This document shows, piece by piece, positions 1 to 38,415 of a stretch of DNA of 38,415 nucleotides. The DNA lies in IMG/VR virus record IMGVR_UViG_3300027888_000008, positions 1-38,415 of that record. One strand, written 5' to 3'. Under the pieces are notes generated by a model. That model worked only from the letters and a program-made list of their open reading frames with translations, had not been told where the DNA came from and did not search any database. The stretch is from a virus. Its lineage: Duplodnaviria; Caudoviricetes. The translations under genes were made by a program, and so were the position numbers. Numbering within the stretch: position 1 is the stretch's first letter; every line of letters begins with the position of its first letter.

Positions 1-118
1 TACCTAAGCGGCATAGACCTAAGCCGAGCAGACCTACGCAATGCAAACCTAAGAGGCGCAGACCTAAGCAGAACAAAACTCGACAAAAAGCATTTTGAAG
101 AAGCAAACGGGCTTCCAA
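1..118. repeat. Terminal direct repeat (identical to 38298-38415; a third copy lies at 37277-37394)
   Basis: Base-by-base identity of 118 nt; the sequence is the 3' part of a pentapeptide paralogue. Confidence 0.95.
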
Positions 119-140
119 TAATCAACGACGAGGTGAAAAA

Positions 141-617
141 ATGAAAACGTTTGAAGAGACGCAAGAAATCTTAACCAAAATATTAGGGCATGCTCCTAGG
201 ATTGTAGATGGGAAATTTGACCTACTCGGCGCAAACCTACACGGTGCAGACCTAAGCGGCGCATACCTACACGGCGCAAACCTATTCGGCGCACACCTAA
301 ACTATACAGACCTACGTGGTGCAGACCTAAGCAACGCAAGCCTAAGCCGCGCAGACCTAATCTACGCAGACCTACGCGGTGCAAACCTAATCGGCGCATA
401 CCTACACGGCGCATACCTACTCGGCGCATACCTACGCGACGCAAACCTACGTGGTGCATACCTACACGGTGCAGACCTACGCGGTGCAGACTTACGCGGT
501 GCAAACCTACGAGACGCAGACCTAAGCAACGCATACCTACGCGGAACAAAACTCGACAAAAAGCATTTTAAAGAAGCAATCGGGCTTCCAATAATCAATG
601 ACAAGGTGAAAAAATGA
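141..617 (+). CDS. Pentapeptide repeat protein, array copy 5 (21 repeats)
   Basis: MKTFEET cap, A(D/N)LxG repeats, TKLDKKHF...VKK cap; ATGA overlaps at both ends. Confidence 0.95.
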   Translation: MKTFEETQEILTKILGHAPRIVDGKFDLLGANLHGADLSGAYLHGANLFGAHLNYTDLRGADLSNASLSRADLIYADLRGANLIGAYLHGAYLLGAYLRDANLRGAYLHGADLRGADLRGANLRDADLSNAYLRGTKLDKKHFKEAIGLPIINDKVKK

Positions 618-1225
618 AAACGTTTGAAGAGACGAAAGAAATCTTAACCAAAATATTAGGGCATGAGCCAAAAATTGTAGATGGGAAATTTTACTTATGC
701 GGAGCAAACCTACGCGGTGCAGACCTACGAAGCGCAAACCTACGCGGTGCAGACATACGCGGCGCAAACCTAAGCCACGCAAACCTAAGCGGTGCAAACC
801 TAATCGGCGCAAACCTAATCGGCGCAAACCTAATCGGCGAAGACCTAAGCTACGCATACCTACGTCGCGCAGACCTATTCGGAGCAGACCTACGCGGAGC
901 AGACCTAAGCGTTGCAGACCTAAGCGAGGCATGCCTATGCGTTATAGATCTACGCGGCGCAAACCTAAGCAACGCAGACCTATTCGGTGCAGACCTAAGC
1001 GACTCAAACCTAAGCAACGCAGCCCTACGCGGTGCATCCCTAATCTACACAAACCTACGAGGCGCAGACCTACGAGGTGCATACCTAAGTGGCATAGACC
1101 TACGCCGAGCAGACCTACGCAATGCAAACCTACTCGGCGCAAACCTAAGCAGAACAAAACTCGACAAAAAACATTTTAAAGAAGCAAACGGGCTTCCAAT
1201 AATCAATGACGAGGTGAAAAAATGA
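614..1225 (+). CDS. Pentapeptide repeat protein, array copy 6 (30 repeats)
   Basis: Same caps and repeat core; ATGA coupling. Confidence 0.95.
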   Translation: MKTFEETKEILTKILGHEPKIVDGKFYLCGANLRGADLRSANLRGADIRGANLSHANLSGANLIGANLIGANLIGEDLSYAYLRRADLFGADLRGADLSVADLSEACLCVIDLRGANLSNADLFGADLSDSNLSNAALRGASLIYTNLRGADLRGAYLSGIDLRRADLRNANLLGANLSRTKLDKKHFKEANGLPIINDEVKK

Positions 1226-1893
1226 AAACGTTTGAAGAGACGAAAGAAATCTTAACCAAAATATTAGGGCATGAGCCAAAAATTGTAGATGGGAAATTTT
1301 ACCTAAGCAACGCAGACCTACGCGGTGCATCCCTAATCTACACAGACCTACGAGGCGCAGACCTACGAGACGCAGACCTAAGTAACGCAAACCTATGCGG
1401 TATATACCTAAGCCACGCAAACCTAAGCCGCGCATACCTAAGCAACGCAGACCTACGCGGTGCATGCCTAGTCGGTGCATGCATAGTCGGTGCAGACATA
1501 CGAGGCGCAAACCTAAGCGGCGCAAACATAAGCGGCGCAGACCTACGTCGCGCAGACCTATTCGGCGCAGACCTACGCGGCGCAGACCTACGCGGAGCAG
1601 ACCTACGCGTTGCAGACCTAAGCGACGCAGAACTACGCGAAGCAAACCTACGCGAAGCAGACCTAAGCGAGGCATACCTAAGTAACGCAAACCTACGCAA
1701 CGCAGACCTAATCGATGCAAATCTATGTGGCGCAAACCTAAAACACGCAAACCTAAGCGAGGCAGACCTATGCGGCGCACACCTAAGCAACGCAAACCTA
1801 AGCTACGCATACCTACGCGGAACAAAACTCGACAAAAAGCATTTTGAAGAAGCAATCGGGCTTCCAATAATCAACGACGAGGTGAAAAAATGA
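1222..1893 (+). CDS. Pentapeptide repeat protein, array copy 7 (34 repeats)
   Basis: Same caps and repeat core; ATGA coupling. Confidence 0.95.
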   Translation: MKTFEETKEILTKILGHEPKIVDGKFYLSNADLRGASLIYTDLRGADLRDADLSNANLCGIYLSHANLSRAYLSNADLRGACLVGACIVGADIRGANLSGANISGADLRRADLFGADLRGADLRGADLRVADLSDAELREANLREADLSEAYLSNANLRNADLIDANLCGANLKHANLSEADLCGAHLSNANLSYAYLRGTKLDKKHFEEAIGLPIINDEVKK

Positions 1894-2450
1894 AAACCTT
1901 TGAAGAGACGCAAGAAATCTTAACCAAAATATTAGGGCATGCTCCTAGGATTGTAGATGGGAAATTTTACCTATGCGGAGCAAACCTACGCGGTGCAGAC
2001 CTACGAAGCGCAAACCTACGCGGTGCAGACCTATACTGCGCAAACCTAAGCCACGCAAACCTACGCAACGCAGACCTACACGGTGCAGACCTAAACGGCG
2101 CAGACCTACGCAACGCAGACCTACTCGGCGCAAACCTACTCCGCGCAGACCTACGCGACGCAGACCTAAACGGCGCAAACCTAAGCAACGCAAACCTATT
2201 CGGCGCACACCTAAACTATACAGACCTACGTGGTGCAGACCTAAGCAACGCAAGCCTAAGCGGCGCAGACCTAATCTACGCAGACCTACGCGGCGCAAAC
2301 CTAAGCGGCGCATACCTAAACGGCGCATACCTACGCGGCGCATACCTACGCGGAACAAAACTCGACAAAAAGCATTTTGAAGAAGCAATCGGGCTTCCAA
2401 TTATCAACGACGAGGTGAATCATGAAACAAGCGCTGACACGCATAAATAA
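1890..2450 (+). CDS. Pentapeptide repeat protein, array copy 8 (25 repeats, divergent tail)
   Basis: Same caps up to NDEV, then a unique tail NHETSADTHK. Confidence 0.95.
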   Translation: MKTFEETQEILTKILGHAPRIVDGKFYLCGANLRGADLRSANLRGADLYCANLSHANLRNADLHGADLNGADLRNADLLGANLLRADLRDADLNGANLSNANLFGAHLNYTDLRGADLSNASLSGADLIYADLRGANLSGAYLNGAYLRGAYLRGTKLDKKHFEEAIGLPIINDEVNHETSADTHK

Positions 2451-2556
2451 AGTAGTGAATGACGGAAAAATAGTAGGTGATAAATCTAATATCTTCGGTA
2501 GAGGTATATCAATCAATGCATTAATCAAAGAGGACAAAGACAATGGACAGAACTAA
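2422..2556 (+). CDS. Small hypothetical protein (44 aa, MKQALTRINKVVNDGKIVG...)
   Basis: GAGGTG SD upstream; bridges the array and yqaJ; not in the ORF track. Confidence 0.55.
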   Translation: MKQALTRINKVVNDGKIVGDKSNIFGRGISINALIKEDKDNGQN

Positions 2557-3538
2557 ATTTCTCGAAGAACGCCGCTCGGGCATTGGCGGTTCAGATGTAG
2601 CAAGCCTTGTGGCTGCTGAATTGCCAGAACTTGAGCTTACACCATTTAAAACACCGCTTGAGGTTTATTATTCAAAGGTGCTTGAGCCAGAAGATACAGA
2701 ACCGACGATTGACCAGAGGCGTGGGATTAATGCAGAGTACTTGGTAACAGAGCTTTATTTAAGTAAAAATGCTACTAAAAATGAAACTTATTGTATTGTT
2801 GACCATTCACCGCTACTTAGAACACGTGATTTTATGCTTGCGCATCCAGATAAGATAATTGGGAGCTTTACTCCGCCATTAGAGACTTTTAATCCATTAT
2901 TAGGTTGGCATATTTTAGAATGCAAAACAGTTCATCCCTCAAAAGCCGACCGGTGGAAAACCAAAGCCCCGCTTGAATATTGGCTGCAATGCATTCACTA
3001 TGCTATTGTTTGCGATGCACCATTCGTTGACATCGCTGGCATGATAGGATTTGAGGGGCTATCGGGCGACGATGAATATTTTAAAATTTATCGGTATGAG
3101 CGCGATAAGAAACTTGAAAAAAGAATAATCGACATCGAAGAACGCTTTTGGGAAAAGCACGTACTAAAAAAGATACCACCGCCACCGATGAATAATGCTG
3201 ATTACAATTTACTGCACGTCTCGCACAACAAGAAAAAAGCAATCATCGCAACGGCAGAAATTGACGAGGCTGTAAAAAAATATAGCTTTTTAGCAGCGGC
3301 AATCGAAAAATATAAAAAAGAAAAAGACGAGCAATCGCTACTTATAAAAAATTACATGGGCGACGCATATACCTTGCAAGACAACGAAGGTCAAAAGCTA
3401 GGCGTATGCTACAATAAGAATAATCCGCCAAAGCTAGACAAAGAAAAACTAAAGACTCTAATTTCAGAAGAAGACTACAACAGTCTTTTTGCAACTCCTA
3501 CACAAATCACCATCTTTACTCCAACCAAGAGGACATAA
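2543..3538 (+). CDS. YqaJ-like viral recombinase exonuclease (lambda-exonuclease family)
   Basis: RRSGIGGSDVA, HPD, ILECKT and QCIHY motifs; directly upstream of recT. Confidence 0.9.
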   Translation: MDRTKFLEERRSGIGGSDVASLVAAELPELELTPFKTPLEVYYSKVLEPEDTEPTIDQRRGINAEYLVTELYLSKNATKNETYCIVDHSPLLRTRDFMLAHPDKIIGSFTPPLETFNPLLGWHILECKTVHPSKADRWKTKAPLEYWLQCIHYAIVCDAPFVDIAGMIGFEGLSGDDEYFKIYRYERDKKLEKRIIDIEERFWEKHVLKKIPPPPMNNADYNLLHVSHNKKKAIIATAEIDEAVKKYSFLAAAIEKYKKEKDEQSLLIKNYMGDAYTLQDNEGQKLGVCYNKNNPPKLDKEKLKTLISEEDYNSLFATPTQITIFTPTKRT

Positions 3539-3541
3539 ATC

Positions 3542-4525
3542 ATGACAAATATTACAGAAGTGACAAACACGTTAAAGGCTAACAGAAAAGCAATGATTTC
3601 GTTGCTAGAAACAGATTACGACGGGCGCAAATTATCTTTAGAAGAAAAAGAAGCACGCTGTAAGAACTTAAGCCGCGTATTAATAAATCAGCTTCAAATA
3701 AATCCAGAAGTTTTAAAAGCGTCGCCAGATTCAATTTATTTGGCTGCAATGGAAGGGGTTAGGAATAAACTAGAATTAGGGTACGATTTTCATCTTGTGG
3801 CTTACGGTAATGTGTGTAAATGTATGATGGATTATAAGGGCAAATTGACTCTTGCGAAACGTTCTAAACGCGTAACAAAAATTGATGTTCAGCTTGTTCA
3901 TGAAAACGACGAATTTTGGTTACGTTTTGGAGAAGAACCGTATCATAAAATTTCAGGAAAATCCGCTTTTAATCGAGGAGAAATAATTGGGGTGTACGCC
4001 GTCGGCAAAGAGTTAGACGCAAGAGGGATAGAGCAAGTTTATGTTGATCCGATGTCTGTAGATGAGATAAATGATATTAGAAATCGCTACTCACAACAAA
4101 AGAACGGCACAGCATGGACAAATAGTTGGGGAGAAATGGCGAAGAAAACAGTCTTGCGAAGACTAACTAAACGCCTAGATAGAAGCATCAACGATCAATT
4201 CAGACTTACATCAAATCAAGATATGTGGCACGAAGATACTACTTTTGACAATGCAGAAGTAATCGAAGGAAAAACGGTTCAAGCTCCTGCAATGATAGAA
4301 CAGCAAATAAACCCAACCGATCAGTTAAACGCGGCTTTTGACGCAAAAGAAAAAGAACCTGTTAAAGCAAAAAGCAAGAAAAAAGATGAAGTAGAAATAC
4401 CGACAACCATCAGCGAGGAAGAGCAACTTGAAAAAGAAGAAGCATCAACGATCAATTCAGACTTACATCAAATCGAGATATGCTGCAATTATGGCGAAAG
4501 CAGAAACAAACAAACTTTTACTTAA
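3542..4525 (+). CDS. recT: RecT-family single-strand annealing recombinase
   Basis: MDYKGKLTLAKRS, VHENDEF, RGEIIGVYAV and W...WGEMAKKTVLRRLTKRL motifs. Confidence 0.9.
   Translation: MTNITEVTNTLKANRKAMISLLETDYDGRKLSLEEKEARCKNLSRVLINQLQINPEVLKASPDSIYLAAMEGVRNKLELGYDFHLVAYGNVCKCMMDYKGKLTLAKRSKRVTKIDVQLVHENDEFWLRFGEEPYHKISGKSAFNRGEIIGVYAVGKELDARGIEQVYVDPMSVDEINDIRNRYSQQKNGTAWTNSWGEMAKKTVLRRLTKRLDRSINDQFRLTSNQDMWHEDTTFDNAEVIEGKTVQAPAMIEQQINPTDQLNAAFDAKEKEPVKAKSKKKDEVEIPTTISEEEQLEKEEASTINSDLHQIEICCNYGESRNKQTFT
4181..4482 (+). repeat. 45-bp direct repeat inside recT (4181-4225 and 4438-4482, 1 mismatch)
   Basis: agaagcatcaacgatcaattcagacttacatcaaatc(a/g)agatatg occurs twice. Confidence 0.9.
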
Positions 4526-4543
4526 TAGAGTGGTAAATAAATT

Positions 4544-4771
4544 ATGATTACATTTTTATATCTTTCAATCCTTTTTGGAAGCGTTTTTTTAGCGTATTGC
4601 ATAGTATTAATAACAGAATTTATAGTAAGTTTTACTAGAAAGAAAAAAATGATGAGAGATTTTGAAAAGCAATCGAATTATATAGTTTCAGATAAAAAAG
4701 CTAAAAAAATTATCAAGAAATGTCCTTCATGGAAAGAACCTAGAAATTTTACAAATATTAAGACGCTATAG
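4544..4771 (+). CDS. Small membrane protein
   Basis: N-terminal hydrophobic helix followed by a basic tail. Confidence 0.6.
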   Translation: MITFLYLSILFGSVFLAYCIVLITEFIVSFTRKKKMMRDFEKQSNYIVSDKKAKKIIKKCPSWKEPRNFTNIKTL

Positions 4772-4846
4772 TTTAATGGTAAAACATGCTAGTTTTTCCT
4801 TAAAAATTTTTCTAGCAAGATTCTGGTTCGAATCCAGCTGGCGTCA
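4762..4846 (+). tRNA. tRNA-like element with an aberrant anticodon arm (identity undeterminable)
   Basis: Acceptor GACGCTA/TGGCGTC; D-arm GTTT-AATGGTA-AAAC; T-loop GGTTCGAATCC; stem TGCTAG/CTAGCA closes a 19-nt loop. Confidence 0.7.
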
Positions 4847-4942
4847 CTAATTTAATAGAGGGCGATCTATTCCTAAAATCGTTGAGCATGAAAAAACTCC
4901 CCTCTATTGGTTTATTATAAACTATTTTCAAAAAAATACTAT

Positions 4943-5019
4943 GCCGCCGTAGCTTAAGAAAAGCGCGCGAGGATTAGCCCTTCTTGCGTGAGATTCAGGT
5001 TTAATTCCTGACGGCGGCA
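4943..5019 (+). tRNA. tRNA-like element with an extended anticodon stem (loop TTAGCCC)
   Basis: Acceptor GCCGCCG/CGGCGGC; D-arm GCTT/AAGC; T-arm TCAGG-TTTAATT-CCTGA; 8-bp anticodon stem including G-U pairs. Confidence 0.65.
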
Positions 5020-5154
5020 CTTAAATTTTTTTGAAAAAACTTGGTTTATGTACAAAATAGATACAATTTAGGTCTAGTTATACCAATTTAAAAGCAGAGA
5101 AAGAGTTGATTGACGAGCTTAGGGAAATGTTATTTATATGTGTTTGTGAAAAAA

Positions 5155-5188
5155 ATAAGCCTTGACATCGGGCGACGTCAAGACTTAT
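5155..5188. promoter_or_regulatory. Imperfect inverted repeat upstream of the initiator gene
   Basis: ataagcCTTGACATCG-gg-CGACGTCAAGacttat. Confidence 0.45.
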
Positions 5189-5285
5189 ACTTTACTTAGA
5201 TACTAAAACCCTTGCAGTTTAACAGATAATATAAGGGTGTCAATACTTTTTTTTAAATATTTTATAAGCTAAATGCTGGTGGAAT

Positions 5286-6113
5286 ATGGAGCAAGCTAGT
5301 TACAATTATGGCAATAGGTGTGGGCATGTGCCAAACAGCCCGCGACTATACGTAAGGCCAGCATTTAAAAAGAAAACATACGATATTTTAACGGACGCGC
5401 AAAAAAATCTAGCAGAATATTATTCAGACCCAAAAAACTGGCTAAAAAACATCGAGGAAAGCCGTTTTGATGTTGATAAGGGTCATAGCATGGGTCAACA
5501 AAGAACGGAGTCGAGAGAGGCTGTGGCTGCCGTTACGGGCGTGATTTTAGACCACTTAGACCTCGATACCATGAACATCGTTCGATATAAACAAGGAACA
5601 CCAAAAAATATGTCAATTTACGACATTGCCGAAAAAGCTGGAATTAATTACGATAGATGTTGGCGTGCGCTAATGGTGCTTCAAAATGCGTCTTATGTAA
5701 CTAGTAAACAAGCACAAATTAAGGAAATCGCGCTGAAGCGAGTTAGCCTTACATTATTACATCATTTAGGAATATCTGCTCTGCGTGTACATCTATGCAG
5801 AGGAAAGAAGCATAAATCACTAGAAATGAAACGCGGCGAAACAGCCATCCAAAATAATCCACAGTTAAAAAAAGCCATGAAAAGTCTTAAAGAAGCTCTT
5901 TGTAAACCAATAAAAACACTTGAGCAAAAAGAGGAAGCAGAAAAAGAAAAACAACGTAAATATTTTTGCAAGTGCAGCAGAGAACTTTTCTTGAACCTAG
6001 AACCACAAATTAAGGCTGGAAAAATGTCGATTGGTGATATCAATAGAATATTGTATGAACGCGGCATTTACCATCCCGACCTACCAAAAGAAAAAGTCTT
6101 TGGAAAGACGTGA
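5286..6113 (+). CDS. Plasmid-type replication initiator (IncFII RepA-like, HTH)
   Basis: SREAVAAV...DHLD, SIYDIAEKAGI, RCWRALMVLQNASYVT and LLHHLGIS parallel recalled IncFII RepA motifs; DnaA boxes lie downstream. Confidence 0.65.
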   Translation: MEQASYNYGNRCGHVPNSPRLYVRPAFKKKTYDILTDAQKNLAEYYSDPKNWLKNIEESRFDVDKGHSMGQQRTESREAVAAVTGVILDHLDLDTMNIVRYKQGTPKNMSIYDIAEKAGINYDRCWRALMVLQNASYVTSKQAQIKEIALKRVSLTLLHHLGISALRVHLCRGKKHKSLEMKRGETAIQNNPQLKKAMKSLKEALCKPIKTLEQKEEAEKEKQRKYFCKCSRELFLNLEPQIKAGKMSIGDINRILYERGIYHPDLPKEKVFGKT

Positions 6114-6236
6114 AAACAAGAAAATATAGAAATCCTAGAACAATCCTGCCTAAAAATACCCGCTGAACAAATTTTGTGCACAAAAAATGAAAGTCCGCCT
6201 GTATTGCGACCCACAGCAAGTCAATTTTTCTTAGCC

Positions 6237-6257
6237 TGTGGATAACTCTGTGGATAA
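6237..6257 (-). promoter_or_regulatory. Two consensus DnaA boxes; putative origin
   Basis: TGTGGATAA at 6237-6245 and 6249-6257 (TTATCCACA on the minus strand). Confidence 0.8.
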
Positions 6258-6581
6258 CTTTCAAAAAATAGACAAAAATAGGCCTGCATTCAAAAATAAG
6301 TGCGAATAGGAAATCAAATAAGTAGGGAGCAGCCCCTCTCTATTAATACTCTAATGTATTTTTTTGCTTTTATTTTTTAAAGAGGGTGGCGCGGTGGGAA
6401 TAGTGCATAAATTTTGCATATTTGAGGAAATAATGAGCGTTCCGCTAAGCTTTAGAAATGACTTGAATTTATAGAAATGTAATGGGAGTCGTGCAAACGT
6501 CGCTGTTGTAAACATCACAATAATTACAAATGCTTGATAAAATGGATGTTTAATCGTTGCTTAAAATCTTGAGCATATTTG

Positions 6582-6611
6582 CGTTGTCATAAACGGTGGT
6601 TTATGACAACG
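6582..6611. promoter_or_regulatory. Perfect 13-bp inverted repeat (operator or hairpin)
   Basis: CGTTGTCATAAAC-ggtg-GTTTATGACAACG. Confidence 0.6.
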
Positions 6612-6679
6612 ATAATTAGGCAGGAGGACAAAACTATGTCTGAAGAAATCAAATGCGGAAAATTTGCGGCAGTTAAGCA

Positions 6680-6976
6680 TTAAACATAATCAATCTCAAA
6701 TAGCATTAGCAGCTTTATTAGATCAATTACACGGAAATTATTCGATTTCCCATATTCTATTTTTTTATATGCATCCCAAGAAATATCCAAAAAATCCGCT
6801 ACTTCGTCTTGGCTGTACCCTAATTCTGTACGCTTTCTTTTTAATATCGACAAAAAACGAGGTAATTCTGTGTCGGTGGCTTCTAATATTTCTTTTTTAC
6901 GCTTTAATGTAATTTTATGCTTAGCTTTGTGCGTCGGCTTATAGGGACTTGATTTTCTGTTCGATGGATTTTGCAT
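6680..6976 (-). CDS. XRE-family HTH regulator
   Basis: LKRKRTELGYSQDEVADFLDISWDAYKKIEYG; start moved to MQNPS, which has a GAGGAG SD. Confidence 0.85.
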   Translation of the reverse strand: MQNPSNRKSSPYKPTHKAKHKITLKRKKEILEATDTELPRFLSILKRKRTELGYSQDEVADFLDISWDAYKKIEYGKSNNFRVIDLIKLLMLFEIDYV

Positions 6977-7229
6977 TTTGTAGCTCCTCGTCTGACATAA
7001 AAAAAAAGGATAGCGGCAACTCAAAAAATTGCGCTGTCCGTATTAAGTGGGACATGTGCATAGCAGCACGCCCACGCTCAATTCGGCATAAGGAAAAACG
7101 GGTCATCCCCACAACTTCGCCAAGCTCACGTTGTGTTATTTTATACATCCTCCGCAAGTCTTTTATTCGATGACCAATCATCGTTTTTCGCTTAAATAGA
7201 GTCTCTTGGTCAATTTTTAAATTATTCAT
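6939..7229 (-). CDS. XRE-family HTH regulator
   Basis: IKDLRRMYKITQRELGEVVGMTRFSLCRIERG. Confidence 0.9.
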   Translation of the reverse strand: MNNLKIDQETLFKRKTMIGHRIKDLRRMYKITQRELGEVVGMTRFSLCRIERGRAAMHMSHLIRTAQFFELPLSFFFMSDEELQNAKSIEQKIKSL

Positions 7230-7635
7230 AATTTCTAAGACCGAGATACAGCTCGTTAACTATTTTTTGCGCATATTCGTCAAGATCGCCACCGATTTCT
7301 GCGGGGTCAAGCTTTTTATCTTTGTACTCCTGCTTAAACTCCCATATTTTATCGCGTACCTCTTGCGGCGTAAAACGATCATCGGAGAGGACGGCGACTG
7401 TTAAGCGTTCAATTATTTTTTCACGTATTAGTATTTTTAAAAACTTTAGCAGCTGGTAAGTCCCGCATTTCCAAAAAGGTAAATCACACAAAAAATAATT
7501 TTTGAATAATGCCTCACGTTCCTTTTCATTGATATACTCATAAAGCAAGTTATACAGTTTGTTGATTTTTTCGATATCGCTTTCGCTTACTGCGTAGTCA
7601 ATAAATTCTTCAAAAAAATCATGTTCGGTTTTCAT
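7222..7635 (-). CDS. Hypothetical protein
   Basis: Part of the leftward operon; likely start MKTEHD after a GGAGG SD. Confidence 0.7.
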   Translation of the reverse strand: MKTEHDFFEEFIDYAVSESDIEKINKLYNLLYEYINEKEREALFKNYFLCDLPFWKCGTYQLLKFLKILIREKIIERLTVAVLSDDRFTPQEVRDKIWEFKQEYKDKKLDPAEIGGDLDEYAQKIVNELYLGLRNYE

Positions 7636-8059
7636 TTTTCCCTCCAGTCTTGTCAAGTTGTTCAATCTGATATTTCATTCGTTCAAGTTGTATCTTTTCT
7701 AAGAGAGGCTTATTGTCATTCAAAATATCATGTGCTAACTTAATAGTTTCACTGGCGTCACCATCCCACGTAAAAGGACATTCTTGAACGAAGCACGAAA
7801 TAAAGAAAGTTCCAAATTTATGATAGACGGCGTTAATATCTTTCATTGCTTCTTCTGGCGTGAGGTTTGTGTTAAGGGTTGCAATACCGGCCATTCTAAC
7901 CAAGCAAAAAATTTGACAGCACAAAGCCGAGAAATGCTTCAGACATTCTTCGTGCGTCCCTATATGATTGGAGAACGGCAATTTTTGCAGTCCTTTTATG
8001 TGCTCATCTTCCGCTAATAACGCGGCAAAAAGTTCTTTGATTTCAGTTTCGTTCTTCAT
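7619..8059 (-). CDS. Hypothetical protein
   Basis: GAGGTG SD; overlaps its neighbours. Confidence 0.75.
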   Translation of the reverse strand: MKNETEIKELFAALLAEDEHIKGLQKLPFSNHIGTHEECLKHFSALCCQIFCLVRMAGIATLNTNLTPEEAMKDINAVYHKFGTFFISCFVQECPFTWDGDASETIKLAHDILNDNKPLLEKIQLERMKYQIEQLDKTGGKNENRT

Positions 8060-8211
8060 TGTTCACCTCTTTCGATTTTGTATGTTTCATTTTCTTTTTC
8101 CTCATAAAATTTGTTCATTTCTATATATGCTTTTTGTCCTTCTTCGCAGCCCGCTTCATAGCCCGCTTCCCACGCAGTTTGCTGGGCTTCTATTTCTTTT
8201 GTGTTACTCAT
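8056..8211 (-). CDS. Small hypothetical protein (51 aa, MSNTKEIEAQQTAWEAGYEAG...)
   Basis: GAGGTG SD; ATGA overlap with the next gene; not in the ORF track. Confidence 0.65.
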   Translation of the reverse strand: MSNTKEIEAQQTAWEAGYEAGCEEGQKAYIEMNKFYEEKENETYKIERGEQ

Positions 8212-8374
8212 CTTTCACCTCGCTATATTTAAAATTTGCGTCAATTATTTCCCACGAGTGACCAATAAACTTTGCATCGTGCAGGTCTGCTGTATATAAG
8301 TGCGCGTCGTGTAGTTCAATTTTTCCGAAAATTCTTTCGTGGTTCTCTTTTGTCTCTTCAAATGTTTTTTTCAT
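8204..8374 (-). CDS. Divergent short paralogue of the pentapeptide array (56 aa)
   Basis: MKKTFEETKE...ELHDAHLYTADLHDAKFIG...SEVKDE; GAGGTG SD; not in the ORF track. Confidence 0.75.
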   Translation of the reverse strand: MKKTFEETKENHERIFGKIELHDAHLYTADLHDAKFIGHSWEIIDANFKYSEVKDE

Positions 8375-8389
8375 CGTTCACCTCTATAT

Positions 8390-8617
8390 TTATATAACCC
8401 AAGTTAAAGTACCGTCACCGTTGTCCTCAAATTCGCGGCAGCAAAGTTGCACTGTATGACCCCCGTTTTTTTCTGAGAAAAGGTCGGCGTATCTTTTGGT
8501 TGCAAAAGTCTTTACGTGCCCTTGCTCGTCGGTAAAATACTTTAGCGACTCGTAGTTAATGTATGTTGGTTTTGTGTAACTCACCGCAAAAAATTTCATC
8601 ATTTCGTCACCCGTCAC
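8390..8617 (-). CDS. Hypothetical protein
   Basis: ORF in the leftward operon; start uncertain. Confidence 0.6.
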   Translation of the reverse strand: MTGDEMMKFFAVSYTKPTYINYESLKYFTDEQGHVKTFATKRYADLFSEKNGGHTVQLCCREFEDNGDGTLTWVI

Positions 8618-8691
8618 CTCATGTTAAGAGTACATAGATAGCGACCATGATCACGCAGAGAGAAAATCCCCACGTGAAGCCGCTTGTGAAG

Positions 8692-8940
8692 CTAATTAAA
8701 GAGCGGTGAGATTTGTAAGTCATTTTCATTACTGTATACTCCATTTAAAAATTGTTTGATTTGATATTTGCGCCCTGCCATAAAAATTTCATTTAAGAAA
8801 AAATGTACTTCGAGCGCGCATTTTATCTTGTCGTCTTTAGTGGTCGGGTTAGATTCAACGTGTTTTTTTACAAGTTTCTGAAGTTCTTTGTATTTTTCAA
8901 CGATGAATTTGCCCGTATAATCAATCTCTTTCTTGTCCAT
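8692..8940 (-). CDS. Hypothetical protein
   Basis: GAGG SD; operon context. Confidence 0.65.
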   Translation of the reverse strand: MDKKEIDYTGKFIVEKYKELQKLVKKHVESNPTTKDDKIKCALEVHFFLNEIFMAGRKYQIKQFLNGVYSNENDLQISPLFN

Positions 8941-9100
8941 CTTTGTTTTCCTCTTCGTTTGTTCTGTTTGTTAGTAAAAAATGCCTTTCTTTTAGCGGCA
9001 TCGCGGAGTCGTGCAAGATGTAATTTGCGTCGCAAATTTTATTTTGATACTCGTCTTCCGTTATTTCAATGTAATATTTGACCATTAGTTTATCCTCAAT

Positions 9101-9331
9101 TTATAGCGGTTTTCGAGATTTTATTTTTTCAACGATTCCGAAAAGCATCTCTGCAATTTTTAAGCGATTTTCCGGTCGTGTAAGATCAAGACCATCTAAG
9201 TTTGTAGTGCTTAAATCCGCTGTCTGTAAGTTTGCAGTGCTTAAATCCGCTGTCTGTAAGTTTGCGTTGCGTTCCTCAAAATCTATTCTTTCAACTGTAA
9301 AGTTTTCGCTGTTTTTCATAATGCACCTCAA
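9101..9331 (-). CDS. Small protein with a short pentapeptide-like tract
   Basis: ANLQT ADLST ANLQT ADLST TNLDG; perfect 30-bp tandem duplication at 9206-9265. Confidence 0.65.
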   Translation of the reverse strand: MRCIMKNSENFTVERIDFEERNANLQTADLSTANLQTADLSTTNLDGLDLTRPENRLKIAEMLFGIVEKIKSRKPL

Positions 9332-9810
9332 TAGTTAAAGATTTGGCAGTGTGCCTCGTCGGTTTTTGTGTAGTCATTGTGTTGTCCCCCATAGTATGTG
9401 TTTCTTTTTATTGTTGATTTTATGTACATAAGTTCTTTTTGTGCTTTTCTCGATTTTCTTTTTTCGAATATTTTTGCTATTGTTTGCTTTTCTAAAAGCA
9501 TTTTTGTATTGCGGTACGCTTTAAAAATCGTGAAAAACATCAAGTATCTTTCTGTGCTCGTTAATTTTTTTAACGCGCTTATTTCTTTGTCATCGTGTAA
9601 AAAATCCAAACAGATACTTTCTTCTCCGCCGCCATGTTTTACTAGCAAAAACATACAACCAAAGCGTTTTTCAACTAGTCTAAAGTAAAAAGCCCTGTAG
9701 CAGACGTTCCCTATCACGCGGCCCGGTTCTTCAAAAATTATGGTGTCGTTGAAGCGCACCGTCGGGAATTTCCAATTATCTGTAGTTTCGTTACATTTTA
9801 AATTTTCCAT
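9328..9810 (-). CDS. Hypothetical protein
   Basis: Starts MEN after the repeated leader with a GAGGG SD. Confidence 0.75.
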   Translation of the reverse strand: MENLKCNETTDNWKFPTVRFNDTIIFEEPGRVIGNVCYRAFYFRLVEKRFGCMFLLVKHGGGEESICLDFLHDDKEISALKKLTSTERYLMFFTIFKAYRNTKMLLEKQTIAKIFEKRKSRKAQKELMYIKSTIKRNTYYGGQHNDYTKTDEAHCQIFNY

Positions 9811-9886
9811 GATGTTGTCCCTCTTAATAAAAAATAAAATACACCCCCACGAGTGTGGGGAAAGATTTATCTTTTGGGTTAAAGTT

Positions 9887-10126
9887 TTATAGCCATTTTG
9901 CTTTTATATATTCTCTGAGTTCTTTTTCAAACTCGTCCCCGCGCCAAGCGTTATCGACATTGGTATTGTCTTGCAGCACAGCGCATTGCCCTTTTTTTTT
10001 GAAAATAGTCGCTGTCATTGGATATTCTGCATCGCATTCATCAATGTAAACAAATTTCACTACATGGAAACCTTCGCCTCCGATTCCGTTTCTGTGATAT
10101 GCTTTTTCTTTCATCTTAAGTTTCAT
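9887..10126 (-). CDS. Hypothetical protein
   Basis: GAGGG SD; HRNGIGGEGF and NAWRGD motifs. Confidence 0.75.
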   Translation of the reverse strand: MKLKMKEKAYHRNGIGGEGFHVVKFVYIDECDAEYPMTATIFKKKGQCAVLQDNTNVDNAWRGDEFEKELREYIKAKWL

Positions 10127-10233
10127 AAGTCAGTCCCTCTAAAAATTAATTAATAAAAAAGTAAAAAAAGCCTCTCTTGTTTTATCGCTGCATTTCCCAC
10201 AAGCACCCCCACGAGTGTGGGGAAAGATGATGT

Positions 10234-10479
10234 TTACTCACTAGATGTCCACTCGCCGTAAAAACCAAAGTCGGCGTAGTCTGCTATCACTACGTCGTCA
10301 TCACCAGCGCGCACACCGTACCACGGCAGCGTAGCGACTACCTCGTCGTCGTGCTCGATGTGTATGCTAGTCTGTGTATATGCTAGATGTGCCTCCGCAT
10401 ATGCTTTTGCTTGCTCGAGTGTGTCGCGCCACTCATTGCCAGCGCCTGTGCCAAAATTTACAAAATATGAATTTTCCAT
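10234..10479 (-). CDS. Small acidic hypothetical protein (81 aa)
   Basis: Start moved to MENSYF, which has the same leader as the gene at 9810. Confidence 0.75.
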   Translation of the reverse strand: MENSYFVNFGTGAGNEWRDTLEQAKAYAEAHLAYTQTSIHIEHDDEVVATLPWYGVRAGDDDVVIADYADFGFYGEWTSSE

Positions 10480-10542
10480 GATGTTGTCCCTCTTAATAAA
10501 AAATAAAATACACCCCCACACGAGTGTGGGGAAAGATGATGT

Positions 10543-10947
10543 TTACTTACTAGATGACTTTTGCATGCGGTCATAGTCTTGCGAGCCGACTATAAATGCA
10601 GTTTTGACGCACCAAGGGCTCTCCTTTTTTTCGATTTCTCGTAGTATCCCGTATTGATCACTATAGTCGCTGTCAGGCATAAGCTCATCGTCTAGCTCAG
10701 CTTTGCTGGTGCATATCTTATCGCTGATGTAGATGGGCTTTGCTGTACTATCTATCTCATCGTCGTCTTGATACTCTGCTGCGTAGTCTAAGTGCTGCTG
10801 CTCATAATAGTCGCCGTCAAGCTGCACCAGCTCTTTTCTTAGGTCTGCGAGCATCTGGCGTGCGTCGGCTTCTGTGTCCGCTGTCTGTAGCTTCTGCGAG
10901 CCGTTGACGATATCATAGCAATATAAAGTATAAGTATAAGTGATCAT
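10543..10947 (-). CDS. Acidic hypothetical protein
   Basis: GAGG SD; D/E/Y-rich; first gene of the leftward operon. Confidence 0.75.
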   Translation of the reverse strand: MITYTYTLYCYDIVNGSQKLQTADTEADARQMLADLRKELVQLDGDYYEQQHLDYAAEYQDDDEIDSTAKPIYISDKICTSKAELDDELMPDSDYSDQYGILREIEKKESPWCVKTAFIVGSQDYDRMQKSSSK

Positions 10948-11435
10948 GATGTAGTCCTCTTTTAAAAATTTTATTACTAAAAAAGCTTGTGTATCAAGCT
11001 ACGTGGGCATGTTGACATGAAACATCAACACAGTCAAGGCTAAAATCATAAGCCATTGGCTGGTTTTGACGGGTTGCGCTTTTTTTGTGCAGGTTTTTGT
11101 GTAAAAAACGCACTTTCTCGCTACAATACCAAAAAAATAACCACCTTTATCAACAAATTTGCCCAAAATGTATGCAGCCAAGGCATTTTCGGCAAATTAA
11201 AAACGTTAGCGCAAAAGAATGCTTCAAAAGGCTTGGCGCAAAAGCAATCTCATCGCGCAAAAAACAGGAATAAACAGCGAAATAAAATTACTCTCTGAAA
11301 ACTCTTTAATATCAACAAAAGTGGGGAAATCAAAATGAATTGTTCGCCCAGCTCGGCGATCTGTGGTGCATAGTAGATAGAGCATGCGACTATGTGCTAC
11401 AATATCCAGATATAAATTTCAGCGAGGTCAAAAAA

Positions 11436-11720
11436 ATGAAATCGAAAAAACATCAGGGATTTAAAACAGTGCAATCCAAAATCGCGAGAAGGCTTAAGTC
11501 GCAACGCGTCTCAGACGAAAGCGCAAAAGAAAGAGCGGGCGCAATCTTAGCGGCATCGACGAGACGCGCATCAGCAAAAGCAAAGCGAGCGAACCCGAGA
11601 CTCAAAAAAGTGCTGATGCCGAAGAAGCGTGGCATAAAGATAAAAGTCGCAGATACAGACACGGCAAGAGATGTAGCTTCGAAAGTCGGCAAATCTTTAA
11701 AAGCGGGGAGTAAAAAATGA
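11436..11720 (+). CDS. Small highly basic phage protein
   Basis: GAGGT SD; HQGFKTVQSKIA...ERAGAILAASTRRAS...NPRLKKV. Confidence 0.7.
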   Translation: MKSKKHQGFKTVQSKIARRLKSQRVSDESAKERAGAILAASTRRASAKAKRANPRLKKVLMPKKRGIKIKVADTDTARDVASKVGKSLKAGSKK

Positions 11721-12220
11721 TGGGTACAAAATACTGGTACATGTTTTGCTATGACTTTAATGATACTGCATCTATAGCGGCTGACAAAAAAATGATCGTG
11801 GACGCTCTTGTCGATGATGAACCTGACTCAAGAAAGCACTATGCTGACTTGCTCAGTGATGCTGTATCTATACCATCTCGCAATGATTTCATTTTGTATA
11901 TGGAGAAAACGCAACTCCGCTCCGACATTCTCTCTAAAACGAGGGCATATAAAATCTTTTCTGCGGATGATGACGGTGCTTTTGGCGGACGCTGGACAGA
12001 AGTTTACAGGTCATCAGATGCAGTCGAAAAGCTCAAGGCGGAAAAAGGTCTTTACGGACTGGCAGTGATACACAGCGAAGAAGAGCGACAAAATTTTTAT
12101 AACTTGCGCGATGAAATTCATGATATCTGCGCACGCTCGCTGGAAAGTCTTGAGGCAACAATCAAACAAATCGATAAAGCACAGGTAAAAATTTGTGATT
12201 TCTATGAGCGTTTGAGGTAA
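11717..12220 (+). CDS. Hypothetical protein
   Basis: Overlaps the upstream stop codon; 167 aa. Confidence 0.7.
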   Translation: MMGTKYWYMFCYDFNDTASIAADKKMIVDALVDDEPDSRKHYADLLSDAVSIPSRNDFILYMEKTQLRSDILSKTRAYKIFSADDDGAFGGRWTEVYRSSDAVEKLKAEKGLYGLAVIHSEEERQNFYNLRDEIHDICARSLESLEATIKQIDKAQVKICDFYERLR

Positions 12221-12223
12221 AAA

Positions 12224-12397
12224 ATGAGTTATGAAGAAAGAATCGAAGCATACAAAGAACGCTTCAAAAAGTGCAAGCAGCACGTCTTTTCGTACTGGCA
12301 GGGCGACGGGTGCGCTTACAGGTATCGCGAGTGCGCGCGGTGCGGGTACACAGAGCTTGAGATAGAGCCGCCGAGCAAAAAAATCGAAGACTTATGA
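12224..12397 (+). CDS. Small Cys/His (zinc-ribbon-like) protein (57 aa)
   Basis: GAGGT SD; CKQH...CARCG; not in the ORF track. Confidence 0.6.
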   Translation: MSYEERIEAYKERFKKCKQHVFSYWQGDGCAYRYRECARCGYTELEIEPPSKKIEDL

Positions 12398-12440
12398 AAA
12401 AAATTAAAAGTTGCAAAATTCACAAAAGAGGTAACACAAA

Positions 12441-12608
12441 ATGCCACTAAAAAAGACACGCAAAGGCGCGAGCAAAAAGCAGCGTCAAAAAGACATCAGT
12501 CAAAATATCCGAACAGAAATCGCGGCAGGAAAACCTCAAAAGCAGGCAGTGGCAATAGCTTTGAGGACTGCGGGCGTTCAAAAAAAGCGTAAACGGAAGA
12601 AAAAATAA
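12441..12608 (+). CDS. Small basic phage protein (55 aa)
   Basis: GAGGT SD; MPLKK...ISQNIRTEIAAGKPQKQAVAIAL; not in the ORF track. Confidence 0.7.
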   Translation: MPLKKTRKGASKKQRQKDISQNIRTEIAAGKPQKQAVAIALRTAGVQKKRKRKKK

Positions 12609-12638
12609 GTCGTTCGGGATTTCCGAACAGGTGATGAA

Positions 12639-13001
12639 ATGCAAAAGAAAAAGCATACAACAGACAAAATGCAAAAACTGCCGGACAAAGAGCATGTTAG
12701 CCGCGCGGTATCTTTGCAGCTCATAAAAAAGGCGATGAAAGGTGTCCCGTGGGCAATCAAAGAAATATCAAAATATCTTAATCTTGACCCGTACGTTAAC
12801 GATGAATTTGAGGCTATCACTAAACTCCCCGCGACTGAGCAGCACATAGAACTGATGAAGCTTTACGCAAAAAGGAAGATTACAGAAGAGCAGGCTTTTG
12901 TGTATAATAAGTTACTCGGCGAGGCGATGGGCGTGGAAATTTTGAGAAAAGTCAATGAACGACTTGACACTCTCGAAAAAAATCACAGAAAAAAGAGGTG
13001 A
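12639..13001 (+). CDS. Hypothetical protein, possible terminase small subunit
   Basis: Size, position upstream of terL and a KKAMKG..WAIK motif. Confidence 0.4.
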   Translation: MQKKKHTTDKMQKLPDKEHVSRAVSLQLIKKAMKGVPWAIKEISKYLNLDPYVNDEFEAITKLPATEQHIELMKLYAKRKITEEQAFVYNKLLGEAMGVEILRKVNERLDTLEKNHRKKR

Positions 13002-13005
13002 GAAT

Positions 13006-13470
13006 ATGTTGGAAGAAAAAATCAATTTCAAAGATGTGCGATTTATATTTGGCGTGCAGAAAAAACGCAAAAAAAAGGTTATTGAAGACCCGATTTTAGC
13101 AGAATGGCGATTAATGCTGAAAAACTACGATTTTTTGTATCGCACACAGAGCAATCGCAAAAAAGCAGGCAATGAAGTTTTAGAAGAAACTAATGTTTTA
13201 CTCGGTATTATAGACCATCCGCATTTGACTCAATCGGCAAAAAGACGGCAGTTTGTCAGCAGATACTGCAATGTGTCGCGCTCTGTTCTTGAGCCGCCCC
13301 AGCACAAAAAGGCTTTGCGTTGGCTTTTCAAAAAGTTAGATTCCCTTGTTAATTTTTTCAGGAAAAAGCGCAGGTATTCATTTAGCGCATATTTTAAGCC
13401 GACGCGCGAGGAAAAATTGAGAGAGAAGTTGGAAGAAAAGATGTATCGCAGGCACAGAAATAGTCTATAG
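13006..13470 (+). CDS. Basic hypothetical protein
   Basis: GAGGTG SD before MLEEK. Confidence 0.65.
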   Translation: MLEEKINFKDVRFIFGVQKKRKKKVIEDPILAEWRLMLKNYDFLYRTQSNRKKAGNEVLEETNVLLGIIDHPHLTQSAKRRQFVSRYCNVSRSVLEPPQHKKALRWLFKKLDSLVNFFRKKRRYSFSAYFKPTREEKLREKLEEKMYRRHRNSL

Positions 13471-13703
13471 TTTTGATCGCACAAACGTTTTGACTTCACC
13501 AGCTTTTTTGCGGACGGTTTTACCGAGCTGCTGCTTTGTAATATAGATGTGCTGTTCTATGTGCGCGGGTTTATAAAATATGCACGTCACAGGCTTTTCT
13601 TTTTTCTGTTCTTTTTCTTTTTCTTGCGTCATAAAAAAAGCCGCGCTAAGCGGCTAAGGTGAATATGTTTGAATCAATGATATCATGACTTGTAAAAAAA
13701 TCA

Positions 13704-15263
13704 ATGTTTAGATTACCACAATCAGTTGAGACTCGATTATGTGCTTTAGAAGCTTCTGCTGCTAGAGAAAATAGGATTGATGTCGAACTGCAAGACGACT
13801 ATACACTTATAATCAATCCAGATGCAGAAAATGAAGAAAATAAAAGAATATATAATCCATCGCCAACTTTCAAAAAATTCCATGCAGACAAAAATTTTGC
13901 TCGAATCATAGTAGGTTGTTATGGTTCAGGGAAAACGACTGGTTGTTTGATAGATGCAGTCATAAACACAATTTTAATGCCGCCGTGTTTAGATGGTGTT
14001 AGACGAGCGAGAGTGCTTGTCGTTCGCAACACATTCCCAGAACTCGAAAGTACAACCATCCCGACGTGGAATAACTGGTTTGCTGATATGGGAGACATAA
14101 AAAAGCGAATGAAAGCCCCCATTACATTTATTCATAATTTTAATGATAAAAATGGCGAGATAGAATTACATGTTTTGTTTCTAGCTCTTAATCGTCCGTC
14201 CGACATCCAGAAACTCAAATCTTTTGAATCGACTTTTGCGATTTTGGAAGAAGCGTCTGAACTGGATAGAGAAGTGTTTAATCATGCTAAGGCGCGTATT
14301 GGTCGATGGCCATCTGAACAAATATGCACAGAAAAATTTGATAAAAAGATTATTTTGCCTACAAATCCACCAGATGAATCTCACTGGATTTATGACATTT
14401 TTGAAGTTCAAAAGCCAGATAAGCATTCCATTTATAAACAGCCGCCCGCTTTGTTGTGGAAAGAAAATAAATTAGTTGAAAATCCTGCAGCAGAAAATAT
14501 AGAAAATCTAAAAGATGGTTATGGTTATTATTTTGATGCGTCGCTTGGACAAAGTAAGGAATTTATAAAGGTATTTATAGAAGGAAAATATGGTGTATTG
14601 AGAAGTGGACAAGTAGTTTTTCCACAATACAATGATGACCTGCATTCTGTCGAAGACATAAAAATAGACAATGACTTTCCTATCGTTATGACAGCAGATT
14701 ATGGCACTGTTTGTCCTGCTTTAGTGGTAGGGCAGTATGTTTATGGTCAACTTAGAATAATCAAAGAATTTTGGGGAATGTTCTTGACCATGAAAGAATT
14801 ATATCAATTAGAAGCGTCGCCCTGGTTAATACAAAATGCAGAAAATTTTAAACCAGAAGATTTAATTGTTGTTGGCGATCCCGCAAAAACATATGGCGGA
14901 AATAAAGATTTGGAAGAATGCGGACTGAGAGTTATTGACGCACCAACAAATAGAATAGATAGAAGAATAAGCGCGGTTGTAACATTGCTAACAACAATTA
15001 ATGCATCAGGGCAAATGTGTTTTTGCTTATCGAGGAAAGGTTGCCCAAAAGCAAGAGCTGGTTTTATGAGGGATTATAAATATGAAGAATTAAAAACAGG
15101 TCAAGGAATTGTATATAAAGACAATCCGAAAAAAGACCATCCAGTTTCTGACTTGCACGATGGGATACAGTATCACGCGTTGCGTGTGGCTGACAGAAAC
15201 ATCGACACTCTGCAAAAAACTGACTATAATCAGTATATGTCGCAATCTGCTTCAGTTTTATAG
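13704..15263 (+). CDS. terL: Terminase large subunit
   Basis: Walker A GCYGSGKT, Walker B AILEEASE, TNPP motif, nuclease-domain motifs DYG, GDPA and SDLHDG. Confidence 0.93.
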   Translation: MFRLPQSVETRLCALEASAARENRIDVELQDDYTLIINPDAENEENKRIYNPSPTFKKFHADKNFARIIVGCYGSGKTTGCLIDAVINTILMPPCLDGVRRARVLVVRNTFPELESTTIPTWNNWFADMGDIKKRMKAPITFIHNFNDKNGEIELHVLFLALNRPSDIQKLKSFESTFAILEEASELDREVFNHAKARIGRWPSEQICTEKFDKKIILPTNPPDESHWIYDIFEVQKPDKHSIYKQPPALLWKENKLVENPAAENIENLKDGYGYYFDASLGQSKEFIKVFIEGKYGVLRSGQVVFPQYNDDLHSVEDIKIDNDFPIVMTADYGTVCPALVVGQYVYGQLRIIKEFWGMFLTMKELYQLEASPWLIQNAENFKPEDLIVVGDPAKTYGGNKDLEECGLRVIDAPTNRIDRRISAVVTLLTTINASGQMCFCLSRKGCPKARAGFMRDYKYEELKTGQGIVYKDNPKKDHPVSDLHDGIQYHALRVADRNIDTLQKTDYNQYMSQSASVL

Positions 15264-15271
15264 GGTGCAAG

Positions 15272-17422
15272 ATGAATAAACTAAGAAAATTAAGCACAGA
15301 AAAGGAAAAAAAAATTATTGAGAAAGTTTTAAAAGCTCGTCGAGATTGGCAGACTTATTACAATGATAACAACCAAAACTATATTGATGATGTTAATTTT
15401 TTATATTCGTGCCAATTTGATGATAAGGAGTTAAATGCTTATAAAGCAGATAACCGACCTGCTTTGCAAGCCAATCTTTTGGTAAAAGTTGTTGACCAGC
15501 TTCACGGAGAATTTGCGTCAAATGTTTTTAGTCATAAAGTACGTGCGGCGACAAAATCATCACAAAATATAGTAGGCATTCAGAAAGCTATTGATATACG
15601 TGATGATTTATTATCTCATATTGAGCATATTTCAGGTGACACGCCTCGCACAATGGCTTTTGAAAATATGACAAGTGGAGGTTATGGAGTTATTAGACTT
15701 GCCGTAGAAGAAGACGAAACAGATATTTTTAGGCAAACTGTAAAAATGGTTGGTGTCCATTCTCCGCCACTTTGTTATTTTGACCCGAATGCCAGAGATG
15801 AAGAAAAATATAAGCAGGATGGAAGATATTGCGGATTACACACTCTTTTAAGCAAAGATGAATTTAAAAATCTATATCCAGACGCAAAAATCCCGTCAAA
15901 ACAGCAGGATTTAGGAAATCGTACTGAATGGATAACGGATGATGGCGTGTGGGTTATAGACCACTGGCATAAAGAGCCAATAAAACAAATGGTTGCTAGA
16001 GTAATTGTTGGTAATACCACTGATGTAATCAATTTAACTGATGAAGAACAAAAGGAGTTAAACGAATCTGATATTAAAGAAACAGTAAATGGAAATATTT
16101 CAAAACCGCCGAGTTTTTTAAGAAATGGCAGAAGATTTTATGTAATCGATCAAAAGATTAATAAAAATGCGTATAAAATTCATTATTATAGAATAGCTTG
16201 CGGACAGTTATTAGAGCACACAATATGGGACAGCTCTTATTTACCATTATTTTATTTTCCATGCAAAAATAAATGGGTCTTTGATAAAGAAAAAACAATT
16301 TCTCTAATTTATTATGCAAAAGATATGCAGCGATTTCACAATTTTATAATCAATGAAATCGCTGAACGATTCAAACTGACTCGGTATGAACCCTATCTTG
16401 TTACTCGAGAAATGTTAAAAGGAAATGAACAAATGTGGCGAAATACTTCGCAGCCGAAAACCGCATTAGTTTACACGCCGCATCAGCTTGGAAACTCGAT
16501 ATTAGCCCCGATAAAACAGCAACCGCAGGAAATCCCGCAAAGTCTTTTTGTTCAGCAGCAGCAATCTATGGCAGCAATTCAATCGGTTATTGGCAGGTTT
16601 GACGCAAATATGGGTGCACCAAGTAATGAGTTAACTGGTGTTGCGATAGCTCAGAGGCAGTTAGGTGGCAACATTACCACAAAAATCATTTTTGAAAATT
16701 TTAGGAAAGCTTATGAGATTGTTTTAAATGGCATATTGGATTTATCACAGAATGTTATTGATGATACTAGAGATATAAATTTGCCTGATAAAAATGAAAA
16801 CAGCGACTTTTTCAAAGTAAATGACCCGATGGATGAAATGACCGATTTATCGATTGGAAAATTCAATGTAAAGGTTTCTGTCGGAAATAATTATGAATTG
16901 CAAAAAATGCAAAATCTAATGTTTTTGCAGCAGTTAACAAGTTCATATCCACAATTAATACCAGTTACTATAGATTTGTTACTCGAAAATGCCGATTTAC
17001 CGAATACACCGCAGCTTGTAGAACGAGTGAGAAATAGCGGCATAGTCAACCCACAGATTATTCTTCAGGAATCTAAAAATCCGAAGGAATTGGCTCTTGC
17101 TAAGCAGAATATTCAATCTCAAAATCAGCAGCAGCAAATGATGCTTCAGATGGCGCAACAGAGATTGCAAAATGAGCAGATTAAAGTTCAAAATGATACG
17201 GTTAGAGCTCATGCAGACCAAATAAATGCAATCGGTAATACGACTTCAAAATTGCAAGATTCTCAAACAGAAAGGTTAAATGTCCTAATGAAAGGGTCTA
17301 TAGAAAGCGATAAATTACGAGTTGAACAAGCACGAACTGACATGGAATTGCAAAAAACGGCATTTGAGACAGCTAAACGTTCGCTAGGTGAATTGTTCGG
17401 CGGAAGACAACCACAATTTTAA
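15272..17422 (+). CDS. Portal protein (P22-like)
   Basis: 716 aa directly after terL; RPALQAN, GYGVIR, KDMQRFHN and TGVAIAQRQ motifs; Q-rich coiled-coil C-terminus. Confidence 0.88.
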   Translation: MNKLRKLSTEKEKKIIEKVLKARRDWQTYYNDNNQNYIDDVNFLYSCQFDDKELNAYKADNRPALQANLLVKVVDQLHGEFASNVFSHKVRAATKSSQNIVGIQKAIDIRDDLLSHIEHISGDTPRTMAFENMTSGGYGVIRLAVEEDETDIFRQTVKMVGVHSPPLCYFDPNARDEEKYKQDGRYCGLHTLLSKDEFKNLYPDAKIPSKQQDLGNRTEWITDDGVWVIDHWHKEPIKQMVARVIVGNTTDVINLTDEEQKELNESDIKETVNGNISKPPSFLRNGRRFYVIDQKINKNAYKIHYYRIACGQLLEHTIWDSSYLPLFYFPCKNKWVFDKEKTISLIYYAKDMQRFHNFIINEIAERFKLTRYEPYLVTREMLKGNEQMWRNTSQPKTALVYTPHQLGNSILAPIKQQPQEIPQSLFVQQQQSMAAIQSVIGRFDANMGAPSNELTGVAIAQRQLGGNITTKIIFENFRKAYEIVLNGILDLSQNVIDDTRDINLPDKNENSDFFKVNDPMDEMTDLSIGKFNVKVSVGNNYELQKMQNLMFLQQLTSSYPQLIPVTIDLLLENADLPNTPQLVERVRNSGIVNPQIILQESKNPKELALAKQNIQSQNQQQQMMLQMAQQRLQNEQIKVQNDTVRAHADQINAIGNTTSKLQDSQTERLNVLMKGSIESDKLRVEQARTDMELQKTAFETAKRSLGELFGGRQPQF

Positions 17423-17880
17423 ACCTCGAATCTTCCTCTGTTTGTAGCAAAATTTTGTGAAAATTCTTTGGCATTTTCTACTTTCATCAATTTTGCCATT
17501 TCGTCCATAGATATTAATGAGGTATCTTTTACTTCGCCAGTATTAAAAATTTCCTCTTCATCGACATTATCGAGATTCACAATTTTGACTTCAAGATTAT
17601 GGTTTTTAACCTGTCCTTTTCCTGTCCACACAATTACATAATGTTCATTGGTTTTCAAATTCCTAATAGTTTGCCCAGCATGACAGGATGATTTCTGTTT
17701 TTTTTCTTCTTCCAATACTCGTTCGGATTCGTGCAATTGAGTGACAAAATAAGAAAATTGTTCTTTTGTTAGTTTCCTTTGAATCTTCTCTAATTGTTCT
17801 TGGGTTAATGTTGGAAATTTAAAATCGATATTTACATCATTTTGAGTTGCTGGCTGTACTTTTGATGGCGGACGACCCAT
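17419..17880 (-). CDS. Hypothetical protein inserted antisense in the head module
   Basis: GAGGT SD; N-terminal GRP (AT-hook-like) motif. Confidence 0.7.
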   Translation of the reverse strand: MGRPPSKVQPATQNDVNIDFKFPTLTQEQLEKIQRKLTKEQFSYFVTQLHESERVLEEEKKQKSSCHAGQTIRNLKTNEHYVIVWTGKGQVKNHNLEVKIVNLDNVDEEEIFNTGEVKDTSLISMDEMAKLMKVENAKEFSQNFATNRGRFEV

Positions 17881-17965
17881 AAAATACCTCTTAGTATATA
17901 TAAATTGTGGCTATTTTAACTAATCGAGAGAAATAATGCAAATATCTGTGCAATATATTTGTCAT

Positions 17966-18042
17966 TGTCATTGAACGACGTTCAATGACAAATGACACCT
18001 CTGAGGTGACAAAATGACACCTCTGAGGTGACAAAATGACAC
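17966..18042. repeat. 12-bp inverted repeat plus 22-bp tandem repeat x2.4 (iteron- or operator-like)
   Basis: TGTCATTGAACG-a-CGTTCAATGACA; AAATGACACCTCTGAGGTGACA at 17990 and 18012, partial copy at 18034. Confidence 0.85.
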
Positions 18043-18228
18043 GAAATTTACAGTACTCATCAGAGCAAGCGCGTGAGCTCATCTTTGACTGCTTCAAGAA
18101 TGAAAAAACATAAAAAAATTTTCCTGATTGTTTCCCGTTTTCCCGACGGGAAAACGCGGGAAAAATTTCAATCTATATAGCTCTCGAATCAATATATATG
18201 CTGGAGTTAGATCGTGTGCGTAAAAATC

Positions 18229-18248
18229 TGTGGATAACCTGTGGATAA
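18229..18248 (-). promoter_or_regulatory. Two consensus DnaA boxes
   Basis: TGTGGATAA at 18229-18237 and 18240-18248. Confidence 0.8.
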
Positions 18249-18251
18249 CTC

Positions 18252-18280
18252 TTGACAAATAAAATTTACTGTATTAAATT
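18252..18280 (+). promoter_or_regulatory. sigma70-type promoter for the scaffold/capsid operon
   Basis: TTGACA-17 bp-TAAATT. Confidence 0.6.
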
Positions 18281-18293
18281 TACCCAAATGGAA

Positions 18294-18309
18294 TGTTTCA
18301 CGTGGAACA
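18294..18309. promoter_or_regulatory. parS: Chromosomal-type parS site
   Basis: TGTTTCACGTGGAACA matches the conserved bacterial ParB/Spo0J palindrome; dyad symmetry extends over 18291-18312. Confidence 0.8.
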
Positions 18310-18354
18310 TTCTAGTCGGAAGTAGCCGTACTACTGTTACCAATTGAGGTAAAA

Positions 18355-19272
18355 ATGGCAGAAGAAAACTTGGAATCTCAATCAGAAGCTAACGTAGAAG
18401 CTGAACAAAATACTACGGATGACGTTTCGGAGTCTAAAACTGAAGAAAATCCTAACGGCGAAAGTGCCGAAACAAAAGAATTAGCGAAACAAGAGGAAGA
18501 AAGCGAAGAGAAAAAGCGGCAAATAGCGGATGCAGCGTGGAAACGATTAAGAAAAGAATCAACAGCTGCGAAGCGAAAACAAAAAGAGTTAGAGGATCAA
18601 CTTGCTGAATATAAATCAAAGTTAGATTCTTTTACTAAAGAAAGTTCTTATCAACCGAATTTTTCTCAGCAAAATCAACAGCAGCCTCAAAATTTTGCAG
18701 TTTTGTATGACCCAGTCACTGGTAAACAGTTACCGCTGAACATGACTTTTGAAGAATTGGAGCGACTTGGTTCTAATTCTCAAAATCAATTTCAAGGGCA
18801 GCAAAAACCAGTTGAAACAAAAAAACAAGATACATCGACATCTAACATAGAATGGAGTCAAGATACTAAAGCGCAAGCTTTGGATTCTGTTAAAAGAAAT
18901 GGGATTGATGTTCAGACTACACTTGTCGAATTGTTTGACATGGGTTTGTTAGACACACATTTAACCGAAGCTGCTGCGCAAATAGCGAGTGAGTTTGGCG
19001 AAAATGGAATCGATTTTCTTTATGAAATTGGACGAACCAGAAGCGGGCAAGAAAAATTAGATGAGATTGCAAGAAAAGACAATCCAGCAAAGCGGATTGC
19101 TGCCATGACAAAACTTATGAGTGACATGGCTGCCCGAAAACAATCGAAATTACATAGCAACAGCACTAAACAGCCAACGCCTTTAAAAGAAAATGGTTCA
19201 TTTGCAAAAGGCGCGTTTACTGCTGCTGAAGCCTATGAAAAGAGACGTAGAGGGGAGCCTGTAGATTATTAA
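18355..19272 (+). CDS. Scaffolding protein
   Basis: Acidic N-terminus and coiled coil; immediately before the coat gene. Confidence 0.75.
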   Translation: MAEENLESQSEANVEAEQNTTDDVSESKTEENPNGESAETKELAKQEEESEEKKRQIADAAWKRLRKESTAAKRKQKELEDQLAEYKSKLDSFTKESSYQPNFSQQNQQQPQNFAVLYDPVTGKQLPLNMTFEELERLGSNSQNQFQGQQKPVETKKQDTSTSNIEWSQDTKAQALDSVKRNGIDVQTTLVELFDMGLLDTHLTEAAAQIASEFGENGIDFLYEIGRTRSGQEKLDEIARKDNPAKRIAAMTKLMSDMAARKQSKLHSNSTKQPTPLKENGSFAKGAFTAAEAYEKRRRGEPVDY

Positions 19273-19297
19273 CAAAATAATTTAGAGGTACCTACAG

Positions 19298-20635
19298 ATG
19301 GTTAGTACATATACCGTAGACCAAGTGGTTGCGGAGAGGGTTTTAGATAGACTTCAAGCAAGGTTTGTATTTGTTAAAGCATCAGATACTCGATATGAAG
19401 CAAATTTCAATAATGATGGCTCAGTCGATCAAGGCGAAGGCGTAAAATATCAACTTCCAAATAAAGTAAATACCGTTTCTGATGCAGGATATGCAGCTGC
19501 TAGCGGTGATATTACTGAACGAACGGCATTGATGACAATAAATATGTCAACGAATGCTAAATGGGCGCCCACCGTTCGAGAAAGACAATTCAATATTAAA
19601 CATCAGAAAGAAGTGCGAATTGATGACGCAATTCATGAAGCATTGGCGTCTGATATTGAGTTAGATTCTTCTTGGCAGTTATTCAAAAATACCTATTTGT
19701 TTACAGGAACTGCTGGTGTTACACCGACTACTTTTAAGGCTTTAAGCGACTTAGATGCCTTAATGGGAGATATGGGAATTATTAATCTTGGGGAACGGTT
19801 TTTAGCTTTGAGTTATTCAACAGCTTCCTCAATAGGATTTTCTGCATTTCCAATTAATGATGTTCCATTAAGCAGAAATTTTAGTAGAAATGTGGTAATT
19901 CCTAATGGAACGACAAATTTTGATCAAGTTCTAAAAAGTTCTGCTGTTGTAAGACATGTTGCAGGCGTTGGTTTAAATTCAGCAACTCCTACTGCTGGAT
20001 TAGTTGCTTGCGGTACAGTTAAAACAAACGTTGCAAATGGAGCGAATCAGTTAACATTAACTACGTTAGGCGCAACCGTATCGGATGTTTTGAGAACTGG
20101 CGATAAATTAGTTATTCCATCACTCAATTATTTAAACCCTGTATTTCGAAATTCTACAAAATATCCATTAAGTATAAGTGTTGTTGATGGAAGTAATCCA
20201 ACGCCATTGCCGTGGCCAACTGCTCCACAAGAAATTCGCTATAGTTATGCAAGCGATGGAAGCGGAGATTTAGTGGTTACATTTAGCGAAGCGCTTTATT
20301 ATGACCCGACAGACCCATATCGAAACATTAGCGGTCAAATTACTGCTGGTATGGCTGTATATTTAGTTACTGCTAATACTGGCGTTGGCTCAACGACAAA
20401 AATACCTTATGAGGCAAATGTTGGGTTTAATACGAGTGCGTTAATGATAGCAGCGCCTCCTCTTCCAAAAGCAGACCCTAATGATATTGTGACATTTTTG
20501 CCTCAGTTACAGTTAGGTATGACGGTTTTTCAAGACAAAGATATTACGACTTTAAAACCGACTCAGCTTTATCGCTGGAATCTGCAATGGGTGAATAAAG
20601 TAAATCCTGATAGGTCTGCTTTATTACTTGGTTAA
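19298..20635 (+). CDS. Major capsid protein (P22 coat-like)
   Basis: 445 aa; GEGVKYQLP, LASDIE, RHVAG, LRTGDKLVI and ALMIAAPPLP motifs; synteny. Confidence 0.85.
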   Translation: MVSTYTVDQVVAERVLDRLQARFVFVKASDTRYEANFNNDGSVDQGEGVKYQLPNKVNTVSDAGYAAASGDITERTALMTINMSTNAKWAPTVRERQFNIKHQKEVRIDDAIHEALASDIELDSSWQLFKNTYLFTGTAGVTPTTFKALSDLDALMGDMGIINLGERFLALSYSTASSIGFSAFPINDVPLSRNFSRNVVIPNGTTNFDQVLKSSAVVRHVAGVGLNSATPTAGLVACGTVKTNVANGANQLTLTTLGATVSDVLRTGDKLVIPSLNYLNPVFRNSTKYPLSISVVDGSNPTPLPWPTAPQEIRYSYASDGSGDLVVTFSEALYYDPTDPYRNISGQITAGMAVYLVTANTGVGSTTKIPYEANVGFNTSALMIAAPPLPKADPNDIVTFLPQLQLGMTVFQDKDITTLKPTQLYRWNLQWVNKVNPDRSALLLG

Positions 20636-20645
20636 TCTAATATGA

Positions 20646-20673
20646 AAGCGCGGTGAATTAATTTGCCGCGCTT
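20646..20673 (+). terminator. Stem-loop after the capsid gene
   Basis: AAGCGCGGT...GCCGCGCTT; weak U tract. Confidence 0.5.
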
Positions 20674-20688
20674 ATAGCGGGGGTTTAA

Positions 20689-21411
20689 ATGGCAAGAACA
20701 TCCGTTATCTCTGCAATTGAAAGGGCTTATACTCTTATTGGTGTAAAAGGGTCAAATGAAGATTTACCAGCTTACAGGAAAACAGAAGGTTTAAAAACTT
20801 TAAATTTTCGTTTACAAAATTATGCCAATGATTCGGCGAAAGTTCCTTATACAAAAGAGGTAACTTTTAACACAATAGCAAACCAAGATTCCTATACAAT
20901 TGGAATTGGAAAAGATGTTGACACGAAGAAACTTGTTTCGCTGGAATATGTGAAATTAAGTGAAAATTCATATCAATATTGCCTAGATGTATTGGATAAA
21001 GAATCATTTTACAATAATGATCGTAATTTAAATTCATATGGTCGTCCCTGCTTCTATTATTTCAATCAAGAATTAGACAATTCGAAAATAACATTTTTGC
21101 CAACGCCGGAAAGAATATATGAAATTCTATTGGTTGGTAAATTTGAAGTTTATCCGCTTATTATTTCAGATGATTTGGATATTATCGTTCCTGCTGGATG
21201 GGATGAATTTGTAATTTATGATTTAGCAAGAGCGCTTAGGGATATTTATCCATCAGCAGTTTGGGATGGTGGAAAAGAAAACAGATATCAAGAATTATCA
21301 AATGAAATTCAATCGGCAAGTGAATGTAATTTATATCCAATTGTAGATGGAAGATTATCCGATTCATTCGATGCGAGAGGTTATGATTATGTCAAAAAAC
21401 CTTTCGTTTAA
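20689..21411 (+). CDS. Head-tail adaptor (P22 gp4-like position)
   Basis: IERAYTLIGV...GLKTLN, GRP..YY and PTP motifs; synteny. Confidence 0.7.
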   Translation: MARTSVISAIERAYTLIGVKGSNEDLPAYRKTEGLKTLNFRLQNYANDSAKVPYTKEVTFNTIANQDSYTIGIGKDVDTKKLVSLEYVKLSENSYQYCLDVLDKESFYNNDRNLNSYGRPCFYYFNQELDNSKITFLPTPERIYEILLVGKFEVYPLIISDDLDIIVPAGWDEFVIYDLARALRDIYPSAVWDGGKENRYQELSNEIQSASECNLYPIVDGRLSDSFDARGYDYVKKPFV

Positions 21412-22861
21412 TATTTTTGGCGGTTATGGAAAAGGATTGTTTCCGCAATTCGATACCCAAGAAACTGTAAATTTGTATGTGGAAACAGAAAAGGCCCAGC
21501 AAAATAAGATTGCTTATTACCCAACAGATGGTTTGGTTCTTGCGCATAGATTTAGTAAAAGCGGTCGAGGGCGAGCACTTCACCAATTTGCTGATAAATT
21601 AGTGGCTGTTTGCGGAGCTGAAATTTATCTTATTGATGAAGTTCTATCTGAAAATGATTTGGGAACAATTAACACTGATTCTGGCTTAGTTGACATATCG
21701 AGTAGCGATAAAGAAATGCTTATTGTCGATGGCGCTAATGGATGGCTTTATAACAGAGAAACAGGTGTTTTTCGATTGCAGACTCAACCAGCATTTCCAA
21801 AATTGCCGCGATCGACCGTCTTTTTTTCAGATAGATTTGTAGCAGGTTATGGTGAAACAAACGAAATTAATTATTCGGAGATTAATAATGGGCTGCTTTG
21901 GTATGGCGATGCTGAATTTAAATTGCCATTTGGGGAAAAAGTAATAGGGCTTGCTACTATTTTAGGTCAAAGCAAACTTTATGTTTTTGGAAAATATATT
22001 ACTCAAATATGGTACGACGCTGGAGCTCCGCCACCACTTCCTTTTAGAAAAGAGTTGACCGACATTCCTTTTGGATGTGTTGCACCAAGAAGTCTTGCAA
22101 AAGATACAGGACTTGGATTTATTGGATGGCTTACACAGAGCAAACAAGGCGTTAATTCAGTCGCTATAACAGACGGCGGAAAGATTAATTTGGTCAGCAG
22201 TCCTGCTATAGAACGTGAATTTGAAAATTATTCAAAAGTGGATGATGCGACAGGGTTCATTTATAAAAATTCGCTCGGGCATATTTTTTATCAAATAAAT
22301 TTTCCAACAGAAAATAAAAGTTGGCAATTTAGAATTAATAGCGAACTGCCGTATAGGGATAGATGGGTTCGATTGACCTATAAAGCAAATGAACGGGATT
22401 TGGCAGAAAAACACACCTATTATAATGGCAAACATTATGTCATCGATTATTCTGATAATGCTCTATATGAACGTTCAATAAATTATTATAGCGCAGATGG
22501 AATTGAAATTAATAGAAATATTACAACACCTACATTTAGATTGCCGAATAACGATAATTTTATTTGTTCTTTTCTAAAGTTAAGAATTAATGTCGGCGAA
22601 TCTTTAGATGGTTTTAAGGAAACTGATGCTTTTCATGGAGATACGAAGCCGTTTATCTATCTTCGTGTATCGCATGATGGAGGATTGACGTATGGAAAAA
22701 CGATTTTGGCCGATATAGGAAAAATTGGCGATTATCTAAAAGAGGTGAAATTTTATAATTTAGGATATGGAAATCAAATTACATTCAAGATTGATTATTG
22801 GAATAAAACGAAATTTGGAATTTTTGATGCATTTATTGGAATAGTTTTAGGTGACGCATGA
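21389..22861 (+). CDS. Packaged-DNA stabilisation/tail hub protein (P22 gp10-like)
   Basis: GRGRAL, FGCVAPRSL, FYQINFPT and LRVSHDGGLTYG motifs. Confidence 0.85.
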   Translation: MSKNLSFNIFGGYGKGLFPQFDTQETVNLYVETEKAQQNKIAYYPTDGLVLAHRFSKSGRGRALHQFADKLVAVCGAEIYLIDEVLSENDLGTINTDSGLVDISSSDKEMLIVDGANGWLYNRETGVFRLQTQPAFPKLPRSTVFFSDRFVAGYGETNEINYSEINNGLLWYGDAEFKLPFGEKVIGLATILGQSKLYVFGKYITQIWYDAGAPPPLPFRKELTDIPFGCVAPRSLAKDTGLGFIGWLTQSKQGVNSVAITDGGKINLVSSPAIEREFENYSKVDDATGFIYKNSLGHIFYQINFPTENKSWQFRINSELPYRDRWVRLTYKANERDLAEKHTYYNGKHYVIDYSDNALYERSINYYSADGIEINRNITTPTFRLPNNDNFICSFLKLRINVGESLDGFKETDAFHGDTKPFIYLRVSHDGGLTYGKTILADIGKIGDYLKEVKFYNLGYGNQITFKIDYWNKTKFGIFDAFIGIVLGDA

Positions 22862-23283
22862 CAACGACGACTGAAAATATTCCGCCAGTGCCAAAATTAG
22901 ATGAAATCTCGGGAGATAATTCTAAGGTAACTGAAAAATGGCATTCTTGGTTTAATTCGCTTCGCGATCAATCGCTTGGTAAAAATAGAGTTTCAGATAT
23001 TCAGCAATTAAGTGTTTCAGACATTATATCGCCATTATCAGAAAATATACGTATAGAAAGTACGGGCGGCGCTATAACTTTAACATCGAACCCACAAATA
23101 TATGCATGGTTTGATGGGAAAATTATAGATATCGAAGGGATGTCTGATACAAATACAGTGGAATTAGTAAACGGAAACGGTTTGTCGTTAACAGCCAATT
23201 TCACGTTAAAAAATAATTCGATTATTAGACTTCATTATTCGAAGTCTAAAAATCTTTGGATTGAGCATTATAGAAGAGCATAG
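22858..23283 (+). CDS. Putative virion protein
   Basis: ATGA-coupled to the gp10-like gene; W..WF motif. Confidence 0.55.
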   Translation: MTTTTENIPPVPKLDEISGDNSKVTEKWHSWFNSLRDQSLGKNRVSDIQQLSVSDIISPLSENIRIESTGGAITLTSNPQIYAWFDGKIIDIEGMSDTNTVELVNGNGLSLTANFTLKNNSIIRLHYSKSKNLWIEHYRRA

Positions 23284-23291
23284 GTGATGTT

Positions 23292-24071
23292 ATGGGATTA
23301 TTTGATGGTATCGGAAGTGTAATTGGCGGCGCATTAGGCGGTTTATTTGGCGGAGGTGGGGATGCTTCTTCTGATATAGAAGAAGCAGAACAGCAGGCAA
23401 TTGCAGAACGCCGCGCAGAATTTGAAAAAGCACAGCAATTTTTAAGTCCGTTTATGGGCGCTGGACAATTTGCGATTCCCGGACTTGAGGCGTTAACTGG
23501 CGGCGATCCAGCAGCGGTAATTAATAGATTAACGCAGCAGTTCCAGACATCACCAGGGCAGCAATTTATTCAGCAGCAAGCAACACGCGCATTGCAGAAT
23601 CAAGCAGAACGCGCAGGCCTTCTTGATACAGGTGCGGAACGTGCAAGTTTGGCGCAAACTGTATCAGGTCTTGCATCTCAAAATTTGAATCAATTCATAA
23701 ACCAAGCGTTAGGAGTGCGTTCAAGTCAGCAGCAGGCATTAGAATCTCTTTTCGGGGGTGGTCTTGGGGCTGGTCAAGCGCTTGCTGGCGGTGCGTTACA
23801 AACAGGTGCTGGAATTGCTGGAGATTTAGGTAACATTGGCGCAGCACAAGCTGCAAGCGCTCTTGGAAGACAACGAGACATTAGCAGTTTATTTGGCGGA
23901 ATAGGTGGTTTAATAGGTGGTGCTCTTGGCGGTGGCGGTTTTGGCGGTGGCGGTTTTGGCAATTTATTTGGCTCTTCTGCTTTATCTGCACCAATAGAAC
24001 CAAGCGTCAGTTCTTTGGTTAATCAATTTCAGCAATTTGGCGGCGGCGGTTTATCAGGGGGATTCTTTTAA
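23292..24071 (+). CDS. DNA ejection/pilot protein (P22 gp7-like)
   Basis: Gly/Ala/Gln-rich; LSPFMGAG and FQTSPGQQF motifs. Confidence 0.75.
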   Translation: MGLFDGIGSVIGGALGGLFGGGGDASSDIEEAEQQAIAERRAEFEKAQQFLSPFMGAGQFAIPGLEALTGGDPAAVINRLTQQFQTSPGQQFIQQQATRALQNQAERAGLLDTGAERASLAQTVSGLASQNLNQFINQALGVRSSQQQALESLFGGGLGAGQALAGGALQTGAGIAGDLGNIGAAQAASALGRQRDISSLFGGIGGLIGGALGGGGFGGGGFGNLFGSSALSAPIEPSVSSLVNQFQQFGGGGLSGGFF

Positions 24072-25135
24072 TGGCAGTAGAAAACATAATATCACAAATC
24101 GGTCAATTTAGTCCCGTTCAAACAGCGATGAGTACCGCTGAAGCGCTTAGAAATGCGCAAGTGGCTAGAGCATTGCAACAAGCTCAAACTGGATTAGCTC
24201 AAACGCGTACACAATTACTTCCACAGCAGATTGAATCTCAAATTAGATTAGCCCAAATTAACGCCCAAGGTCTAGCGGAACAAAGAAAGGCAAATTTAGG
24301 ATTAAATGAATTAAGAACAGAAATAATGCTTCAAAAATTGCGCCAACAAGCAAACGCGCCAACACCCGGACAAGAAGCTCTTCAAAAAGCTGATGCAAAA
24401 GCATTGGGTTCAGCACTTCCAGATATGTCTGCTGGTTCTGATATTTCAGAACGCGTACTTGCAGATTTAAATGAAATGAAAAAAAATTATGCGAATCTTG
24501 GTTATGGTGAAAAAGGAGTTTTATTTGGACATACGCCAGCCGTAACAAATGCAGCCCAAGCATTTGACCGAGCATTAAAAGATTTAGTAATAAATCTTAC
24601 AGGACAAATGAAAAATATAAGGAGTACCGATTCATTAAGAAAATTAATTCTTCAATCAAAAGTGGGTCGAAATTTTGGCGAAGGAGCTTTTAATGAGGGA
24701 ATAAATTCACTTTCCGCATCAGCAAAAAGAGTAATAAATAAGAGCAAATATTTTAGTGATGTTGCAGGTAAAGGAATATCAGGTTTTGGTGCTGCCAGTC
24801 GTGGTTGGAATGAGTATATTTCTCATTATCCGCTTGTTGACCCGCAAACTGGTGAAATTTTACAAAATAATGTTGGAAAAGCCGAACAATTTTCAACACC
24901 AGAGGCAATTCAAAAATTAAATAATGGGCAATACGTTTTGTCATTAGGAGAAAATCCTCAAACTATTCCATCTATTCATGGCATTCAAAAGATTGCGCCA
25001 TCAATTTCAAAAACTCCATTATTGACTACTAAACAAAATCAAATAGAGCAAATGATTGAACAAACTGCTAAAAAACATGGTCTTGATGTAGATGAATACA
25101 AAAATGAATTACGAAGAAGGGGTTTAATAAAATAA
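24071..25135 (+). CDS. Putative DNA ejection protein (gp20-like position)
   Basis: Q-rich helical N-terminus; synteny. Confidence 0.55.
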   Translation: MAVENIISQIGQFSPVQTAMSTAEALRNAQVARALQQAQTGLAQTRTQLLPQQIESQIRLAQINAQGLAEQRKANLGLNELRTEIMLQKLRQQANAPTPGQEALQKADAKALGSALPDMSAGSDISERVLADLNEMKKNYANLGYGEKGVLFGHTPAVTNAAQAFDRALKDLVINLTGQMKNIRSTDSLRKLILQSKVGRNFGEGAFNEGINSLSASAKRVINKSKYFSDVAGKGISGFGAASRGWNEYISHYPLVDPQTGEILQNNVGKAEQFSTPEAIQKLNNGQYVLSLGENPQTIPSIHGIQKIAPSISKTPLLTTKQNQIEQMIEQTAKKHGLDVDEYKNELRRRGLIK

Positions 25136-27231
25136 TGAATGAATCTATTACACAACAATCATTAAATGATGTGGCATCTCAAATGCAGCAACAACCTGCT
25201 GTATCAACCCCTCCTGTGTTGAGTGAGCAAACTTTAGAAGATGTCGCTAAATCTATGAAAGCGCAACAAGCTCCATTCTACAAACAATTTGGCGCTGGTC
25301 TTTTACGAACACCAGAAGTTATCGGACGCGCATTTGAACGTGCAGGAGCTCAAGCCAATATTCCGTTTTTATCTCTTCCATTCAAGATTGCAGAAGGACT
25401 TGCAAAAATGGGTGTTAAGCCAGCAGACCCAATACAAAAAATTACAGAGCCTTTTGTCGGTACGTTCGGAGAAGGATTAGGCGAATTTTTAGGAAGTCTT
25501 GCAATACCAGAACTTGGAATCGGGCGCCTTGCTGGAGGCGCGGCATTGGGGTTAACAGGTGCGTTAGGACAGCAGCAAGCTCCGACTCAAGCGCAAGCAT
25601 TGGGTGGAATGACTTTAGGCACAGGATTGGGAGCCGCGAGCAAGGTTGTAGAACCATTTGCTGGAAAACTTGCTGCCGCTGCTGGAAAGAGCAAATTTGC
25701 TAGAGGTGTTGGAAATGTTTTTAATGAATATATGCAAAGGCTTCGTTCAGATTTGTCCCCAATAGAAGCAAATCAAGAACTTCAAAAAATAGCAAGCCAA
25801 CGAGACCAAGCCAATAGTTTCATGAATAATTTATCAGGTGGTTTGCCAGAATCTGCTCAACCAGAACGTCTTAGAAGCGCCGTAACAGATTTAGATAAAA
25901 ATATAAGCGCTAAGGCAGCAGAAAAATACAATGATGCTTACGATTCGGCAAGAGAAGGCGGTAATTTTGGAATGGTATTCCCCACAGCATCTAAAAACGC
26001 GAAAGAATTGCTTGAAAAAGAAACTGAATTATTAAACAGAGGAGTTCCTCAAGTAGATGTAGACAAAATTAATAATATTTTGGCTGGTTTAGTTAGGGGA
26101 GGTGAATTAAGAAACGCGCAAGGAGAAATTATTCGGGCAAAAAGGCAGACATTTGAAAGTGGAACAGAAACCATGAAGCGTTTGCGAGAGCTTGCTCAAA
26201 AATATAATTTTGAGAAAAATAGAACGGTTTCGAGCATGCTTGGTTCGCTTGCAAATAATGTAGAAGATGATTTGGGAAATGCGCTTGAAAATACAGATGC
26301 CATTTCCAAATGGAAAGAAGCAAACAATTATTGGAAAACCAATGCGTTGCCGCTTCGCACAGAAGGCATACAAAATGCTGTTAAAGGAGCTGCTGAAATC
26401 GGAAATCTTCATAAAGAATTGCTTAATTTTGATAATACCGCACTTCCTTCAGTTTTAAACCAATTAAACGAAAATGGTAAAAAAGCATTAGCTTTTCAGG
26501 CATTCAAAGATAGCGTTGAGTTTAATCCTACAACAGAAAGACGTGAAGCTAATCCATCAAAGTTATTAAATATTTTTGATAAACAATATTCTGGTCAAAA
26601 TAAACCATTTATTGAATCCGCAGTTGGCGATGAAGGTTTGAACGATTTATCAAACATGCAAAAAAATCAATTAATCGGAGTAAATGATAAAATTGAAAAT
26701 TTATCAAAAGGATTGTCAAAAAGCGGGAATGCTCAAAAAATAGAAAGATTATCTGCGCCAGAAAAGAATTTAATTTTATTTAATCATTTGAAGGGTGCAT
26801 TAGACGGCAATAATGAATTAGATACAAAACAATTCACGCGACTTGTGGATAAAATTGATCCTAGTGTTAGAAACGCATTATTTAGTCACGATAAAAATTC
26901 AGAAAATATATTCAATTCAATCGACCAATTTTCGAGAATGGAAAATACTCGTTTAAAGACTGGTCGATTGAATGCGCCGACAGGAAGAGAATTTTTAAGA
27001 AAATTGGCAGATATAGCTCAAACAATTGGCGTTCCAACAACATTTTTCCACCCAGCATTAGGAGCAAGTTTGGGGTTATCCTCTCTTATTGCTCGAGCAT
27101 TGCAAGGCCGTGTCCCTGCTGAAAGGTTAACCCCGATTGTTGCAAATATTTTACGAAGATTAAATGTCGCTGCTGGTTCGCTTCGAGGTGTTCCTATAAT
27201 TGCAGGACGACCATCACGAGAAAGAGGTTAA
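25135..27231 (+). CDS. Putative DNA ejection protein (gp16-like position)
   Basis: 698 aa; Gly/Ala hydrophobic segments and a helical body; synteny. Confidence 0.55.
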   Translation: MNESITQQSLNDVASQMQQQPAVSTPPVLSEQTLEDVAKSMKAQQAPFYKQFGAGLLRTPEVIGRAFERAGAQANIPFLSLPFKIAEGLAKMGVKPADPIQKITEPFVGTFGEGLGEFLGSLAIPELGIGRLAGGAALGLTGALGQQQAPTQAQALGGMTLGTGLGAASKVVEPFAGKLAAAAGKSKFARGVGNVFNEYMQRLRSDLSPIEANQELQKIASQRDQANSFMNNLSGGLPESAQPERLRSAVTDLDKNISAKAAEKYNDAYDSAREGGNFGMVFPTASKNAKELLEKETELLNRGVPQVDVDKINNILAGLVRGGELRNAQGEIIRAKRQTFESGTETMKRLRELAQKYNFEKNRTVSSMLGSLANNVEDDLGNALENTDAISKWKEANNYWKTNALPLRTEGIQNAVKGAAEIGNLHKELLNFDNTALPSVLNQLNENGKKALAFQAFKDSVEFNPTTERREANPSKLLNIFDKQYSGQNKPFIESAVGDEGLNDLSNMQKNQLIGVNDKIENLSKGLSKSGNAQKIERLSAPEKNLILFNHLKGALDGNNELDTKQFTRLVDKIDPSVRNALFSHDKNSENIFNSIDQFSRMENTRLKTGRLNAPTGREFLRKLADIAQTIGVPTTFFHPALGASLGLSSLIARALQGRVPAERLTPIVANILRRLNVAAGSLRGVPIIAGRPSRERG

Positions 27232-27232
27232 A

Positions 27233-29986
27233 ATGACTATAGAAACACAATACAATTTATCACCTAATCCAGTATGGTATTTTTCAGATAGTGAAGGAAA
27301 TCCGCTTGCTAATGGTAAAGTATTTTGTTTTAAGGCAACTGAACATTCTACAGAAAAAGCTGTCTATAAAGACAGAGAAGGAACAACTGTTTGGGTTCAA
27401 CCAATAATTCTTGATTCAGGCGGTCATCCTGTAGACCCAACCAGCGGAGTTATTCAACCTATTTATTGGGCAAGTGATGAAAATTATTATCTTGTTGTTA
27501 AAAAAGAGGATGATTCACCATATTACGATGAAGATAATTTCAATGCTCCTGTCAATTTTTTGATACAACAAGAAATTAAGCCAACTTTCGAGGAAACCGA
27601 TAGAAATCATATTTTAAATTCTCAATTTCGGTTTTTTGACAATAAAAAATTAGAGGGTGCAAGCAGCGATTTACCTCCAAATGAGGATGTGGTTATAGCT
27701 GATGAAGGATGGACATTTAGAAGAAACAATGAAGAAGGAAACATTATTATTGAATTTAAGCAATTCAGCATGGGACAAAGCGATGTTGATAATACGCCTA
27801 CCTATTACATGAATGTATATGAAACTTCTTCTGGTGCAGGTGGTCAAACAGAGTTAGACGTTCAATATGCGCTAGGAAATACGCAAGATTTTTCTGAGCA
27901 AACGATGTCTTTGGGTTTGTCTATTATTTCAAATACAAGTTCTTTAATTACTGTTTTAGTTAAGCAAAACTTTGGGACAGGCGGCTCTCCAAGTTCAGAA
28001 GTTGTTACAGGTGTTGGTACAATCAGCGCAGATGGTACTTTTTCTGAAAAATCAATTAATTTCGAAATTCCTTCAGTATCTGGTAAAAGCAAGGGCACAG
28101 ATAACAACGATAAAACTAGTCTGATTTTCAGAATGCCGTTAAATGAAGCATTCAATATTGGTTTTACTAATTTTCAGCTTAATTTAGGAGAAATTCTTAG
28201 AAATTTTGATAAAAAATCGTTTTATCAAGACAGACTAGAAAGAAATGCTTATGAATCTGAAGTGGCGAGTGTTGAAAATGCTTATTATACAGAAATTTCA
28301 ATAGGAAATAAAAAAGCGTTTTATAATGACACTGGTTTTGTAAAAAAAATGCTTCGAAAAAATATTCCCGACGGTTATCTTCCTCTTGATGGAACGACTT
28401 ATGTGACTACAGATAAAGTGGATGCAAAATATAATTCATATGATGTTCCAATTACCTATGAGCGTCTTTATAACCAATGGGAAACAGAATTTGGAAACGG
28501 AAATATTTTTGGATATGGTGATGATGGATTTTTCCCGCTGATATATACTAATAACATCATTATCACAAATGAGAAAAAGGAAACAGCAATTACTGCTTGG
28601 GCTGATAATAATACTGGTTTTTCTTTTTCAACGGAAAGAGTTGGTGGCGATAAAGGATTTTCTGAGTTTGCAATTACAGTAGATGATTCAATAAACAAAT
28701 TAGAACAAGCTACTGAACCAAAAATGACATTGTCTGTTGTAAATACTTCACCCGGAACTGTTTCGGCTGCCACAAGCGGAAACTTGAAACCAGAATCTGT
28801 TGTGGTTGAAACAATAATTCCACCTAGTCCGACGCAGCCACAAGAATTATTTATTTATTTTAATCAGATTTCGGCAATTGAACCCGGTCATTATTTTTTA
28901 ATAAGTAGCACAACAACTGATTATTATGTTTGGTTTGGTATTTCTGAAGTTGGGAATGATCCTGCTATCGGTGGAAGAACAGGAATACAAATAAAAATAA
29001 CTTACAATGAATCAAATGTATCAATTATGAGAAAAATTAAATCGGCGCTTGAAGCAACAGGTGGCTTCTCTTGCGATTTTCTTTATCGTTTGATTTTTAG
29101 AAACAAAAATGATGGCGCTGTTACAGCACCAGACCCAGCTAATTCTCTTGGTAGATTTGTGAGAACCCATGTTGGTTCGCCGTCTGTACAAGCTTATTAT
29201 TCGTACGTTTCGCCAAGAGCAAGTTATTCTAGTGGAACTATAGCAGGATATCATTTTTTAATATCATCAACTATTGGAAATTATTATGTTTGGTTTAGGG
29301 TAGATGGGTTAGGTACCGATCCTGCAATAGGTGGGCGTACTGGAATTGTTGTAGATTTAAATGCGTCTGATAATCAATTAGCCGTTCTATGGAAGATAAA
29401 AAATGCCTTAGAAGGAAAACAGGCGAATAAAATTGTTTGCAATGCGGCGTCAACACTCAGTGGCAGCGAATATTTTCTTGCTAATAATTCATCTATAAAT
29501 TTTTATGTATGGTATACTGTAGATAGTGTTGGAACAGACCCACAAATACCATTGAAAACTGGAATAAAGATAGAATTATTAAGCACAGATAGCGCAAACG
29601 ATGTTGCAACAAAAACCGCTAAAGCGATTTCAAAATATTATTATAAGGTTCCTGATTATAGAGGATATTTTTTGAGAGCACAGGCTGTTAATTCTGATGT
29701 CGATGAAGGATTTGATATAAGAAACCCAACAGAAAGCGGAATTGGCGGAAATGAGATAGGGACAAGCCAAATAGATACAAATAAAGCACATCATCATTTA
29801 TTGCCAAGTGCGCTCTGGGGTAGTCAAAGTACAGATGGATTATCTACTTCTAGTTCAATAGCTGGAAGAAGTATTGGCTGGTACCAATATTATGAGTTAT
29901 CCATTTCACAAGTTCCTTTTGTTTCGGGAGAAGGCGGCGAAGCAAGACCAAGAAATAAAAGTTTATTATATTGTGTTAAATTTTGA
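27233..29986 (+). CDS. Tail fibre with an N-terminal virion-attachment domain and a split tail-collar domain
   Basis: GNPLANGKVF...PIILDSGG N-terminus; IPDGYLPLDG and VPDYRGYFLR; EARPRN C-terminus. Confidence 0.8.
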   Translation: MTIETQYNLSPNPVWYFSDSEGNPLANGKVFCFKATEHSTEKAVYKDREGTTVWVQPIILDSGGHPVDPTSGVIQPIYWASDENYYLVVKKEDDSPYYDEDNFNAPVNFLIQQEIKPTFEETDRNHILNSQFRFFDNKKLEGASSDLPPNEDVVIADEGWTFRRNNEEGNIIIEFKQFSMGQSDVDNTPTYYMNVYETSSGAGGQTELDVQYALGNTQDFSEQTMSLGLSIISNTSSLITVLVKQNFGTGGSPSSEVVTGVGTISADGTFSEKSINFEIPSVSGKSKGTDNNDKTSLIFRMPLNEAFNIGFTNFQLNLGEILRNFDKKSFYQDRLERNAYESEVASVENAYYTEISIGNKKAFYNDTGFVKKMLRKNIPDGYLPLDGTTYVTTDKVDAKYNSYDVPITYERLYNQWETEFGNGNIFGYGDDGFFPLIYTNNIIITNEKKETAITAWADNNTGFSFSTERVGGDKGFSEFAITVDDSINKLEQATEPKMTLSVVNTSPGTVSAATSGNLKPESVVVETIIPPSPTQPQELFIYFNQISAIEPGHYFLISSTTTDYYVWFGISEVGNDPAIGGRTGIQIKITYNESNVSIMRKIKSALEATGGFSCDFLYRLIFRNKNDGAVTAPDPANSLGRFVRTHVGSPSVQAYYSYVSPRASYSSGTIAGYHFLISSTIGNYYVWFRVDGLGTDPAIGGRTGIVVDLNASDNQLAVLWKIKNALEGKQANKIVCNAASTLSGSEYFLANNSSINFYVWYTVDSVGTDPQIPLKTGIKIELLSTDSANDVATKTAKAISKYYYKVPDYRGYFLRAQAVNSDVDEGFDIRNPTESGIGGNEIGTSQIDTNKAHHHLLPSALWGSQSTDGLSTSSSIAGRSIGWYQYYELSISQVPFVSGEGGEARPRNKSLLYCVKF

Positions 29987-29994
29987 GGTGAGAA

Positions 29995-30300
29995 ATGACG
30001 GCTTATAAAATAGACCCAAAGACGGCAAATGGTGATATAGGAATTTTTATTACAAAAACAGGCGCTATTACTCCTAGCGATACTGTTCCAATAGGACATC
30101 TTTGCACGTTAATTAAATGCAAAACAGTCGCAGGAGATATAGCTGTCAAAAATTCAATAACTGGTGAAATTAATATATGGCCAATAGAAGCAGGTGAAAC
30201 AGTAGCTATTATATACGATCAAGTTATGGCGACTAACACAACGGCTACTGGATTATATTGGGCTGTAACTGGAAATTATATCGACAATGATTATCATTAA
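29995..30300 (+). CDS. Small virion/tail-associated protein
   Basis: AITPSDT and QVMATNTTATG motifs; tail module. Confidence 0.55.
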   Translation: MTAYKIDPKTANGDIGIFITKTGAITPSDTVPIGHLCTLIKCKTVAGDIAVKNSITGEINIWPIEAGETVAIIYDQVMATNTTATGLYWAVTGNYIDNDYH

Positions 30301-30309
30301 AGGTTAAAG

Positions 30310-30468
30310 ATGAAACAAACTTATCAAGCAGCCAAAAAATTTTGGTTTATGATAATGAATTCGACAAAAGACATTATTTTGGATGTTATTGAGCGAATTA
30401 CAGCAGATGGCTTTTATCGTATTACCGCTGAAGACGACCAGCGTATTACTGCGGATTCGGAGTATTAA
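30310..30468 (+). CDS. Small virion-associated protein with three RITA(D/E) repeats (52 aa)
   Basis: ERITADGFYRITAEDDQRITADSEY; not in the ORF track. Confidence 0.55.
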   Translation: MKQTYQAAKKFWFMIMNSTKDIILDVIERITADGFYRITAEDDQRITADSEY

Positions 30469-30470
30469 TT

Positions 30471-31535
30471 ATGACAAAGAAAAAAATTAATGATTTGGCA
30501 TTGGCGGCTTCTTTAACGGCAAATATGCAGTTAGAAACCGATATTAGCGGCGCAACTGCTAACAAGATAAACATGCAGCAGATTTTTGATGAAATCGATG
30601 GGCGTGTTCCTAACGCATCCGTAGATGTCTTTACTACAACAGTAGGACAAACGGTATTTACATTAAGCAGCACACCAGCAAGTGTTGCAGGCGTTTCATT
30701 TTATCATGCAGGACAATTGCGCCCACCGACAGATTATACCGTAGTTGGAACAACGGTAACTTGGCTTGATCTCCCATATACTTTTGTCGCTGGAGAAGAA
30801 ATAATAATAAAATATAACGATGTAACAGGTTGCGCTCCGCCAGTTACTTCAGTATTTGGACGTATAGGAAATATTGTCGCTGCTGTAAGCGATTATGATG
30901 CCTCGCAGGTTGATAATGATAGCGGAGTTACTGGCGCAACCGTAAAAGACGCTTTGGATACATTAGATAGTCAGTCGGGGGTAACTTCTGTCTTTGGAAG
31001 AAGCGGAGCGGTGACGGCACAATTAAACGATTATGACGCTTCAGAAGTTAATAACGATAGCGGAGTAGCAGGGACTACGGTCGCAGCCGCGCTCAATACA
31101 TTAAATGCTGCAATCAGTGTAACAAAAACAATTGTGATTTATGCAGATTCAGGGAATGCAAACTACTCAAACAGACGTCCTAGAGACGTAGCAGGTGCTG
31201 GGACTTACAGATATAATTATTTTATTCCATATGATTTTAATACACTTACCGCTGCCTATATTGTTTTATATCCAACAAGCGGTGCTGCTGGCAGTGGAAA
31301 AGATATTGATTTGCATGAGGAACATACTAATTCAGTGGGTCAGTCAAATGTACAATATACTTCCTCAGATACTACCACAGTATATAACTTGGGTACTGTA
31401 GATACTAGATATCATTTGGACGTCAGTCCGCTTCTCGTTAATCTTGCTGCTGGAACTGATGGCGGCATATTGGTTGATACAAATGCAATCGGCGGAACTA
31501 TACATACTATGTGCATGGTAATTACTTACACTTAA
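30471..31535 (+). CDS. Tail fibre/appendage protein
   Basis: KKINDL start; GQTVFTL; two VTSVFGR.G...DYDAS.V.NDSGV repeats. Confidence 0.7.
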   Translation: MTKKKINDLALAASLTANMQLETDISGATANKINMQQIFDEIDGRVPNASVDVFTTTVGQTVFTLSSTPASVAGVSFYHAGQLRPPTDYTVVGTTVTWLDLPYTFVAGEEIIIKYNDVTGCAPPVTSVFGRIGNIVAAVSDYDASQVDNDSGVTGATVKDALDTLDSQSGVTSVFGRSGAVTAQLNDYDASEVNNDSGVAGTTVAAALNTLNAAISVTKTIVIYADSGNANYSNRRPRDVAGAGTYRYNYFIPYDFNTLTAAYIVLYPTSGAAGSGKDIDLHEEHTNSVGQSNVQYTSSDTTTVYNLGTVDTRYHLDVSPLLVNLAAGTDGGILVDTNAIGGTIHTMCMVITYT

Positions 31536-31545
31536 TGGTGATAAA

Positions 31546-31770
31546 ATGACAGATTATATTTATGAACGCGGAAATATTGAAAATCCGAACAGTAAAGACG
31601 GTGAAGAAAACCATATTTATTTAGCAAAGCAAATAGAGGAAGCTTTGCCCGGCAAGAATTTTAAAGTATTTTGCGATCCCGTAAATTGTAAAGTCGTAAT
31701 GGAAACTGAATTAAGCGGCGAAGAAAAAACCACCTTAGATAATACAATCGCATACCATAAAAGTTTATAA
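31546..31770 (+). CDS. Hypothetical protein
   Basis: ORF with SD in the tail module. Confidence 0.6.
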   Translation: MTDYIYERGNIENPNSKDGEENHIYLAKQIEEALPGKNFKVFCDPVNCKVVMETELSGEEKTTLDNTIAYHKSL

Positions 31771-31780
31771 GAGGTGAAAA

Positions 31781-31984
31781 ATGACTGTTTACAACTATAA
31801 ACAAGAAAAAGAAAATCAAGATGTTGATATTATTTCTATGGAAAAGAAAATAAAAACAGCTATTACAATGCGAAAATTTAATCTTTATCCTGCACGACCA
31901 GAATTTTATGTGGCAGTTGATAAAACACTGGAAGAACAGCAAAAAGAAATACTCGATAAAATTGTTCTGCCATATTTAGTTTAG
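31781..31984 (+). CDS. Hypothetical protein
   Basis: GAGGTG SD; weakly similar to the preceding gene. Confidence 0.6.
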   Translation: MTVYNYKQEKENQDVDIISMEKKIKTAITMRKFNLYPARPEFYVAVDKTLEEQQKEILDKIVLPYLV

Positions 31985-31994
31985 AGGTAATAAA

Positions 31995-33689
31995 ATGGGA
32001 TTTATTAGACACAAGCAAACATTTAATCTTGCAAAATCTTATGATGCGGTTCAGACATATTTCCTTGCAAAATATGGTTCAGACAGCAATAGCGGATTAT
32101 CAGAACACAAACCGTTTGTAACAGCAGCTAAAGCTTTAGATGTTGCCAATGCAGCAGCAAGCGTAAGCACTCCTGTTACTATTTTATGTTTAGACAATGG
32201 AACATACAGCATCCAGTCAAAATCAATAAACGATTATGTTGTTTTTTATGCGCCAAATGCAAAATTAATCGGCAATTTTATTGATATCGAAGGAAAATCA
32301 AAAATAATATGCGCTGAACAAGGAGAAGGATTTTTTGACTTTGTTGGGGCAACAGCTTCAGATATTGCATACTATACTGCAAGATATGTAAATGGCAAAT
32401 TTTCACCAATAAATACTCTGCGTATTCTTAGTGCCGCATCGGCTAATATTTCAATCGGAACACTAGAAATGGAAGTCGCCACAGGGACACCATATGGCGT
32501 GCTCGTTGATAATGCAAGCTCAATTAAAAATATAATTAAGATTGATACTTTATTGCTTGGAGCTAACAATGTAGGCGGAATAAATGTTGATCAAGGACAC
32601 GCAACCATTATCGTCGGACAAACTTTAAAAACTGGCTCATTTACTGGGACAACAGGAATAAAAGTTGCAGCAGGCGCGACGGCAGACATAATCATTCATG
32701 GTAAAAACGAGGCAGATACACCAATTAATGTAAACGATCATAATCACAATATTATTTCCACAGAACATGGAATTTTAATTCGCGGCAAAAGACCTCTTAT
32801 TAGCGCAAAAGGCTACGCCAGCACGCAAGCAGCGCGTATTGAAACTTCGTTTGCCGAAGGAAGTCCATCATCGCCAACAACAATTTTGCCGACCGCTGAT
32901 TTAGGTGCTCATATCGCTTATGGTGAAAGGCAAGACGGTTCGCTTTCAGGACAATACCCATACGTAGAACTATTACCTACTACACAAGCAGGTGATATTG
33001 AAGACGGGAAATATGTAATTACCGTAAATGATGTTCAGTCCGGCGGCTCAGTGATCAACCATACTGCTTTCAGTTATGCCGCAAAAACAGGCGGCGGAAC
33101 TGGAGAATACGGAGTTCCATTTGCTGTTGCAGGATTTTCATTACCGACGGCAGACGGCGTACTTGGCCAGCTATTACAAACTAACGGGAGCAAAGTATTA
33201 GGATTTGTTCCAAAACCAGTTTCTATACAATTCGGAATAGAAAATTTAATATCGTCCGCTCCAGTAATTCCACGCGATAATACTCCGCCTCTTATTTCAG
33301 AAGGAACGTTGATTAGTGACGGCGCTCCAACTCCTGTTACTTTTACAATCCCATTTACACTAAGCAGTTTGTCTAAAATGCTAAAAATTAGTTTATCTGT
33401 CGTTGTATGGGTAGATGCCGACGTGGCTGTAACTGTCGCTGTTTTTGAAAGCTTTGGCTCAAGCTGTATCGGCAAACGGTCGAAAAAAATTAAAGGCACT
33501 GATTCTACTAATAATTTAAAGTCGATTGAGTGGACTTTTTTCTATCAACCACCAACGACGCCATCAAGAACTTATACAGCCCGCATAGGCCCGGATGCAA
33601 CATGCAATCTAAGATTAAATGGCGATGGAAGCGATACGAGCTTATTTATTAATTATTCAAGTTTTACTATAGAAGAAGTCCCTGCTTAA
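31995..33689 (+). CDS. Tailspike/receptor-binding protein (beta-helix-like N-terminal half)
   Basis: YGSDSNSGLSEHKPFVTAAKAL...GTY motif; LPTADG..GQLLQTNGS..L.F fibre motif. Confidence 0.7.
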   Translation: MGFIRHKQTFNLAKSYDAVQTYFLAKYGSDSNSGLSEHKPFVTAAKALDVANAAASVSTPVTILCLDNGTYSIQSKSINDYVVFYAPNAKLIGNFIDIEGKSKIICAEQGEGFFDFVGATASDIAYYTARYVNGKFSPINTLRILSAASANISIGTLEMEVATGTPYGVLVDNASSIKNIIKIDTLLLGANNVGGINVDQGHATIIVGQTLKTGSFTGTTGIKVAAGATADIIIHGKNEADTPINVNDHNHNIISTEHGILIRGKRPLISAKGYASTQAARIETSFAEGSPSSPTTILPTADLGAHIAYGERQDGSLSGQYPYVELLPTTQAGDIEDGKYVITVNDVQSGGSVINHTAFSYAAKTGGGTGEYGVPFAVAGFSLPTADGVLGQLLQTNGSKVLGFVPKPVSIQFGIENLISSAPVIPRDNTPPLISEGTLISDGAPTPVTFTIPFTLSSLSKMLKISLSVVVWVDADVAVTVAVFESFGSSCIGKRSKKIKGTDSTNNLKSIEWTFFYQPPTTPSRTYTARIGPDATCNLRLNGDGSDTSLFINYSSFTIEEVPA

Positions 33690-34369
33690 AGCACAAGACA
33701 CATAGATGAACTTACAGTTCTGTTTTCCTGCTTTGAATCTTTGAAAAATGTTGCAGCAACTTTGCAATTAGATGGATTTTTGTCAATGCACCTAAAACAT
33801 TCATCTTGATCATCAGAATCTTTAATAAAAGTTTTTCCATAATTTGATGTAATTTTTTTATATAATCCTTTCCCTTTTGCAGCAAGTTGAAAACGCAAAA
33901 TTCCATATTTATTTCTTTGTGTTGGAGCAGTTTCATATCCACATATAACAGAAGATTCTTCTTTTGCAGGAGTGATTATTTCTTCATCAAGCCCATTTAA
34001 TATTTTCATTCGCGGTAGATAAAAACTGCAAATTTTCATATTAGTTGGGCAGCATTTAGTGGATGGTTCAAATTTGTAAAAAGAATTATGCGCAAGATAA
34101 TAATCAATTTCATTTGATATAATAGGCGCGCTATTTGCAAAAACATCCTGCATTTTCCAAGTAACGCCCTCTATAACGGCAGAATTATTTTCTCGTAATA
34201 ATCCTTTCTCTGTAAAATAAAAACCCGATATTGACTTAGTGCAATCATATTCATTTGGTGTTGGGCAAATAAATTCCTTAGTATATTCATCATTAGCATA
34301 AACGGATTTTATTGATAGAATGGCAATTGCTGCTTTTACAATTGTCTTAAGAATTTGCTTAATATTCAT
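33686..34369 (-). CDS. Moron-like secreted Cys-rich protein ending in CaaX (CLVL)
   Basis: Signal-peptide-like N-terminus; multiple Cys; opposite strand to its neighbours. Confidence 0.75.
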   Translation of the reverse strand: MNIKQILKTIVKAAIAILSIKSVYANDEYTKEFICPTPNEYDCTKSISGFYFTEKGLLRENNSAVIEGVTWKMQDVFANSAPIISNEIDYYLAHNSFYKFEPSTKCCPTNMKICSFYLPRMKILNGLDEEIITPAKEESSVICGYETAPTQRNKYGILRFQLAAKGKGLYKKITSNYGKTFIKDSDDQDECFRCIDKNPSNCKVAATFFKDSKQENRTVSSSMCLVL

Positions 34370-34434
34370 TATAGGATGCCTCTTTTTATATTATATTAAT
34401 TATTATGTTATAATGTCGGCATTGCACCAACGAG

Positions 34435-34929
34435 ATGATTATAATGCTTTTTAAACGAAAGTCAAAATTTTCCGATAAACAGTTCGTCAGATTAAAAAAA
34501 AGAATTATGGCTGAAGAAAGCCTAAAGTTATTTGCTTACAAAGACGATCAATATAAAAAGGGTCGTATAAGCATTGGCTATGGGACAAAAGCAAAAAAAA
34601 TGGACGATCGTATCTCTCCATTAGAGGCAGAGCGAGAACTTGAAAAGGTTTTAAAACAAACAATAAAAGAATATGGTTGGCTCGAGGAAAAATGCCCGTT
34701 TGAGATTAACGAAGTTCGCCGCGAAGCATTGTGCGATATGATTTTTAATCTTGGACTTCCAACATTTAAAGAATTCAAAAAAACTATAAAATTAATTATT
34801 AACGATAATCCAAACGATTGGCATTTTGTTGCTGCGGAAATGCGCGACTCCAAATGGTTTGATCAAGTTAGAAAACGAGCGCAGCGTATTTTATACGAAA
34901 TCGATACAGGGGAGTTTAAAGGTGAATGA
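34435..34929 (+). CDS. Endolysin, T4-like lysozyme (GH24)
   Basis: EE.LKLFAYKD, SIGYG, RREALCDMIFNLG and AAEMRDSKWFDQV..RA motifs. Confidence 0.9.
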   Translation: MIIMLFKRKSKFSDKQFVRLKKRIMAEESLKLFAYKDDQYKKGRISIGYGTKAKKMDDRISPLEAERELEKVLKQTIKEYGWLEEKCPFEINEVRREALCDMIFNLGLPTFKEFKKTIKLIINDNPNDWHFVAAEMRDSKWFDQVRKRAQRILYEIDTGEFKGE

Positions 34930-35581
34930 AATCACTATATCAGAACTAATCAAAATCGTGCAGCCCGGTGATGTTTTAATGACATCTGGCACAACACTCC
35001 TAAGCCGCCTAATTCGTTGGTCACAGCAGCTCGCTGGCGATCCAGCGAAATATACTCATATTGCCTTATTCGGATTGAAAGATACTATTAACAACGGTTA
35101 TATTTACGAAGCCTACAAAGATTTAAACCTACATGAACTGAAACAGTATATTGGATATGACGTCTGTGTGATAAGAAATGTTGACATGAATTTGCTGAAA
35201 TTCAAAACGAGGCTTTTTGAAATAGAAAATAATTTAGGTCAAATATATCCTTATCATCGTCTTTTTTTCCACTTAATAGATGGCTGCGCAAATTGGATTC
35301 TGCGAAATTTAAACTTAAAATCAAGAGCAAAAATAGCCAAAATGATTAATTTTGATCGCCCTGTATGTTCAGAGTGGGTTGCTCAAATTTTCAATGAAGA
35401 TTTTGAAAAATGGGCTGGTGTCGTTCCAGATGACTTTGACGACAAGCGTTTACAGAATCATAATCGCTGGAAAACAATTTTTGAGGGAAAATTAATTGAT
35501 GAAATCAAAATACCGCTACAAGAGAGCACGAACAATATTCAACATAAATGTGTGGATAGAGAATTTCAAACCTGTTTTTGA
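34922..35581 (+). CDS. Permuted papain-like NlpC/P60 (YiiX/YebB-type) peptidase
   Basis: QPGDVL, YTHIAL and VCSEWV, with His before Cys; GTG start. Confidence 0.8.
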   Translation: MNEITISELIKIVQPGDVLMTSGTTLLSRLIRWSQQLAGDPAKYTHIALFGLKDTINNGYIYEAYKDLNLHELKQYIGYDVCVIRNVDMNLLKFKTRLFEIENNLGQIYPYHRLFFHLIDGCANWILRNLNLKSRAKIAKMINFDRPVCSEWVAQIFNEDFEKWAGVVPDDFDDKRLQNHNRWKTIFEGKLIDEIKIPLQESTNNIQHKCVDREFQTCF

Positions 35582-35798
35582 AAAAGTTGACAGAAGGGGT
35601 GTATTTAACAAGACTGTAAACGGCGACACAGGAATGGTTCGCAGAAAAAATGATGACAAGAGAAATAATAATGAGAACGAAGAAGATAATTTTTTATCAC
35701 CCCCAAAAAGATTTAAAAAATGGGTAATGGGTCTGATTGCAACAATTATAACAGCAGTTGCTGGAATCGCTTGGGAATATTGGCGTTTGAGAAAATGA
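35499..35798 (+). CDS. Protein with a C-terminal TM helix (possible lysis accessory)
   Basis: WVMGLIATIITAVAGIAW; start uncertain. Confidence 0.45.
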   Translation: MKSKYRYKRARTIFNINVWIENFKPVFEKVDRRGVFNKTVNGDTGMVRRKNDDKRNNNENEEDNFLSPPKRFKKWVMGLIATIITAVAGIAWEYWRLRK

Positions 35799-35805
35799 GG
35801 TATTT

Positions 35806-35868
35806 ATGGAATTATTAATATTAGCGGTTGTTATGGCGACAGTCATGCTGATTCAAAAAAGAAAATAA
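35806..35868 (+). CDS. 20-aa hydrophobic peptide MELLILAVVMATVMLIQKRK
   Basis: GAGGT SD; single TM helix plus basic tail. Confidence 0.4.
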   Translation: MELLILAVVMATVMLIQKRK

Positions 35869-35894
35869 CCAGCGAATTGCTTAGAAAAACATTA

Positions 35895-35922
35895 TTGACA
35901 AAATAAAATCCGATATTATAAT
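35895..35922 (+). promoter_or_regulatory. Consensus sigma70 promoter for the rusA-array-recET operon
   Basis: TTGACA-16 bp-TATAAT. Confidence 0.8.
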
Positions 35923-35952
35923 GCCATTATATTCATAAGAAGGGCAAATGAC

Positions 35953-36504
35953 ATGAAGTCAAGAATTGAATTTTTATTATATACATATAATAAACCTACC
36001 TTTCCAGTTTCTGAAGGTTGGAAACTAAAATACTATTTTTCGCTTCCCTTTCCGCCTACCACAGGAAACAATCAATATTATACCAATCTTCGTCTAAATA
36101 ATTTTAATGGTTCAAATTTCGCATACAAAAATAAGTCTGTTGCTATTGGTTACAAAAACTGCCCTAATTATTCAAGGAAAAAACAAAAACCATACAAAGC
36201 AATTCATGTATTGAAAGACTGCATAAGAGATTATCGTCAATATGCAAAATATTATTTGGCGAATCTTGTCAGTAAACGCGGAACGATAAGCAAAACCGCT
36301 GGCGCATGCATTCTTATTGTCATGCCAGATAGGCGAAGGCGTGACATGGAAAATTTGTTAAAAGTCGTAAACGATGCGCTTCAGTACGCCAAAATAGTTG
36401 AAGATGATAAGTTATTTAGACGATCGAAAATAATCATAGCAGACGAACCCGATAAAATTGACCCAAACATTTCGTTTTTAATCTTTGAAAGAGTTGAACG
36501 ATGA
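35953..36504 (+). CDS. rusA: RusA-family Holliday junction resolvase
   Basis: LPFPPT.GN and PDRRRRDMENLLKVVNDALQ....EDD motifs. Confidence 0.9.
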   Translation: MKSRIEFLLYTYNKPTFPVSEGWKLKYYFSLPFPPTTGNNQYYTNLRLNNFNGSNFAYKNKSVAIGYKNCPNYSRKKQKPYKAIHVLKDCIRDYRQYAKYYLANLVSKRGTISKTAGACILIVMPDRRRRDMENLLKVVNDALQYAKIVEDDKLFRRSKIIIADEPDKIDPNISFLIFERVER

Positions 36505-36722
36505 AAACATTTGAAGAAACAGAGGAAATCCTAACTAAGATTCTTGGGTATGAGCCAAAAATTGTTGGTAAAAGATTTGAATTATTCGGCGCAAACCTAC
36601 GCGGCGCAAACCTACGCAACGCAAACCTACGCGGCGCAAACATAAGCGGAACAAAACTCGACAAAAAACATTTTAAAGAAGCAATCGGACTCCCAATTAT
36701 CAATGACGAGGTGAAAAAATGA
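36501..36722 (+). CDS. Pentapeptide repeat protein, array copy 1 (4 repeats)
   Basis: Both caps present with a minimal core; ATGA overlap with rusA. Confidence 0.9.
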   Translation: MKTFEETEEILTKILGYEPKIVGKRFELFGANLRGANLRNANLRGANISGTKLDKKHFKEAIGLPIINDEVKK

Positions 36723-37420
36723 AAACGTTTGAAGAGACGCAAGAAATCTTAACCAAAATATTAGGGCATGAGCCTAGGATTGTAGATGGAGAGTTTTGCC
36801 TAAGCGAGTCAGACCTACGCGGTGCAAACCTAAGCGGCGCAAACCTAAGCTACGCAGACCTACGTGGTGCATACCTACGCGGTGCAGACATACGAGGCGC
36901 AGACTTACGCGGTGCAAACCTAAGCGGCGCAAACCTAAGCGGCGCAAACCTACACGGCGCAGACCTAAGCTACACAGGCCTACGCGGTGCATGCCTAGTC
37001 GGTGCAGACCTACGAGGCGCAGACCTAAGCTACGCAGGCCTACGAAGCGCAGACCTACGCGACGCAAACCTACGCGGAGCAAACCTACGCGGTGCAGACC
37101 TACTCGGCGCAAACCTAAGCCACGCAAACCTACGCAACGCAGACCTACGCGGTGCAGAACTACGCGAAGCAGACCTAAGCAACGCAGACCTACGCGGTGC
37201 AAACCTAAGCGACGCAGACCTAACCTACGCAGACCTACGAAGCGCAGACCTACGCGACGCAAACCTAGGCGGCGCATACCTAAGCGGCATAGACCTAAGC
37301 CGAGCAGACCTACGCAATGCAAACCTAAGAGGCGCAGACCTAAGCAGAACAAAACTCGACAAAAAGCATTTTGAAGAAGCAAACGGGCTTCCAATAATCA
37401 ATGACAAGGTGAAAAAATGA
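36719..37420 (+). CDS. Pentapeptide repeat protein, array copy 2 (36 repeats)
   Basis: Caps plus repeat core; ATGA coupling. Confidence 0.95.
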   Translation: MKTFEETQEILTKILGHEPRIVDGEFCLSESDLRGANLSGANLSYADLRGAYLRGADIRGADLRGANLSGANLSGANLHGADLSYTGLRGACLVGADLRGADLSYAGLRSADLRDANLRGANLRGADLLGANLSHANLRNADLRGAELREADLSNADLRGANLSDADLTYADLRSADLRDANLGGAYLSGIDLSRADLRNANLRGADLSRTKLDKKHFEEANGLPIINDKVKK

Positions 37421-37953
37421 AAACGTTTGAAGAGACGAAAGAAATCTTAACCAAAATATTAGGGCATGCTCCTATGATTGTAGATGGGAAATTTTACCTA
37501 AGCTACGCAGACCTACGCGGTGCATCCCTAATCTACACAAACCTACACGGCGCAAACCTAAGCCGCGCAAACCTAATCGGCGCAAACCTATTCGGCGCAC
37601 ACCTAAACTATACAGACATACGTGGTGCAGACCTAAGCAACGCAAGCCTAAGCGGCGCAGACCTAATCTACGCAGACTTACGCGGTGCAAACCTAATCGG
37701 CGCATACCTACACGGCGCAGACCTATGCGGAGCATACCTACGCGACGCAAACCTACGTGGTGCATACCTACACGGTGCAGACCTACGCGGTGCAGACTTA
37801 CGCGGTGCAAACCTACGCAACGCAGACCTATTCGGCGCAAAAATAAGCGTAACAAAACTCGACAAAAAGCATTTTAAAGAAGCAATCGGGCTTCCAATAA
37901 TCAATGACAAGGTGAAAAAATGGAAACGTTTGAAGAGACGCAAGAAATCTTAA
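37417..37953 (+). CDS. Pentapeptide repeat protein, array copy 3 (23 repeats; 10-aa read-through tail)
   Basis: The usual TGA is TGG at 37921-37923. Confidence 0.9.
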   Translation: MKTFEETKEILTKILGHAPMIVDGKFYLSYADLRGASLIYTNLHGANLSRANLIGANLFGAHLNYTDIRGADLSNASLSGADLIYADLRGANLIGAYLHGADLCGAYLRDANLRGAYLHGADLRGADLRGANLRNADLFGAKISVTKLDKKHFKEAIGLPIINDKVKKWKRLKRRKKS

Positions 37954-38415
37954 CCAAAATACTAGGACATGAGCCTAGGATTGTAGATTGGAAATTTTAC
38001 CTACGCGGAGCAAACCTACGCGGAGCAAACCTACGCGGAGCAAACCTATGCGGTGCAGACCTACTCGGCGCAAACCTAAGCCACGCAAACCTACGCAACG
38101 CAGACCTAGGCGGTGCAGAACTACGCGAAGCAGACCTAAGCCACGCAAACCTAAGCGGTGCAAACCTAATCTACGCAAACCTAAGAGGCGCAGACCTACG
38201 CGGTGCATCCCTAATCTACACAAACCTACGAGCCGCAGACCTACGTGGTGCATACCTAATCTACACAAACCTACAAGGCGCAGACCTACGCGGCGCATAC
38301 CTAAGCGGCATAGACCTAAGCCGAGCAGACCTACGCAATGCAAACCTAAGAGGCGCAGACCTAAGCAGAACAAAACTCGACAAAAAGCATTTTGAAGAAG
38401 CAAACGGGCTTCCAA
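37920..38415 (+). CDS. Pentapeptide repeat protein, array copy 4 (runs off the end; joins 119-144 if circular, 173 aa, 24 repeats)
   Basis: METFEETQEILTKILGHEPRIVDWKFYLRGANL...; in frame through the terminal overlap; missing from the ORF track. Confidence 0.9.
   Translation, partial: METFEETQEILTKILGHEPRIVDWKFYLRGANLRGANLRGANLCGADLLGANLSHANLRNADLGGAELREADLSHANLSGANLIYANLRGADLRGASLIYTNLRAADLRGAYLIYTNLQGADLRGAYLSGIDLSRADLRNANLRGADLSRTKLDKKHFEEANGLP

What the first reader, a model, noticed from the sequence alone, without database searches (positions are those of the whole stretch)
1..2450. Tandem array of eight pentapeptide-repeat genes with constant caps and combinatorially shuffled cores (continues from 36501-38415)
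Seen: eight head-to-tail paralogues start at 36501, 36719, 37417, 37920, 141, 614, 1222 and 1890. Each has a ~27-aa N-cap, n pentapeptides and a 23-aa C-cap, with n = 4, 36, 23, 24, 21, 30, 34, 25. Distinctive blocks recur in different genes at different positions. ANLFG-AHLNY-TDxRG-ADLSN-ASLSx-ADLIY is in copies 3, 5, 8; ASLIY-T(N/D)L in 3, 4, 6, 7; AYLSG-IDLxR-ADLRN in 2, 4, 6; YLCG-ANLRG-ADLRS in 6, 8; ACLVG in 2, 7. The (E/K)VKK* tail supplies the SD (G/A)AGGTG and the ATGA overlap for the next gene, so whole units can be gained or lost without breaking coupling. Known: pentapeptide repeats form quadrilateral beta-helices, and MfpA/Qnr are DNA mimics that bind gyrase. Inference: about 4.2 kb of a 38-kb genome forms a gene accordion yielding a variable repertoire of rod-shaped binders or decoys, possibly anti-defence or host-takeover.
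Basis: partly seen in the sequence, partly recalled or inferred. Interest (0 to 1): 0.92.

Follow-up and report, generated by a model that had tools for sequence, protein, structure and literature searches.

The report
Eight-gene shuffled phage pentapeptide array
An uncultured marine-sediment phage spends 11% of its genome on eight back-to-back genes for predicted rod-shaped repeat proteins that keep their ends constant and have swapped pieces of their middles, likely as an early-made set of blockers of host anti-phage defences, a role that is untested here.

Summary
The array is real. Eight pentapeptide-repeat (PRP) genes (197 core units, 4,247 bp, 11.1% of a 38,297-bp circle) lie between rusA and recE/recT behind a perfect sigma-70 promoter match, in a P22-like podophage that is probably a phage-plasmid. 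Another assembly spans the whole array with 100% identity across the window break; it may come from the same reads. Blocks shared between copies far exceed shuffled controls, and the nearest neighbour changes along a gene. Caps are under purifying selection. Core variation is mostly non-synonymous at predicted surface positions. No dedicated diversifier was found. DNA mimicry is not supported: cores are near neutral, no face is acidic, and Qnr/MfpA cut-offs are missed. Among 50,697 phage records, the highest-scoring DNA matches to the core are Vibrio phages CP-T1 and 24. Gene 24_60 of phage 24 is a PRP with published anti-defence evidence, though it carries a C-terminal domain that these proteins lack. 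Best reading: a recombination-diversified counter-defence repertoire (0.45). The scan has found similar arrays on other DNA several times, and I saw more in fetched viral contigs. Population-level copy change was not shown.

The parts
35895..35922 (+). Sigma-70-type promoter match, TTGACA-16-TATAAT (12 of 12), upstream of the rusA-PRP-recE-recT gene run
   Evidence: consensus match only
35953..36504 (+). RusA-like Holliday junction resolvase gene; its stop overlaps the start of copy 1 (ATGA)
   Evidence: PF05866; phrog_34
36501..36722 (+). PRP copy 1, 73 aa, 4 core units; most diverged N-cap (69-76% DNA identity to the others)
36719..37420 (+). PRP copy 2, 233 aa, 36 core units; contains the third copy of the 118-bp end repeat (37277-37394)
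37417..37953 (+). PRP copy 3, 178 aa, 23 core units; stop codon lost, 10-aa basic extension overlapping copy 4
37920..38415 (+). PRP copy 4, 5' part (173 aa in all, 24 core units); 38298-38415 repeats 1-118
1..144 (+). PRP copy 4, 3' part (continues across the circular join)
141..617 (+). PRP copy 5, 158 aa, 21 core units; AlphaFold2 model: N-terminal helix and hairpin, repeat solenoid, short C-terminal helix
614..1225 (+). PRP copy 6, 203 aa, 30 core units; N-cap identical to copy 7, first units like copy 8, last units like copies 2 and 4
1222..1893 (+). PRP copy 7, 223 aa, 34 core units; most acidic core (net -7), no long shared block
1890..2450 (+). PRP copy 8, 186 aa, 25 core units; carries the copy 3/5 block at unit 16 instead of unit 5-7
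2422..2556 (+). 44-aa ORF behind the same AGGTG ribosome-binding motif in the copy 8 tail; no family match
2543..3538 (+). RecE/YqaJ-like exonuclease gene
   Evidence: PF09588; phrog_434
3542..4525 (+). RecT single-strand annealing protein gene
   Evidence: PF03837; phrog_148
8204..8374 (-). Likely degenerate ninth relative, 56 aa, with the array's N-terminal motif and about three worn units, in the opposite small-gene cluster
   Evidence: 39% identity over 44 aa to copy 1, pairwise E 1e-6

Best explanation
Eight tandem phage genes encode predicted beta-helical rods with constant caps and mosaic cores, likely made together early in infection as a repertoire of counter-defence proteins whose surfaces are likely re-tuned by recombination between 15-bp units. 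Shown: the array, its operon-like layout, block sharing and mosaicism, purifying selection on the caps, and variation concentrated at three positions of the unit. Inferred: (a) co-expression from the promoter match at 35895 with translational coupling; (b) duplication by crossover in the 89-100% identical caps and block transfer by annealing between out-of-register units, likely helped by the adjacent RecE/RecT/RusA; (c) function by analogy to Vibrio phage 24 gene 24_60: the rod surface binds or jams a component of a host abortive-infection system, and different copies cover different systems or alleles.
For: Layout: promoter match 12 of 12, ATGA overlaps, flanked by rusA and recE/recT. In Salmonella phage ST104 the single PRP gene (orf19) lies between ral (antirestriction) and gene 17, upstream of erf/abc. 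Selection: cap pN/pS 0.21 at both ends; core pooled pN/pS 1.62; third bases of the i-2 and i codons are A in 197 of 197 units, while positions i-1, i+1, i+2 show 10, 14 and 11 amino acids. The same pattern (both third bases at least 90% fixed) holds in 38 of 72 other viral PRP genes in fetched loci, with different fixed codons in different genes. Mosaicism: nearest neighbour switches by segment; 22 of 36 informative cap-site pairs fail the four-gamete test. Precedent: all 6 Sucellos escapers of phage 24 carried Y112R and N110N/N115D in 24_60, and deleting the gene made the phage much more sensitive (passages). Those residue numbers fall on the i-1 and i+1 register of the repeat (inference, because the GenBank repeat is shorter than the authors' corrected one). 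Phages CP-T1 and 24 use the same 15-bp unit (GCA-RAC-CTA-CGC-GGC) and give the highest scores and identity (81%) among the 11 of 50,697 records matching the copy 2 core; 1 of 72 other viral genes has that GCA-xAC-CTA-CGC unit.
Against: No functional or expression data for these genes. 24_60 and ST104 orf19 end in a roughly 75-aa domain that these proteins lack, and it is not known whether the rod alone acts. pN/pS at i+1 and i+2 is only 0.9-1.3, compatible with relaxed selection, and pairwise counts among recombining units are not independent. There is no lag-4 (same-face) periodicity, lengths take every value mod 4, and face charges are more even than shuffled (P=0.98 of being exceeded), so no conserved binding face is visible. 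Cap incompatibility alone is not decisive: without recombination P=0.001 if all 135 sites can mutate but 0.06-0.25 if only 45 or 30 do. The shared unit with phage 24 could be convergence on a low-complexity repeat. The precedent is one preprint whose authors call the role 'probable'.
Confidence: 0.45

Rival explanations
1. Dosage or near-neutral amplification: one function, with copies multiplied and scrambled as a by-product of a 15-bp repeat sitting beside recE/recT; surface variety is tolerated or selected only for folding and solubility, not for different targets.
For: No face periodicity; even face charges; acidic i-1 goes with basic i+1 (Fisher P=0.004), as charge balancing would give. 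pN/pS near 1 at i+1 and i+2. Copy 3 has lost its stop and a worn ninth relative exists. Single phage PRP genes change length freely: 15-bp deletion in phage L orf232, 375-bp deletion in Caulobacter phage GB2A, CP-T1 versus 24.
Against: All eight frames are open over 205 units; 11% of a 38-kb genome is kept although direct repeats allow easy deletion (inference); synonymous positions are frozen while amino acids vary, which neutral scrambling does not predict.
Confidence: 0.25
2. DNA mimics in the manner of MfpA/Qnr that bind gyrase, or decoy restriction and other DNA-binding enzymes.
For: Same predicted fold; early position next to recombination genes; copies 2, 7 and 8 are mildly acidic (pI 5.3-5.8).
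Against: Core net charge -7 to +3, median about -1.5; no acidic face. Qnr model 34-72 bits against cut-off 240 and MfpA 50-83 against 360 for the three copies scanned. The predicted C-terminal helix is 4 residues, against 11-12-residue dimer helices in AlbG and MfpA. No Qnr-type loops interrupt the repeats. Variable length and surface fit poorly with one conserved target.
Confidence: 0.12
3. Cargo for the resident (likely plasmid) state: proteins that exclude competing phages or plasmids or alter host physiology, rather than countering defence during infection.
For: The phage has a RepA-like gene with two DnaA-box-like sites behind it and no integrase match; a perfect promoter match could be constitutive.
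Against: The array shares a gene run with recE/recT/rusA, typical of lytic early expression (established knowledge of lambdoid phages); single PRP genes also occur in phages such as Listeria CKA15, described as lytic.
Confidence: 0.1
4. Assembly artefact: alleles from a mixed population or mis-threaded repeats strung into one array.
For: Three of four assemblies break at the same 133-bp repeat; one has an 83-bp slip in copy 4; the assemblies may share reads; no long reads or raw reads were available.
Against: Where they overlap, four assemblies give the same order and letters. The longest repeat in the array is 133 bp and occurs twice; only 70 of 4,149 99-mers are repeated. Separate zero-mismatch contigs for parts of the cores of copies 2, 4, 5, 6, 7 and 8, and an 18,666-bp contig running from the flank into copy 1, are in run X1 (8 rows shown in each call). 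No joints were listed for 36000-38415.
Confidence: 0.05

Closest known systems
Vibrio phage 24 gene 24_60 (SBVc24_0060, AIA08749.1; KJ572844.2) and its unannotated CP-T1 counterpart; proposed anti-Sucellos protein (bioRxiv 10.1101/2024.07.02.601686)
   Same: Phage PRP built from the same 15-bp unit, frozen third positions, variation at i-1, i+1, i+2, length differs between close phages.
   Different: Single gene, short different N-terminus and a roughly 75-aa C-terminal domain; here eight genes with their own 25-aa and 23-aa caps and no such domain; function tested there, not here.
P22-like early-operon PRP genes: ST104 orf19 (BAD15181.1), phage L / ST64T orf232
   Same: P22-like phage, early operon upstream of the single-strand annealing gene, 15-bp unit array that gains and loses units.
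   Different: Single copy, different codons (GCC-RAC-CTG), the 24_60-type end domain; function unknown.
MfpA / Qnr / AlbG / EfsQnr gyrase-protecting PRPs
   Same: Right-handed quadrilateral beta-helix fold.
   Different: Family cut-offs missed, no long C-terminal dimer helix, no Qnr loops, near-neutral and variable cores.
Small cyanobacterial PRPs (Np275/276 2J8K, HetL 3DU1, Alr5209 6OMX, Rfr23 2O6W)
   Same: Closest natural solved structures by sequence and fold; plain A(D/N)Lxx rods with short caps.
   Different: Chromosomal, different caps. Copies 2 and 6 pass the Alr5209 cut-off (234 and 132 against 125 bits) only by summed repeats, which I do not take as membership.
P0002 (100 aa, unnamed, 563-bp contig)
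   Same: The only outside protein found with both caps.
   Different: About 10 units; no genomic context available.

Membership tests
Pentapeptide repeat proteins (PF00805) | Tandem A(D/N)Lxx repeats above the Pfam cut-off | tested here: met
   7 of 7 copies scanned pass (37-262 bits against 20.2); copy 4 was not scanned, and its repeats are plain. Copy 1 has only 4-5 units, below the review's eight-repeat definition.
Pentapeptide repeat proteins (PF00805) | Right-handed quadrilateral beta-helix | tested here: met
   Predicted only: copy 5 model pLDDT 91.9, pTM 0.86; Foldseek matches are solved PRPs.
Qnr / MfpA gyrase-protecting PRPs | Score above the curated Qnr or MfpA model cut-off | tested here: not met
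   Copies 2, 5, 6: Qnr 34-72 of 240 bits, MfpA 50-83 of 360.
Qnr / MfpA gyrase-protecting PRPs | Head-to-head dimer through a C-terminal helix of about 11-12 residues | tested here: inconclusive
   Model has only a 4-residue C-terminal helix (comparison). The oligomeric state itself is not established.
Qnr / MfpA gyrase-protecting PRPs | DNA-like negative surface | tested here: not met
   Core net charge -7 to +3; face sums -3 to +2. Sequence-level only; no electrostatic map, and MfpA's own charge was not computed.
Qnr / MfpA gyrase-protecting PRPs | Binds and protects gyrase | not testable with these tools
   Needs a biochemical assay.
24_60 / orf232-type phage PRPs | 15-bp unit array with fixed third positions and variable surface codons | tested here: met
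24_60 / orf232-type phage PRPs | Conserved C-terminal domain after the repeats | tested here: not met
   Present in L106, L107, L109; absent in all eight copies.
24_60 / orf232-type phage PRPs | Counters an abortive-infection system | not testable with these tools
   Shown genetically only for 24_60.
Diversity-generating retroelement | Reverse transcriptase gene in the element | tested here: not met
   No match among 51 ORFs scanned of 220 listed.
Diversity-generating retroelement | Adenine-specific variation | tested here: not met
   A at unit positions 3 and 9 is invariant in 197 of 197 units, while G and C positions vary.
Site-specific shufflon / cassette system | Dedicated recombinase and conserved crossover sites | tested here: not met
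   No integrase or invertase match; all copies are co-directional; block ends fall at varied places in the cores.

The most novel reading that the evidence does not exclude
Phages keep tandem libraries of capped beta-helix rods as a modular counter-defence arsenal, a phage counterpart of LRR or antibody repertoires: constant caps give folding and translational coupling, the phage's own RecET/RusA genes on both sides reshuffle 15-bp surface units within and between copies, and each copy neutralises a different host defence system, so that new specificities arise during growth without any dedicated diversifying enzyme.
Probability: 0.22. Interest if true: 0.88.

Novelty: new variant of a known kind. 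Interest (0 to 1): 0.55.

Why it matters
PRP genes are common in phages (355 of 50,697 records match copy 5) and, in the papers I found, only one has functional evidence. This locus gives eight natural surface variants on one scaffold, with no extra domain, so it can directly test whether the rod surface alone sets anti-defence specificity. If it does, a large unexplained phage family becomes a class of evolvable defence inhibitors. Such arrays are also under-counted: pentapeptide repeats were 26 times more frequent in long-read than in assembled marine viral data (PMC9238414). The arrangement is not unique to this phage, which lowers surprise but raises generality.

Tried and rejected
Homodimer prediction for copy 5: no answer (score 0.01, controls not folded); not evidence either way. 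Copy-number from depth: contigs unique to copies 2 and 4 had depth 17-19, those of copies 5-8 21-29, flanks 26-29, but the tool states that contig depth is no copy number, so it is not used; uncovered bins at 37701-37862 are likewise not used. The one joint (1083 to 1039, 45 back, depth 17.4) fits the copy 4 contig laid on copy 6, not a population variant (inference from equal depth and the 3-unit duplication in copy 4). No RNA holder was listed. Relatives: RecT homologues at 64-82% exist (P0127-P0129), but their DNA was not found in the viral collection, so the block-order comparison between related phages is open. Cap searches found only this phage in viral contigs, metagenome contigs (L083-L085 are 25-nt chance matches), GTDB genomes (L093 is a 17-aa match followed by a stop) and cultured phages. 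The 1.84-billion-protein search gave P0001 and P0002 plus two unrelated repeat proteins; clustering at 50% identity can hide capped PRPs, so this is not absence. A profile search of whole proteins returned generic PRPs, none of the 120 listed with the caps. DGR and shufflon readings rejected (membership table). Antisense and shifted-frame ORFs over the cores follow from the repeat's lack of stops and are not treated as genes. Face-specific periodicity: none. PADLOC scan of 11 proteins: no match. Literature: eight searches listed no paper describing multi-gene PRP arrays in phages; the library lacks most subscription papers, and the supplement of the preprint (corrected 24_60 sequence, Fig. S7) could not be seen.
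Full report
Observation. The window is a whole phage genome. Its ends share 118 bp, giving a circle of 38,297 bp. Eight co-directional genes start at 36501, 36719, 37417, 37920, 141, 614, 1222 and 1890 and encode 73-233 aa proteins: a 25-aa N-cap, an F-x-L unit, 4-36 further pentapeptides and a C-cap beginning TKLDKKHF. They span 4,247 bp, 11.1% of the genome, and hold 205 units, or 197 without the F units. Copy 3 has lost its stop, so ATGA coupling holds at 6 of 7 internal junctions, and copy 8 has a longer tail.

Is it an assembly artefact? The 118-bp end repeat also lies in copy 2, so the break is at a true internal repeat of 133 bp. Three other viral-collection contigs hold the same phage. 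L001/L077 run through the whole array in one piece, 100% identical to the circularised window; L004/L076 also cross the join; L005/L078 cross it with an 83-bp frameshifting gap in copy 4. They may derive from the same reads, so they test the assembly and not the population. Only 70 of 4,149 99-mers in the array are repeated and none at 135. In the one run listed, which may be the source, separate zero-mismatch contigs cover parts of the cores of copies 2, 4, 5, 6, 7 and 8, and an 18.7-kb contig runs from the flank into copy 1 (only 8 rows are shown per call, and none of them is specific to copy 3). I put the chance of an artefact near 5%.

Context. Portal, coat, head-closure and ejection genes are P22-like; the best cultured portal matches are about 25% identical. 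No integrase was found among 51 ORFs scanned. A 275-aa protein at 5286-6113 resembles plasmid initiators (best plasmid match 30%, Legionella antarctica; 94 of 114 records Pseudomonas; IncFII RepA-like predicted fold) and is followed by two DnaA-box-like sites (motif recalled). The phage is therefore likely a phage-plasmid of a gammaproteobacterium; the host is not identified. The array lies in one gene run: a 12-of-12 sigma-70 promoter match at 35895-35922, rusA, eight PRP genes, a 44-aa ORF, recE, recT. No + strand terminator match lies in 35500-36600 or 1-5300; 36600-38415 was not scanned.

Evolution of the array. Runs of units shared between copies far exceed unit-shuffled controls (6 exact runs of 3 or more against 0.01; 8 near-exact runs of 4 or more against 0.07; 200 shuffles). 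They cover 81 of 205 units; copies 1 and 7 have none. Sharing alone shows descent; exchange is shown by switching of nearest neighbours. Copy 6 has the N-cap of copy 7 (0 differences in 75 nt), the first four units of copy 8 (1 in 60) and last units nearest copies 2 and 4. Copy 8 has the N-cap of copy 5, the first units of copy 6, the copy 3/5 block moved from unit 5-7 to unit 16, and a C-cap nearest copy 7. In the caps of copies 2-8, 22 of 36 informative site pairs are incompatible with one tree; simulations without recombination reach this with P=0.001 if all sites can mutate, but 0.06-0.25 if mutation is confined to 45 or 30 sites, so the caps support but do not prove exchange.

Selection. 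Both caps have pN/pS 0.21, so the genes are likely functional. In the cores the third base of the i-2 and i codons is A in 197 of 197 units, although CTA is only 8% of leucine codons elsewhere in the genome; the i-1, i+1 and i+2 positions (outward-facing in solved PRPs; recalled) show 10, 14 and 11 amino acids. Pooled pN/pS is 1.62, but only 0.9-1.3 at i+1 and i+2, and units are not independent. The pattern is general: 38 of 72 other viral PRP genes with at least 12 A-x-L units in my loci have both third bases at least 90% fixed, with different codons in different genes. It is best read as fast homogenisation of units with amino-acid variety retained. It is not DGR mutagenesis: adenines are the fixed bases and no reverse transcriptase was found.

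Protein. AlphaFold2 gives copy 5 a confident model (pLDDT 91.9): helix 4-15, a hairpin, a regular solenoid and a 4-residue C-terminal helix; fold matches are solved PRPs. Cores are near neutral (-7 to +3), face sums range from -3 to +2 and are more even than shuffled, and there is no four-unit periodicity. Qnr and MfpA models score far below cut-off. Those proteins dimerise through C-terminal helices and, for MfpA, show a DNA-like surface (PMC8145042, passages; PMC7980463, passages). DNA mimicry is thus not supported, though not excluded without an assay. One outside protein, P0002, has both caps.

Function. In bioRxiv 10.1101/2024.07.02.601686 (passages) all six escapers of the RexAB-like Sucellos system carried Y112R and N110N/N115D in this PRP gene, and its deletion made the phage far more sensitive; the authors call it a probable anti-defence protein. 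The GenBank copy of the repeat is shorter than their corrected one, but residues 110, 115 and 112 match the i-1 and i+1 register, so the escape changes look like conversion of one unit type into another (inference). The 24_60 and CP-T1 units are GCA-RAC-CTA-CGC-GGC, the consensus of this array, and these phages give the highest scores among 11 of 50,697 records matching the copy 2 core (81% identity). In P22-like ST104 the PRP gene sits between ral and gene 17 in the early operon. Against this: 24_60 and orf19 carry a C-terminal domain absent here, the shared unit may be convergent, and nothing here is tested. I give 0.45 to a recombination-diversified counter-defence repertoire, 0.25 to dosage or near-neutral amplification, 0.12 to DNA mimicry, 0.10 to a carrier-state function and 0.05 to artefact.

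What is known. Single phage PRP genes are common (355 records) and change length: phage L orf232 (10.1101/2020.10.05.325894, one passage), Caulobacter phage GB2A (PMC11053796, passages). A Listeria phage PRP-like gene is transcribed in an operon (PMC12282133, one passage). PMC9238414 (passages) reports enrichment in long reads. PMC10132094 and PMC9241854 (passages) were not relevant. Eight literature searches listed no description of multi-gene PRP arrays in phages (one search was for Qnr/MfpA). They are not rare, however: fetched loci hold clusters of 3 (L011, conserved ends), 4 (L046), 7 (L052), 2 (L054) and 3 (L060) PRP genes with other end pieces, and the scan has logged arrays of 3 to 16 copies on other DNA (unchecked notes).

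Verdict. A real, well-formed array; a new variant of a known kind: its own caps, no end domain, eight copies between the phage's recombination genes. Interest 0.55, because it makes the function of phage PRPs directly testable, while the arrangement recurs elsewhere and neither function nor ongoing shuffling is shown.

Noticed in passing
window 5286-6113 (+) and 6237-6257: IncFII-RepA-like initiator followed by two DnaA-box-like sites, with no integrase found: a P22-like podophage that likely persists as a plasmid. A second pair of such boxes lies at 18229-18248.
   Followed up: partly
window 9101-9331 (-): 76-aa ORF with a short pentapeptide-like stretch encoded by a 30-bp tandem duplication (9197-9256); different unit from the main array.
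   Followed up: partly
window 9801-9885, 10206-10247, 10470-10556: Three copies of an intergenic CCCCACGAGTGTGGGG-type hairpin motif, two within a 60-bp repeat that includes a gene start, upstream of leftward small genes; possible repeated promoter/operator cassettes.
   Followed up: no
window 4762-4847 and 4943-5020 (+): Two tRNA-like genes called by ARAGORN, Lys(ttt) and Ala(agc); an AGC anticodon is unusual in bacteria (recalled), and both may be degenerate.
   Followed up: no
window 33686-34369 (-): 227-aa Cys-rich protein with a signal-peptide-like N-terminus, inserted against the late-gene direction; no Pfam, PHROG, NCBIfam or PADLOC match.
   Followed up: no
window 34826-35581 (+): 251-aa ORF after the lysozyme with H and C motifs reminiscent of permuted papain-like amidases (recalled resemblance; no matching family found).
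   Followed up: no
L052 5481-15572; L011 8149-12464; L046 5566-10615: Other viral PRP gene clusters: seven tandem genes with a shared basic N-terminus in L052, three with a shared C-terminal domain in L011, four in L046.
   Followed up: partly
L106 2947-3444: The PRP gene of Vibrio phage CP-T1 is not annotated in JQ177061.1; it has 13 units against 8 in the GenBank record of phage 24, with identical ends.
   Followed up: yes

What the first reader, a model, noticed from the sequence alone, without database searches (positions are those of the whole stretch)
35895..38415. The variable array sits inside the recombination operon: promoter-rusA-[8 paralogues]-yqaJ-recT
Seen: a perfect TTGACA/TATAAT promoter, rusA ATGA-coupled to copy 1, and gap-free coupling through the array and a 44-aa ORF into yqaJ and recT. 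Known: YqaJ/RecT-type systems recombine short, imperfect homologies and RusA resolves junctions. Inference: an RT-free diversity-generating system in which the co-expressed recombination machinery shuffles the adjacent 15-bp-register repeats. Alternatively, the repeat proteins protect recombination or replication intermediates from host enzymes.
Basis: partly seen in the sequence, partly recalled or inferred. Interest (0 to 1): 0.8.

Follow-up and report, generated by a model that had tools for sequence, protein, structure and literature searches.

The report
Eight-copy phage pentapeptide-repeat gene accordion
An uncultured phage carries eight head-to-tail, patchwork copies of a gene for a predicted rod-shaped repeat protein between its recombination genes; they are likely a variable set of counter-defence proteins, likely reshuffled by ordinary recombination rather than by a dedicated diversity-generating machine.

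Summary
The layout is real. Promoter, rusA, eight pentapeptide-repeat (PRP) paralogues, a 44-aa ORF, yqaJ and recT follow one another across the contig join. Another assembly holds the array internally and is identical over 4,239 nt. The copies are mosaics of each other, with frozen silent sites and variable outward residues.

A dedicated, linkage-dependent diversifier is not supported:
- The same repeat signature occurs in 23 of 73 control viral PRP genes.
- Recombination genes flank multi-copy PRP loci (2 of 15) no more often than single ones (8 of 58).
- 0 of 93 distant recT loci carry a PRP.
- No array variants were seen in one run (weak test).

The closest cultured DNA match is Vibrio phage 24 gene 24_60. 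It uses the same 15-nt unit, varies in length, has no RecT/YqaJ in its genome, and is a postulated anti-defence protein. Its published escape mutations fall on outward repeat positions.

Best reading: an amplified counter-defence gene battery sharing a strong early promoter; RecT likely acts on it in trans. This scan noted similar PRP arrays on other DNA. Close relatives could not be fetched.

The parts
35895..35922 (+). sigma-70 consensus promoter (TTGACA-16-TATAAT)
   Evidence: function untested
35953..36504 (+). RusA-like Holliday junction resolvase; residues matching E. coli D70, K76, D91 kept, D72 is Glu; last codons resemble the ribosome-binding stretch in front of the left-arm paralogue
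36501..36722 (+). PRP copy 1 (73 aa, 5 repeats), ATGA-coupled to rusA
36719..37420 (+). PRP copy 2 (233 aa, 37 repeats)
37417..37953 (+). PRP copy 3 (178 aa, 24 repeats; stop lost, runs 11 codons into copy 4)
37920..38415 (+). PRP copy 4, 5' part (173 aa in all, 25 repeats; continues over the join to position 144)
   Evidence: intact in L009 and L012
1..144 (+). PRP copy 4, 3' part; 1-118 repeats 38298-38415 and 37277-37394
141..617 (+). PRP copy 5 (158 aa, 22 repeats); predicted beta-helix with N-terminal helix cap
614..1225 (+). PRP copy 6 (203 aa, 31 repeats)
1222..1893 (+). PRP copy 7 (223 aa, 35 repeats)
1890..2450 (+). PRP copy 8 (186 aa, 26 repeats); its C-cap carries the ribosome-binding site of the next ORF
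2422..2556 (+). 44-aa ORF, no family match
2543..3538 (+). YqaJ/RecE-like exonuclease
3542..4525 (+). RecT-family single-strand annealing protein
8204..8374 (-). diverged ninth paralogue (56 aa; same N-cap start, about three repeats) in the leftward early arm, not next to recombination genes
   Evidence: (I10, I25)
9101..9319 (-). further small pentapeptide-like ORF in the leftward arm
   Evidence: (PF00805 E 1e-3, just under cut-off)

Best explanation
The phage carries eight tandem, mosaic pentapeptide-repeat genes between rusA and yqaJ-recT, which likely form an amplified battery of counter-defence proteins that is likely reshuffled by ordinary recombination rather than by a dedicated machine. 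Shown: the layout, the mosaic exchange between copies, conserved caps around variable repeats, and the same 15-nt unit as in Vibrio phage 24 gene 24_60. Inferred step 1: one founder gene entered the operon with its own ribosome-binding site and was duplicated start codon to start codon, which explains the coupling. Inferred step 2: unequal crossover and conversion between caps and 15-nt units change copy number, rod length and outward residues; the phage's RecT/YqaJ likely does much of this, as it would anywhere in the genome, alongside slippage and host recombination. Inferred step 3: host defence proteins select for variant surfaces, and the position is kept because it gives strong early expression.
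For: Mosaics: identical runs of 3 or more units between copies, 6 observed against 0.01 (maximum 1) in 1,000 shuffles; 39 of 66 informative cap SNP pairs fail the four-gamete test. Selection pattern: over 197 units (109 distinct DNA, 81 distinct peptide units), silent positions 3 and 9 are A in 197 of 197, although CTA is only 29 of 376 Leu codons in eight other genes; amino-acid-changing outward positions 4, 10, 11, 13 and 14 have heterozygosity 0.42-0.63; caps have pN/pS about 0.2. Generic to the family: 23 of 73 control PRP genes have both sites frozen, with 11 different codon pairs; 66 of 73 have outward diversity above silent diversity. Functional analogue: best cultured DNA matches include phage 24 and CP-T1 (81-83%), with the same unit and 8 versus 13 repeats. 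Deleting 24_60 raised Sucellos resistance, and escapers carried Y112R and N110N/N115D (bioRxiv 2024.07.02.601686, passages); these residues fall at outward positions i+1 and i-1. Anti-defence gene amplification is described in T4 and T6 (PMC9391042 and PMC13096335, abstracts). Founder: 13 of 14 bases upstream of and including the start codon match between copy 1 and the left-arm paralogue.
Against: No function was tested and the host is unknown. The window's proteins lack the roughly 75-aa C-terminal domain of 24_60, and the two proteins align only over repeats, so the analogy rests on the repeat rod alone. Pooled over outward codons pN/pS is 0.99, because the silent site at position 15 is itself variable; the excess (2.1, bootstrap 1.8-2.5) appears only against all silent sites, and units are not independent. 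G/C-to-A/T mutation bias could contribute to frozen A sites. Some PRP genes do abut recombinase genes (L016, L074, L196, L212), so a weak preference is not excluded. The three close relatives (RecT 64-82% identical) could not be read.
Confidence: 0.6

Rival explanations
1. Dedicated RT-free diversity generator: the recombination genes are kept next to, and co-expressed with, the array in order to shuffle it at a high rate.
For: Layout confirmed; mosaics real; RecT-type enzymes recombine 78%-identical DNA far better than RecA (PMC3945230, passages); an unrelated phage has two tandem PRP genes directly before a Sak4-type gene, with yqaJ two genes on (L212).
Against: 0 of 93 recT loci carry a PRP (29 have 3 kb or more upstream). 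2 of 15 multi-copy versus 8 of 58 single-copy PRP loci have a recombination gene within 2.5 kb. Five cultured PRP phages, including phage 24, have no RecT, ERF, Rad52, Sak4 or YqaJ match over cut-off. No silent donor cassettes: all eight copies are open and carry a ribosome-binding site. Three other assemblies match the array apart from one likely scaffold gap, and one run shows no variant letters or joints; this is a weak test. Recombinases act in trans (established knowledge, recalled).
Confidence: 0.12
2. The rods are DNA mimics that shield recombination or replication intermediates from host nucleases or modulate gyrase, like MfpA or Qnr.
For: Same fold as MfpA and Qnr; same operon as yqaJ-recT; phage ST104 has a PRP in the arm that also holds ral, erf and abc; phage gyrase inhibitors exist (PMC10886550, passages).
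Against: Helix faces are near neutral (net -3 to +2 per face; -0.20 to +0.40 per repeat), whereas mimics are described as typically negative (PMC10886550 section 4.3). Scores are far below the Qnr (33.9 of 240) and MfpA (49.6 of 360) cut-offs. One conserved target would not explain eight lengths and variable surfaces.
Confidence: 0.13
3. Near-neutral runaway amplification: an unstable repeat gene expanded without adaptive value for the variants and is tolerated as filler for capsid length.
For: Pooled outward pN/pS is about 1; one junction has lost its stop without being purged; repeats are intrinsically unstable.
Against: All eight frames stay open, all internal length differences are multiples of 15 nt, caps are under purifying selection, and 4.2 kb (11% of the genome) sits upstream of yqaJ-recT behind a consensus promoter.
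Confidence: 0.12
4. Assembly artefact: copy number or order is produced by the assembler.
For: Assemblies break at the 133-nt repeat shared by copies 2 and 4; L013 has an 83-nt deletion in copy 4; the assemblies may share reads.
Against: L009 spans the array identically; the six unique array contigs listed have depth 17-30 against 26-27 in the flanks; 67 of 109 units are private to one copy; the L013 deletion ends exactly where that contig's own first 104 nt begin, as a scaffold join would.
Confidence: 0.03

Closest known systems
Vibrio phage 24 gene 24_60 (SBVc24_0060, KJ572844.2) and its CP-T1 equivalent; postulated anti-Sucellos protein (bioRxiv 10.1101/2024.07.02.601686)
   Same: Same 15-nt repeat unit and codon choice, frozen silent sites, variable repeat number (8 versus 13) and variable outward residues.
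   Different: Single copy, between methylases and primase, no RecT or YqaJ in the genome; has a C-terminal domain that the window's proteins lack; caps unrelated.
Phage early-region PRP genes (PF00805, PHROG 7713), e.g. Salmonella phage ST104 orf19, Caulobacter phage RW gp016, Listeria phage GP51
   Same: Fold, early-region position, homogenised repeats with variable surface codons; 355-494 of 50,697 cultured phage records match.
   Different: Usually one copy (58 of 73 loci); here eight translationally coupled copies with caps found in no other phage.
Anti-defence gene accordions of T4 (tifA) and T6 (SegB-driven amplification)
   Same: Tandem amplification of accessory genes by recombination (abstracts only).
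   Different: The abstracts describe segmental amplification under selection; here the copies are diverged, chimeric and internally repetitive, and no target is known.
RecE/RecT- and YqaJ/YqaK-type recombination modules with a Holliday junction resolvase
   Same: yqaJ directly before recT; yqaJ present in 43 of 93 recT loci; an Hjc-like gene follows recT in the nearest fetched relative, L098.
   Different: 4.2 kb of PRP genes lie between rusA and yqaJ.
MfpA and Qnr topoisomerase-protecting pentapeptide proteins
   Same: Right-handed beta-helix fold.
   Different: Far below family cut-offs and near-neutral faces.
Diversity-generating retroelements
   Same: Variable surface codons in a constant scaffold.
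   Different: No reverse transcriptase; adenines are the least variable bases; variation moves in blocks.

Membership tests
Pentapeptide repeat proteins (PF00805) | Tandem A-[D/N]-L-x-x repeats above the Pfam cut-off | tested here: met
   Copy 1: 37.3 bits, copy 2: 262 bits, cut-off 20.2; 180 of 197 units start with Ala, 189 have Leu
Pentapeptide repeat proteins (PF00805) | Beta-helix fold | tested here: met
   AlphaFold2 model of copy 5, pLDDT 92.5; Foldseek best hits are pentapeptide solenoids; prediction only
24_60-type phage PRP | Same homogenised 15-nt unit, variable in number | tested here: met
24_60-type phage PRP | C-terminal domain behind the repeats | tested here: not met
   Only a cap of about 21 aa; alignment limited to the repeats
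24_60-type phage PRP | Counters a host defence system | not testable with these tools
   Needs infection assays
Qnr/MfpA DNA mimics | Family model score above cut-off | tested here: not met
   33.9 of 240 (Qnr), 49.6 of 360 (MfpA)
Qnr/MfpA DNA mimics | Negatively charged outward surface | tested here: not met
   Net charge per face -3 to +2; only copy 7 is clearly acidic (-7); counted from sequence, no electrostatic map
Diversity-generating retroelement | Reverse transcriptase gene | tested here: not met
   PF00078: 0 of 1 genome, controls ring
Diversity-generating retroelement | Adenine-specific variation | tested here: not met
   A at positions 3 and 9 invariant in 197 of 197 units
Cassette-conversion antigenic variation (silent donors, one expression site; features recalled) | Promoterless partial donor cassettes | tested here: not met
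   All eight copies are full ORFs with a ribosome-binding site
Dedicated recombinase-linked diversifier | Conserved linkage of array and recombinase | tested here: inconclusive
   Absent at distance (0 of 93 recT loci; 2 of 15 versus 8 of 58 PRP loci); close relatives could not be read
Dedicated recombinase-linked diversifier | Standing variation in the population | tested here: inconclusive
   None listed among 78 and 88 laid contigs of one run; contigs drop rare variants, and crossovers inside long shared tracts leave no new short words
YqaJ-RecT recombination pair | PF09588 gene next to PF03837 gene | tested here: met
   45.8 and 105.3 bits, cut-offs 22 and 24
RusA resolvase | PF05866 above cut-off | tested here: met
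   26.2 bits, cut-off 22.8
RusA resolvase | Catalytic aspartates D70, D72, D91 (roles recalled) | tested here: inconclusive
   D70 and D91 kept, D72 is Glu; activity unknown

The most novel reading that the evidence does not exclude
The operon is a self-diversifying library of counter-defence proteins: expression of RecT/YqaJ with the array during each infection recombines eight beta-helix genes into new chimeric surfaces fast enough to track host defence systems, an antibody-like repertoire without reverse transcriptase.
Probability: 0.15. Interest if true: 0.8.

Novelty: new variant of a known kind. Interest (0 to 1): 0.45.

Why it matters
Pentapeptide-repeat genes match about 1% of cultured phage records. 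In my searches I found one functional lead for them, the postulated anti-defence gene 24_60. This phage spends 11% of its genome on eight variants that lack that gene's C-terminal domain. They form a natural panel for asking whether the repeat rod alone counters defences and which surface residues set specificity. My register check suggests the published escape mutations are swaps between repeat types, so repeat conversion may be a general, fast route to tune phage counter-defence. A dedicated recombinase-driven repertoire would be a new kind of system, but present evidence does not require one.

Tried and rejected
- Close relatives: scans of viral contigs with copy 1, the N-cap alignment, YqaJ, RecT, terminase and coat found the caps and these genes only in three other assemblies of the same phage. 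Metagenome and genome scans with RecT gave one closer relative (L098, 56%, a 1-kb contig with no upstream DNA) and distant ones. Three closer RecT proteins (64-82%) lie on Logan contigs whose DNA was not obtainable.
- Cap search among proteins: no other protein with these caps. This is weak, because five of the window's own six tested copies are missing from that collection.
- Expression: no RNA holder listed.
- Read laying: one bin of the array had no cover; 43-46 contigs fit two places, so this says nothing.
- Homodimer prediction of copy 5: no answer.
- A second protein in a shifted or antisense frame as the cause of frozen silent sites: considered and set aside. Those frames close at the caps, and other phages freeze different codons.
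- Whole-coil (60-nt) duplication bias: not seen; only a slight dip at lag 3.
- L013 deletion as a real allele: rejected as a likely scaffold join.
- YqaJ against solved structures: no useful match.
- Strain differences in the two-PRP phage: L226 had 3 of 3 differences in a PRP gene, but L227 (2) and L220 (23) had theirs elsewhere, so no conclusion.
- Rows dropped before counts: 8 of 81 control rows removed as antisense, non-D/N or duplicate rows; 100 PRP loci reduced to 98 with a detected ORF and to 73 after removing duplicates.
Full report
Setting. The window is a complete 38,297-bp circular virus record with direct terminal repeats. It encodes a terminase, a P22-type portal and coat, ejection and tail proteins, and an endolysin. 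The one sequencing run that holds it is labelled marine sediment and may be its source. The host is unknown; the putative Rep protein resembles Legionella and Pseudomonas plasmid proteins at about 30%.

Observation. The order promoter (35895-35922), rusA, eight PF00805 paralogues, 44-aa ORF, yqaJ, recT is confirmed. The promoter is 12 of 12 with a 16-nt spacer; 10 of 100 shuffles give such a match somewhere, so its position 30 nt before rusA is the better argument. The 118-nt terminal overlap is part of a 133-nt repeat shared by copies 2 and 4, so the join needed outside support. L009 holds the array internally and is identical over 4,239 nt, and L012 bridges copy 4 to copy 5. L013 has an 83-nt deletion that ends where its own contig start begins (104 nt identical), likely a scaffold join. 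These assemblies may share reads and are not independent biological replicates. Coupling is ATGA at seven of the eight copy starts; at copy 3/4 the stop is lost, and yqaJ and recT are 3 nt apart.

Anatomy. Each unit is an N-cap of about 25 aa, 5 to 37 pentapeptides and a cap of about 21 aa whose end carries the next ribosome-binding site. The array is 4,218 nt, 11% of the genome. The model of copy 5 is a confident beta-helix with an N-terminal helix (pLDDT 92.5; fold matches). A diverged ninth paralogue lies at 8204-8374 (-), away from the recombination genes; 13 of 14 bases up to and including its start codon match those of copy 1, which are also the last codons of rusA. I infer that a founder gene entered with its own ribosome-binding site, so the rusA coupling need not be functional.

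Evolution of the array. The copies are mosaics. There are 6 identical runs of three or more units between copies, against 0.01 in 1,000 shuffles; 42 of 109 distinct units occur in more than one copy; and 39 of 66 informative cap SNP pairs show all four gametes. All shared exact tracts of 35 nt or more lie in 15-nt register. Silent positions 3 and 9 are A in 197 of 197 units, amino-acid-changing outward positions have heterozygosity 0.42-0.63, and caps have pN/pS about 0.2. Against over-reading: pooled outward pN/pS is 0.99, because silent position 15 also varies, and units are not independent.

Is the linkage special? The evidence says not detectably.
(a) The signature is generic: 23 of 73 control PRP genes have both silent sites frozen, using 11 different codon pairs, and 66 of 73 have outward diversity above silent diversity. 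Of the 17 such loci whose neighbours were scanned, 3 have a recombination gene within 2.5 kb.
(b) Of 73 de-duplicated PRP loci (67 with scannable neighbours; same-strand ORFs of 130-420 aa only, so short resolvases are missed), 10 have RecT, Rad52, ERF, AAA_24, YqaJ, DUF3799 or NinG within 2.5 kb, and 16 on a loose count. The split is 2 of 15 multi-copy and 8 of 58 single-copy loci. With 191 of 465 phages encoding a recombinase (PMC3945230, passages), my rough estimate for any early gene is about one in five.
(c) 0 of 93 distant recT loci carry a PRP, 43 have yqaJ and 7 a RusA-like gene; at a base rate near 1% this shows only that linkage is not obligatory.
(d) Five cultured PRP phages have no RecT, ERF, Rad52, Sak4 or YqaJ match over cut-off (other recombinase families not searched).
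(e) One run shows no variant letters or joints among 78 and 88 laid contigs, a weak test.
In favour of linkage, PRP genes abut Sak4-type genes in L212, L196 and L074 and lie near recT-yqaJ in L016. The decisive comparison, three relatives with RecT 64-82% identical, could not be made.

Function. The best cultured DNA matches to copy 2 include Vibrio phages CP-T1 and 24 (81-83%). Their single gene uses the same 15-nt unit, with 13 and 8 repeats in the GenBank records, and lies between methylases and primase. A preprint reports that deleting 24_60 strongly increased resistance by the RexAB-like Sucellos system, and that six escapers carried Y112R and N110N/N115D; the authors postulate an anti-defence role (10.1101/2024.07.02.601686, passages). 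I could not see figure S7 or the corrected, apparently longer sequence. In the repeat register these residues fall at outward positions i+1 and i-1, and both changes match differences between unit types present in the gene. I infer replacement of one unit type by another. The caveat is that 24_60 has a C-terminal domain that the window's proteins lack. The DNA-mimic reading is weaker: faces are near neutral and Qnr/MfpA cut-offs are far off (PMC10886550 passages and section 4.3). It is not a DGR: no reverse transcriptase, and adenines are the stable bases. RusA keeps the residues matching D70, K76 and D91 but has Glu at D72 (catalytic roles recalled), so its activity is open.

Mechanism. Most likely (0.6): an amplified, chimeric battery of counter-defence rods expressed early from a strong promoter, diversified by unequal crossover, conversion and slippage. 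The phage's RecT/YqaJ likely contributes as it would genome-wide. Layout, mosaicism and repeat homology are shown; founder insertion, RecT involvement, selection by host defences and function are inferred. Rivals: dedicated generator 0.12, DNA mimic 0.13, near-neutral expansion 0.12, artefact 0.03.

Novelty. Phage PRP genes are common and gene accordions are described (PMC9391042 and PMC13096335, abstracts only). My nine searches (listings, with six papers opened as stated, the sixth being one passage of 10.64898/2026.05.02.722434) showed no paper on tandem phage PRP arrays; subscription journals are largely outside that library. This scan's own unchecked notes report a four-copy array and a roughly 15-copy family on other DNA, and two notes pointed to 24_60, which I then checked. 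The eight-copy, domain-less, translationally coupled form inside a recombination operon is a new variant of a known kind. Interest 0.45; the bold reading (probability 0.15) would deserve 0.8.

Noticed in passing
window 5286-6113 (+), 6236-6259: Replication-initiator-like gene resembling Legionella and Pseudomonas plasmid proteins (about 30%, one annotated RepA), followed by a doublet that looks like DnaA boxes (motif recalled). No integrase was seen among the 50 ORFs scanned, so this may be a phage-plasmid of a gammaproteobacterium.
   Followed up: partly
window 17986-18042 and 18228-18249: 22-nt iteron-like repeat (2.6 copies) and a second DnaA-box-like doublet between portal and scaffold-position genes, next to a 153-aa minus-strand ORF of no family; possibly a second origin.
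   Followed up: no
window 9801-9885, 10206-10247, 10470-10556: Repeated 23-60 nt intergenic cassettes in the leftward early arm (D16 and D18); they look like reusable regulatory cassettes that could shuffle early genes.
   Followed up: no
window 4181-4230 and 4438-4487: 50-nt internal duplication in recT (94%); the RecT tail differs from its three relatives and appears to derive from this out-of-frame copy.
   Followed up: partly
window 4762-4847 and 4943-5020: Two tRNA-like genes called by ARAGORN (Lys-TTT, Ala-AGC) just after the operon; the Ala-AGC anticodon is unusual for bacteria (recalled).
   Followed up: no
window 8204-8374 and 9101-9319 (-): Two more small pentapeptide genes in the opposite early arm; the first shares the N-cap start and upstream ribosome-binding stretch with copy 1.
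   Followed up: partly
L212:4912-8492 (-) and L196:2520-5941 (-): Unrelated phages with one or two PRP genes directly before a Sak4-type (AAA_24) gene, with yqaJ further on.
   Followed up: partly
L060:5490-15572: Seven tandem PRP genes in a GVMAG-labelled (giant-virus) contig, with Leu codons frozen in all seven.
   Followed up: no
L229:2932-3429: The CP-T1 equivalent of 24_60 is intact (165 aa) but not annotated in NC_019457.1. Five of six window copies tested are missing from the protein collection, so such genes are likely under-called.
   Followed up: partly
window 33686-34369 (-): 227-aa lone minus-strand gene between tail and lysis genes with its own consensus promoter (11 of 12); moron-like, no family match.
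   Followed up: no
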